The notes under the pieces were generated by a model. That model was not told the DNA's origin. It did no database searches and saw nothing but the letters and a program-made list of their open reading frames with translations. A stretch of DNA of 64,000 nucleotides from contig NW_024704801.1 in NCBI RefSeq assembly GCF_018977255.1, forward strand, positions 62,001 through 126,000. Direction: 5' to 3'. This document shows positions 1 to 64,000 of the stretch, one piece after another. This stretch comes from Callorhinchus milii (lineage: Eukaryota). Numbering within the stretch: the stretch's first letter is position 1; every line of letters begins with the position of its first letter. The position numbers were made by a program, and so were the translations under genes.

Positions 1-445
1 CCGTCCCCACTGGCTTCCCATCACACAGTTCAAGATCCTGGTCCTCACCTTCAAAGCCCTCCATGTTCTTGTTCCCCCCGACCTCTGCCACCTCCTAAAC
101 CCCTACCATCCTGCCCGTACCCTCCGCTCAGCGGGCTCCGCCTGCTTCACATCCCCACCTGCTCACCCCACCATTGGCGAGCAAGTCTTCCACCACTCTG
201 CCACCACCCTCTGGAACTCCAACCCACAGTCCCTCCACCTCGCCCCCTCCCTCACCCTCTCCACCGCCTCCTTCAAGACCCGACTCAAGACCCTCCTCTT
301 TGACCATGTCCTCTATCACCCTGCTTCCCCCCACCCGCCACCTTCCACCCTCCCCGACCCCGATCCTGACCCCCAGCTCGGGTCCGAAACAATGATTCTC
401 CAGCGCCTTGGGACGTCCTCCCAACGTGAAAAGCCCTTTACATGT
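1..445 (+). mobile_element. LINE (L2/CR1 clade) 3' fragment
   Basis: Degenerate HWLP..FKILVLTFKALH-type ORF2 tail followed by gcgccttgggacgtcc...gtgaaaagc and a (gtt)n tail; similar fragments near 35020-35400 and 57860-58155. Confidence 0.7.
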
Positions 446-469
446 CATTTTGTTGTTGTTGTTGTTTTC

Positions 470-750
470 CTGTCAGCGCTGTGGGAGATCTTTACTATCC
501 ACCCTGACCAGGGGCAGACCGGGAGAGAGTGAGGTTTAATGTCTCATCCAAAGGACAGTGTTTCCGACGATGCAGCTTTCTCTCTCTCTCCCCCCAGGGC
601 TCTCTCTCTCGCTCTCCCCCCCCGGGTTTTCTCTCTCTCTCCCCCCAATGCTGCCCTGGAGAGTCAGCCTGGACTGTGAGCTCAGAATCCCTGCCATGTG
701 TGAGGGGCTCGAACGCACAACCTCCTGACTCGGAGGTGAGAGACTGAGAC
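470..750 (-). mobile_element. Deu-domain-type tRNA-derived SINE (representative copy)
   Basis: Recurrent motifs gggagatctttaacgtcc..., gaggtttaacgtctcatcc, cagcctggactgtgagctcag and cccacaacctcctgactc. Other copies near 7750-8140, 17290-17545, 28950-29255, 38290-38630, 39840-40280, 52920-53200 and 56030-56460. Family assignment from recalled Deu-SINE consensus. Confidence 0.7.
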
Positions 751-1464
751 AGACTGGTACATAAAGTCAGGAGATGAATTAAGAATCTGGTTTAATTTAT
801 TAACGAAAGGTTGGATCTGGTTTTTCATTAAAACACAAGATGGTCCGGCTGGGGTTTGGGGGCTGCGGTTGGGCCAGGAGAGGCTGGTAAAACATTAATA
901 AGATTCTTGCTTTGTCTCAGAGAGCTGGAGCGAGAAACAGAGAGACAGAGAGACATAGAGAAATACACACATAGGCACAGAGAGAGAGTGATAATAATAA
1001 ATCTTGCATTTGATACAGCACCTTATCACGTCAGTGAGACATCTCAGAGGATATACTGTCAAGTGTAGTGACTGTATGTTTTGTGGGGAATGCAGCAGCC
1101 TATTTGCGCATAATGGCGTCCCACAAACAGCCACCAAGTGAATTACTTATTTGAAGCCAGGATAGAGAAGCTCCCTTCTCTTTTTGAATAATGCCCCTGG
1201 ATCTTTAATATTCGCCTGGACAGACGGGGTTTAATATTTCAACCAACGCCGGTTCCTCCGACAAAGCAGCCCCCGCCCCCCCCCCCCCACCCCCAGCATT
1301 GCGCTGCAGAGTTGGTATAGACTCGATCAGCTCCAAGCCCTGACTTGAAGCTACAACTTTCTGACTCAGAGTTAAGAGGCCTGGCAACGGAGCCAGGCTA
1401 ACACAGGTAAAGATAGAGAGAAATAAAGAGAAAGAGAGGAACATTTAGAGAGAGAATTTTTTCT

Positions 1465-4451
<2,987 letters not shown>

Positions 4452-5689
4452 TGCCACCGAAGGCAACATGTGAAAGGTCACCAGGACCTCAGCCCAACAA
4501 CATCTGGTTTATGTCACAATAGCCGTGACCCCGTCCCCCACACATTCCATGGGTCCATACCACACACTAAACCCCGTCCCCCCATCTCCCCAGCCCCCAC
4601 CAGCCTTCACTGGCTCCCCATCACCCCCACTAAACCCCATACCCCATCACCCCAGCCCCCACCAGCCTCCACTGGCTCCCCATCACCCCCACTAAACACC
4701 GTCCCCCCATTACCTCAGCCCCACTAGGACCACATTACCTGTTAGGGCTACACTTTAAACAAACCCTGTGAAATGTTAGAGATGTTTTGACAGGATAAAG
4801 TTACAAAGGCAAATGGCAGGATTATTATTATAAATCACTGTCATAGGTATTAATACAATAATAATCCTTGTATTTGATACACGTCAGGAGGACATCTCGA
4901 AAGCGCTGTTGGGGGAATGTTGGCCAGGACGCTGAGAGAGAGAGAAACTACCTTCTTTTTTCCCCAATAGTGCTGTGGGAGATCTTTAACGTCCGCCTGA
5001 ACAGGCAGAAGGGACCCCGGCGTCTCCAACAACACTACGCACCCCAGCCCTGCATTATACTGTCAGCTTAGACTGTGATTCCACATCTGTCTGTCTGGCT
5101 AAATGTCTGTCCGTGTCTGTCTGGCTATATGTCTGTCTGTCTAACCGATGGTCAGAATGACCTCAGTTTAGTTACACAAGGGATCCTTTTCTCTCTCTGT
5201 AAAATGAATCTGTCCAGTTTAGCACAGACACAGTCACACACACACACTGACTAAATACACAGTCACACACACACACTGATTAAATACACAGTGTCACACA
5301 CACACTGATTAAATACACAGTCACACACACACTGACTAAATACACAGTCACACACACACATTGACTAAATACACAGTCACACACACACACACACACTGAC
5401 TAAATACACAGTCACACACACACTGGCTAAACACAGTCACACACACACTGAGCTCTGTAACACAGTCACACACACACTGGCTAAACACAGTCTCACACAC
5501 AAATAAACACACACTGGCTGAACACAGTCACACACGCACTGATTACCCCAGGCCGGGGGAGTTGACAGTGGGAACCTGAGGAAGCCTCACAGTGAATGGC
5601 AGTCCCAGCTCCGAGTGTGTGTATGAATAGCCAGACTGGGAATGTCCAGATTCCTGTCCCTCTCCTGTTGGAGTTGGGATGCGGAGACA

Positions 5690-5714
5690 GTTGCTAGGCA
5701 ACAGAGCCACGTCA
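5690..5714. promoter_or_regulatory. RFX X-box plus CRE-like site between the divergent protease and LRRC55 genes
   Basis: GTTGCTAGGCAAC at 5690-5702; TGACGTG on the minus strand at 5708-5714; candidate minus-strand donor GG|GTAATC at 5547/5546. Confidence 0.45.
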
Positions 5715-6481
5715 CTGGATCTTCTTGGCCCTGCGGAGAGAAAGGAACAGTTTAGTTTAGTCCACAAATCTCTGGTCTCTTCTCTCTCCCGCCTTTCCTG
5801 CCTTTTCCCTCCTTTCACCGCATCTGCAGGAGACAACGATCATCTCCAGGGAACAGTGGAGCCTGGATTCGGGAGGAAGCCAGACAGGTACAGGGGCAGG
5901 AGGGGAATCACAGCCACTGGAAGCACCGAGACACCGGGATAGGTTTTTATTAAGGGAAGAAAATCTGCCTCTTATTTCAGTTTCAGCCAAACATTCCCCG
6001 ATCTCCTGCGAGGGTCAAGTCCCTCGGCCCCTTAAATATGTAAGACACCGTCCGGCGTGGAGGGCACTATATAAATCCAAGTTGTTGTTGTTGTTATTAA
6101 TCATTATCACGAGGTGAGTTTTTTTGGGGAATAAACAAGAATTGTCAATCGTAACTGCTGATTTCCGTTTGACGTGTATTTATTTTTACATTAAAAAAAC
6201 ATTAAAAGGACATTTCCTTGTGCCCCGCTGATGTTTGTTGAGTCTCTTTCTCTCTTTCTCTCCTCTCGACAGAACCCGCCCCAGCCGGGGAGTAAAGAAC
6301 AACAACAACAACTTGTACTAATATCAGTGCTTTTCTCGCGGGTTCGTGCCCCCCGGTGCCCGAAAGACACCCAAACTGGGGGAATCCGTGGCCTGTGTCG
6401 GTCAGCCGGGAGAGAGAGAGAGAGAGAGAGAGAGGGAGCGAGTGTCCAAGCCGAGTCCCGAGCCGGGTCTGGGTGGCTGCC

Positions 6482-8419
6482 ATGTATTGGCTGCTTCTCC
6501 TGCTGTTGGGCTTCAGGCTGGGCCGGGGTTGCCCAGCTTCCTGCTCGTGTCTGGGGCAGTGGGTGGACTGTAGCTCCAGGGGTTTGCTGACAGCCCCCAC
6601 CGACATCCCCGGGGATGTCAGGAACCTGAGTCTGGCTCACAACACAGTGACTGTCCTGCCTCTCGGTTACTTCAGCTGCTACCGGGAGCTCCTGGTGCTG
6701 AGCCTGAGGAACAACTCCATCACCGACCTCCCACTCGGACTCTTCTTTCCTCTCAAGAAACTCACCGTCTTGGACCTGAGTTACAACAACCTGACACAGG
6801 TGACATCTGGGCTGTTGCAGCCGGTGGAGAAACTCTCTCGCCTGGTCCTGAGCCATAACCCCGGCCTGTCAGTCATCAGCTCCCAGGCCCTGTCCGGCTT
6901 GACCCAGCTCCAGCACCTGGACCTCAGCTACAATGGCCTGACCTCCCTGGACCTGGAGACAGTAAAGAAGCTCCCGGCCCTGATCTCGCTCCAGCTCGCG
7001 GGCAACCCCTGGCTTTGTGGCTGCAACATGGAACCGCTCCTGAAGTGGCTTCTCACCAACCCGCACAACTGTAACTCCGGTAAGAAAAGTTACTTATGGT
7101 TCTCGTCCTTCGGTGGGAGACGTTAAAACCGCACTCACAGCTGTCGGGAGGGAAGAGAAGGGACTTTCTGTTTCTCTCTCTCCCCTGATGTGCTGTTCCC
7201 CAAATACAATCACTCATCAGCATCATGGCTGATTGCGGGAATGTTGCCCCCAAAGCACAATCTGGGCTCCCCCCTCCCCCTCACCAATCTGCGCCTCATA
7301 CTCTCTGGAATTGGGTGCCCCTCCAGGGGGAGAGAGAGAGAGAACATTCCATTCCAATAAACATCTTGGGAATTTCCATGTGTAGGTGGGAACCTGCTTC
7401 TCTCTCTTTCTCTCTGTGTTTCTGCCTTAATGTAATACAATCCCCCTCAGACCAGGACACATAACTAATCAGATTGTCACAGAGCACCTGCTCCCCCGCC
7501 TGCCTCTACCTTTATGATTGTAAAGATAATATATACGCACATAAATCCTACCTCGCGGACCGCACTTACACTCCCCTCCCCCTCTCTCTCCCCCTCCATA
7601 TCTCCTACGTGAAGGGCACTGTGTAAACACAAGTTGTTGTTATATTAATCGTTAGATTTGATAGTGCCTTTCACATTGGGAGGACGCCTCATAGCGCTTC
7701 ACAGGATCTACGGTAAAGTGTAGTGACTGTGTGTTTTGTGGGCGAACGAGACAGCCGATTCACACACAGAAACGTCCCCACAAACAGCCGTAAAGTGACT
7801 GAATGATTTTATTTGGGGGATTGTCAGCTAGAACTCCCGTCTCTTATTGAACAGAAACTTTCACATCCACCCGACTGACCAGGGCAGAGACGGGGTTGGA
7901 GGTTCAATGTCTTGAAGGATGGCATCTCGGACAATGCGTCTCTCTCTCCCCCAGCGCTCTCTCTCTCTCTCTCCCCCCAGCACTCTCTCTCTCCAGCATT
8001 CTCTCTCTCCCCAGCGCTGCACTGGAGCATCAGCCTGGACTGTGAGCTCAGAGTCCCTGTGTGTGGTGGGGGTGGGGGGTGGGGGGTGGGGTTGGGGCTC
8101 GAATCCACATCCTCCCGACTCGGAGGACAGAGAGCAAACGGCTGCACCACAGGCTAACACCCAGAGCTTTGTTATCGTTACAGATTCCGGGGAGCTGGAA
8201 TGTTCCGGGCCGAATGAAATCAAGGGAATCCGTTTTTTCTCACTGACAGACGAGAGTTTCCGCGCCTGTCGTCTGTCGCTGACGACGGACGATTATCTGT
8301 TCATCGTGTTTGTCGGCTTCGTAGTCTCGATCGCCTCCGTCGCAACCAACTTCCTCCTGGGGATAACAGCCAATTACTGTCACCGCTGGAGCAAGGCCAG
8401 CGAAGACGAGGAGATGTAA
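6482..8419 (+). CDS. LRRC55: Leucine-rich repeat protein 55 (BK channel gamma-3 subunit), 277 aa
   Basis: Exon 6482-7079 (signal peptide, [12 protein letters not shown], LRRs, [13 protein letters not shown]) spliced G|GTAAG to exon 8184-8419 ending [46 protein letters not shown], which closely matches the recalled LRRC55 TM/C-terminus. Candidate AATAAA at 11155-11160. Confidence 0.93.
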
Positions 8420-9664
8420 ATCTTCACGGCCGATGTGAAGATCACTTCCACACTGGAGTGTGTACCCTGAGTCCTGACACTTGCCTTGAGGTGGACACGG
8501 AGGCTCGGGCTGTAACACGCACATCCAGAACCTTCAGTAGCCAGCGGATGGGCGAACGACGGTGGGAAGTTTACAACCGGGCGTCCGCAAGCCGGACAAG
8601 GATCTTTAACACTTTATAAATGTTGCAGCGAAGGAAGACGGGCCTTTATTAGTGAGGACGTCAGCCAGATACACAAGGGGAGGGGAGGCGCTAAGGGTTT
8701 GTGTTAATCCCATAGCCGGTGGAGAGTGGGTGACCAGGAGGTTCGATTTGTCTCCTTCAGTCCTGACTGAAGACAAGGTGTGAAGACGTGGACATGGACT
8801 GTGACTTGGAAACATTGGACATCATTGGGGGGGGAGTGAAAGGTCTACCACTGGGGGTCAATGGTCTATTATTGGGGTGAAGGCCTATCACTAAAGATGT
8901 GAGACCATCAGCTGATTTTGTTGAGGAAAACTTTACAAACAGCCCAACTATTTATCGTTTCCACAACTGTTAATGGCTGGTGAGGACGGACTCCCATTGG
9001 ACCCGCCCAGGGGCTGATGGACAGATTGTTGGTGCAATGGGAGCTTGGGGAGGATTGATGGACAGTCCGATGGGAGTGGGTCCTCACTGCAGCTACTTTA
9101 TCAAAGGTTTGGCCAAAAATGTTTTATTTTACAGCTTTTTTTTGCTCACAACAAGTCACAATATCAACTCACAAATGGCAGAATCTGTGTTTCAGTGCTT
9201 GTTGTTTGGTGGCAGAGCTCGTCGGTGAGAAACACACCCAGACACATCCTTCATGAACAATCTGTGGCCAAATCTAACCCTCTCTGTTCCAGTGACACTT
9301 CATAGCTTAAAGGTTGACGACTCCACGGGTGGGTAATGAGGTGTGGAGGCCGACTTGAGTTGGGCGGCTGACATTTGATGATCACTAATTAGCGGCCTGG
9401 CTCCTGCATGGCACCCGGACAGCTTGGCCTTTATCCTGAACCCTCACCCCCCCACCCCCACACCCCACAGCGTAACCCATAGTTTACTCACAAACTGATT
9501 CCTCTGAGCCGGAAAACGCTGCCTGGTTTGATGATTTGATGTTTGAACACAGTGGGTTCCCTGGTCAGGGGCCTCCAATCTGACCTTCCATTTCCAATCA
9601 GCAGCTCTGCTCCGAGGAGACCTCACTTCTCACCCTGCCACCCCCTCTTGCAGCAGAACAGTGA

Positions 9665-9980
9665 GTCCTGTAGCTCAGTGTGGAGTCCCACAGTGTAGTG
9701 GTTAGAGCACTCATCTCGCAAGTGAGAGGACCTGGGTTCGATTCCTTGTGGGGGTAAAACACTGCACAAATTTCCTCACTCCACACACTCTGTTTATCAG
9801 CAGTAAAGTAGGAACCCCTTTGTTAGCCGATTGGCGAATCGCTTTTCTGGGGGTAATAATCCCTCCAAAAAAATCTGGTCACTCAATCAGTCACTACACT
9901 TTACAGTATGTTCCTTGAAGCGCTCTGAGATGTCTTTGAGACGTGATACAGTGCTATATCAAATGTAAAGATTATTATTG
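9665..9980 (+). mobile_element. tRNA-headed SINE with L2-like 3' tail (representative copy)
   Basis: Head tagctcagtg..ggttagagcac..cgcaag..gggttcgattcc (A and B boxes), body cagtcactacactttacag..gaagcgct..gagacgtc, (att)n tail. Other copies near 12660-13050(-), 22600-23170(-), 28330-28620(-), 31590-31955(-), 33610-33970(-), 45060-45365(+), 50455-50870(+) and 53830-54225(-). Confidence 0.75.
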
Positions 9981-11269
9981 TCATAAGTTGATCATTTGAT
10001 GTGTGACAAGCGCAGGTTGGAGCCTTTACATGATGGACAAGGGACAAGGCTCTGATCAAGTGTCAGGGACCCTGCCCTGCGTGAAGGGCGCTATATAAAT
10101 GCAAGTTGTTGTTGTTAATCTCTCCCCAAACAGAGGAGCAGTCAACAGTACTGAGGCCTCAGATTACGTATAAATTATTAATTGGCCCAAAGTTAGAATC
10201 TCGAGTCCAGTGTTGATCAACAACAACTTGCATTTATATAGCCCCCCCACACGCAGTGTAATGTTCCGGAGGAACCTCAGGGCCAGAGAGGGGAGCAGAG
10301 GAGATTTACTCGGGTGACACCGGGGAGGAGTGGGTTGGTCTCTGAGCGGAGACGGGAAGAACTGGGACCTTTCCGGCTGCAACAAATAAGGTTAAAGGTG
10401 ACCCTGACGGAGAGTTTAAACTGAGGGGTTTTGATTAGTCAATTAGGGAGACATTACTTCACTGGTCGGTAAGTCGGTGACTAGAGAGCAGCAATGTAAG
10501 ATAGTTAGTAAACTAACAAACCGGGAGGTTAGGAGGAATGTTGTCATACTCACAGAGGTTAGGGTAGGGAAGACATACAGAGGTTAGAGTAGGGCATTAG
10601 ATAAATACCTTAAACAGGAGTGAGCGACAGGGGAATGGGGGGAAGGAGCCAGTCCAGACACGAGGGGCTGAATGGCTGCTTCTGTGCTGTAGATTCGTGT
10701 CAGCCTGGTTCAGTCGGTCTGGGAGCAAACACTATATTGTTGGAGATGCTTTCCTTCGGTTGAGACATTAAACCTCACTCCCTTTTCGTGGCCTTTAGCA
10801 GTGCTGTTGGAAAAGAGGAGTTTCTCTCTCTCTCCCGATATCCTGGGCGACAATCCCCCAGATACAATCAGTCACTGACTTCTGGACTGTTTGTGGGACG
10901 TCACTGGGCGCAAATTGGCTGCCGCTTCACCCACAAAACACAGAGCCACTACACTTTACAGTGATTCCTGTGAAGCGCTTTGAGACGTCCTCCCGATGTG
11001 AAAGGCTCTGTGTCAGATGTAAGGACAGTTACATGTAAATCTTTGCTTTTGTCATTGCCATTTTTATTCTGAATGAAGATAAAAACAAGATGTTTGATAT
11101 TTGCTGTGTGATATTGCCTGATGCATTTTGTAACTAGTATTTGATACAACGTGTAATAAATTTTAGTGCCTATTTTGTACGTGTGGATTCTTGATTGCAG
11201 AGAAGACTGTGTGCGATGTCCTCTTGTTTACGGTGTGTTATGTAAGTGAAGGGCTCCAAGACACTGCCC

Positions 11270-11560
11270 CAGTGTGAGGGTCTGGAAGACCGGGTTGTGG
11301 GGGGGAAGGGGAGGTGAGCGATGTTGTGGGGATGATGGAAATCTGGAGTGAGCAAGAGAACAAGACACCGAGGTTCTGCGCCGGCTCTGGGAGGTAGAGT
11401 GAGCATCGCTGTAGATCGATGCTGTCAGCACCCGAGGTGTGGAGTCGTTGATGGGAGCCAAGCAGGAGGACCTCGGTCTTGTCGACATTCAACTGGAGAA
11501 AGTTAGCTTTTGTCCAGGACTTGATATCCAACAGGCAATTTGTCAGAACAGCAGAGGTCC
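11270..11560 (-). mobile_element. L2-clade LINE reverse transcriptase fragment
   Basis: DIKSWTKANFLQLNVDKTEVLLLG followed by NLGVLF-like motif, typical of the end of the L2/CR1 RT domain. Confidence 0.8.
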
Positions 11561-11702
11561 TGGAATCAAGCGTAGAGGCAGAGAGAGAGAGAGACAGAAA
11601 GTTGCGTGTGGAGAGAGGGAGGGAGAGAGAGGTGAGTGTGGAGAGAGAGAGAGTTGAGTGTGAAGAGAGAGCGTTGGGTTTGGAGAAGGTGGGGTGGGGG
11701 GG

Positions 11703-13250
11703 TTATGTAATGGAGACAAAGCAGAAGATGGTGCCATGTGAGGAGAGACTTGCTTAATGCAGTTGGGACATTAAATGGCTTTTGATCAGTGAGATATCAG
11801 TGCCAAACATGTCCACCGAGAGGCAGACGTGATCTTTACCTTGAGGGATCATGTAAGGCATTGACATTATGCTCAGGACCCTGGGGAGTCTGTCCGCCAG
11901 CCAGCTCAACCCTCGCTGCAGTAACTTGTCCACATCCACAGGGGCTGGACTGAGACCCAGCCTTGGATAATCATCCTCCCCGGCAACACAGTGTGGAGCA
12001 CCCTCAGCTCCAGGAAGATTCTCCTGACGTCTGTGGGTTGGAGGGCCTGAGGCTGACAGTAATGGGGTTCACTGGCTCTCAGTGTATCCATTGCTGTTTC
12101 AGGATCTGCTGAAAGTTATTGTAGAATTAATACAAACCTGCCCTGTCCTCGTCCTCCCTCACACCAAACTCCTCATCAGCCCAACCCTCCCTCAGACCAA
12201 ACTCCTCATCAGCCCAACCCTCCCTCAGTGTGTATGTGTGTGTGTGTCAGCCTGGCTGTGTGTGTATATGTGTGTCAGCCTGGCTCAGTGTGTGTGTATA
12301 TGTGTGTCAGCCTGGCTCAGTGTGTGTGTATATGTGTGTCAGCCTGGCTCAGTGTGTGTGTACATGTGTGTGTGTCAGCCTGGCTCAGTGTGTATGTATG
12401 TCTGGCTCAGTGTGTGTGTATATGTGTGTNNNNNNNNNNNNNNNNNNNNNNNNNNNNNNNNNNNNNNNNNNNNNNNNNNNNNNNNNNNNNNNNNNNNNNN
12501 NNNNNNNNNNNNNNNNNNNNNNNNNNNNNNNNNNNNNNNNNNNNNNNNNNNNNNNNNNNNNNNNNNNNNNNNNNNNNGTGTGTAAAATGCATTGCACTGC
12601 ACAGTGATTCAGTGAAATATCGTCACCGTGTGGCCGAGAATTGCACCACAGGTGAGAACATTATAATAATAATAATCCTTGTATTTCATACAGCGCATTC
12701 TCACGTCGTCGAAATAACTCAAAGCGCTTCATAGCATATATTGTAAAGTGTAGTGACTGTGTATTTTGGGGCTGAAAAGCAGCAGCCAATTGCGCACAGC
12801 AACATCACACAAACAGTCGTGGATTGAGTTACCAAATTTTTTTTTTAAAAAAGGGATTATTACCCCAAAAAGCGATCCACCAATTGTCTAACAAGCAGGT
12901 TCCTATTCACAGCTAAGTAAACAGGCGTGTGTGTGTTTGTGTGTGGAGGAAGGAGACTTACCTAAGATTTCCCCCTGACCCGACCGGGAATCGAACCCGG
13001 GTCCTCTTGCTTGTGAGGAGAACACTCTAACCACTGAGCTACAGGACTCCACCATTGAATGGAGGAGGAGATGGAAACTCACCACCTGCCCTTTCCTCTT
13101 GGCCAGGATTACATCGCGGTTAGATTCCTGTAACCAGCTGTAGTATCTGCTGGGCAAGTAATCTAAACTGTAGTAAACATCAGAGGTAACAGCTAAACCT
13201 GCTGGAAATCATCCTACATCGCTCAGGAGTACTCCAGCTCCAGCTCAGAA
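11703..13250 (-). pseudogene. NAT16: NAT16 / histidine N-acetyltransferase-like pseudogene, copy A
   Basis: First coding exon ~13250-13083 reads ELEYS*AM*DDFQQV/LAVTSDVYYSLDYLPSRYYSWLQESNRDVILAKRKGQV|GTGAGT (stops at 13223-13225 and 13214-13216, frameshift ~13196). Last exon ~12143-11703 reads VLPGRMIIQGWVSVQPL/VDVDKLLQRGLSWLADRLPRVLSIMSMPYMIPQGKDHVCLSVDMFGTDISLIKSHLMSQLH*ASLSSHGTIFCFVSIT* (frameshift ~11940, stop 11754-11756). Matches recalled NAT16 motifs; middle exon not visible. Confidence 0.8.
12430..12577. other. Assembly gap (N run)
   Basis: Ns; further gaps at 19043-19215, 32680-32900 and 49002-49130. Confidence 1.
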
Positions 13251-14199
13251 CCCTCCGCCCCACGTCGAATGTTCGAGGAGGGAGATCATAGACGAGTAAC
13301 TACGCCTTCCAGAGGGTAAACACACTATCCTGTCACCCAGCACTGCCCAAGCGTAGTGACTGCATCATGTGTGAGACAAGTTAGGGTCCAATTTGCCACC
13401 GTGATGAGACACTGAGCAATTTTATCTCGGGGATTGTTAGCCAGGACATAAAATACATTTTATTTTGGGTCAATGGAAACCCGTCACGTGACCAGCCGGG
13501 TGTCTGACCCACATGGAAACCCATCATCGTGACACAAACAGAGGGCTGTGGCTCGATTCTAACATTCCATTGCTAACACGTCACCTTGGGACCAGCTCAA
13601 ATCTGAGAAGATCCCCCTTACCCCCACTCCCCCTCCCCCCTAGAGGAACAAGAGCATAGCCACACAGAAACAGAAATAAAAATAGATTAAAATATTACAA
13701 ACCGTCTGCAAAGCTGAAAGGACAGTTTGTCAAATCTGCAGCTCCACAGCCTGTCCTACTGCCCCTGAACACTGCCCCTCTCTCACGTGCCTTGGTTCCT
13801 GGCCAGATTTACACCATTTGCTAAGAACTCATTTCCTTGTGATCATCAGAAATGGCTAATAACTGATTGGGTCTGTCAGCCAGGCCATTGAGAGAGAGAG
13901 TGAGCGAGCGAGAGAAACTCCTATTTCTTTTCCTGGCAGCATCTTGGGAAATCTTTAACACCCGCCTGAACGGGGCACAGTGTATGTGTGTGTGGGGAGG
14001 AGGAGGGTGGGGGGGCAGCAGCTCACTTGGTTAGGAGAGAGAGAGAGAGAAATCAGTCCCAGTGTAATCAAAGACAGACAGAAATCCAAGCCAGTTTCCT
14101 GTCTCACCAAAGAGAATGTAATAAAGATTTCAGTATAAAAGGCCATGTGGTAAAGCTGAACTCTAACCTGGTTTTCACTCTCAGTCAGTAAAGCAGTCG

Positions 14200-15021
14200 G
14201 TGAGATGTGAGGACGGAGACACAGGGTTCTGTGAGGCTGACGATAACCAGGTAATGACAATCTTGGACGGTGTGTATGATGGGAATGAAATACCTGCTGA
14301 CCAGGTATCACCTCTGGCTCCAGGAACACAACCGTCTGGTGTTGCTCCTCAAGAGGAGCAGGCGGGTGGTGAGTGTCAATGTTTGGTGGCGGGGTGGGGG
14401 CAATAGGAGGTACCCCCCCCACAAACACACACACACAAACACACATACAAATGTACGAGAGAGAGAGAGAGTGTTGGTTGTCATCAGAGACACTGTCCTT
14501 GGAAACCCGTCACCATGACCAAGCCGGGTGTCTGACACACAGGAAAATCTATCACTGTGAGAGTCTCCGAAACAAGACGAGAATTCCTGGCCTCCCGCCT
14601 GTACATGGAAATCCCAGAGAGAGATTGTTAGAATGGAACGCGCGCTCTCTCTCTCTCTCTTTCCCTGGAGGAACACATCTTACTTACCTAATTCCGGAGA
14701 GTTTTTAGGCACAGGTTGGTGAGAGCCAAGGCTTGTGGGGGCAGCCCAGAGTGTGATTAACCATTGCTCGTTCCACTCTCTCTCTCTCTCTCTCCGTCTC
14801 TCTGTAGTTCGCCCTGGAGTTAGTGATTGTGATTGATGGGGAGCAGACGGTCTTGTTATAGGGGTTTGTGGGCGGCCGAGTGTAAGAGAGGCCGAGAGAT
14901 CGCGGGGAGACTCTGTACAGCTCCTCAAATCCAAGCAGCCAAACCTCAAAGCCGTCCAGCTGACCTGAGCCGACCAGCTCAAGCCAAACCACTCTCCCCG
15001 TTCACATTGCTCACTATCCAG
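14200..15021 (+). pseudogene. NAT16: NAT16 / histidine N-acetyltransferase-like pseudogene, copy B
   Basis: Exon ~14200-14368 reads GFCEADDNQVMTILDGVYDG/MKYLLTRYHLWLQEHNRLVLLLKRSRRV|GTGAGT (frameshift ~14284). Exon 14808-15021 reads FALELVIVIDGEQTVLL*G/LWAAECKRGREIAGRL/LLKSKQPNLKAVQLT*ADQL/PFTLLTIQ|GT (stops 14859-14861 and 14966-14968), matching the GNAT acetyl-CoA-binding exon of NAT16. Last exon not visible. Confidence 0.8.
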
Positions 15022-15589
15022 GTATTGGCTTCTGACAGCGTTCCTCAATCCCCAGCCCCACCCCCCCACCCCGGCCCAGCACCCAGTCCACCCCCCAACT
15101 CCCCCAGCCCGAAAACCCTCGAGGGGGAAGGTGGCCGTAAGCACGATCGAAGAGGGAAGATCTCAGGTGGAACTTGAAAGAGGGGAGAGAAACCTGGAGA
15201 GGAATGTCTGTCGTACTTCACCTCACCACAGAGCAGCAGCATTGCACTGCGCAGTGACTCAGTGAACACTGTTTGGCTGACACGCACACACACACGCACA
15301 CACACATGCACACGGAAACACATCACGGTGATCAGCCGGGTGTCTGACACACACACGCGCACACGGAAACATGTCACGGTGCTTAAGTGTCTCCAAACCA
15401 GACTGAAAACTAAGTACCGATAATTATTAGGAATAAAAATAATAAATAATAATCATATAATGTAAATATATATAATAAATTAATAATCCTCGCGTTTGGC
15501 ACAGCACCTTTCATGTCAAAAGGATATCTCAAAGCCCTCCCCTCCGTTTCTTTTAACAACTAACTTCCTATTTAAGAGAGTTGTTAAAA

Positions 15590-15830
15590 AAAACAGAGGG
15601 GAAATGTTTTCACCAGCGAGCTGTCGGGATCTGGAATGCATTACCTGAAAAGGTAGTGGAAGCCGACTCAACTTTTAAGAGAGAAGTAGACGGGTATTTG
15701 GTAAGGACAGGATTGCAGGGCTATGGAGAGAAAGCGGGCCGGTGGGATTGAGTTGGAAGCTCTTTTCGGAGCCGGTGTAGACGCGATGGGCCAAATGGCC
15801 TCTTCTGTGTTGTATGGATCTGTGATTCAA
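15590..15830 (+). mobile_element. CR1 LINE 3' end fragment
   Basis: ttttcaccagcgagctgtcgggatctggaatgcattacc...gatgggccaaatggcctcttctgtgttgtat..gattc, a typical CR1 tail. Others near 10380-10700, 27480-27800, 30260-30495, 35970-36360 and 41670-41820(-). Confidence 0.75.
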
Positions 15831-15936
15831 TGACTGTGTGTTACTTGGCAGCTAATTTGTCCACAGTGATGTCCCCACAAACAGCCGTGAAGAGAGTCAG
15901 CGATTTTATCTCAGGGATTGTCAGCCAGGACACTGG

Positions 15937-15967
<31 letters not shown>

Positions 15968-16399
15968 TATACTCCCTTCTCATTTCCCAACAGCACCGTG
16001 GGAGATCTTTAACGTCCACCTGAACAGGGCACGGACGGGGAGTGAGTGAGGTTTAACGTCTCAGTCGAAGGATGGAGACAATGTGACTCTCTCTGTCTCT
16101 CTCTCCCCATGACGTGGGGTGGGGCTCGAGATGAGAGCAGGAGGCATCCCTGAGCCTCAGACCCAGATACAGAGCGAGAATTGTGTGTGTGTGGATGAGC
16201 TGATGGCGGGGGCAGTGGGAGCTGATGAGGTTTAACCTTGTGCAGAGCAGAGCTGTGAGTCACCGACTGAATCACCGCAGTCACCAAGGCAACAGCAGCA
16301 TGAATCACCGGATACACAGATATATTAAACGATTTCTTCAAGCGTTCAGCAAGCCCAGAAAATATATGTTCATCCTCAGAGAATAGAGCGTACAGAGCT

Positions 16400-16875
16400 C
16401 CTGTGTGAGGGGGAGTGAGCACCAGCACAGACACGATGGGGGGGGGGGGGGGAGAGAGAGAGAGAGAGAGAGCGCAGGGGATGGGGTTGGAGTAGAGAGC
16501 TCCAGTGGGGAGTGAGCCCCAGCACAGACACGATGGGGGGAGAGAGAGAGAGAGGAGAGAGAAAGAGAGCGCAGGGGATGGGGTTGGAATAGAGAGCTCC
16601 AGTGGGGAGTGAGCCCCAGCACAGACATGATGGGGGGAGAGAGAGAGAGAGCGCAGGGGATGGGGTTGGAGTAGAGAGCTCCAGTGGGGAGCGAGCCCCA
16701 GCACAGACACGATGGGGGGGAGAGAGAGAGAGAGGAGAGAGAAAGAGAGCGCAGGGGATGGGGTTGGAGTAGAGAGCTTCAGTGGGGATCGAGCCCCAAC
16801 ACAGACACGATGGAGGGAGAGAGAGAGAGAGAGCAGGAGATGGGGTTGGAGTAGAGAGCTCCAGTGGGGGTGTAG
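16400..16875. repeat. ~85-100 bp minisatellite (about 5 copies)
   Basis: Unit ..gagagcgcaggggatggggttggagtagagagctccagtggggagtgagccccagcacagacacgat..; inverted related copies at ~55740-55850. Confidence 0.85.
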
Positions 16876-19800
16876 AGTAACTCCAGATCTGCAGTTATAG
16901 TTGCATCTCTGACTTTGACGCAAACAATTACCATAGAAACACGAGTAGGAAGTTATTATCAGAGCAGAGTTTAGGCTTTGACTTTGACAGTAACTTGTTG
17001 GCAAATGGAGACAGACTTGACTGACGTACATTAATCTCAGTCACAGCGTAAATGGGCATTTGCTTCACAGCCATCAGCAACGGCAAATGTTCACACTGCA
17101 GACAAGAAGCTGTAAACAGATGACTCACACTCTCTCGTTATCTCTCACTTTCTTTCTCTCACTCTCTCTCTCTCGCTCGCTCTCTCTCTGTGGAATGCTA
17201 GCAAACTAAGCCACCTTTTCTTTACAAAGTGAGGAGGTAACTATCTCTCGCTTCTCCATCAATCCATCAGTCATCATCATCAGTCGGGGTCTCTGATCTC
17301 ACAGTCCAGTGCAGCACTGGGGGGAGAGAGAGAGAGAGAGACAAATTGTCCTTCAGTTAAACCTCCCAGTCCGCGCCATGTTAAAGATCTCCCGCGGCTC
17401 TGTCGGGAAAAGTGAAGGGAGTTTCTCTCTCCGTGTCTTGGTCAACAATCCCCTGGATAAAATCACTCGCTCTCTTCACGCCTGTTTAAGGGATGTCACC
17501 GTGTAAATTGGCTGCTGCATAATACACAGTCACTACACTGTGAAGTGAATCCAGAGCTTTACCACCTGGCTGATCACGGTGACGGGTTTCCGTGTGTGTG
17601 TGTGTGTGTGTCAGACCCGGATCTGTATCAAACACAAAGTTTATTTATAGATTCACTCTCGTCACCTACTTCCATTTCGGCTCCTGAATGATTTCTGTGG
17701 GAAAATCATCAATAAATCAGCAGTCGCACTGCGAGTCTGTCACATCTCACCATCTGCCTCTGATTCCCGCTGCTTGTCCAGCTAGGACCAACCTCCCCGC
17801 TAGCTAGCTAGCTAGTTAGTTAGTTGGTTGGTTGGTTGGTTAGTGCTTTGGCTGCCGGGTTAACAGGAACAGGATTCCAGTTCCTGCCGATGTCTGAGCC
17901 GGGCCGGGCTGGGCTGCCATCAGCAGTGAGCGCCCTGGGACACTGCGGCCCCTCCTGGCTCAGGAACCAGGGGCTAGAGACCGTCCCGGAGTGGGGGGGG
18001 CTCAATTCCCACATTGTGTCACCTTGGGGCCAGTTCAGCTCCGAGGAGATCCCATTTACCCCCCCACCCCCTCCCCGTGTGTGCCTGTGTGGTGGGGGGA
18101 GAGGGAGCTTGAACCCACAACCTTCTGATTCGGAGGCAAGAGAGAGCGACTGAGCCACAGGATGAGTGAGTGACAAGTTGGGGAAGAAAGCAGATTAATG
18201 GACAAGTGCGTTTAGCTAAATGAGCCTCAGTCAGTCAGTTTCTCCCTCTGCCCCGTCCTCGCAGTGGGACAGTGTGATCAGTCGGCTGTGCAGTCCCCCC
18301 CCACACCAACCCCCCACTAACTGCTGACTGTATCACTGCACCAAGATCACCCCCCACCCCCCCCCCATGCACCAGCAATGACGCACATCAAGGGTTTTTT
18401 GCAAAAGTGAGTCACCCGCCTCAGGAGATCAGCAACTTCACCATCAACTGCAGAAAGCTTTCCTGAATACCAATCTGTGTGTGTCTGTGTGTGTGTGAGA
18501 GAGGCTTCCTGAATACCAATCTGTGTGTGTGTCTGTGTTTATCCGTCTCTGTCTCTTTGTGTATATGTGTGTCCATCTGTCTTTTTGTGTGTGTGTGTCT
18601 GTCTGTCTGTGACTGTGTGCGGTGGGGGAAAGAGATGGAGAGAGAAATCAGTATCATTAATTACCTGTTATAAACCAGCTTCCTGTTTAACCTTGATGTT
18701 CTCAGCTGCTCAGTCTTATTGCAATAATTGTGATTAGCTCCATCTCCATCAGGCCATTCCCTCCTCCCCATCACGAGATTGTGGGTTCGAGCCCCGCAAC
18801 GAGCTCAGTCCAGGCTGACACTCCAGCATAGGGCTGGGGGAAGAGAGAGATAGAGAGAGAGAACCACATTGTCAGAGTCGTCGACCTTTTCAGATGAGAC
18901 TTTAAACCTCATTCACTCACTCCCTGTTCTGGGCGGACATTAAAGATTTCCCGCAGTCCTGTCAGGGGGAAAAGAGAAGTGAGTCTGTGTCATACGAGGC
19001 AAGAGAAGGGGAGAGAAAATAAAAGGAGAGAGAATGAGGAGANNNNNNNNNNNNNNNNNNNNNNNNNNNNNNNNNNNNNNNNNNNNNNNNNNNNNNNNNN
19101 NNNNNNNNNNNNNNNNNNNNNNNNNNNNNNNNNNNNNNNNNNNNNNNNNNNNNNNNNNNNNNNNNNNNNNNNNNNNNNNNNNNNNNNNNNNNNNNNNNNN
19201 NNNNNNNNNNNNNNNACCTTCTCAGAAGATGGGATCTATTCTCGTTCTCTTATTCAGCCCTCAGGGTGACAGAAAGCTGAAACAACAGTTCTCCGTGTCG
19301 TGCGTCGTATTAAACACGACAGAATTGTGTCTGTGGGGGAGGGAAACCGAACTCAAAAAACAAACCCAAATCGCTGGAATTGACATCTGAGAAAATGTGC
19401 TAAAAAGGATGGAGGAAATTCAGATTAAAAGGGTTTTCTGACTGATTTATAATGATGTTCATAAGTGAGTGGGTCTCCTCTCCGTGCCACAATCATAACA
19501 GTAAACCTTACACGTCACACAGTCTTTTCCGTCAGGAGGACGTGTCAAAAGCCACGTTTCACCCACACAATACACAGTCACTACACTTTACAGTATATCC
19601 TGTGAAGCGCTTTGAGAACCTCAAAGACAAGATAAGGTTCTGCGTCAAATACAAGGATTATTATTGTTGTTGTTATTAAGTTTGAATCAGGGCGGGGCGC
19701 GGGGGGGGTGTAGGGGGTGGGGGGTGAGCAGGTCTGAGACCAGAGCAGGAAATAGCTGGGGGGGGATCAGGAGCTGCGACTGAGTCTAACTGCGTAAGTG

Positions 19801-20526
19801 ATGATGTCACTGGGTCCCTGAGCTGATCTGTGGGTCAGGAATATCGCACATCGATGGAGATTCGTTCAGAAAAAAAACTGTGAATTGTTTTTGTCAAAGG
19901 CTGAGCAGGAAGGTGGGGGTCAGCACCCACACTGAGGTGGAGGGGGAAGGGGGGGAGAGAGAGAGGGAGAGGGAGAAAGCGGGAGGAGAGTGGGGTGGGA
20001 GGGGGAGAGATAGAAGAGAGGTAGTCGGAGAGGGGGAAGGAGAGAGAGAAAGGAGATAGTCAGAGAGACAGTGCACTTGTCTCAGGGAGGACATTACCAG
20101 TTGCTGTGAAAAGCGTCTATCAATGGAGGTGGGAGATCTCACCGCAGTGAGAAAGACCAGCACAGGCTCTATGTCAGCTCAACACCCACAACACACAACA
20201 TACAACACGCACAACGTACAACACACACAACATACAACACACACACAACATACAACACACACAACATACAGCACACAGCACCACACACAGATAAGATAAA
20301 TGTGCCACACAACAACAATATGCAGCCCCCCACCCCCCCACGTAGGGCAGCGGCTCCGATGTGTGGGGCAGGACCCCATCTCCTGCTATTATCTTGTTAC
20401 TTTGCTTGTGGGATTAAAAGATCAACTGAGCCTCTGGAACAGGCTGGGAGGGCTGAATGGCCTCCGCACGCACCAGTTTTCCTACATGATATTTGCATCT
20501 TACAGAGAATCTACAATCCTCTTGAG

Positions 20527-21385
20527 GCTTGGGGGTGGGGGCAGGGTGGGGGGGAGGCTTGGGGGGTGGGGGGGAGGCCTGGGGGGGGAGGCTTGGGGGG
20601 GGTGGGGGGGAGGCCTGGGGGGGAGGCTTGGGGGGGTGGGGGGGAGGCCTGGGGGGGGGGGGAGGCTTGGGGGGTGGGGGGGGAGGCCTGGGGGGGGAGG
20701 CTTGGGGGGTTTGGGGGGGATACCTGGGGGGGGAGGTTTGGGGGGTGGGGAGGAGGCCTGGGGGGGGGGAGGCTTGGGGGGGTGGGGGGGGGGGAGGCCT
20801 GGGGGGGGGAGGCTTGGGGGGGGGGGAGGCTTGGGGGGGGAGGCCTGGGGTGGGGGGGGGAGGCTTGGGGGGGGTGGGGGAGGAGGCCTGGGTGGGGGGA
20901 GGCTTGGGGGGGTGGGGGGAAGCCTGGGGGGGGGAGGCTTGGGGGGGTGGGGAGGAGGCCTGGGGGGGGGGGGGGGCTTGGGGGTGGGGGGAGGCCGGGG
21001 GGGGGAGGCTTGGGGGGTGGGGGAGGAGGCCTGGGGGGGGGGGGGAGGCTTGGGGGGGGAGGCCTGGGGTGGGGGGGGGAGGCTTGGGGGGTGGGGGAGG
21101 AGGCCTGGAGGGGAGGCTTGGGGGGTGGGGGGAAGCCTGGGGGGGGGAGGCTTGGGGTGGGGGGGAGGCCTGGGGGGGAGGCTTGGGGGGTGGGGGGAGG
21201 CCTGGGGAGGGGGAGGCTTGGGGGGTGGGGGGAGGCCTGGGGGGGGAGGCTTGGGGGGTGGGGAGGAGGCCTGGGGGGGGAGGCTTGGGGGGGTGGGGGG
21301 AGGAGCTTGGGGGGGTGGGGGGGGAGGCTTGGGGGGTGGGGGGGGGAGCTTGGGGGGGTGGGGGGGAGGCCTGGGGGGGGCGGGA
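20527..21385. repeat. G-rich tandem array (ggaggc[c/t]tgggggg..) with G-quadruplex potential
   Basis: ~860 bp of G5-G12 runs separated by aggctt/aggcct/t, ending ~60 bp upstream of the VGF CRE sites. Confidence 0.9.
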
Positions 21386-21447
21386 CTTTTCCTTCACCTT
21401 TTCCAAAAGGATGAATGAAATGGAATGAAATGAATGAATGAAATGGC

Positions 21448-21495
21448 TGACGTCAATGCCGGATGACGTCATGGGCTATTTGGACTGGATATAAA
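21448..21495 (+). promoter_or_regulatory. VGF: VGF core promoter: two palindromic CREs and TATA box
   Basis: TGACGTCA at 21448-21455 and 21464-21471; TATAAA at 21490-21495; then a CpG-rich segment with donor CAG|GTACGA at 21595/21596 (putative non-coding exon 1). Confidence 0.8.
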
Positions 21496-22715
21496 GCGCC
21501 ATTCGCTGTCTCTGGTGCTGAGAGCGAACGGGAGACGGGGTTTCGCGCACGGACCGGATCCCAGGGAAACAGCGACCGCTCACACCGCCCCCCAGGTACG
21601 ATCTCAGCCCAGATTATACTGTTATATTTTTACATCATCATCACATTGTGAATTGCAAATATCTCTCTCTCTATTTATTTCTGTGTCACTGTCACTGTCT
21701 GTGTCTCTGTCACTGTCTGTGTCTCTCTCCCCTCCTCCTTCTATGTTGGTTTCGAGAAAAAAATTGGGATTTAGGTTTTTTTAATATTATTTAATTGCTA
21801 CCAACGTGGTGTGTGTGGGGGGGGTTGGGGCTGATTCTCTCTCTCTCTCCCCCCCTCTCCTTCTCTCTCTCCTCAAAAAAAAATATAATGTTATTTATTA
21901 ATCTTCCGCAGATGATGTCGGGTGTCCGCGTTCTGCGCTAAACACTGCCCTTCGGAAGCTTTAAACCCAAGATGTGATCTGTAACAGATCACTGCAGAGA
22001 GGGCGAGCGGTATCCTTCCCTTACCCCCCCCCCACACACCCCCCCCCCCACACCCACACACACCCCACACCCCACACACACACCCCTCTCTATCGCTTTG
22101 TCGCACCTGCACACAAAACGCCGAGGTTTTAATGACCGCCCCCACCCTGGAGAAGCCAGAGATCAGGGAAACAAGGGCTTTTGTTACCCCCCCACCCCAC
22201 TCCCCCACCATAAACCACAGCCCCAGGGAGGAGAGAGATACCCGCAGAGAAATAATTGCTTTTTAATGCGTTTCTCACTCGATTTCATTCTTATGTTGCC
22301 CCCCCCCATATAGCTATTAGATTGTATGTGTGTGAGTGTGGGTGGGAGGGCGGTTCTGGCTTAGTTAAATTTTACTCACTAAAATGCTTCACTCGCCCCC
22401 TCCCTCCTCCCTCTTGTCTCCTCCCTCTCTCTGTCACCCCCCCCCCCCCCCTCTGGCTCTCACTGAGTATCCCTGGGTTGCCATGCCAACCAGGTCTGGT
22501 CTCCCCTGTATCCCGGGTACCACTCCCTGACACCCAGAGCCCGGCTGCTGTCACAGGTTCCCATCACCTTCCTCCGGTCGTCAGCAGTTACCACAAACAG
22601 CCGTATTATTATCATTATTTTTTGGGGGGGATCATTACCCCCAGAAAAGTGATCCCCCAATCGGCTAACAAGCAGGTTCCTACTGACTGCTGGTGAACAG
22701 AGGCGTGTGTGTGTG

Positions 22716-22749
<34 letters not shown>

Positions 22750-23901
22750 GAGTGACTGTGTGTGAGTGACTGTGTGTGAGTGACTGTGTGTGAGTGACTG
22801 TGTGTGTGTGCGTGTGAGTGACTGTGTGTGAGTGACTGTGTGTGTGTGCGTGTGAGTGACTGTGTGTGAGAGACTGTGTGTGCATGTGAGTGGTGAGTGA
22901 CTGTGTGTGCGTGTGAGTGTTTGACCATGTGTGCGTGTGAGTGACTGTGCGTGCGTGTGACTGTGTGTGCGTGTGAGTCACATGTGCATGTGTGTGAATC
23001 ACATGTGCGCGTGTGTGTCACATGTGCGCGTGTGTGTCACATGTGCGTGCGTGTGAGTGACTGTGTGTGTGTGTGTTGAGTAAGGAAACTTGCCTAAGGT
23101 TTTTCCTGCCCACCCCCACCCCCGGTCCTCTCGCTTGCGAGACGAGGGGTCTAACTACTGATCTACAGGACACCGTCAAAACCACAAAGAGCTGCCACAT
23201 CGCCTGACAATCAGCCGCGTACCATTATTTTTATTGACTTGATGCTTTTTAAGACCAGGCAGAATTATTGCAAACTCTTTTGTTTAGAATTTGCTGCCAC
23301 AATTCACCTACAACACATTTACAGTAAAATCCAGTCAAAGGACTTTGAACGACTATCAAGCTCTGTATCAACTGATTTTTTTAAAAAATAGTAGAATTGC
23401 TAATTAGAAATCAGGTTTCCTATTTATTACTATTGTTATCAATGACAATAACTAATAATAATCCGAAAGTGAGACAAAGAAAGAAAGATGAGAGGTTTAA
23501 CATCTCATCGAAAGGACTGTGTCTCTGACAATGCGACTCTCTCTCTCTCTCTTTCAAGAGTGTGAGCCTGGACTGTGAGTTCAAAGTCCCTGATGGGGGG
23601 GGGGGGGGTTGGGGGCTTGAACCCACAACCTTCTGACTCAGAGGCGAGAGCACGAGAGTGTCTGAGCCATAGGCTGAGACCTAAACGCTCAATTCATAGT
23701 TCGTGAAGATCGACAAGTGGCTGCCACATTTTGCCCATAAAACACACAGTCACTACACTTTACGGTGTATCTTGTGAAGCGCTTTCAGGCGTCTCAGAGA
23801 CATGATAAGGCGCTGGGTGAAATGCTAGGATTATTATTATTAAAGCAACGGGCACCTTGTTAACCCTTTGGCTTTGTGGTGTGATTGACAGTGTCTGCGA
23901 G

Positions 23902-25479
23902 ATGACTTGGAGAGGACCCTTTCCAGCCTCTGTGCTGCTGGTACTCACCCTCCAGCTGCTGTGTCCTTGGCCGAGCACTGCGGCCTCTCTGGCCCCTCAC
24001 AACGGCTCTGTCCGGGCAGTGACGGGAGTTCAGGATCGAGCCGCCTTCCCACGGGATGTGAATGGGTCGGAAGAGCAGGAGCGAGGGAAGCATCTGCAGG
24101 TCCGCTCCCTCCCCATGACCCACCCCAACATGGACACTGACAATCAAGGGGATCCGTTCAGGGACATGGACGCCAAAGCCTTGGCCACGATCCTTCTCCA
24201 AGCTTTGAAAATAGACGATGAGAAAACTGGAGAGAGGGAGGGCGAGCGAGAAGCCGGGAGTCTGTCCCTGTCAAACCCCTCGATGTGGCGCGAGGCGGAC
24301 AAGGATTCCTTGGTTGAGAACGTGAAGAGTCAGACGAGGAGTCGGGAAAGTGCCCCTCAACGGCAGGTCATGGCCTGGGCTCCCGAGAGGGAGGACGGGG
24401 GTGAGGTCAGTCCTCAGAGCATCGAGCAGATGGAGGCCATGTTACAGGAGCTGGAGAAATACAGCACGGCGACCAAGCGGGAGAGATCCAACACTGCCCT
24501 CCGCTCCGCAAAGACCTCCCGGCCCATCAGCAAACAGCCAGAGGACAGCAGTATGTTGGGGAACATGGATGACATTGAGGAGCTGGTTGGAGGGATGGAG
24601 AAAGACACCGACTATAACGAGGAGCACGAGGTTATGCAAGAACCAGCCAAACGTGCGGACAAGTCTGTGTCCAGGTTCCAAGCCGGGTCCTTGAGTCGCC
24701 TGGGAACTGGGGAACCAGGGCCAGACAAGGCCGAAGAGGAACAGATAGCGGACATCACCTCTGACCTCCTGTTACAGTATCTGCTTAAAGGGGGCGACAT
24801 GGCGGAGCAGGAAGACAGCGCCAAGGAAAAGCTTACTGACGGAGAGAGGAAGAGGAGCGATGAAGAATGGGAAGAAGATGTGGCTGAAGAGAAGAGATCG
24901 GACGAGGAAGGTGGTGATGATGATGATGATGATGGTGGTGACATGGATCCGCAAACTATAGACCGGTTGATCGAGATCTCCAGCAAACTCCACCTTCCGG
25001 CCGACGATGTCATCGATATCATCAACGACGTGGAGAAGAAAAGGAAAAACTCTGTGGAGAAGATGGAGCCGACAAGACACCATCACACGACCCCCAGGGA
25101 CCGGATCAAACCTGCTCCCGGCCGGTCAGACCAGCGTCAAAAGGTCTACCTCCCCACTCGCCATCGACCAGAAAAGCCACGACACTGGTCTACCAGCGAC
25201 ATGGCCTTACAGGACCTGCTCGGGGCAGACAACGAGCTGGACTATGGAGCCATGCCCCTGGTCTACCCCAGACGTTTTCACCTCCAGCAGAACCTTTACC
25301 CCAATTACATCCGGCCCCGGGTTTACCAGCCTCGACACAGCACTTACCGCTATCAGCCCAGCCCCTCCCTCCTCCAGAACGAAGATTATTACGATGATGA
25401 TCAGGCCCAGGACAAGGAAGAGGAGCTGGAAAACTACATCGAGAAGATCCTTCTCCAACACCCTGAGGTTTTCCAGTAA
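23902..25479 (+). CDS. VGF: Neurosecretory protein VGF (granin family precursor), 525 aa, single coding exon
   Basis: Acceptor AG at 23890-23891; signal peptide MTWRGPFPASVLLVLTLQLLCPWPSTAA; VGF motifs DPQTIDRLIEISSKLHLPADDVIDIINDVEKKRK, YPNYIRPR and EEELENYIEKILL; acidic with dibasic sites; adjacent to AP1S1 as in mammals. Confidence 0.93.
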   Translation: MTWRGPFPASVLLVLTLQLLCPWPSTAASLAPHNGSVRAVTGVQDRAAFPRDVNGSEEQERGKHLQVRSLPMTHPNMDTDNQGDPFRDMDAKALATILLQALKIDDEKTGEREGEREAGSLSLSNPSMWREADKDSLVENVKSQTRSRESAPQRQVMAWAPEREDGGEVSPQSIEQMEAMLQELEKYSTATKRERSNTALRSAKTSRPISKQPEDSSMLGNMDDIEELVGGMEKDTDYNEEHEVMQEPAKRADKSVSRFQAGSLSRLGTGEPGPDKAEEEQIADITSDLLLQYLLKGGDMAEQEDSAKEKLTDGERKRSDEEWEEDVAEEKRSDEEGGDDDDDDGGDMDPQTIDRLIEISSKLHLPADDVIDIINDVEKKRKNSVEKMEPTRHHHTTPRDRIKPAPGRSDQRQKVYLPTRHRPEKPRHWSTSDMALQDLLGADNELDYGAMPLVYPRRFHLQQNLYPNYIRPRVYQPRHSTYRYQPSPSLLQNEDYYDDDQAQDKEEELENYIEKILLQHPEVFQ

Positions 25480-26792
25480 CTCGGGTCTCACCATCATTAC
25501 CCTCATCAGATGTTTGTGGTTCACTGAGATCATTGTGTGAGTCAGACAACCCGGTAATACATTCCCCCCTCGCCCCCCCCCCCCCCCCCCCCCTCCCCAC
25601 ACCCACCCCTAACACAGAATCCCTTTCATTCAGGTTTAAAAATACTTCCCTTCTTTATTTTCTAATTTTCTCTCCACCCGACAGTCCCGCAGGAAACCAG
25701 GAGAGGTATCAGGAGCGGGAAGCCCGGCAGGTTTCCCCCCTGACCCACAGCCCTCCCCAGGAGACCAGCAAACTGAGCACCAAGTGGGATGGGAACCAGC
25801 GATGAGGCTCCTGACAATATCACCAGCCAAGGGGGATGTTGTACCTGGGTTGTTTGTCTCTACTCCCCCCCCCACACACATGATCAATGTTGTGTTACTG
25901 GTTTGATATCCGTGTTGATCATCAGTATTTGTAGCAAAAAGACTGATTGGAACTGACCGACCCCCGGAGTAAAGCGGGGCAGACAGACAGGGTTCAGTGG
26001 TGATTGATTACACACAGCCTCTCAGCCCCGAACATTAGCATTCACAGCCATTAAAGGTGGACCATTCGTCCATAAATACATAAATACAAGAGTAAAGGTC
26101 TAAGAGGGAGATTAGGAGGAAGGTTTTCACACAGAGTGTGGTGAGAGAGGGGTGGGGGAGAGGGGAATAGAGGGGTGGAGTATAAACACTGACATGATTG
26201 GGGGCAAAAGGGCAGTTTGTGGGACACTGTTGTGTCCAATTGGCTGCTGTGTTTTGCCCACAAAATAGTTACTACACTTTACACTATATTCTGCAAAGCG
26301 CTTTGAGACATCTGAACAAAGTGATAAGGCATTATATCAAATGTAAGGGAAAAAAGAGGAGGGGGGGGGGCGAAGAGAGAGAGACCAATATTCTCTTTCA
26401 ATGGGGAACTGTGGAGCTAAAAATGAGTTGTGTGCAGGGGAATAGGTAGGAGGGAAGGGCAGGTCAGTGGGATTTTTTTAGTGGGGGAGAAGGGGCGGGG
26501 GAGAGGCGTGTTTCTAATCGGTGTAAGCATGGCTTTTGTGCATTCACATTGTCAACTGTGGTGTTTCCAAGGTTCTTGAGACAGAGAGGGGTGAGAAACC
26601 GAGAGAAAGAGAGAGAGAGAGAGAGGCAGAGGGTAGGGAGAATGGCAGAGACCGGGGAGGGGTAAGAGAGAGAAAGATGGTAAGAAAGTGGGAGACTGTG
26701 GGAGAGAATAAAAGGCAAACTGCACATGATGTATTATTTCATTGTAACTTTGGAATGTGCAAACCTGTTCCTCACACAGTGTATCCATGTCT

Positions 26793-26875
26793 TGTAAATA
26801 TATATATATATATAAAGTGTTTGGTGTATCAGCATCTCACATGTTCGCACTTAATAAAAGCCAGAGTTGTAAATA
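26793..26875 (+). terminator. Putative VGF polyadenylation region
   Basis: AATAAA at 26853-26858 in an AT-rich non-repeat stretch, flanked by TGTAAATA at 26793 and 26868. Confidence 0.45.
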
Positions 26876-29800
26876 GCACCAAGGGGCGGAAATCCAGGAC
26901 TAGTTTTGCTATGAATAAAGGCAAATATTTTACTGAAGAAGAGTCTTTTTTTACCGTAATCACAGCAGGATGTGAAGGTGTGACAGCCCTCTCTTGGCTC
27001 AGTAACTCGCCTCCGAGGAGGAGGTTGTGAGTTCGAGCCCTCTCTCCCCTCACCCCCCCCCCCCCCCCCCCCCAGGTGGGGGAGAGAGAGTTAGAGAGCG
27101 CCATGTTGTCAGAGAAGCAGCCTGAGATGTTAAACCCTCACTCATTCCCTGTCTGTGCCCTGTTCAGGGGGATGTTAAAGAGCTCTCTCTGGCGCTGCTT
27201 CTCTCTCTGCGGCCGATAGATAAAATCACTCACTGGCTTCACGGCTGTTTGTGGGGACGTCGCTGTGTTTGCTCACCAAAAACATACGATCCTGCAAAGC
27301 ATTTTGAGACGTCCTCCTGAAGTGATGACACCTTGTGAAATGCATGGCTTATTATTAGTGCTGCTATAACTGCAGCAAGCCAGCTCGGAAGTTAATACTA
27401 AAAGGAGACAAATTGCAGTCCGGAAATATGAAGAAAATCAGAGTAAATCTCGACCCAGTTAAAATATCTCAACCACGATTCACGGCAAAGCAGGAGTGAC
27501 CGTGTAGATGATCACAAGCGGTGCTGATGATGGTTTATTTGGGGAAAGGGGGCCACCAGGAGGGGTTAGAGCCTCAGGAATGCAAGCGGGAGGGACAAGC
27601 GAGAGGTTAGGAAAAATAGCATCACTCATTCCCACCTGGAATCAGAGGTCTCTGATCAATAGTCGTTCAGACGGGCGTTGGGTAAAGATCCGAGGGGTGA
27701 CACCATCGGGGGACGTGGGGAAAGGAGAATGGAGAAATTAAAATGGTGACTCGGAAACGGAGCACGGACTCGATGAGCTGAATGGCTTCCTTCTGTGGGG
27801 GAGGTGAGTGGGATCTCCTCAGAGCTGAACTGAACTCCAAAGCTGACCAGTCAGCGCTGTCTCTCAATGCCACGTTAGGTGCTTTTAGCTGGTTAGACTC
27901 CAGTAGTTACCCTAACTCTGGGCTTCCCCCCCAGCTTTGGCTTTTGCCAACCTGTGCCTCATACTCTCCGGAATCAGGTAAGCAGGGGGCGTCCCTCCAG
28001 GGAGAGAGAGAGAGAGAGAGAGCGCATTCCATTCCAGCAATCTCTCTGGGGTTTCAAATGTGTAGGTGGGATACATGGTTTGGTTTGGATGCTCCTAAGT
28101 ACGGTGATGGGTTTCCGTGAGTCAGAAACCCGGCTGACCAGCAAAACCCTTGTGCTGACAGGTTGTTACACACAGAATAGAACATGGGTTCCTTGCCCTC
28201 TCCCTCAGCTGCCTCTCCTACCTTTGCCACCTCACCTCGTCACCTCTCATCCCTGGCTCAGCATTCAACCTGTCACTGTCACTCGCTCTGACAGTTTACC
28301 TTAAACAAAAGTTTTTGTTAATTATCTGTACATTTTCCGCGAAGCGACAGCCCCACAAACAGCCATGGATTGTGTGACCCAAATTTTTTTTTTTTTTAGA
28401 TTTTATTTTAATATTTCTTGAGGAGGGATTATATTACCCACAGAAAAGCGATCTGCCTCATTGTTCCTGCTCACTGCTGGTAAACAGAGGCGTCAGTGTG
28501 TGTGCGTGTGTGTGGGGAGTAAGGAAACTTGACCAATGTTTCTCCCTGACTGGCCTGGCAATCAAACCCAGGTCCTCTTGCTTGTGAGGCAAGGGCTCTA
28601 ACCGCTGAGCTACAGGACCCCACTTCATACTGAGCTCACGGCCAATTAGCATTTAATCGTGTAGCCGTGCTGTACGAGCAAGTGCCACCTAAAGCTGGTG
28701 CGAGGTAATCAATCAGCTGCCATTTGCCTTTCACGACTTTGTCATTGTGAATTCAGTCGTCACCCATTTCCCAAAACTCGGACTGGATTTGGAGACGGTT
28801 TCTTCCCTCCCTCCCCCTCCAAATATAATAATCCTTGCATTTGACATGGCCCCTTATCACATCTCAAAGCGCTTCACAGGATTGAGGGCGAAGTAGTAAC
28901 TTTGTGATTTGTGGGCAAAGCACGGCAGCCAGTTTGCGCTCAGAGACATCCCAGCCGTGAAGTGAGTGAGTGATCTTATCTGGGGATTGTTAGCCAGGAC
29001 ACCAGGAGAGAGAGAAACTTTACCTCAGCGACGCCCATGGGAGATCTTTAACGTCTGCCCTGAACAGGGCACAGACAGGGAATGAGGTTTAACGTCTCAT
29101 CTGAAAAGGATGGCATCTCCGACAACACAACTCTCTCTCTCTCTCCACCTCCCACCCTGGGCTGGAGCATCAGCCTGGACTGTGAGCTCAGTGTCCCTGA
29201 CGTGTGTGGGTGCTCAAACCCACAACTTCCTGACTCGGGGGAGCGAGCGACTGAGACAATCTGATGCTTGGTTGCTTAACCCAGAAATGGTAGCTGTGAA
29301 AGAAAGGATTTAAAACAACCGCAATGTTCGAACACCTTGGACTCGCTGTGATGCTGTTTAATAAAGAAAACCCCAATTTTGAGATTGACACGGAGGTGCA
29401 TCTCATTTAACTTCGCAGATAAACAATCCTGGGCCTCGCAGGAGGGGAGAGAGGGGGGGAGAGAGAGTGTGATCTACAGCCGTGTAGCAAACACCCAAGG
29501 TTTGACTGTTGCTTTGGACACTGGTCCTCAGAGAATGTGCTCCCAGACTGTTTGCCATCGCAGCGTAGATTAGAGACAGACCAGTGGTCACCGGGAGCCT
29601 TGTGTGTGCGTTGTGACATGTGTGTGTGCGTTAGTGTGTGTGTTGGGGGGTGGGTGTGTGTTGGGGGGGGGAATGTGTGTGTGTTGGGGGGGGGTGTTAG
29701 GGTGTGTATGTGTGTACTGAAAGGGTGAGATCGGATGTTAACCCCTTGTCATAGCCGAGCTGGGAAGGCAAACAGCACAAGTCCGTCACCTGCCCATGGA

Positions 29801-30089
29801 CTGTCCACAGAGAGACACGTGACAGTAATCGGATCAGCCAGTCCATCTCCCTTCATACACTCACTGTCCACATCCCCACCTGACATTGGGAGCGGAGCTG
29901 GTGTGAAGGACAGAGAGAGACTGGTGAGGACAGTGAGGGTGGAAGTCTGACCCTCTCACAGTCTCCCTGGAGAGGCTGAGGTACAGGTGGGATCAGAACG
30001 GATGTGCATTAGTGTTAATGACTTTATTACATACAGACAGTGACGATCAGAGTAAGCAATCAGACATACAGGGTGGGGTGTCAGCGAGG

Positions 30090-31824
30090 CTAGGCCAATC
30101 CCATCTCTTCCAGGACGCTGCGTGGAGATTCATCATCCTGTGGAGCAAAGACACAGAGTACAGTTACAGTGCAGGATATATACAATAATGTGCATTATAC
30201 TACAGGAAATATAATACCACAACAAAAAATGTGCATCGTTACAAACTGTTGCTGTCTGGAACCCACAGTCTGAAAGGCTGGTGGGAGCAGATTTGATCGT
30301 AGTTTTCAAAAGAGAATAAGATAGATACTTAAAAAGGAACAATGTGCAAGGCTATGGGGTAAGAGCGGGGGAGCAGGGCTAGTTGGGGTAAGAGAGGGGG
30401 AGTGGGACTAGTTGGCAGCTCTTTCAAGGAGATGGCGCAGGCTCAATGGGCAGAATGGCCTCCCTCTGTGCTGTAAAATTCTTTGATTCTATGATTTATA
30501 GCACGTCCTTCAAGCAGGGCAGCGTCTCGGAGCCCTAAATGCACTATATACACACACGCGCGCGCACACATACATACACACACACACACAAGTTCCTATT
30601 TTATGTATTAGCATTTAAACTACATCAATTGCGAGGACTGTAATAATAAAGATCCCCTTCAATCCAGAGAGATGCAGACCCAGTACGAGGTCAGGTTACC
30701 CCCCCACCCCCCCAGCCAATCGCCCCCCCAATAGTCAGTGGCCAATATTGCCCTCAGTGTTATAGGTGGAACCATAGACAAGGTGAGAGGAGACTGGCAA
30801 GTCATGTTCTCCCCCTAGTGGACAATCACGGAAAGCACAATCAGTCATAAATAATAATAATAATCCTTGTATCTGACCCAGCGCCTTATCACGTGACGTC
30901 TCAAAGCGCTTCACAGGGTCCACTGTTAAGTGTAGTGACTGTATATTTTGTTGGTTAAACAAGGCAGCCAACCATAATCTTTGTACCCTATCACGTCGCT
31001 CAGAAAGTGCTTCATCGAATTTACTGTAAGGTGTGACGACTGAATAATTTAGTCTGGGGGAGACTGTCGGCCAGGATACTGGGAGAGACAGAGAGAGAGA
31101 CACGACATTCCCTTCTCGCCGCGGGAGATCTTTAACGTCCGCCTTGAACAGAGCACAGACGGGGAGTGAGTGAGGTTTAACAAGAGAGGGAGTGCCTGCA
31201 GAGTGGAGGGAGAGAGGGAGGGGAGAGGGGGGTTGGAGTGAGAACTGGGGGAGAGTGGGGGAGGGGTTGCTGAGGGAGGGGGGCGAGTGGGCGGGGGGGG
31301 GGGGGCAAGGGAAAACCTACCTCCTGTAGGAGGTCCGACTGCTCAATGGCTTTCAGCACATTTTTTTTGGAGGTGTCCTGTATTTCTCCGCCCATGATAA
31401 ACTCGTCCAGGATGAAGTAGGCCTTCTCAAAGTTGAAGATGATGTCCAGTTCGCACACCTGCAAACAGAGCACAGGCAGAACCTGACGCCAAACCAGGAA
31501 AAGGCTGGGTGGCTGAATGGCCCTGTTCCTGTTTCCCGGAATCACAGCAACGCTGAACCAGGCAACAGGAACAGTGGGCCATTCGGCTCATCACATTCAT
31601 TATAATAATAATAATAATCCTGGCCTTCGGTACAACACAACACCTCATCACATCATCGAGACATCTCAAAGCCCTTCACTGGATACACTGCCAAGTGCAG
31701 TGACTGTTTTGTGGGCGAAGCGTGGTAGCCAATTGTGCACAACGACGTCTCACAAACAGTCCCAGAAAAGAGCTCCGCCAGTCTGCTAACAAGCGGGTTC
31801 TTCCTTACTGCTGGTAAACAGAGG

Positions 31825-31859
<35 letters not shown>

Positions 31860-34800
31860 AGTAAGAAAACTTGCCTTAGGTTTTTCCCTGACCTGTCCCG
31901 CCTGGGAATCAAACCTGGGTCCTCTCGAGGCAAGGGATCTAATCCCTGAGCTGCAGGATGATGATGACCCCAACCCCCCCCCACCCCCCGCCCTGTGAGG
32001 TGACAGAGTCCAGACACTTGTGAGCAGCAAAGGCTGGAGTTTATCCTATCCCGATGACCGTTACCCGTGGTGAAGCTGAGCAAAGTTACTTACGCTTCCA
32101 AAGTACTTGTCCAGAAGCTCCACGTAGCGATGGATCAGCTCCAGCGTCAGAAGCTCGTTGTCCTGATCCTCAATCGCACAACAGAAATACAGACTGGCGT
32201 ACCTGCGGAGAGGGGCAGGGTCAGGGTCAGCCAGGGCCCTCACAGGGCTCAGACACACTGTTACCCCTCCCCCCCCATTCTTCTCCCCTTTCCTCCCCCC
32301 TCCTCTCCTCTCCACCCTCACAGAGATTCACAGCGCAGAAGGTGGCCATTCGGCCCCATCGTATCTGTGCCTGCTCCTTTAAGAGCATTGCTTTCAGTAC
32401 ATTTACAGTGCGTTCACTGGGGGGAGTGAGGACACAAGGCAGCCATTGCTGTGAACACCGGGAGGAGGGAACGGGTGGGTGGGGGGGGGGGGGGGGCAGG
32501 ATCTGAACCTCTTGTAGACGATCTTCAGGTCCTTCCACTCCAGGAAGCTGCACATCTTGGGTTTGCGGCTGAGCACAATCTGCATCAGCTCCCGGCCGAC
32601 TTTCTTCTTCTCCTTCTCGGATGTGGCCACGTACCATTTCTGTAACCTCAGCTTCCCCTGGCGGCTAAACAGCAGCATGNNNNNNNNNNNNNNNNNNNNN
32701 NNNNNNNNNNNNNNNNNNNNNNNNNNNNNNNNNNNNNNNNNNNNNNNNNNNNNNNNNNNNNNNNNNNNNNNNNNNNNNNNNNNNNNNNNNNNNNNNNNNN
32801 NNNNNNNNNNNNNNNNNNNNNNNNNNNNNNNNNNNNNNNNNNNNNNNNNNNNNNNNNNNNNNNNNNNNNNNNNNNNNNNNNNNNNNNNNNNNNNNNNNNN
32901 AGGTGGGAGGGAGGAAGGGAGAGAGAAGGAGAGTGAGGGAGGAAGAGAGAGAATGAGTGAGTACATGAGTGTGTGAATGTGTGAGCGAGTGTGTTAGTGA
33001 GTGTGTGAGTGAGCGAGTGTGAGTGTCGGAGTGATAGGCAGAGAGAGAGAGAGAAAACATTTTGACATTTACACCTTTTCACATTGGGAGGACGTCCCAA
33101 AGAGTTTAACAGTACTCGCTTGATAAATATTGTGAAGATGGGGTGAGGTGGGGGGGTGGGGGTGGGGGGGGGGGGGCAGCCGAGGGGGAGTGGGGGAACC
33201 GAGGGGAAGGCGACCAAAACGCGGTCAAAGAAGTAGGTCTTGAGATGTGTGGGACAGACGTCAGGTGAAAGTCACTGCTTAAACTGAGAGAAGCGCAGCA
33301 CAGCAAACAAGCGAAGCATTAAACCCTGGAACATTACATTTTACTGCGTGTAAATCACGGGACAGAGTTTTATCTCATTGCTGCTCAGCTGTTTAAACTG
33401 TTCTATTATATTAAACTAATATAGATAAAGGGTCAGCTCAGGAAGCCAAACCACAAGATACAGTTTACTTCTATATTAACATCTCAGAACTGTTTACATA
33501 GCGGTTGGGTAGTGAGCTGTAGAGAAGAGTTTCTCTCTCCAGGTTTCCTGACCAACAATTCCCTCCAGATAAAATCAGCCATTCACTGTCGGCAGTTTTT
33601 GACAAATAATAATAATCCCAGCACCTTATCACATCTTCGAGACGTCTCAAAGCGCTTCACGGCATAGAGTAAAGTGTAGTGACTGTATGTTTTGTGGGCG
33701 AAACGCAGCAGCCAATTGCGCACAGCAGTGTCCCACAAACAGTCGTGGATCAAGGGGCCAAATTATTATTTTTTTAAAGGGATTATTACCCCCGGGAAAA
33801 CGAAATTGACTAACGAGAGGGTTCCTACTTCCTGCTGGTAAACAGAGGAGTGTGTGTGTGGGCGGGGGGGGGAGGAGTAAGTAAATTTGCCTAAGGTTTC
33901 GCCATGACCTGACCCGCCCGGGAATCAAACCCAGGTCCTCTCGCTTTCGAGGCGAATGCTCTAACCACTAATACACAATTGGTAAATATTTCGGTGAACC
34001 TTGTGGGGCGGTTTGAGACGTCTTGGTGGTGTGATACAGCGAGATATCAAACACGAGGATCCTATTATCATAATCCTCACAGTATTAATTTGTGTGAAGA
34101 GTAGCGTTGCAATCATCCCCTTCAATTCAGCACAAGTGTGTCAGTCAGGGTGAGGCACTAAATTATGAATCTAGGTCAGTCTGACACCGTGGCTGTATAT
34201 TCAGGCACAAACACATACACTGCAGGTACAGCTGGGGAAACTAATCTAAAACGCGGTCAAAGAGGAAGGACTTGAGGAGGACTTTGAAGGACTCTGCCTC
34301 GAACACACCCCACCAGTTTCCTTGCTCAGGGTCAAGTCCCAACCATGTCACGAACCGGGGTGTGAAGGACGCTGTGTAAATGCAAATTCTTCACTTTAAA
34401 TACATTGCCCCTACGCCCAGACACTCTGGAACGCTCTTCCTCTATCCCTTCGCCTCGCCCCCTTCTTCCTTCCCTATCCTGAAGACGTCCTCTTCGACCG
34501 TACCTAAGGTCACCTTCCCCCCCCCTCCCCGGGCCCGATGTCGTGCTCAGCCACTGTCAGGCGCTCTGGGGCGCTAACCTGGCGTGAGGAGTGCTGCTGT
34601 GTAAATGCAAGTTGTTTTTTCGCAGCTGCCTGGCTCCAACGCAGTCTGTATAATCCCCACCCCCACAGCCGCCCTCGGGCCAGATTGATGGCATTTTCAA
34701 GAAAAACACAACCCAATTAACGCTAGGAAAGAATTCTGCCAGAAACTTTGAAAAGAATTGATCGCTATGTGTGAGTTTTACGTCTCCTCGTTATACGATC

Positions 34801-37267
34801 AAGAGACATTTACAGCTCAGGAGGCCATTCAGCCCCGAGCCTCTCCCCATCTCCCAGAGTGCCAGCCCACTGCCCGAAAAATAATAACAATACTCGCATT
34901 TGGTTCAGCATTTTCTGGAGGAAAGATACTTAATCCTCTTTAGGTGCACATTAAATGTGGAAAAGCGAAGGGAGTTCCTCTCTCCTGACCAACAATAACC
35001 CCAAATAAAATCCAGAGAACAGAATTCAAAATCTTTGCCCTCACCTTCAAAGCCCTCCACAGCCTTGCTCCTTCCTACCTCGGCTAACCCCATATTAACC
35101 TGTCCGTTCCCTCCACTCAGTGGGCTCCGGCCCACCCCACCATCAGCAGTCAGGCCTTCAGCATCTCTGCCCCACTCTCTGGACCTCCATCCCACAGTTC
35201 TTTTGCCTCACTCCCTCCCTCCCTCGCCTCCTTCAAGGCCCATCTCAAGACCATCCTCTTTGAACAACCGTGCTTTCGGTCACCCTCCTACCCTCCCTGC
35301 CCAACCCCCGATCCCAAACCCCAGCTCGGGTCCGAATCCCTGACTGTCCACTCACTGGGGACGTCCTCCTGACATGAAAGGCTCCGTTTAATGTTATTTG
35401 ATGTTGCTGCTGTGCATAATTGGCTGCCGCGATCGTTTACAAAATACAGTCACTGCGCTCTCAATTGTGAAGCGCTTTGAGACGTCTCCGTGGTGTGAAA
35501 GGCGCTTTACGACGCAATTTGCTGTTGTCTTCCTGGCGCTGCATCAAACGCAAGCATTATTATGTGATATTATTATTAGAAACTTTCCAACAAGCTCTCA
35601 ATAAATTGGTCTCTCTCCCTTAAACCAATTTGTTGAATACATTACAAATAAATTGGCATTAGATTAAGGCAGTAATTGAATCTCTCGGCCGCATTCATGA
35701 AGTATTTAAAGGCGCGTGGGCTTAGAGCAATTCCAGCTGCTTGACTGAGTTGGTGCCTTTCATCTCCCTGCCAGACACCTAGTGTTCCTAGCGAAGGCAA
35801 CTGCCATAAGATTGTAACAGATCACAGCCCACGATAGAAACCGACGAGAGCAGAGACCTGCACCTGGACAATTCAAATCCAAAAACACTGACCCGTCCAC
35901 TTCCTCCAGCCGGTCAGACCCCACGTGGAGAATTGTGTCCGGTTTTGGGGCAGCAATCAAAGGAAGGTTACACCAGCCTTGGACACCCGTCCAGCAAAGG
36001 TTCCCGAGATTAATACTAGGGTTTAACGAGCTTAGCTGTAATAAGAGGCTGAGTAGACTGGGGTTATATTGCTTACAGCAAAGAAGGTTAAGGCGTGATT
36101 GAGGTGCGTAAAATAATGAGAGGAATTGGCAGGTTAGACAGTGGAAGGACTTCCTTTGATAGCGGGATCTGTTATGAGGGAACAGAGCCTCAAATACGGA
36201 TTTAGGACAATTAAAAACAAGGTCAGGGAGCCTTTCCTCACGGAGGCTGGTGAGGATGTGGAACCAATCCTCACCAGAAAGCTTTCGAGGCAGAATCGAT
36301 CAGGAGGTTTAACGGAGAGGGGGGGGGGGGGGTGCAGAGAGTCAGGAGCAAAGGGGTGAAAGGATGTGGTAAAAAGGGCAAGTGTCGGCATTAAAAGATC
36401 TGACAAGATCTAAAACTGGTCAATGCCAGGTTTAACAATATCCCAAACAGACCTCCCCTCCCACACACCTTTCCAGCTGCCCCCCCACCCCCAACGCCAC
36501 TCTCTTCCTCCTCTTCAACCCCTCGTTTGTTAGCAGTTGGATGACTGTTTTCCAAGGCTAACAATCCCTCCACTGGTCACTCAATCCACGACTGTTTGTG
36601 CATCACTGCTGTGCGCAACTGGCTGACGCGTTTCGCCCACAAAAATACACAGTCACTACACTTTACAGTATATTCTGTGAAGCGCTTTGAGACGTCTCAA
36701 CGCCGTGATAAGGCGCTGTTTCAAATTAGTATTATGACATTATGATTAAATAGAGAGTGAGAAAAAGAGAGACAGAGTCAGACACACAGACACACACAGC
36801 GTGAGACACACACAGACACAGTGTGAGACACATACACACACACACACACAGTGTGAGACACACACAGACACAGTGTGAGACACATACACACACACACAGT
36901 GTGAGACACATACACACACACAGTGTGAGACAGACACAGACACAGTGTGAGACACATACACACACACAGACAGTGTGAGACACACACAGACACAGTGTGA
37001 GACACATACACACACACACAGTGTGAGACACATACACACACACACAGTGTGAGACACACACAGACACAGTGCGAGACACACACAGTGACAGAGAGACACA
37101 GACAGGTGGACAGTGTGAGACACAGTGACACACAGTGAGACAGATTCTGCAGGTGAGGTGAGCCATGTCACCTGCTGACGTCAGCGCCACACCTGGCGCA
37201 GGTGAGTGAGTGAGTGAGTGAGTGAGTGAGGCTTCCTGTCCCCCTCCCCCTCCCCCCCACTCACCAT
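30090..37267 (-). CDS. AP1S1: AP-1 complex subunit sigma-1A, 158 aa expected
   Basis: Exons 37267-37265 (ATG|GTGAGT), ~32687-32509 (start hidden in gap; [22 protein letters not shown]), 32202-32094 ([21 protein letters not shown]..), 31458-31321 ([15 protein letters not shown]..) and 30137-30090 ([15 protein letters not shown]). Minus-strand AATAAA at 30023-30028. Confidence 0.95.
36775..37140. repeat. (CA)-rich minisatellite cacagtgtgagacaca.. in AP1S1 intron 1
   Basis: Tandem units directly visible. Similar low-complexity tracts at 3822-3990, 5230-5540, 12230-12429, 22700-23075, 44080-44290 and 45505-45588. Confidence 0.85.
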
Positions 37268-37269
37268 GT

Positions 37270-37910
37270 TCCGCCGCTGACCTTCGCCGCCGCCGCCGCT
37301 TTGCTCTGTATTTTGCTCCCGAGAACTTCCCCTCCTCCGGGGCCGCCCTCCCTCCCTCCCTCCCTCACTCCTTCCCTCACTCCCTCCCTCACTCAGCCAT
37401 CAGCGCTGAGCTGCTCCCCACCCGCCGCCTCCTCCCTCCCTCCTTCCTCTCGGGTGCCCTCTGCGCAGGCGCCGTACGCCCCCGGGCCGGCGCTCGGGTG
37501 TCCGTCAGGTGGCTCTTCGCCCCCCCCCCCCCACCAACCCGGGTTCGGGTATTTCCGTCACCCCTCGGGTGTTTCCGGCAAGTGGCTCCTGGCTTCGACC
37601 AGCCATCGGCTGTTTTCGGGCCCTGGCTCCCTCCAGCCACTCGCTCCTGTCTCTTTCCCGCCCTTCTTTGCTTCAGTGTCCCTCCCAATCCAACGCCACC
37701 GCCGCCCTGGGCCAGCCGCACCACTTGACATTTGACACCACCCCTCCTCTTCCTTCTCCATCTTCCCTGGGCACTGCACTGCGCAGGCGCTCGGGTATTT
37801 CCGGCCGCGCTCGGGTATTTCCGGCCGCGCTCGGGTATTTCCGGCCGCGCTCGGGTATTTCCGTCTCCAGAGGCGCCAAACCCGAGAAAGGCGTTGCCAT
37901 GGAAACCGGG
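37270..37910 (-). promoter_or_regulatory. AP1S1: AP1S1 CpG-island promoter / 5' UTR
   Basis: CpG-rich; GCGCAGGCGC (NRF1-like) at ~37463 and 37781; 20-bp tandem repeat carrying CCGGAAAT at 37787-37863; X-box GTTGCCATGGAAAC at 37893-37906. Confidence 0.7.
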
Positions 37911-40900
37911 GCGACGTTTATTTATTATTATTATTAAAACTCCAACTCTGTGGGAAACCATCGAATGATATAATATCATATATCCTCGTCAATAATCCCG
38001 GGGTCTGGGGCATGTTCCTGACTGTGCGCTGAGGGGTGGGGGGCTCCTGAGCCGGGGTGGGGTGCGGGGGGTTCCACATATTCCAGGCGACCGGCTCGTG
38101 GGAGCAGATACAAGGACGTCGGCCGTGCGTTCGCGGTGACATTATTCCTGGGTCCTGTGTTGACTTGGGGGACGGTGAAAGTTGAGGGGAAACCTGACCA
38201 AACCCTTTGGACCGGCCGAAATCCCGGCTCCACCACCGCCAGGCGCTTCGCAAGGTTTTGCTGTGAAGTGTCGCAGTTGGGTATACTATCGGCCAAACCT
38301 GGCAGATAAGTTGTGGGCAGCCACATCCCACAAGCAGCCGGGAAGCAAACAACCAATTTTATTTGGGGGGTTGTTGGCCAGGACACTGGGGGAGAGAGAG
38401 GAAACTCCCTTCTCTTTTCCAATCGCGTTGCAGGATCTTCAACGTCCACCGGAACAGGCACAGACGGGACCTCGACTTGACGTCTCATCCGAAGCATGTC
38501 ATCTCCGACAATACAGTTTCCCCGAGCACCGCATTGGAGCGCCAGCTTAGACTCTGATTCCGAGCCCTAGCGTGGGGGGGGGCTTGAACCCACAACCTTC
38601 TGACGCAGAGGCGGTGAGAGCCAGGCTGACACTCCACATAAATGCAAGTCATTGATGTTAACGTCTTTCCTGAAGTGAGGTTCCCCAAAATGGTCTCTCT
38701 GTGACCCACAGGGTAGTTATTACTGCAGTTGACTGATTGCTCACTGAAGCTTGACGGACCATCGCTGTGTGTCTGTCACGGTATGTGATTGCGCTATTAA
38801 TACCTCCTGCCTGAGGTCTCTCCCTGCTTTGACCGAGGCTGTGTTTAGTACACATGTGAGCGAGTGGCTGCTGTGCTTTGGACAAACCTTACATCGCAAA
38901 CTGTTGTGAGCAGTCTGATCTTCTGGCTCCACATCACGGGTGCTCTTTGATCTCAGCGCACAGTCAGGAACATGCAACATGGAAACTAATTGACTTACGT
39001 CTCGTCTGTGTCCGTTCTCTCCAACACTCCCTGTTTTATCCGGTCACTGCCTTTTTTTTATTATAATAATCAGTGGAATTTGATAATAATTAATAATAAT
39101 CCTTGCATTTGGTGCAGCGCCTTATCATGCTGTTCAGACGTTTCAAATAGCTTCACGGGATTTTGCTATGAAGTGTAGTGACTGTGCATCTTGTAGGCAG
39201 CTAATTTTGCACAAGGCAATGAAGCGAATGAGTGATTTTATTTGGCCCTTTTGGGGTTGTGATCTTTCCACCACTGCTCTATCTCTGTCTTTCCTGCAGT
39301 GTGGAGAGCAGATGATCTCTGTGGCCTCTGGAAACTAATTCCCTGACCAGTGAAATAGCTTCTCCCCATTTGCCCTAAACGCTCCTAGTTTTGCTTCCAT
39401 TACCATTGTTTTGGAACATGAAGGTTATTGAGTTCAAAGTTCTGACGTGTGGGCTTGAAGCCACAGCTTTCTGACTCACAGGTGAGCGTGCCTACCTACC
39501 GAGGGAAACCAGGCTGACATATTGGCCATTGCCTCACTTACCAGCCCTGAGCAGTCAAACTCATTCATCCCAAGGCATAAAACCTCCTGTCACACCAGAT
39601 GCTGCTCACACCTGCAGGAAGTGGTTAGTTGGAAACCAGCCGAGACGCTGGGTGGGAGGGAGGGGTTTGTACCCAGAGGCAAAGGTTTGGAGTTTTCAGT
39701 AACTACAACAGGACGGCACCTGGCTCCACTCCATGAAGGAGCTTGTATTTTCATAGCCGATTCTTAACGTCTCAAAGGAGTTGAGCAACTTGTTAAATTG
39801 AGGACTTTTCGTTGGCAACTTAACTGCAAATCCCGACAACTTCGCGATTTATAGTCTTGTGTTTGACACGGCCCCTTATCACGTCGTCAAGACATCTCAA
39901 AACGCTTCACGGGTTTTTTATTGTAAAGTGTGGTGATGATGTGTTTTGTGGCGAACGAGGCAACCAATTTGCACACAGAGAAGTCCCCGCAAACAGCCAT
40001 GAAGTGAGTGTATGAATTTATCTGGGGCATTTTCGGCCAGGACACCGAGAGAGAAACTCCCTTCTCTTTTCCCCAACAGTACCACGGGAGATCTTTAACA
40101 TTCGCCTAAATGAAGCACAGTCTTTAAGGTTTAACGTCTCATCCGAAAGATGGCATCTCTGCCAATGCGGCACTCTCTCTTGCTCTTTATCTCTTTACCC
40201 CCAGCGCTGTGCTGGAGTGTCAGCCTGGACTGTGAGCTCAGAGTTGTTGACTTGGGGGCTCGAGCCCACAACCTCCTGAACCCAATGGCCAGAGCAGGAA
40301 CCAAACAGCAGAAATAGATCAACGAGACAGATGACAGGCGGGGAAGATTCCTGGGACCGTTTATTATCACCAATGTTACACACCCATTTGGAATTTCATT
40401 GCATTTTCAGTCATTCAGTCACACATCGATATAGCTTTCTAAAAATAAATTAAATGCATTCAAAAATATATTAACCGCAACGTTTTGTAAGAGAGAAGCT
40501 TTCTTAGGCTATATCAGTGCACGACCAAGGTAGAAATGTAAGTTAAGAGACAGTTCAGCCCACAATATAGATGGAGGAAGGACGGATTGGCTAGTAATAA
40601 TAATCCTGGCATTTTACACAGCACCTTTCGCATCAGGAAGATGTCTCTAAGCCTTTCACAGGATTCACAGCGACGTCCCACCACCAGCTGTGAAGTGAGC
40701 GAGTGATTTTATCTGGGAGATTGTCAGCCGGGAGAGAGCGAGAGAGAAACTCCCGTTTTTCCCCAACCACCACAGGAGATCTTTAACATCCTCCCAAACA
40801 AGGCGCAGAGGGAGAGGGTGAGGTATAACATCTCTGACAATGTCCCGCTCTCTCTCTTTCTCCCCAGCCCTGCGCTCAGACCTCAGCCTAGACTGACTCG

Positions 40901-41502
40901 AACCCACAACCTGCTGACTCGCCCCGAGATGGTGGCTTTGTTGACCTGTCGGGTTGTAACATGGTGGAACTGTCGAGTGTGTGAAGCTTCCAGTTTTTGA
41001 GACAGGAACTTTTTAATAATTAATCCTTGTGATCTTTGCATTTGAGGCAGTGCCTCGTCACGTGGTCGAGACGTCTCGAAGCACTTCACAGGAGACAGTG
41101 TAGTGACTGTGCATTTTGTACTCTGAAAACAGACTAGCCACAAAGCCGTGTGTGTGTGTGTGTTTGTGTGTATAAATGTGTGTGAGTGGAGGGAGTGTGA
41201 TGAACTGGGAACCATCTCTGTATAAAGTTCACTTAATATACAGTGTGTGCTTGTGTGAGTGAGCGAGAGGTAGACAGCTGCAGGGAAACCAGTTAGCCGA
41301 GCCTGAGAGGCAGAGAAGGATCGTGGACTGAGATCCAGAGCAGACAAGGGACATAGGGAAGGCAGAGAACAGAGAGCGTCCAATCTGCTGAAATCGATGC
41401 CTGCAGGCCTTTCTTGACAGATGATTTTCCCGCTCAGTTCTGGTCCACGTCCCCCCCAGTGTCCAGCCACTGCTGAACGTTCCCTGTGGAGACAGCCTGC
41501 GT

Positions 41503-44500
41503 CTAGGGCTCCATGACTTGGCCAGAGAACAACACAGCGCCTGGAAAACAGAGTCAGCAACATTCAAACTAAAACCCAACTCTTATTCAGCGTCACATCA
41601 TCATAATAATGATAATCCTTCAATGGATACCATGATTTTCACGTCAAGAGGACGTCTCAAAGCGCTTCATAGGAACAGGAGGAGGCCATTCAGCCCCTCG
41701 AGCCTGTTCTGCCATCCTATAAGATCGTGGCTGATCTGTACCTCAACTCCATTTACCCGTCTTTGCCCCGTATCCCTTGATACCCTGACGTAACAAACAT
41801 CTACCCACCTCAGTCTGGATAGAATTCACTATAAAGTGTTTTGTGTAGTGACTGAGTGTTTTGTGGGTGAATGCGGCAGCCAGTTTGCGCACAGTGACGT
41901 CCCCACAAACAGCTGTGAAGTGACTGAGTGAGTTGTTCTCTGTAGGGAAGCGAGTGTGTCTGGCGCAAGCTTACGATGTGGGGAACAGCTCTGTGAGGTG
42001 TTAGCGTTTCTCACCTGTGGGGTTGTGTCTGATGAAGAAGAGGAACGGTCTGTCCAGCACCACTTCCAAAGGAGCCATCCGTGCGTATAGGATAGCAGCT
42101 GGGAAAGAGGGGAAACAGCATCAAGATCAGTCCTGAAATAGTCCTTTACCCCCTGACAAGGGCCCTCACCTCTGTCTGCCCACACGAAGGAGAGGATAGA
42201 GAGGAACAGAGGCTTAGACAAGCTCAGGCTCTACAGGGTTCAACAACAACAACTTGGATTATATACCCCGTCTTTCACCAGTCACTGGGGGCAGGGAATC
42301 CTTCCTCTCAACTCCTGTTAATCCTAAAGCCAAAGCTCTAACTAATTAACTAACTAACTAACTAACTAACGGGGAGGGTGGCCATAGCTGGACAAGCATT
42401 GGGAAAACTTGGGCAGACAAGCTATGTGTGGGTTTAGCTGGTTAGACTCCAGCAGTGACCTCAACGCACACTCTGGGCTCCCCCCAAGCCTTGGCTCTCC
42501 CCCAACCTGCGCCTAATACTCTGCGGAATTAGGCGAGCAGGGGGCATCCCTCCAACGAGAGAGAGGGAGAGCATTCCATGCCTGGGCAGCACTTACCGGT
42601 AGCAGATGAAGCCTTGGTTCCACTTTCGTTCACCTCCACCCTCACTTTCTGTAGTGCTTTTGACACAAAAAGTCCTTCAGTTTCTGTCGGGGGAGAGAGA
42701 GAGAGAGAGGGTCAGGCAGTGAGGGTCTGGGTCTACTCTGCAATCCAATCCCAAGCCTCTGCAAAGCTGAGCCTACAGCCCAGGCAGCGACCAGAGATCA
42801 GGACACATCATTTTCTAGCCTCCGCTGTTACACACAGCGACGTTCACATCAGGAGGACGTCTCAAAGCGCTTCACAGGATACACTGCAAAGTGTAGTGAC
42901 TGTGTGTTTTGTGGGCAAAACGCGGCAGACGATTTGCGCCCAGTGGGTCTGACAAACAGCCAACAGCCCCGCGGGGGATCTTTAAATTCCGGCTGAACAG
43001 GGTACAGACCAGGAGGGAGTGAGTGACGTTTAACGTCTCACTGGAAGGATGTGACTTTAGCAAAAACAAATCCCGAGGAGGTTGTGGACGGACTTACTGC
43101 TGATCTCAGCAAAGTTGGCTTTCCCAATGTCAAACATGTCAGTCACTCCCATTTCCCGCAGTGAAGCCTTGAGATCAGTCTCGCTCTCCAGGGAAAACCT
43201 GCAACATACAGAGACCGTTAGCCCTCACACAGACACACACACACACACCCCAGCTCACACCTCACACACACCCCAGCTCACACCTCGCACACACCCCAGC
43301 TCACACCTCGCACACACACACACCCCAGCTCACACCTCGCACACACACACACAGACACACTCATGTACCTGGGGAGGACTAGTTGGCGTGTGACACGCTT
43401 CATGCTTTGAGTCCAGGTGGTGATGAGGTGGGAGGTGAGGATGTTTGTGATGGTGGAGAGTGGCTCCCGGCGACGGCATGGTGCGGCCAGCAGCATACTG
43501 AGTCTCTCGTCCCCATAGGGCAGCTCCACCACATCATAATATACCCCCCCCGGGCTGACAAACTCCCCTAGAGAGGACAGGAGAGGAGAGGGTGTCAGTG
43601 AGAAGAACCCAACCTACCCCAATCCCCAACCCCACAGCCCCATCCCCCACACCCCCTGTCAACAAGAGGAGAAATTTGTGGAGTTTTGTGTGTGTGGGAG
43701 GGGGAGGTGTATATGTGTGTGTGTGTGGTGGGGGGGTCGGGGGGGAGATGTATGTGTGTGGGGGGGGGTACACAGTTGTGCGGCTCAGACTCACCGACAT
43801 TGAGCTGTGCTGTTTGCATCATCATAGTCACAGCGACGTCACTGCCGTCTTCCCGGTGAAACGCCCGCACGTGGGTTCCCTCCTCGGGGAATGGCAGCTT
43901 CCAAACCCCCTTAAAGTACAGAGCGTTTCCCAGCACCATCCGTGTTAGCCCAGAGTTCAGCATTCCCGGCTTCAGGAAATCCACGATCATATCTGGGGCA
44001 GCATAGAGCACAGTCACATTCCCGCACCACCAGCCCAGCCCCAACCAGAGTGTCACACACCCACCCTTACAGCTCCCTCTACACTGTCCGTCCGTCCAAA
44101 CTCCCAGGTCAGGATAAGACACACAGTAAAGCTCCCTCTACACTGTGTGTCCACACTCCCAGGTCAGGGTTAGAGACACAGTAAAGCTCCTCTACACTGT
44201 GTGTCCACACTCCCAGGTCAGGGTTAGAGACACAGTAAAGCTCCCTCTACGCTGTGCGTCTGTCCATATTCCCAGGTCAAGGTTAGCGACGCGAGGGGAG
44301 CTGTGTAAACACTAGTTGTTGTTGTTATTATTGTTGGTGTCCTCACCTCTAGTCTGGGCTTGGACCCACTTGTTGATGATGTGAGTGGCCAGCTTGGGAT
44401 TCTGGAAGAAGACTTGCTTTGGGCGGCTGTGGAAAGCCCGGCGGCAGCTCTTGACAAAGCCTCTGGTCAGCGTCATGTTTCTCTGGATGAACATGGCGTT

Positions 44501-45501
44501 GGCCGAGTGCACGATGTCCTGGTTAGATTTGGCCGTGATGTCCTTCTGTAGCTGCCTGATGGCAGTGGGGATGCCTTGCTCTGGAGATGGGCAGAGAGAG
44601 AGAGAAAGGGAGAGAGGGAGAGCAAAGCAGTTAATGGGAGGAACAAACACCAGCCTGGCACAGCCGGTGATGACCATGTCACCGGGTTCAGCCCTGAGGA
44701 GACACCATTTCTCTGTTGGACATGATTCTGAGCTGAGCTGAGAGTGCAATGTGGACAATAGCTGAGACTTGTGCAGTTCCCACAGTCTGCCACCAGGCGT
44801 CCTCGGTTAGCTGTGTAAATGTGCCTGTGGGTGAGTTTAACTCCATAATAATAGTAATGATCTAATAATAGTAATAATAATAGTAATAATAATAATCCTG
44901 GCATTTGATCCGGCGCCTCATCACGTCCTCCAGACGTCCCAAAGCGCTTCACAGAATACACTGTAAAGTGTAGTGTAGTGACTGTATATTTTGTGGGCGA
45001 AACGAGGCAGCCGATTGCGCCCGGCGACGTCCCCACAAACCATGGCTTGAAGTGATCAAGTGGAGACCTGTAGCTCAGTGGTTAGAGCACTCGCTTTGCA
45101 AGAGAGAGAGTTCAATTCCAGGCAGAGGGCGAAACCTCGGGCAAGTTTCCTTACTCCACACAGAGCCTAATAATAATCCTCCAAAACAAAACAATAATAA
45201 ATTGGTCATTTTTAATCTACGACTGTTTGTGGGACATTGCTGTGCGCAATTGGCTGCCGCGTTCGCCCACAAATATACAGTCAATTCACTTTACAGTGTG
45301 TTCTGTGAAGCGCTTTGGGACGTCCTCCCGACGTGAAAAGCGCTATATCAAATGCAAGGATTATTATTCAGGATTATTATTATTATCAAATTATTATTAT
45401 TTTTTTAAGGGATTTTTACTTCCCTGTAGATGGAGCTTTACGTACAGTGCGTGCATATGTGTGAGAGAGAGAGACACACACAGTAATATAGAGACGTGCA
45501 C

Positions 45502-45588
<87 letters not shown>

Positions 45589-45897
45589 GGGTAAGATCCT
45601 GTGGGGTCTGTGGTTATATTCACCCCTCGTGGGCTCACCTTGCAGCTTGTAGCCCATGACATCCTGGAGCTGCTCCAGGGTGTGGCCCGAGGCTCCCAGC
45701 TGGACCATTCCCATCAGCGAGGACATTCCATAGGGGGAGAAGAGAACATTCCGGTCCCCGTTCGCCTGCAGGATCTCCTGGAAAACCCTCATCCCGAAAT
45801 CCGTGGCCAGCTCCGACACCCGAGCATTGCTGGCCCTCGAGCAGGAGGAGGCGAGGACCAGCAGCACACACACCAGGGCCGTCGTCCTAATCATCAT
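41503..45897 (-). CDS. SERPINE1: Plasminogen activator inhibitor 1 (serpin E1), 399 aa
   Basis: Eight coding exons 45897-45639, 44580-44347, 43992-43795, 43567-43369, 43198-43098, 42683-42597, 42098-42015 and 41540-41503, all GT-AG, 1200 nt in frame. Reactive loop [23 protein letters not shown] has the PAI-1 Arg-Met P1-P1'; DRPFLF motif; ends GQVMEP*; adjacent to AP1S1. Confidence 0.95.
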
Positions 45898-47888
45898 CGG
45901 CCTGGACAACAACAACAACAACAGCATTTACACAGCGCCCTTCACCCAGAGCTCTTCACTGAGCTGCAGACTGACCCCGACCCAAGGGGAGAGGAGGGGG
46001 TTGAGGGGGAAGGTGACCGTCCATCAAAAAAGGAAGGTCTTTAGGCGGGATTTGAAGGATAAACAGGAAGCCTGGAGCCGGTTCAATGTGTGATCACATC
46101 AACAGAAGTCGCAGCGATTTCACACAGAGAGTTGAGTGTAGTGACTGTTATTGTGGACATTAAGATTTGTAACTATGGGTTTGCTCTGACTCTGAGTGTG
46201 TGTGCGTGTGTATGACTGTGTGTATAATGTCTCTCTCACTGTATATGTTTCTCTCTCTCTCTCTCTTTGGACGTGTATATTGTATTGGATGTTCGGGCGC
46301 ACATTAAAGATCTCCCGGAGTTTCTCTCTCTCTCTCCGATATCCTGGATCGACAATCCCCCCGATAAAATCACTCGCTCACTTCACAGTTATTTGCAGGG
46401 ATGTTGCTGTGCAAATCGGCTGCCGTGTTTCGTCCACAAAACAGTCACTACACTTTACATTAAAAATCCTGTGCAGCACTTTGAGACACCCTCCTGACAT
46501 AAAAGGCACTGGATCAAAGTCACAAGATTTATTATTATTACTAAACTAGACACAGCGCTGCACTGGAACATCAGCCTGGACCGTGAGCTCAAAGCCCCCG
46601 ACATGTGTCGGGCTCAAACCCACAACCTCCTGACTCACAGGGGAGGGAGCGTGGGACTGAGAGGCAATTCATGCGGATCAAAGGGATTTCATAGTTAGTC
46701 TGTTTCAGCGCGAGATCGAGGCAGTCACCAACACTAAACTCTCGGTTTTGTCCTTTAGGATTTGACAATTCCCAATCCCACTGCCACCACCAGCGAAGCT
46801 CCAGCTCACGCTAGTCGGACGTCAAACTACCAACCAGTGACTGTCCTCCTGGGGAGGAGGTAAGTGGAGACGCCTGAACTGGCCCCAAAGTGACCCAAAT
46901 GACGGAATCGGTCCAACCCACTGTGACGGTCTCCAGGCAGGTTCCTGAGCCAGGTGGGTCCACAGTATTCCTGGGAACTCACTGCTGATGGCAGCACAAC
47001 CCGCCCTGGCTCATCAGCACAGCCCAGCCTGGAAGGGCCGACTAGTCACTGGGGGGAGGGAATCCTCCCCCTCAGCTCTTGTTAACCGCGCAGCCAAAGC
47101 CCTCACTAATAATAATAATAAGGGGGGTCCTCGCTGGACAAGCAGCGGTAAAGCTTGGCCAGACAGCGCCTCTCTTTCTCGATGGCCAAGCTCTGCGTGG
47201 GTTTAGCTGGTTAGATCCCAGCAGTTACCCCCCAACTCCCACTCTGGGCTCCCCCCAAAAGCCTTGGCTCTCGCCAACCAACCTGCGCCTAACACTCTCC
47301 GGAATTAGGTAAACAGGGAGGACGTCCCTCCAGGGGGAGAGAGAGAGAATGCGCGCGTTCCATTCCACACTTGAAATTTCCGTGGTCCGTGACCTACAGT
47401 CTGGTTTGGAGAGTCTTAAGCACAGTGATGGTTGTCCAAGTGTGCAGGACACAGAGAGAGAACCCCCCCTTCTCTTTGCCCCCACCCCCGACAACTTCGT
47501 GTGAGATCTTTAATGTCTGCCCTGAACGAGGCACAGACGGGAGAGTGAGCGATGCTTAACGTCTCAGCTGAAGGACGGCATCTCCAACAATGCAGTGTTC
47601 TCTCCCTCTTTCTCTCTCTGCCTCTTGCTCTCTCTCTCTCTACCACCCCCCCACTCCCACCCCCTCCAGGGTTGAACTGGAACGTCAACAACAACTTGCA
47701 ATTATATAGCACTCCCTCACACAGGGTAGCGTCCCAGAGCGTCAAAGCTGTGAGCGCAAAGCTGCGAGGCAACACTGCAGTGTCGATGGTCCGATGGGGG
47801 CAGCAGCGATGGACAAGGTGAGGCACAGAGAGAGAGAGCAACAGCGCACACAGCGCGTAAATGCAAAGGCTTTCGATGACTTACTTAC

Positions 47889-48112
47889 CTCTTAACAGCT
47901 TATCACTGATTGAAAGTTAAGTTCAAGTGAGATGAGTGGCTGCAGTAGAAGTGTTGTTGTCGTGTTGTGTTCTGCTCTCTCTCCTGTTCTTAACTGCTTT
48001 CTCCCCCTCCTCAGCCTCTTATATACATATCCCAGCGGAAGCTGAAGCTGAGTAAATCCCCCCCCACCCCCCCCCTCCACCCACTGTCAACAAGCCCACA
48101 CAGGGTTTTCCC
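47889..48112 (-). promoter_or_regulatory. SERPINE1: SERPINE1 non-coding exon 1 and core promoter
   Basis: Donor GAG|GTAAGT at 47889/47888; TATATAA on the minus strand at 48019-48025; AP-1-like TGAGTAA ~48050; G/C boxes 48058-48082; NF-kB-like GGGAAAACCC at 48103-48112. Confidence 0.6.
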
Positions 48113-51100
48113 AATATTAAACCTCAAGAGCCACAGGAACCAGCCCAAGTTAACCCGTTCACCCCCACATGCCAGGCAGCTCACATTCACTTTGTCTCTG
48201 CAACAGAGCCCAATATTAATAATAACAATAATAATAATCCTGGCATTTGATACCACGCCTTATCTTGTCTTCCAGGCATCTCAAAGCGCTTCACAGGATA
48301 CGCTGTAAAGTGTAGTGACTGTGTGTTTTGTGGGCAGCCAATTGCACCCAGCGACGTCCCACAAACACGTTGAGCGACCAAATTATCATTATTTATTATT
48401 TATTTTTGAAGCGATTATTATTCCAGGAAAAGCGATCTGTCAATTGACTTAACAAGCAAGTTCCAATTTACTGCTTGGTAAACAGAGGCATGTATCTGGA
48501 GTAAGGAAACTTGCCCAATGTTTCGCCCGCCCAGGAAAAATAATAATAATAATAACAATAATAATTCTTGCCTCTGATACAGCGCCTTATCTTGTCGTCT
48601 CGTGTTGTAACCACTAAGCTACAGGACGCCACACACAGTGGGCGAGTCCTGCCTCCGGTGGTGCAATGCGCTGGGCTCAGGAATAGCTTCCCATCGGAAG
48701 CGGGTGGTGTGGAGGCCGGACACACGTGGGAAGCAGTGCCGGGGTTTGGGATTCTGCTTGGACCCGGTCTGTGAACAAGTGACATGCGCCAGGGTCAATG
48801 TCTCTTTCACACTCTCTCTCTCTCTCTTTCTGTCATCCTCTTCTCCGTATCTGTGTGCGTGTATGTGTGTGCGATTGTGTGTGCGTGTGCCTGGTTGCCT
48901 GTTTGCATGTGTGGGGTCACAGCTGAGCCTGATCCTATATTCACCCAACATCCCCCCTCCCTCCACATGCATGCACATACACACAGACACACGCACAGAC
49001 ANNNNNNNNNNNNNNNNNNNNNNNNNNNNNNNNNNNNNNNNNNNNNNNNNNNNNNNNNNNNNNNNNNNNNNNNNNNNNNNNNNNNNNNNNNNNNNNNNNN
49101 NNNNNNNNNNNNNNNNNNNNNNNNNNNNNNATGCACACATAGACACGCACACACAGAGACACACACATGTGCACACAAATACACACACACAGACACGCGC
49201 ACACACAAACTCACAGACTCACACACACACACATGCAGTCATACAGGTACACACATACACAAACACACACAAACTGAATTCCCGGAGTGGATAAGATAAA
49301 CATAAGTCAATGAGCTGCGAGACAGGACAAACATGAACACAACCCAGACAGACACGTCTGAACAACCAGACAAGGGTGACTAAGCGGGTCACAGCTGGAC
49401 ACCGCCAGATAAACACTCCTCGAGGCCCTGCCTCGCCCTCACCCTCGCCCTCACCTCATATACGTGGGAGACTCAACAAATTCCTGCCACTATCACATTC
49501 AGTGCCAGCCAGGCTCTGTGTGCACGTGTGTGTGCGTGTTAGCCTGGCTTTGTGTGTGTTTGTGTGTGTGTGTGCATGTCAGCCTGGCTCAGTGTGCGTT
49601 CGCCCACAAAACACACAGTCACTACACTTTACAGAGTATCCTGTGAAGCGCTTTGAGACGTCCTCCTGACGTGAAAGGCGCTGTGTTATTTGAGCTCTTG
49701 GCTGGGATGTTGGGGGGTGTTGGGGGAGAGGAGAAACCAATAACACAACAGGCACTAGGACTGATGGAAAGCTCCCGGCTGGAAACTGATTCAAAGCGTT
49801 CCTGCTCTGTTCCTGATCCGAGGAGCGGCAGGGAATTGGGAGCGTAGGATACCATTTATGGAGAGAGAGAGAAAGAGAGAAACTTTTGCAAACACGTGTA
49901 ACGATAGCAACGGAAACAAAGCCGCATTTAAAGGGACGACAAGTCTGGTTCTCTCTCGGCAGGGATCAGACTGAAGGGAAAAGCTACAGACTCACAATCC
50001 ACAAACCTCACTCACTCAATCCCCTCCCTGTCTGTGCCCTGTTAAAGATCTCCCGCCGCGCTTTTGGGGAAAAGAGAAGGAAGTTTCTCTCTCCCCCCAC
50101 TCCCCGGGGTTCTGGCCAACAATCCCCCCCACCCAGATAAACTCGCTGGCTCGCTTCACAGCTGTTTGTGGGGACATCACTGTGCGCAAATCAGCTGCTG
50201 CGTAACACACAGTCACTACAGTCACTTTACCGTGAATCCTGCAAAGCGCTTTGACGTGAAAGGCGCGGTGTCAACTGAAAGGATCATCATTATTATTAAA
50301 AATAAGCAAATAATTACTATTAATAATAACGTAAAGGCAGTTTATAATTATATGCTACGTGGGATCAAACACTCGCTCTTATCCACGAGGCCTGTGTGTG
50401 CTTGAGTGATCAGGAAGGAATTCTCATCAACCCCAAACTCCCAGTGTGTGTCCAAGTAGCTCAGTGATTAGAGCCCTTGCCTCGCCTCACAAGCGAGGGG
50501 ATCTGGTTTCGATATCCAGGAAGGTGAGGTCAGGACAAAACGTTGGGCAAGATTCCTTACTCCACACACTGACACACACCCACACACACCGACACACACA
50601 CACATGCGCACTCACACCAGCAGTCAGTAGGAACCCGCTTGTAGGTCACTTGGTGGATTGCTTTTCCAGGAGTAAGAATTCCCCGCACCCCAACCCCCCA
50701 CTCCAAAAAAAATGTGGTCACTCAATCTTTGTGGGGACGTCGCTGCCGCGTTTCGTCCACAAAGCACACCCACAGTCACCACACTTTACAGTGTATCCTG
50801 TGAAGCGCTTTGAGACGTCTACGAAGATGCGATAAGGCTTTGGGTCAGATGCAAAGATTATTATTGTTATTCACACCATCAGCTCAGGAATGCACTAGTC
50901 ATTGTGTATTGGCTCAGTGTTACAGGACAAATAGTTTTACTCTCTCTCTCTCACACATCACTTGAAACACTCACTCTCCAAATAGTTCTCCAATTCCCTT
51001 GAGAATCTGATCACAACCCACTCTCCCGCCTCCTCCACATTCTCACAGTCTGAGTCAGGAGGTTGTGGGTTTGAGCCCCCAACATGTGGGGGTCTCTGAG

Positions 51101-51144
51101 CTCCAGTGCAGCGCTGGGGGGAGGGAGAGAGAGAGGGGGGGGAA

Positions 51145-52110
51145 TGATGTAAGGTGTGATGGTGGGCGTGTGAGGGGTGATGGTGGGTGTGTGAGGGGTG
51201 ATGGTGGGCGTGTGTGGGGTGATGGTGGGCGTGTGAGGGGTGATGGTGGGTGTGTGAGGGGTGATGGTGGATATGTGTGTGGGGTGATGGTGTGGTGTCA
51301 GGGGTGATGGTGGGTGAGGGGGTACGTGTTCACACTAGACTGGCCCCAGGGGTAGTGGGAGGTTAGTGAATGGATCTCTCTGTGTCACACACACAGCAGC
51401 TATTTCCGACATGTCACTGCTTAAAGGATTCGTAATTGGGAGAGAATAGAGACATCCTATGACTCACAGTGGAGCAGAGTGGACCAACACTGCTCATCAC
51501 CCTGTCTCACCCTCACCCTCACCCTCACCCTCACAACAGCTCAGCCTGTCTCACCCTCACCCTCACCCTCACAACAGCTCAGCCTGTCTCACCCTCACCC
51601 TCACAGCAGCTCAGCCTGTCTCACCCTCACCCTCACCCTCACAACAGCTCAGCCTGTCTCACCCTCACCCTCACCCTCACAACAGCTCAGCCTGTCTCAC
51701 CCTCACCCTCACAACAGCTCAGCCTGTCTCACCCTCACCCTCACCCTCACAACAGCTCAGCCTGTCTCACCCTCACCCTCACAACAGCTCAGCCTGTCTC
51801 ACCCTCACCCTCACCCTCACAACAGCTCAGCCTGTCTCACCCTCACCCTCACAACAGCCTCCTTGTTTCAAAATCCCTCCTGTGTTTTGGCTCAAGAGAG
51901 TCCCTTGCTCTTCCCTCCCTCCTACACTCTACCTTCCTCACCTCCCTCCCTCCTACACTCTACACTCCTCACCTCCCTCCCTCCTACTCTACCCTCCTCA
52001 CCTCCCTCCCTCCTACACTCTACACTCCTCACCTCCCTCCCTCCTACACTCTACCTTCCTCACCTCCCTCCTTCCTACACTCTACACTCCTCACCTCCCT
52101 CCTCCCTCTC
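51145..52110. repeat. Three adjacent minisatellites
   Basis: 21-bp gtgaggggtgatggtgggcgt (51145-51320); 32/38-bp cctgtctca(ccctca)2-3caacagctcag (51500-51860); ~30-bp cctcacctccctccctcctacactcta (51910-52110). Confidence 0.85.
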
Positions 52111-53054
52111 TTCCTCCCACCCTCCCTTGCTCTTCCCTTCCCCCAGATTCTCAATAGAAACACCAAACGGTAAAAACAACCATGAACAAGTCTCTACAGC
52201 CTGACATCAATCCATCGCGTGACACGCACACACAAGAAGTGATTTTGCTCCCGATCATGTTTCTGGTATGTTCCTCTTATCAAATATCTGCACAAACCAC
52301 CTTATCTTTGGGATATTTCACACTCCTGATAATAATCCCTCACGAAAAAACAATAATAAATTGCTCATTTCAATCCACGTTTGTGGAACAGATACTGCTG
52401 TGTGCAATTGGTGCCGTGTTTCACCCACAAATATACACTCACTACACTTTGCAGTCTATTCTGTGAAGCGCTTTGAGACGTCTCAACGACCTGATAAGGT
52501 GCTGTATCAAATACAAGGATTATTATTATTAGTGACTGTTCGCCTGTGGGAGGGGGGGATGTCTCAAAGTGCTTTTCAGGATTGCAACGTAAAGTGTAGT
52601 GACTGTGTGTTTCACAGCCGAGTTATGCTCAGCGATGAAGTGAACAAGTGATTTTATCGGAGGATGATTGGTCTGAAAGGAAGGTCTTGAGACCGGCCTT
52701 GAAGGAGGCGAGGGAGGGGGGCAAGAGGAAGGAGGGGGCGAGGATGGAGTTCCAGAGCACGGGGGCAGAGAGGCTGAAGGCCTGACCACTGATGAGAAAA
52801 TAGCAATGTCACAGCTTATTGTAATGACCGCGTCGGATGTCAGAGCTGATCTGAGGCTCCCTCACACGGCTTAGCCTTTGACACAGTGAGTTCCAATCAT
52901 GTTGGGATGAATTCAAACAGAAAGGAAAAGTCTCTTTTCTCTTTCCCCGGCAGTGAGTGGGAGATCTTTAACGTCCGACCTAAACAGGGCACAGACAGGG
53001 GAGTGAGTGAAGTTTAATGTCTCATCCAAAGCATGGCATCTTCGACAATGCGTC

Positions 53055-53086
<32 letters not shown>

Positions 53087-54515
53087 ACTTTCGCTCTCTC
53101 TCTCGCTCTCCCTCTCTCCGCAGTGTTGGGCTGGAGCATCAACCTGAACTGTGAGCTCAGACCCACAACGTCCTGACTCAGACGTGAGAGTGCAAGCGAC
53201 CGGCCCAGTGAGAGCTGTAGTTGTTTGTATTCCCCCATCATTCCTCTCCCACTCCCCCACTCCCCCATGAGACACCCAAGACTCATCTGTCCTGTGAGAC
53301 AGACAGACAGTCGTTGCTTGTTGGAACATTGCAGTGACCGTTAGACTGGCCTGGAGCAGTGCCCAGACACTCACTGACTGTCAGCCAGAGCTGACCGCAA
53401 GGCTACGGGGGGACAGTTCTGGACAGAACTCGCTCGGTCTCTTGCCTCTCAGTTTGAGCCCCACGTCAGGGACTCTGAGCTCACATGGGACGCGATGCTG
53501 TGAAGGGGATGGTGGGGAGAGGGAGAGGGGGGGGAGGAGATCAGATGGGCCGAAGGATCCATCTTGTTGGGTGCTTGGAGCCCAGGCCTCCTGACTGTGG
53601 GCTCAAGAACAAGTGACGCAAATCCCAGTGAAATTACATTATTGAAAGCTCTGTGGTTTTGTTCAGAAACTAAATGTGGATTATTTTCTGGCTGCTGTGA
53701 CTCATCTTCTATTTTTGTCCCAAAAAGGCATCTCTCTGCCTCTGCCACCACTTGAGGATTTTGTCGGGAGGAATTAATAATCCTGACCTTCCTTCACGAT
53801 TGAAACGCAGCAGCCGGGCCTGGTCTTATAATAATAATAATCCTGGCATTTGATCTAACGTCTTATCGCATCTTTGAGACGTCTCAAAGCTGTATATTTT
53901 GTAGATGAAACCTGGCAGCCAATTGCACACAGCAGCGTCCCACAAACAGTCATGGATTGAGTGACCAGATTATTATTCTTTTATTACTTTTTTTTAAAGG
54001 GATTATTATCCCTGGAAAAGTGATCCGCCAATCGACTAACGAGCGGGTTCCTACTTACTGCTGATATCAGAGGCGTGTGTGTGTCTGTGTGTGTGTCTGT
54101 GTGTGGGGTCTGTGTGTGTGTAGTAAGGAAACTTGCCCAACTTTTCGCCCTGACCTGACCCGTCGGGAATCGAACCCAGGATCTCTCACTTGCGAGGCGA
54201 GTGTTCTAACCACTGAGCTACAGGGTTCCATGGCTTAGCTGAAGGCTCTCCACTGCCCCCCTCCCCCCTACCCTCCCCCCTACCCTCCCCCCTACCCCAG
54301 CTCGCCAGGCTCCCCTGGCACCATCCTTCCCACCCCCATCACCAGTCGATGTTGGGCTTCCACATGTGTCATACACCCGGCTAAAAAAGTCACGGATTTA
54401 CTATAATTGAGTATTATGTACGTGATCACAGCCACCGATTTACGCACAGCAAAGTCCTGCAAACAGTCATAAGGTCAATGATTAATTTTTCTTATCTGGA
54501 GGATTGTCGGCCAGG

Positions 54516-54557
<42 letters not shown>

Positions 54558-56882
54558 TCTCTTCTCTTTTCCTCCCCAGTCAGCGCTGAACGGGGTACAA
54601 ATGGGGAGTGAGTGAGGTTTAACGTCTATGTCCAAAAAGAACTCAAAACCACAAATTTCTGACTCGGAGGCGAGAGAGAGAGAGAGGGAGGGAAGGAGCG
54701 GCTGAGCTGAGTGGAGACCAGGACAAAAACATTGACAACACAGATGCAAAATTATACCCAAGGACGTTGTGCAATGGAGCTCGGCTACTGTCTCCCCCAG
54801 TGAGGGATATGACCAGGGTCTGGGGTAAATTTCCACACAAGGGGATTCCCATTGACAGAGCGAGTGACTAACCTGACAGTCGGGGGGGGTGGGGGGGGAG
54901 AGTGGGGGCTGGGTGGGGGGTGGGGGCGCGGGGAACCCTGTCTGTCTTCACTCCACTTCCTCGTTTCCTGTCTTGACTATTATCATAGTAACATGTCTTC
55001 CTGTTGTTGTCATAAACCTTCTGGGAAAGTGTCTAACAATAATAGTAATAATAATCCTTGCATTTGATATTGCGCCTTATCGGGTCATCGAGACGAGCGA
55101 GAGAGAGAGAGAGAAGTGGGGAAGGTCTCAGGGGGGGAGAGAGAGAGAGAGAGAAGTGGGGAAGGTCTCCGGGGGGGGTGGAAGAGAGAGAGAGAGTGTG
55201 AGGTGCTGAGGAGAGCCCCGTGTTAACCCATGCCCCCAGATTCTCTTCCCCGGCTACGTCTTGACAGAGCCAGGAATCTCGGGGTCAGGCAAACACCACA
55301 CACACACCCATCACAAGTCGGAAAATTATTTGCGGGATAAACAGGAACCAGTACATCAGCCCCTCGCTGTGACCTCCAGATCACAGACCCTGACCCAACA
55401 GATCAGACTGTGTCCCAACACAAGGAGTTATGAGTCATGTCAATATCCCACTGTTTCTCTGGGAGTATTTTCCACACATTATCACACACGCTTTCTGCCA
55501 GACGACCGGGAAAAACTATTATTTTTTCCGCTCAGAGTCTGACCTTCGCAGAAACCCATTACCATGTTCCTAACCAGTCTGAGAATTTCACGTGTGTCTC
55601 CCACCTACGCATTGGAAATTCCGACACGTGGAATGTGCTCTCTCTCTCTCTCTCTCTCTCTCTCGCGCTCTCTCCCTAACCCTAATCCTGATACCTAATT
55701 ACAGAGAGTATTAGGCGCAGGTTGGCAAGAGCCAATGTGGGGCTCACTCCCCACTGGAGCTCTCTACTCTAACCCCATTCCCTGCTCTCTCTCTCTCTCC
55801 CCATCGTGTCTGTCCTGGGGCTTGCTCCCCCACTGGAGCTCTCTACTCTAATCCCTGGCTCACTAGCACTAAACCTTAATCTTTATAAGACTAATTTCTA
55901 AACCCCGATCAATTTATTGGGCTGATATGACATGTGTGACCAATCTCTCCGTGAACACAAACTAACGAATTCCATTGCCTGGAGGAATTTCTGCTAAATT
56001 CCTTCCTTATTTGTGTGTCCGCCTGGTTCTGTCTCTCGCACTCTCACCGCTGAGTCAGGAGGTTGTGGGTTCGTACCCCCACATTGGGGTGTCTGAGCTC
56101 ACAGTTCAGGCTGACACTCCAGTGCGGCTCTGGGGGGAGAGAGAGAGAGGGGGAGAGCGCTGGGGGGAGAGAGAGAGGTAGAGAGAGAAAGGCAGAGAGG
56201 GATGCATTGTCAGAGACACTTCTTCAGATGAAACGTTAAACCTCACTCACTCCCCGTATGGTGGACATTAAAGTTCTCCTGCAGTGCTGTTAGGAAGGGA
56301 GAAGTTTCTCTCTCTCTCTCTCTCTCCCTCTCTCTCTCTCTTGGTATCCTGGCCAACAATCCCACAGGTAAAACCTCTCACTCGCTTCACGGCTGTTTGT
56401 GGGGACGTCGCTGGGCGCAAATTGGCTGCTGCGTTCTCCCCAAACACACGGTCACTACACTTTAGAGCAACAACAACAGCTTGAGTTTATATCTCCCCTT
56501 CACGCAGGGAAGTGTCTCGGAGCCTAGACGGAGCTCAAAGATCCAGACGTGTGGATGGGGCTCGAACCCACAACCTTCCGAAATCACACACAGTAAACCC
56601 GCAGCAAACGATCAGTAAATTCTGCAAAGTGCCTTTGAGATGCCCTCATGATATGAAAAGTAAACGTAAGAATTATAATATTCCATTTATTGCCTGAGGT
56701 TATAAACCTCAAGTCCCAATGTGACCATCATTCCATTCCCAGTGAATACATTCCTTGTCTATGATGCTTCCAATGTACAGAACTTTCTGGAACCTGTACA
56801 TTCCACTGCATATTTAATCAGTCCCTCTGTTCCATGTAACCCAACATCCTTCCTGCTTTATCTTTGGTCAGAAACCCACACG

Positions 56883-57140
56883 TGGAAACCCGTCACCGTG
56901 ACCAGCCGGGTGTCTGACACAGACACACGGAAACCCGTCACCGTGACCAGCCGGGTGTCTGACACACATGGAAACCCGTCACTGTGACCGGCCGGGTGTC
57001 TGACACACATGGAAACCCGTCACTGTGACCGGCCGGGTGTCTGACACACACGGAAACCCGTCACTGTGACCAGCCGGGTGTCTGACACAGACACACGGAA
57101 ACCCATCACCGTGACCGGCCGGGTGTCTGACACACACACA
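56883..57140. repeat. Tandem amplification (~6 copies, 41-45 bp) of the end of an interspersed repeat
   Basis: Unit ggaaacccgtcac[c/t]gtgacc[a/g]gccgggtgtctgacacaca; single copies occur dispersed elsewhere in the window. Confidence 0.9.
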
Positions 57141-58904
57141 GACAGAAACCTAAACATGGAAATCTCCCCATGTCTGGAATAAAATCTTCTCTTTCTCTTT
57201 CTCCCTGGAGGGGCACATTCTGCTCATGTAATTCCGGAGAGTATTAGGCACAGGTTGGCGAGAGCCAAGGCTTGGGGGGAGCCCAGAGTGTGCATTGAGG
57301 TAATTACTGGAGTCTAACCAGCTAAACCCACACATGGCTTGCCATGACAGCGCTGTCTAGCAAGCTTTCCCGCTGCCTGTCCACATAGGACCTCCCTCCC
57401 CGTTAAAGATTTGGTCCGTCGGGTTAACAGGAGCTGAAGGGGAGGTAATGGGGTTAAGGTGAGGGAGGGGATGAGCACACAGCGTGGCTGGGAGAAGCCA
57501 GTCATTCTGTCTGAGGCTGAGCTCTGTGCTGGGCTTTCCATGAGTGAGCGTACACACACACACACACACTCAGTGCCCAGCAGAAGTCGTGGCCTTTTAA
57601 GGCAATGAGATGCTCTCTGTCCAGTCTCATTGTACAGACTGTCAATAGGGAGACAGTGTGTGCGGAGCCACAGTGAGATGATGGGCCAAGTTCTCTGCCC
57701 AATGGCTAAGTCTTTTTTTGGTCAGTCGAGTGTCTAACACATACAGAAACCTACAAGGATGGCTCCTCTGGAATCCTCTCATCCATTTTCAAATGCTTTT
57801 CCTGCCCTCACACCTCCTTACTTCTCCAACCTATTCCCCCCCACCCCCCCACTCCACCACCTTTGATGGGCCGGCTCCCGCCTCCTGTTTATCCTTCGCC
57901 CCCACCGCTCCACGATCGGCGGCCGTGCCTTCAGCCGCTACCCCCCCCCCACCCGAAGCTCTAGAACACTCCCTCAACCCCTCTCTCCCCCCCTCCCTCC
58001 CCACTTTCCTAAAGACCTTCCTTTTTTTGATCGTGCTGACAGTCACCCCCCCCCACTCTCTCTCCCTGGGTCGGGGTCAGTCTCCGCCACTGTCAAGTGC
58101 TCCGGGACTCCACCCCCCGCATGAAGGACGCTGTGTATATGCAAGTTGTTGTTGTTAGACCCAGACCATTCCTTTTCGCCATCGGGCGCAACCCCACAGG
58201 TGCGAAATGCCAACACGACATAGAGCAGCTCTCTATGTGAGAAAAGCAGGACACGATGTCCTGCAGCTGAGCCTGTGTGGCCCATTTCTCCATCAGACAT
58301 CCAGATAAGGTTTATGGCACAATGTGTCCTTCAACCCATCCTGACAGTATTTATAGATCGACAGGAAAACAACCCAGAGAGAGAACACAGATAGCAGCAC
58401 TGTGTGTCTGCCCTCGCCACAAGCTCATACACACACACACGGTTAGTGTCAGGCCTCACAATAACCCTCACAAACTGACAAAGTTCATGGCAGGCGGACA
58501 CAGCATTCACTCTAAAGTGTATTGATTGTGTAGCTCATCGAAGTCCCCGCAAACAGAGAGCGATTTTATCTGTGGGGATTGTCGTCTGGGAGACTGGGAG
58601 AGAAAGAAAAACTCTGTTCTCTTTCCCCCTCCCCGACAGCGCAGCAGGAGATCCTTAACGTCCGCCCCGAACAGGGCTCAGACGGGGAGTGAGTGAGGTT
58701 TATTGCTCCAAATGCAACCCAAACCCAACTGGGTCCAGGTCAAAGTGGTGACGTGTCGCCACCTGCTGGCTGAGGCAAGTCACACCATTCATTCCTGTTG
58801 GCCATTCTGGGAGTCAGCGCTGAATAAGGTCACACCGTTAAAAACAAAATTCGCTATTTTAATCACATTCCCCGCCTCACCCACTCCCCCCCACCCCACC
58901 CCGG

Positions 58905-61175
58905 TCAGGCTGCGGGGGGCAGGCGGAGCCAGTGGAGGCCAAGAGCTGAGCAGGCAGCCCCCAGGAGCAGGGAGGGGCCCCTCATCCCCCCGCTGGAGGT
59001 CACGTCTCGCTTGGCTAAAGTCTCAGGGCTGAAGCGGTCGAGCCAACTCCAGGCTCGCTGGGCAGTGCCATCGCTCAGCTCAGGCCTGAATGTGGGGTGC
59101 TTGTGAGCCCATGATTGCTGGGTGGACTTGGCTGATTGCTGGGTGTGCTGGCGCTTGTGCTTGGAGTTGGGCTGGGGGGCAGGTTGGGTGGGCTTGGCTG
59201 GTCGCTCCGTGGGCTGGGGTTTGGGGGGAAGTTGTGTGGATGTGGTGTCTGGCGAGTTCAGAGACTGAGCCAAATGCTCGATGATCATCTCCTGTGTCCA
59301 GTCCCTGGCGGGCGAAGGGGGCACGAAGGGGATGAAAGGTTTACCCGCGGCCGAGGTGACTCTCCGTATCCAGTCGATGAACTGGGCCACGCTGGTGTGG
59401 ACCTCAGCCGGCTGGCAACTCTCCTCGACGAGGCTCCTCGTGCCCACCAGCACCCAGCGCTGACTGTGTGTGTCCTGGCAAACCAGTGGCCCCCCTGCTT
59501 CTCCCTGTAACACAGAGAATCACAGCGTCCAACACAGTGTGTTCACTTCTCCTGCAACAGAGCAAACCCTCGCTCCCTCCGCTCCACCATCGGCAGCCGC
59601 GCTTTCAGCCACTGCACCCCAAAACTCTGTCACTCCGTCCCACTCGCCCCTTCTTTACCCATCTTCAGATCTGCAAACCTTCCTCCTCGACGGTGCCTAC
59701 AGTCACCTCTCTCCCCGGCTCGGGGTCAGGCTCTGTCACCATGACAGAGCTGTGTACCCGCGAGGCTGATGTTGATGTGACTCACGGTGCAGTTGGGGTT
59801 GGGGTTATGAGTGCAGATCATACTGCTGAGTAGCCTCGGCCCCCAGATCTCCGCACACTGTGTCCTGTTGACGTAGTGAGTCCTCAACTTCTGCAGGAAC
59901 TGGGTATGGCTACCGGGACCTGTGGGCACAGAGCTTGAGGTCACAAATATAATATAATAATAATCCTTGCGATTGGCAGAATTCCACAGCAAAGTGTAGT
60001 GACTGATTATGGACGGACACGCTGCTGTGTCCTGCACTGAGGTGCTTGCTCTCTGGCTCACTCTGTGTTGTGTGTGTGTTTATGTCTCTCTCTCTCTCTC
60101 ACCTTCAGACAGAAGGCTCCAGCCAGACACCCAGCAGTTCTGGATTTCCTGGGGATCGAGGAAGTTGTTGTCGGGGAAGCAAACAGCGGAGACTGAGTTG
60201 CTGAACTTAACGGGGATTCTCAGCTGGAGAAGAGCGATGTCCGCCCGGGAAGACAAGGGCTCATAGTCCTCGTGACAGATTATCTTCCCCACCTCGTGGC
60301 TGACCTTCTGCCCCTTCAGGTCAACCAACCCGACCTGAACACTCAAATTAGCCGCTGCTCTGAAAGATAAAAATAATAATAATCCTTTAGGTTTGACACA
60401 GCGCCTTATCATGTCTTCGAGACGTCTTAAAAGCTCTTCACAGACTACGCTAAAGTCAGTGTGTGTTTCATGGGCAAAACGCGGCAGCCAATTGCGCACA
60501 GCAACATCCCACAAACGGTCGTGGATTGCGTCATCACAGTCACACACACACACAGTCTCACACTTTTTAACTCATGCGCACACTCCAGCCTCACACACAG
60601 TCATACAGACACACTCCAGTCTCACGCACACACACATACACACACACACACAGTGTTTACCTGTTGCTGACACACCGAGCTCCTGTGACGATCCAGACGT
60701 GGCTGATGAGGGAGCCTCCGCACTGATGCTGGCCGCTATGGGTGAGGGAGACCTGCCAGGGGAACTCCCCCAGTCCAGCTCTGTCCCCGGCCTGAGCCAG
60801 AGCAGCCTCCGTCACTCGCTCCCCACACTCTGCAAACACAGGGGTCAGCACCGGCCTGTAAACACACACCTCCCACCAACCCCCCCACCCCCACCCTGCA
60901 CACATACTCACACACCCCACCCCCCCCGCACACAGTCTTTCCTGATCGACCGTGCTTATGGCCACCTCCACCCTCCCTGGGCTCAGAGTCAGGCTCCGCC
61001 GCTGTTAAGCGCTCTGAGCCACTGCCCGGCGTGGCGGGCGCTATGTAAGTGCAAGTTGTTGTTGTTATCTCACTCTATCACACACTCTTCGTGTGCTGTG
61101 CTCACCGTGGCTGCCCTCGCTGGCCCAGCCCACACTGGCCCAGACGAGGATGGCCAGCAGGCAGGGGGCTGGCAT
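58905..61175 (-). CDS. Catalytically inactive trypsin-like protein (pseudoprotease, PRSS54/55-like) with probable GPI signal; ~409 aa
   Basis: Exons 61175-61106 (signal MPAPCLLAILVWASVGWA), 60829-60661 (GEFPWQVSL..CGGSLISHVWIVTGARC), 60359-60103 (ADIALL..CWVSGW), 59919-59786 and 59504-58905 (GEAGGPLVC..DWIRRVT..). GT-AG junctions, 1230 nt uninterrupted; His->Arg and Ser->Ala at the catalytic positions; hydrophobic C-terminus. Confidence 0.88.
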
Positions 61176-61514
61176 GGCGGGCGGTGGGTGCGAGGCAGGT
61201 GCTGGGGTTGTGGAGGGGTGGTGGGGGGTGTCGGTGAGTCGAGGGATCGCCCTCCCCACTCACTGTGACATCATTTTCCCTCTTACACTCCACTGGGAGT
61301 CAGGTTACAACAACAACAGTAATAATCCTGGCGTTGGACCCGGCGCCTCATCACGTCTTTGAGACGCCCTCAAAGCGTCTCAGTGGATACGCGGTGAAGT
61401 GTAGTGACTGTGTGTGTTTTGTGGGCAATCGCCCGCAAACAGTCGTGGACGGTGTGACCAACTTTATTAGTATAATTATTATTATAATTATAATTAATTA
61501 GAGACTTCTCGAAG

Positions 61515-61945
61515 GCGTGATGATGAGTCACTGGGGCAAATCCCTCTATTTTTGCCCCAGGATTATTATTATTATTATTATTTGAGCTGGTTGCTAGGGG
61601 CGGGGCCCAGGCGGCGTCCTCGGTTGCTAGTGGCTGCGGTGAGGCGGGGCCTGATGACGCTTAGAGCGGGTGGAGTCTACGATGACGCTGAGGGCGGAGA
61701 GCGATGATGCTGACAGGGGGCGGAATCTATGGTGACGTTAAGATGGGGGTGGGGTTATGGGGACGCTACGGGTCCCGCGCGACGTGGTGACGCCACGACG
61801 AGGTGAGGAGGCGGGAGTGCGGTGACGCTATGCGGGGGGGGGGCTGATGACGCTATGAGTCCGCGCCGCGCGGTGACGCTGCTACGAGGGAGGGGGTTGA
61901 TGACGCAAAGAGCCTGCGCCGCGCGGTGACGCGGTGAGGCAGTGA
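61515..61945. promoter_or_regulatory. Bidirectional CpG-island promoter (pseudoprotease / PELP1)
   Basis: Start codons 770 bp apart head-to-head; GGGGCGGGG boxes, GTTGCTAG half X-boxes (~61590, ~61623) and nine TGACG motifs. Confidence 0.65.
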
Positions 61946-63896
61946 TGGCGCCGGGAACCATGAGGGCGGCCGCTCCGCTCGCGCTGCTGGACGGTTTGTG
62001 TCAGTTACTGAGGGACCCGGGGCCCCGCCTCCCCGGTCTCCTCCTCCTGCACCGGCTCAGCCAGTGCCGCCCCCAGGTATAGCCCCGCCCCCCCGGAACC
62101 TCCCCCCGACACCGGGCCCAGCGCAGCCCCTCCCCCACATCCACAGGTCCTCACAGCCACACACAACCCCTCCCCCCCACACACACAGCCCCTCTCCCCC
62201 CCACAGCCCCTCCCCCCCACACAGCCCCTCCCCCCCCACACAGCCCCTCTCCCCCCACACACAGCCCCTCCCCCACAGCCACAGGTCCTCACAGCCACAC
62301 ACAACCCCTCCCCCCACACACACAGCCCCTCTCCCCCCCACAGCCACACACAGCCCCTCCCCCCACACACACAGCCCCTCTCCCCCCCCACAGCCCCTCC
62401 CCCCCCCCACAGCCCACACACAGCCCCTCCCCCCCCACACCACACAACCCCTCCCCCCACACACACAGCCCCCTCCCCCCCCACAGCCACACACAGCCCC
62501 TCCCCCCACACACACAGCCCCTCTCCCCCCACAGCCCCTCTCCCCCCCCACAGCCACACACAGCCCCTCCCCCCACACACACAGCCCCTCTCCCCCCCAC
62601 AGCCACACACAGCCCCTCTCCCCCACACACACACAGCCCCTCTCCCCCCCACAGCCCCTCTCCCCCCCCACAGCCCTCTCCCCCCACACACAGCCCCTCC
62701 CCCACACACACACAGCCCCTCTCCCCCCCCACAGCCACACACAGCCCCTCCCCCCCCCACAGGTCCTCACAGCTGCACCCCCCCCCCCCCAGGCATCTCG
62801 GTGACGGGTTTCCGTGTGTGTCAGACACGCGGCCGGTCACGGTGACGGGTTTCCGCGCTGTGACACTGACACGGACGAGTTTGTGTGGGAAATGTTTGTT
62901 TGATCTCTGCCTCGTTTCTCTCTTGCAGAACCCGTCCGATCTCACGGGTCTGATCGCCATCAGCAATGCCCGACTGAGCTCTGTGAAAACCAGGTGAGAG
63001 CGTGAGTGATCCCCCCCCCCCCCCCCCCCCGCTGTCAGGGCATCTCAGTCCAGCACAGGCTCCGGGTCAAACCCCACAATCCCACAGAAAATAATAATAA
63101 ATTGTGCGCAATCAGCTGCTGCGTTTACGGTATACTTTACAGTGTGTCTTGTGAAGCGCTTTGAGACGTCTCGAAGATGTCTATCAAGTGCAAGAATTAT
63201 TATTGTTATTATTCTTAAATTGTATTATATTCTGCTTTTATGGCGCACAATGGTTGCTGATCCTTTGCTTCCTCCCCTCTCTTCCATTCTCTCTCTCTTC
63301 CCCCCACCCCTCTCCACTCCCCTCTTCCCTCTGCCCTCCCCCTCTCCCGCAGACTGGAGGGAGTGTGTCTCCTGGCCCAGCTGGTCGCTGACAGCCCCAC
63401 TGAGATCTTCCAGGATCAGTGTATCTCATGGCTACGAGCTGTGCAGCACATCGTCCAGGTACGTGAGGCCACCCCCGCCCGCCCAGGATCCGCGACCCAC
63501 AGGGAAGATGGCTGCTGTGTGTGTGGGGTGGGGAGGGGGCGGGCTGGCAGGTTGTGTGTAGAGGGTGTGTGTGTGTGTGTGGGGGGTGCAGGTTGGGGTT
63601 TGGGGGCTGTATGTTGGGAGCTATGTGTGCGGATTGGGAGCTTTATGTGGGGGGTGGGGGCTGTGTGTGAGGGCTTGATGCTGTGAGGGGGATGGGGGCT
63701 GTGTGTGTGTGTGGGGGGGTTAACGCTGTAACTATGTACGTAACAGGCCCAGGACCCATTGCCCACAGTGGAGATGGCGGTCTGGGTGTTGAGGGAGTTG
63801 CTCAGATACTCCTCACAGCTGCCGGAGCTGGGCCGTGAGGTGGCCATGAACCACATCCCCAGCCTTGTGTCCTCCCTGCTCAGCCTGAAACCTGAG
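61945..63896 (+). CDS. PELP1: Proline-, glutamic acid- and leucine-rich protein 1 (Rix1 homolog), first four exons; gene continues beyond the window
   Basis: Exons 61945-62076 (MAPGTMRAAAPLALLDGLCQLLRDPGPRLPGLLLLHRLSQCRPQ), 62929-62993 (NPSDLTGLIAISNARLSSVKTR), 63353-63458 (LEGVCLLAQLVADSPTEIFQDQCISWLRAVQHIVQ) and 63747-63896 (AQDPLPTVEMAVWVLRELLRYSSQLPELGREVAMNHIPSLVSSLLSLKPE); GT-AG and in frame; LxxLL motifs. Confidence 0.9.
62125..62790. repeat. C-rich minisatellite in PELP1 intron 1
   Basis: Repeated cacagcccct(ct)ccccccca / cagccacaca units. Confidence 0.85.
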
Positions 63897-64000
63897 GTCA
63901 GTCACTACACCTCCAACACAATCTGTCTGACTCTCTCTCTCTCTCTCTCTATCTCTCTCTAACTGTGTCTCTCTCACTGAAACCAGTAGTCAGTCACTAA

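Follow-up and report, generated by a model that had tools for sequence, protein, structure and literature searches.

The closest described systems are human HisAT/NAT16 (PDB 9EMD, 9EMO; PMC12219266) and fish histidine N-acetyltransferase (EC 2.3.1.33), whose first GNAT and Hisat_C regions are homologous to those of the remnants described here. Human NAT16 sits between MOGAT3 and VGF; birds, mice, rats and many non-primate mammals either lack the gene or carry it in decayed form (PMC12219266), and in the text and supplements of that paper the terms searched gave no mention of sharks or Callorhinchus. In the fish lens, N-acetylhistidine attains concentrations of tens of millimolar; it has been linked to cataract in farmed salmon, its role being unsettled (PMC4496688, PMC12219266, both in part). 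Bony fish, amphibians and reptiles are named for this metabolite in the accessible part of PMC4496688, where cartilaginous fish are not mentioned under the terms searched. Two further groups of related proteins are known from annotation. Sharks and rays carry full-length histidine N-acetyltransferase(-like) proteins (P0003–P0018), and the teleost nat16l and frog NAT16-like copies form a second bony paralogue lineage (zebrafish, for example, has two paralogues, nat16 and nat16l), which the best trees place on the shark side of their central branch together with one of the remnants, copy A.

At its VGF locus, the elephant shark (Callorhinchus milii) carries a pair of NAT16-family pseudogenes (copies A and B) that is apparently undescribed, no account of a Callorhinchus NAT16 pseudogene locus having been found in a literature search that left most subscription papers and bioRxiv supplements outside its scope. 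The pair is a further case of a known kind of gene loss. It occupies the same VGF-adjacent locus as the losses in birds and mammals, but differs from them in belonging to an ectotherm and a cartilaginous fish, and in having left two remnants. Compared with human and fish HisAT, the copies share the layout of three coding exons (as judged from exon-skipping shark isoforms) and the VGF neighbour, whereas they are broken and incomplete, and lie head to head as two genes rather than one. Exon 2 of copy B fits the human and fish HisAT group, while exon 3 of copy A fits the shark and ray proteins.

The VGF locus and the identity of the remnants

In the window (the whole stretch of 64,000 nucleotides analysed), the remnants lie 9 kb from a VGF reading frame that is 99% identical to C. 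milii V9KR13, the other species listed reaching 46% at most. Beyond VGF are a clathrin adaptor small chain gene and a serpin gene, presumably AP1S1 and SERPINE1. The placing of NAT16 beside VGF by the initial annotation was correct. Copy B has the same strand as VGF (+) and copy A the opposite one (-); human NAT16 is presumably on the strand of human VGF.

The two copies are divergently oriented NAT16/HisAT remnants, with their 5' ends at about 13255 (copy A, -) and 14205 (copy B, +), approximately 950 bp apart (Table 1). Both of the peptides that the initial annotation had quoted as homologous first exons on opposite strands were located, on the reverse strand from 13163 and on the forward strand from about 14285 (the motif of the latter starts at 14288), and both exons indeed end in GTG|GTGAGT, at 13083 (-) and 14368 (+).

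Table 1. Features of the NAT16-family remnants and of the neighbouring VGF gene (positions are those of the window)
Feature	Position	Strand	Remarks
Copy A exon 3 (last coding; second GNAT domain, Hisat_C)	11703..12135	-	aligned part 12100-11706
Copy A exon 2, expected interval	12136..13082	-	tandem repeats, 148-N gap, interspersed repeat
Copy A exon 1 (first coding)	13083..13255	-	2 stops, -1 frameshift, intact GT donor
Inter-copy spacer	13256..14204	.	~950 bp, nothing but short interspersed repeats
Copy B exon 1 (first coding)	14205..14368	+	+1 frameshift, intact GT donor; aligned from 14227-14233
Copy B exon 2 (second coding; acetyl-CoA binding region)	14808..15021	+	three frameshifts, 1-2 stops
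VGF, intact	23902..25479	+	synteny anchor and sequence-quality control

Membership of the NAT16 family is borne out by PDB, Pfam Hisat_C and profile matches far above chance. Exon 1 of copy A matches human NAT16 (PDB 9EMO) with an E value of 1.5e-9, and since the next GNAT protein follows only at 0.97, another GNAT family is ruled out. For exon 1 of copy B, NAT16 was the sole match (E 0.0024). Exon 3 of copy A matches Pfam Hisat_C (PF24066) in two frames (E 9.7e-18 and 6.2e-5; 64.7 bits, the cut-off being 27) and also human NAT16. A six-frame profile search of the whole window gave scores of 56.5, 50.6, 27.6 and 21.6 bits, whereas nothing in the reversed window exceeded 1.5 bits. Read in one frame, exon 2 of copy B showed no NAT16 match in PDB, none in Pfam, and 5.7 bits or less by profile; in a frameshift-aware alignment the exon scores 89.6, compared with a maximum of 33.1 among 299 control tiles, and both of its splice sites are intact (AG acceptor, 14808; GT donor, 15021). 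A direct search with a 61-residue piece of copy A against a set of 5.8 billion returned no match (4 candidates), and its C-terminal piece had three matches in a representative library, the best being P0002 at 48% identity.

An origin of either copy by retrotransposition is ruled out by the introns and splice sites. A single gene split by inversion is likewise ruled out, as exon 1 occurs twice, with a nucleotide difference of 43%.

Lesions, loss of constraint and order of loss

The first exon of copy A carries stop codons TGA (13225-13223) and TAG (13216-13214). Near 13195, within a T run, its frame shifts by -1; no in-frame ATG was seen in this exon. Exon 3 is frameshifted by -1 near 11938, contains a TAA stop (11756-11754), ends at 11703, some 33 codons short, and has no recognisable splice acceptor. 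The intervening exon 2 (225 nt expected) is absent from the sequenced window by profile search, and the interspersed repeat in its interval (12649-13052) has up to 29 matches within the window. In exon 1 of copy B the frame shifts by +1 near 14278-14281; just upstream of the exon are an ATG that is out of frame and a tract resembling an acceptor. Exon 2 of this copy, at 214 nt vs 225 nt in intact genes, shows a +1 frameshift near 14859-14862 (across a TAG), a -2 frameshift near 14917 plus a gap of three codons, a TGA stop (14966-14968), and a -1 frameshift near 14990, the latter against the nat16l profile only. Exon 3 of copy B is absent from the sequenced window by profile search. Copy A thus has three stops, two frameshifts and a truncated end, and copy B four frameshifts and one or two stops. 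Disrupted downstream exons, as initially described, are present, but there is only one for each copy (exon 3 of A, exon 2 of B). Intact genes have 75 codons in exon 2 and 184-190 in exon 3, and both lengths exceed the N gaps of the window (12430-12577, 148 N; 19043-19215, 173 N), the stated sizes of which may be understated.

The residues of HisAT that bind histidine and acetyl-CoA include Phe63, Tyr74, Tyr79, Gly123, Leu124 and Val126, and further Arg131, Gly134, Ala136, Thr160 and Trp246 (PMC12219266, accessible part). Copy A retains Phe63, Tyr74, Tyr79 and Trp246, and the exon for the remaining residues is missing, while in copy B Phe63, Val126 and Gly134 are gone and the exon carrying Trp246 is missing. 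An intact double-GNAT frame over three exons is found in neither copy, and neither can encode the double-GNAT enzyme.

To assess constraint, we took 46 named intact proteins and looked at those columns that 90% or more of them conserve. Copy A retains 26 of 32 such residues and copy B 19 of 35, whereas the intact proteins retain a median of 100% at these columns (minimum 91% for the A set and 83% for the B set). A simple simulation translates this into roughly 0.10 neutral substitutions per site for copy A and 0.3 for copy B. Since copy B has kept fewer conserved residues than copy A (Fisher p 0.022, the columns of A and B partly differing), it probably died first. Both copies are unprocessed pseudogenes, with disabling lesions, eroded constraint, and introns and splice sites still in place. 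Taken jointly, identity, lesions, organism, synteny and loss of constraint establish with high confidence two non-functional NAT16/HisAT pseudogenes.

Exon 1 is the sole region present in both copies and has no lesion in common, in agreement with the separate decay proposed in the initial annotation. Between the two copies it differs at third positions in 24 of 43 codons and at second positions in 13 of 43 (Fisher p 0.029), an excess suggesting that selection acted for some time after the duplication, though a copy B non-functional from its origin is only marginally disfavoured. The same two observations bear out a duplication before most of the decay. A measured neutral rate for C. milii was not found, hence no absolute date is given; the rate of 2.2e-10 per year assumed in PMC4422223 (accessible part) yields impossible ages for copy B.

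Age of the duplication

With modest confidence, the A/B duplication can be placed before the split between cartilaginous and bony fish, copy B then being the orthologue of bony NAT16 and copy A that of the shark and ray gene. Bony fish already have two paralogues, so one old duplication would explain all lineages; when the tree is rooted between its two sides, the species tree is matched twice and one duplication is needed. Under this history an inverted duplication would have given two divergent head-to-head NAT16-family genes, with copy A falling in the half of the family that holds the teleost nat16l and frog copies. Both genes would have diverged under selection for some time before copy B was lost and copy A, later and independently, followed. 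Point mutation, small indels, stops, frameshifts, exon deletion and repeat insertion would then have eroded what was left.

The two downstream exons point in opposite directions. With each profile choosing frames freely, the bony NAT16 profile beats the shark profile by 46 points on exon 2 of copy B, a value reached by simulated decay in 0 of 80 runs from shark genes, 0 of 45 from nat16l and 57 of 100 from bony NAT16. On exon 3 of copy A the shark profile beats the bony one by 53; none of 40 bony or 24 nat16l simulations went as low, while 31 of 32 shark simulations went lower. Neither exon resembles decayed nat16l (0 of 24 for A exon 3, 0 of 45 for B exon 2). Such free-frame tests avoid frame-choice bias, and retained ancestral states could still produce their result. 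In exon 1 both copies fall between the bony and shark profiles, that of copy B having a mean identity of 46% to sharks and 41% to bony NAT16.

The first tree used 47 of 62 proteins, leaving out 15 isoforms, partial, low-quality and near-duplicate rows; later trees used 32 named references (14 further sequences dropped), with P0002 added in one. Copy B groups with bony NAT16 at supports of 93/97, 91/62 and 79/43, the last in the 47-protein tree, its exon 2 frames having been picked with bony and nat16l profiles, which is a bias. Copy A groups with elasmobranchs at 100/99 (LG+G4), and at 55/94 on exon 3 under a mixture model. In the 47-protein tree it stands in an open fork with elasmobranchs, P0002, nat16l and frogs, on the opposite side from copy B. 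Both copies are long branches, and the nesting of copy A inside the rays in three trees is an artefact. Teleost nat16l and the frog copies join at 98/91, a join flagged as long branches meeting, and the position of P0002 is unstable between trees. The AU test rejects a direct sister relation between copy A and teleost nat16l alone (p 0.019). Not rejected are copy A with bony NAT16 (p 0.105 and 0.2) and copy B with elasmobranchs (p 0.338). A scan of genome contigs for a prokaryotic outgroup found no relative, and the trees are therefore unrooted. Amphioxus, mollusc and cnidarian sequences (PMC12219266, supplement), compared by eye, are bony-like at one motif of exon 2 and shark-like at another, and thus give no polarity for the two states.

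A less probable history, though one to be taken seriously, is that a single chondrichthyan NAT16 orthologue underwent an inverted duplication in holocephalans only, both products then being lost while sharks kept the ordinary orthologue. Copy B may in that case have been partial (exons 1-2) and never have had an exon 3, and its bony look would be ancestral sequence that later changed in sharks. This accords with the AU tests, in which neither A and B as sisters (p 0.113) nor A and B with elasmobranchs (p 0.271; 0.76 log units) is rejected, and with the finding of exons 2 and 3 only once each in the window. In the identity table of the tree tool, copy A is the closest to copy B in exon 1 (48% over 42 columns), against 50-55% reached by single references. 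The unrooted tree permits sharks and bony NAT16 as one clade, and the family duplicates readily, with several copies per species in frogs and a probable duplication in bamboo sharks; third-position divergence has a lower bound (0.40) near the extrapolated expectation for a copy B dead on arrival. Yet two independent duplications would be required (in the bony stem and in the chimaera), together with an ancestor combining a bony-like exon 2 with an exon 3 of shark type. No maximum-likelihood tree containing both copies joined A with B, and outside exon 1 no flanking or intron homology survives between them, only interspersed repeats common to both. The initial annotation had assigned the duplication to this lineage. 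An older event is favoured by the best trees, while the AU test does not reject a chimaera-only one. Were it chimaera-only, the locus would add one more independent loss of a gene that is often lost.

Sequence integrity, shark and ray proteins, and N-acetylhistidine

It is improbable that the lesions are assembly errors, or that an intact NAT16-family gene elsewhere in the elephant shark genome has kept the function. The first C. milii assembly was built from 454 reads (PMC3964593, accessible part), the window contains N gaps, and the T run in exon 1 of copy A coincides with a frameshift. Against error are at least four substitution-type stops, the loss of conserved residues, and missing exons of 225 nt and about 550 nt that exceed gaps of 148 and 173 N. 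The neighbouring VGF frame is clean, with three substitutions and no frameshifts relative to V9KR13 over the 523 residues compared. As for an intact copy, the window covers 64 kb only and the lack of a Callorhinchus match comes from an incomplete search, so that it is weak evidence; still, no Callorhinchus protein is among the matches listed, either the 60 from that search or the three in the representative library, where identity is 48% at most.

The search in question used P0003 as query and gave an incomplete listing of 60 proteins out of 2545 candidates. Full-length NAT16-family proteins (P0003-P0018) are annotated in at least 16 shark and ray species, and a 17th is represented by an exon-skipping isoform. 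Loss of the family across all cartilaginous fish as the reason for a lack of N-acetylhistidine is, despite both chimaera copies being dead, very improbable, given that the proteins of 16 shark and ray species span 97-100% of the 318-residue query and that the gene seemingly shares a scaffold with VGF in six of the eight testable species, where the contigs of the two genes have equal reported lengths. The explanation of metabolite absence by loss of NAT16, put forward initially, does not hold for the class: the loss seen here is chimaera-only, and the family has not been lost across cartilaginous fish.

At the level of sequence, the shark and ray proteins retain the histidine-stacking and acetyl-CoA residues: Tyr79, Leu124, Val126, Arg131, Gly134 and Trp246 are kept in 16 of 16, and Tyr74, Gly123 and Ala136 in 15 of 16. 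Asp163 is missing in all 16 and Thr160 is changed in seven, both being invariant in 20 of 20 bony NAT16 proteins. Asp163 is located near the ligand in HisAT (PMC12219266, accessible part), and its loss might alter the specificity of the shark proteins.

The remnants raise the possibility that the annotated enzyme of sharks is a paralogue, and that what cartilaginous fish lost was the true HisAT orthologue. Extending the old duplication in this direction, one may tentatively propose that the jawed-vertebrate ancestor had two head-to-head NAT16 paralogues and that cartilaginous fish lost the true enzyme early, copy B being its fossil. The shark gene would be the sister paralogue without Asp163, possibly acting on another substrate, and the chimaera would later have lost copy A too. 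This would date the N-acetylhistidine pathway to the jawed-vertebrate ancestor and explain why cartilaginous fish, though annotated with the enzyme, are said to be without the metabolite. Should copy B be the true HisAT orthologue, the annotation of the shark genes would be a case of hidden paralogy.

N-acetylhistidine is not known from cartilaginous fish; a literature search, with most subscription papers outside its scope, found no report on this absence. The losses may have had a metabolic consequence in the chimaera. A lensed ectothermic fish with no working NAT16-family gene at the VGF locus would be a natural knockout.

Residue changes in shark and ray NAT16-family proteins

Asp163, which lies near the active site, is absent from all 16 of the full-length NAT16-family proteins of sharks and rays (P0003–P0018), the alignment showing Gly at this position in 15 of them and Arg in the remaining one. 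Thr160, a ligand-binding residue of the human enzyme, is changed in 7 of the same 16 proteins. Both residues are invariant in bony NAT16 (20/20) and in nat16l, the second teleost paralogue (3/3).

Possible additional copies and divergent homologues

Two Chiloscyllium proteins, P0013 and P0018, have different N-termini and a divergence of about 0.27 substitutions per site, and to judge from their sequences may be paralogues. Two further ligand-binding positions, Tyr74 and Ala136, are both altered in P0018. The catshark-like protein P0001 (470 residues) lacks exon 2 and has exon 3 repeated; it is possibly a gene model that spans tandem or partial duplicates. P0002, a Hisat_C protein of 203 residues, is the match with the highest identity (48%) to the C-terminal piece of copy A, lacks the ligand-binding Trp246, and has an unstable position in the trees.

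Among the 60 matches listed in the homologue search with P0003, the frog proteins (P0049–P0060) form a divergent multi-copy group, with 2–3 per species in several cases, and none was of the bony NAT16 type. In the tree, this frog group joins teleost nat16l.

Neighboring genes and repeats

The reading frame abutting copy A resembles the tail of a LINE reverse transcriptase; a Pfam search with this frame gave no match. The leucine-rich-repeat gene, which we take to resemble LRRC55, occupies the position corresponding to that of human MOGAT3.

Genes and repeats surrounding the NAT16 pseudogenes (window positions)
Feature	Position	Strand	Remarks
Trypsin-family serine protease gene	1468–3845	-	near one window end
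Two-exon leucine-rich-repeat gene	6296–8416	+	Pfam search
Microsatellite and reading frame	11241–11702	-	directly adjoin truncated end of copy A
Extremely G-rich tandem repeat, ~900 bp	20500–21400	+	just upstream of probable first VGF exon
Trypsin-family serine protease gene	58908–61004	-	near the other window end
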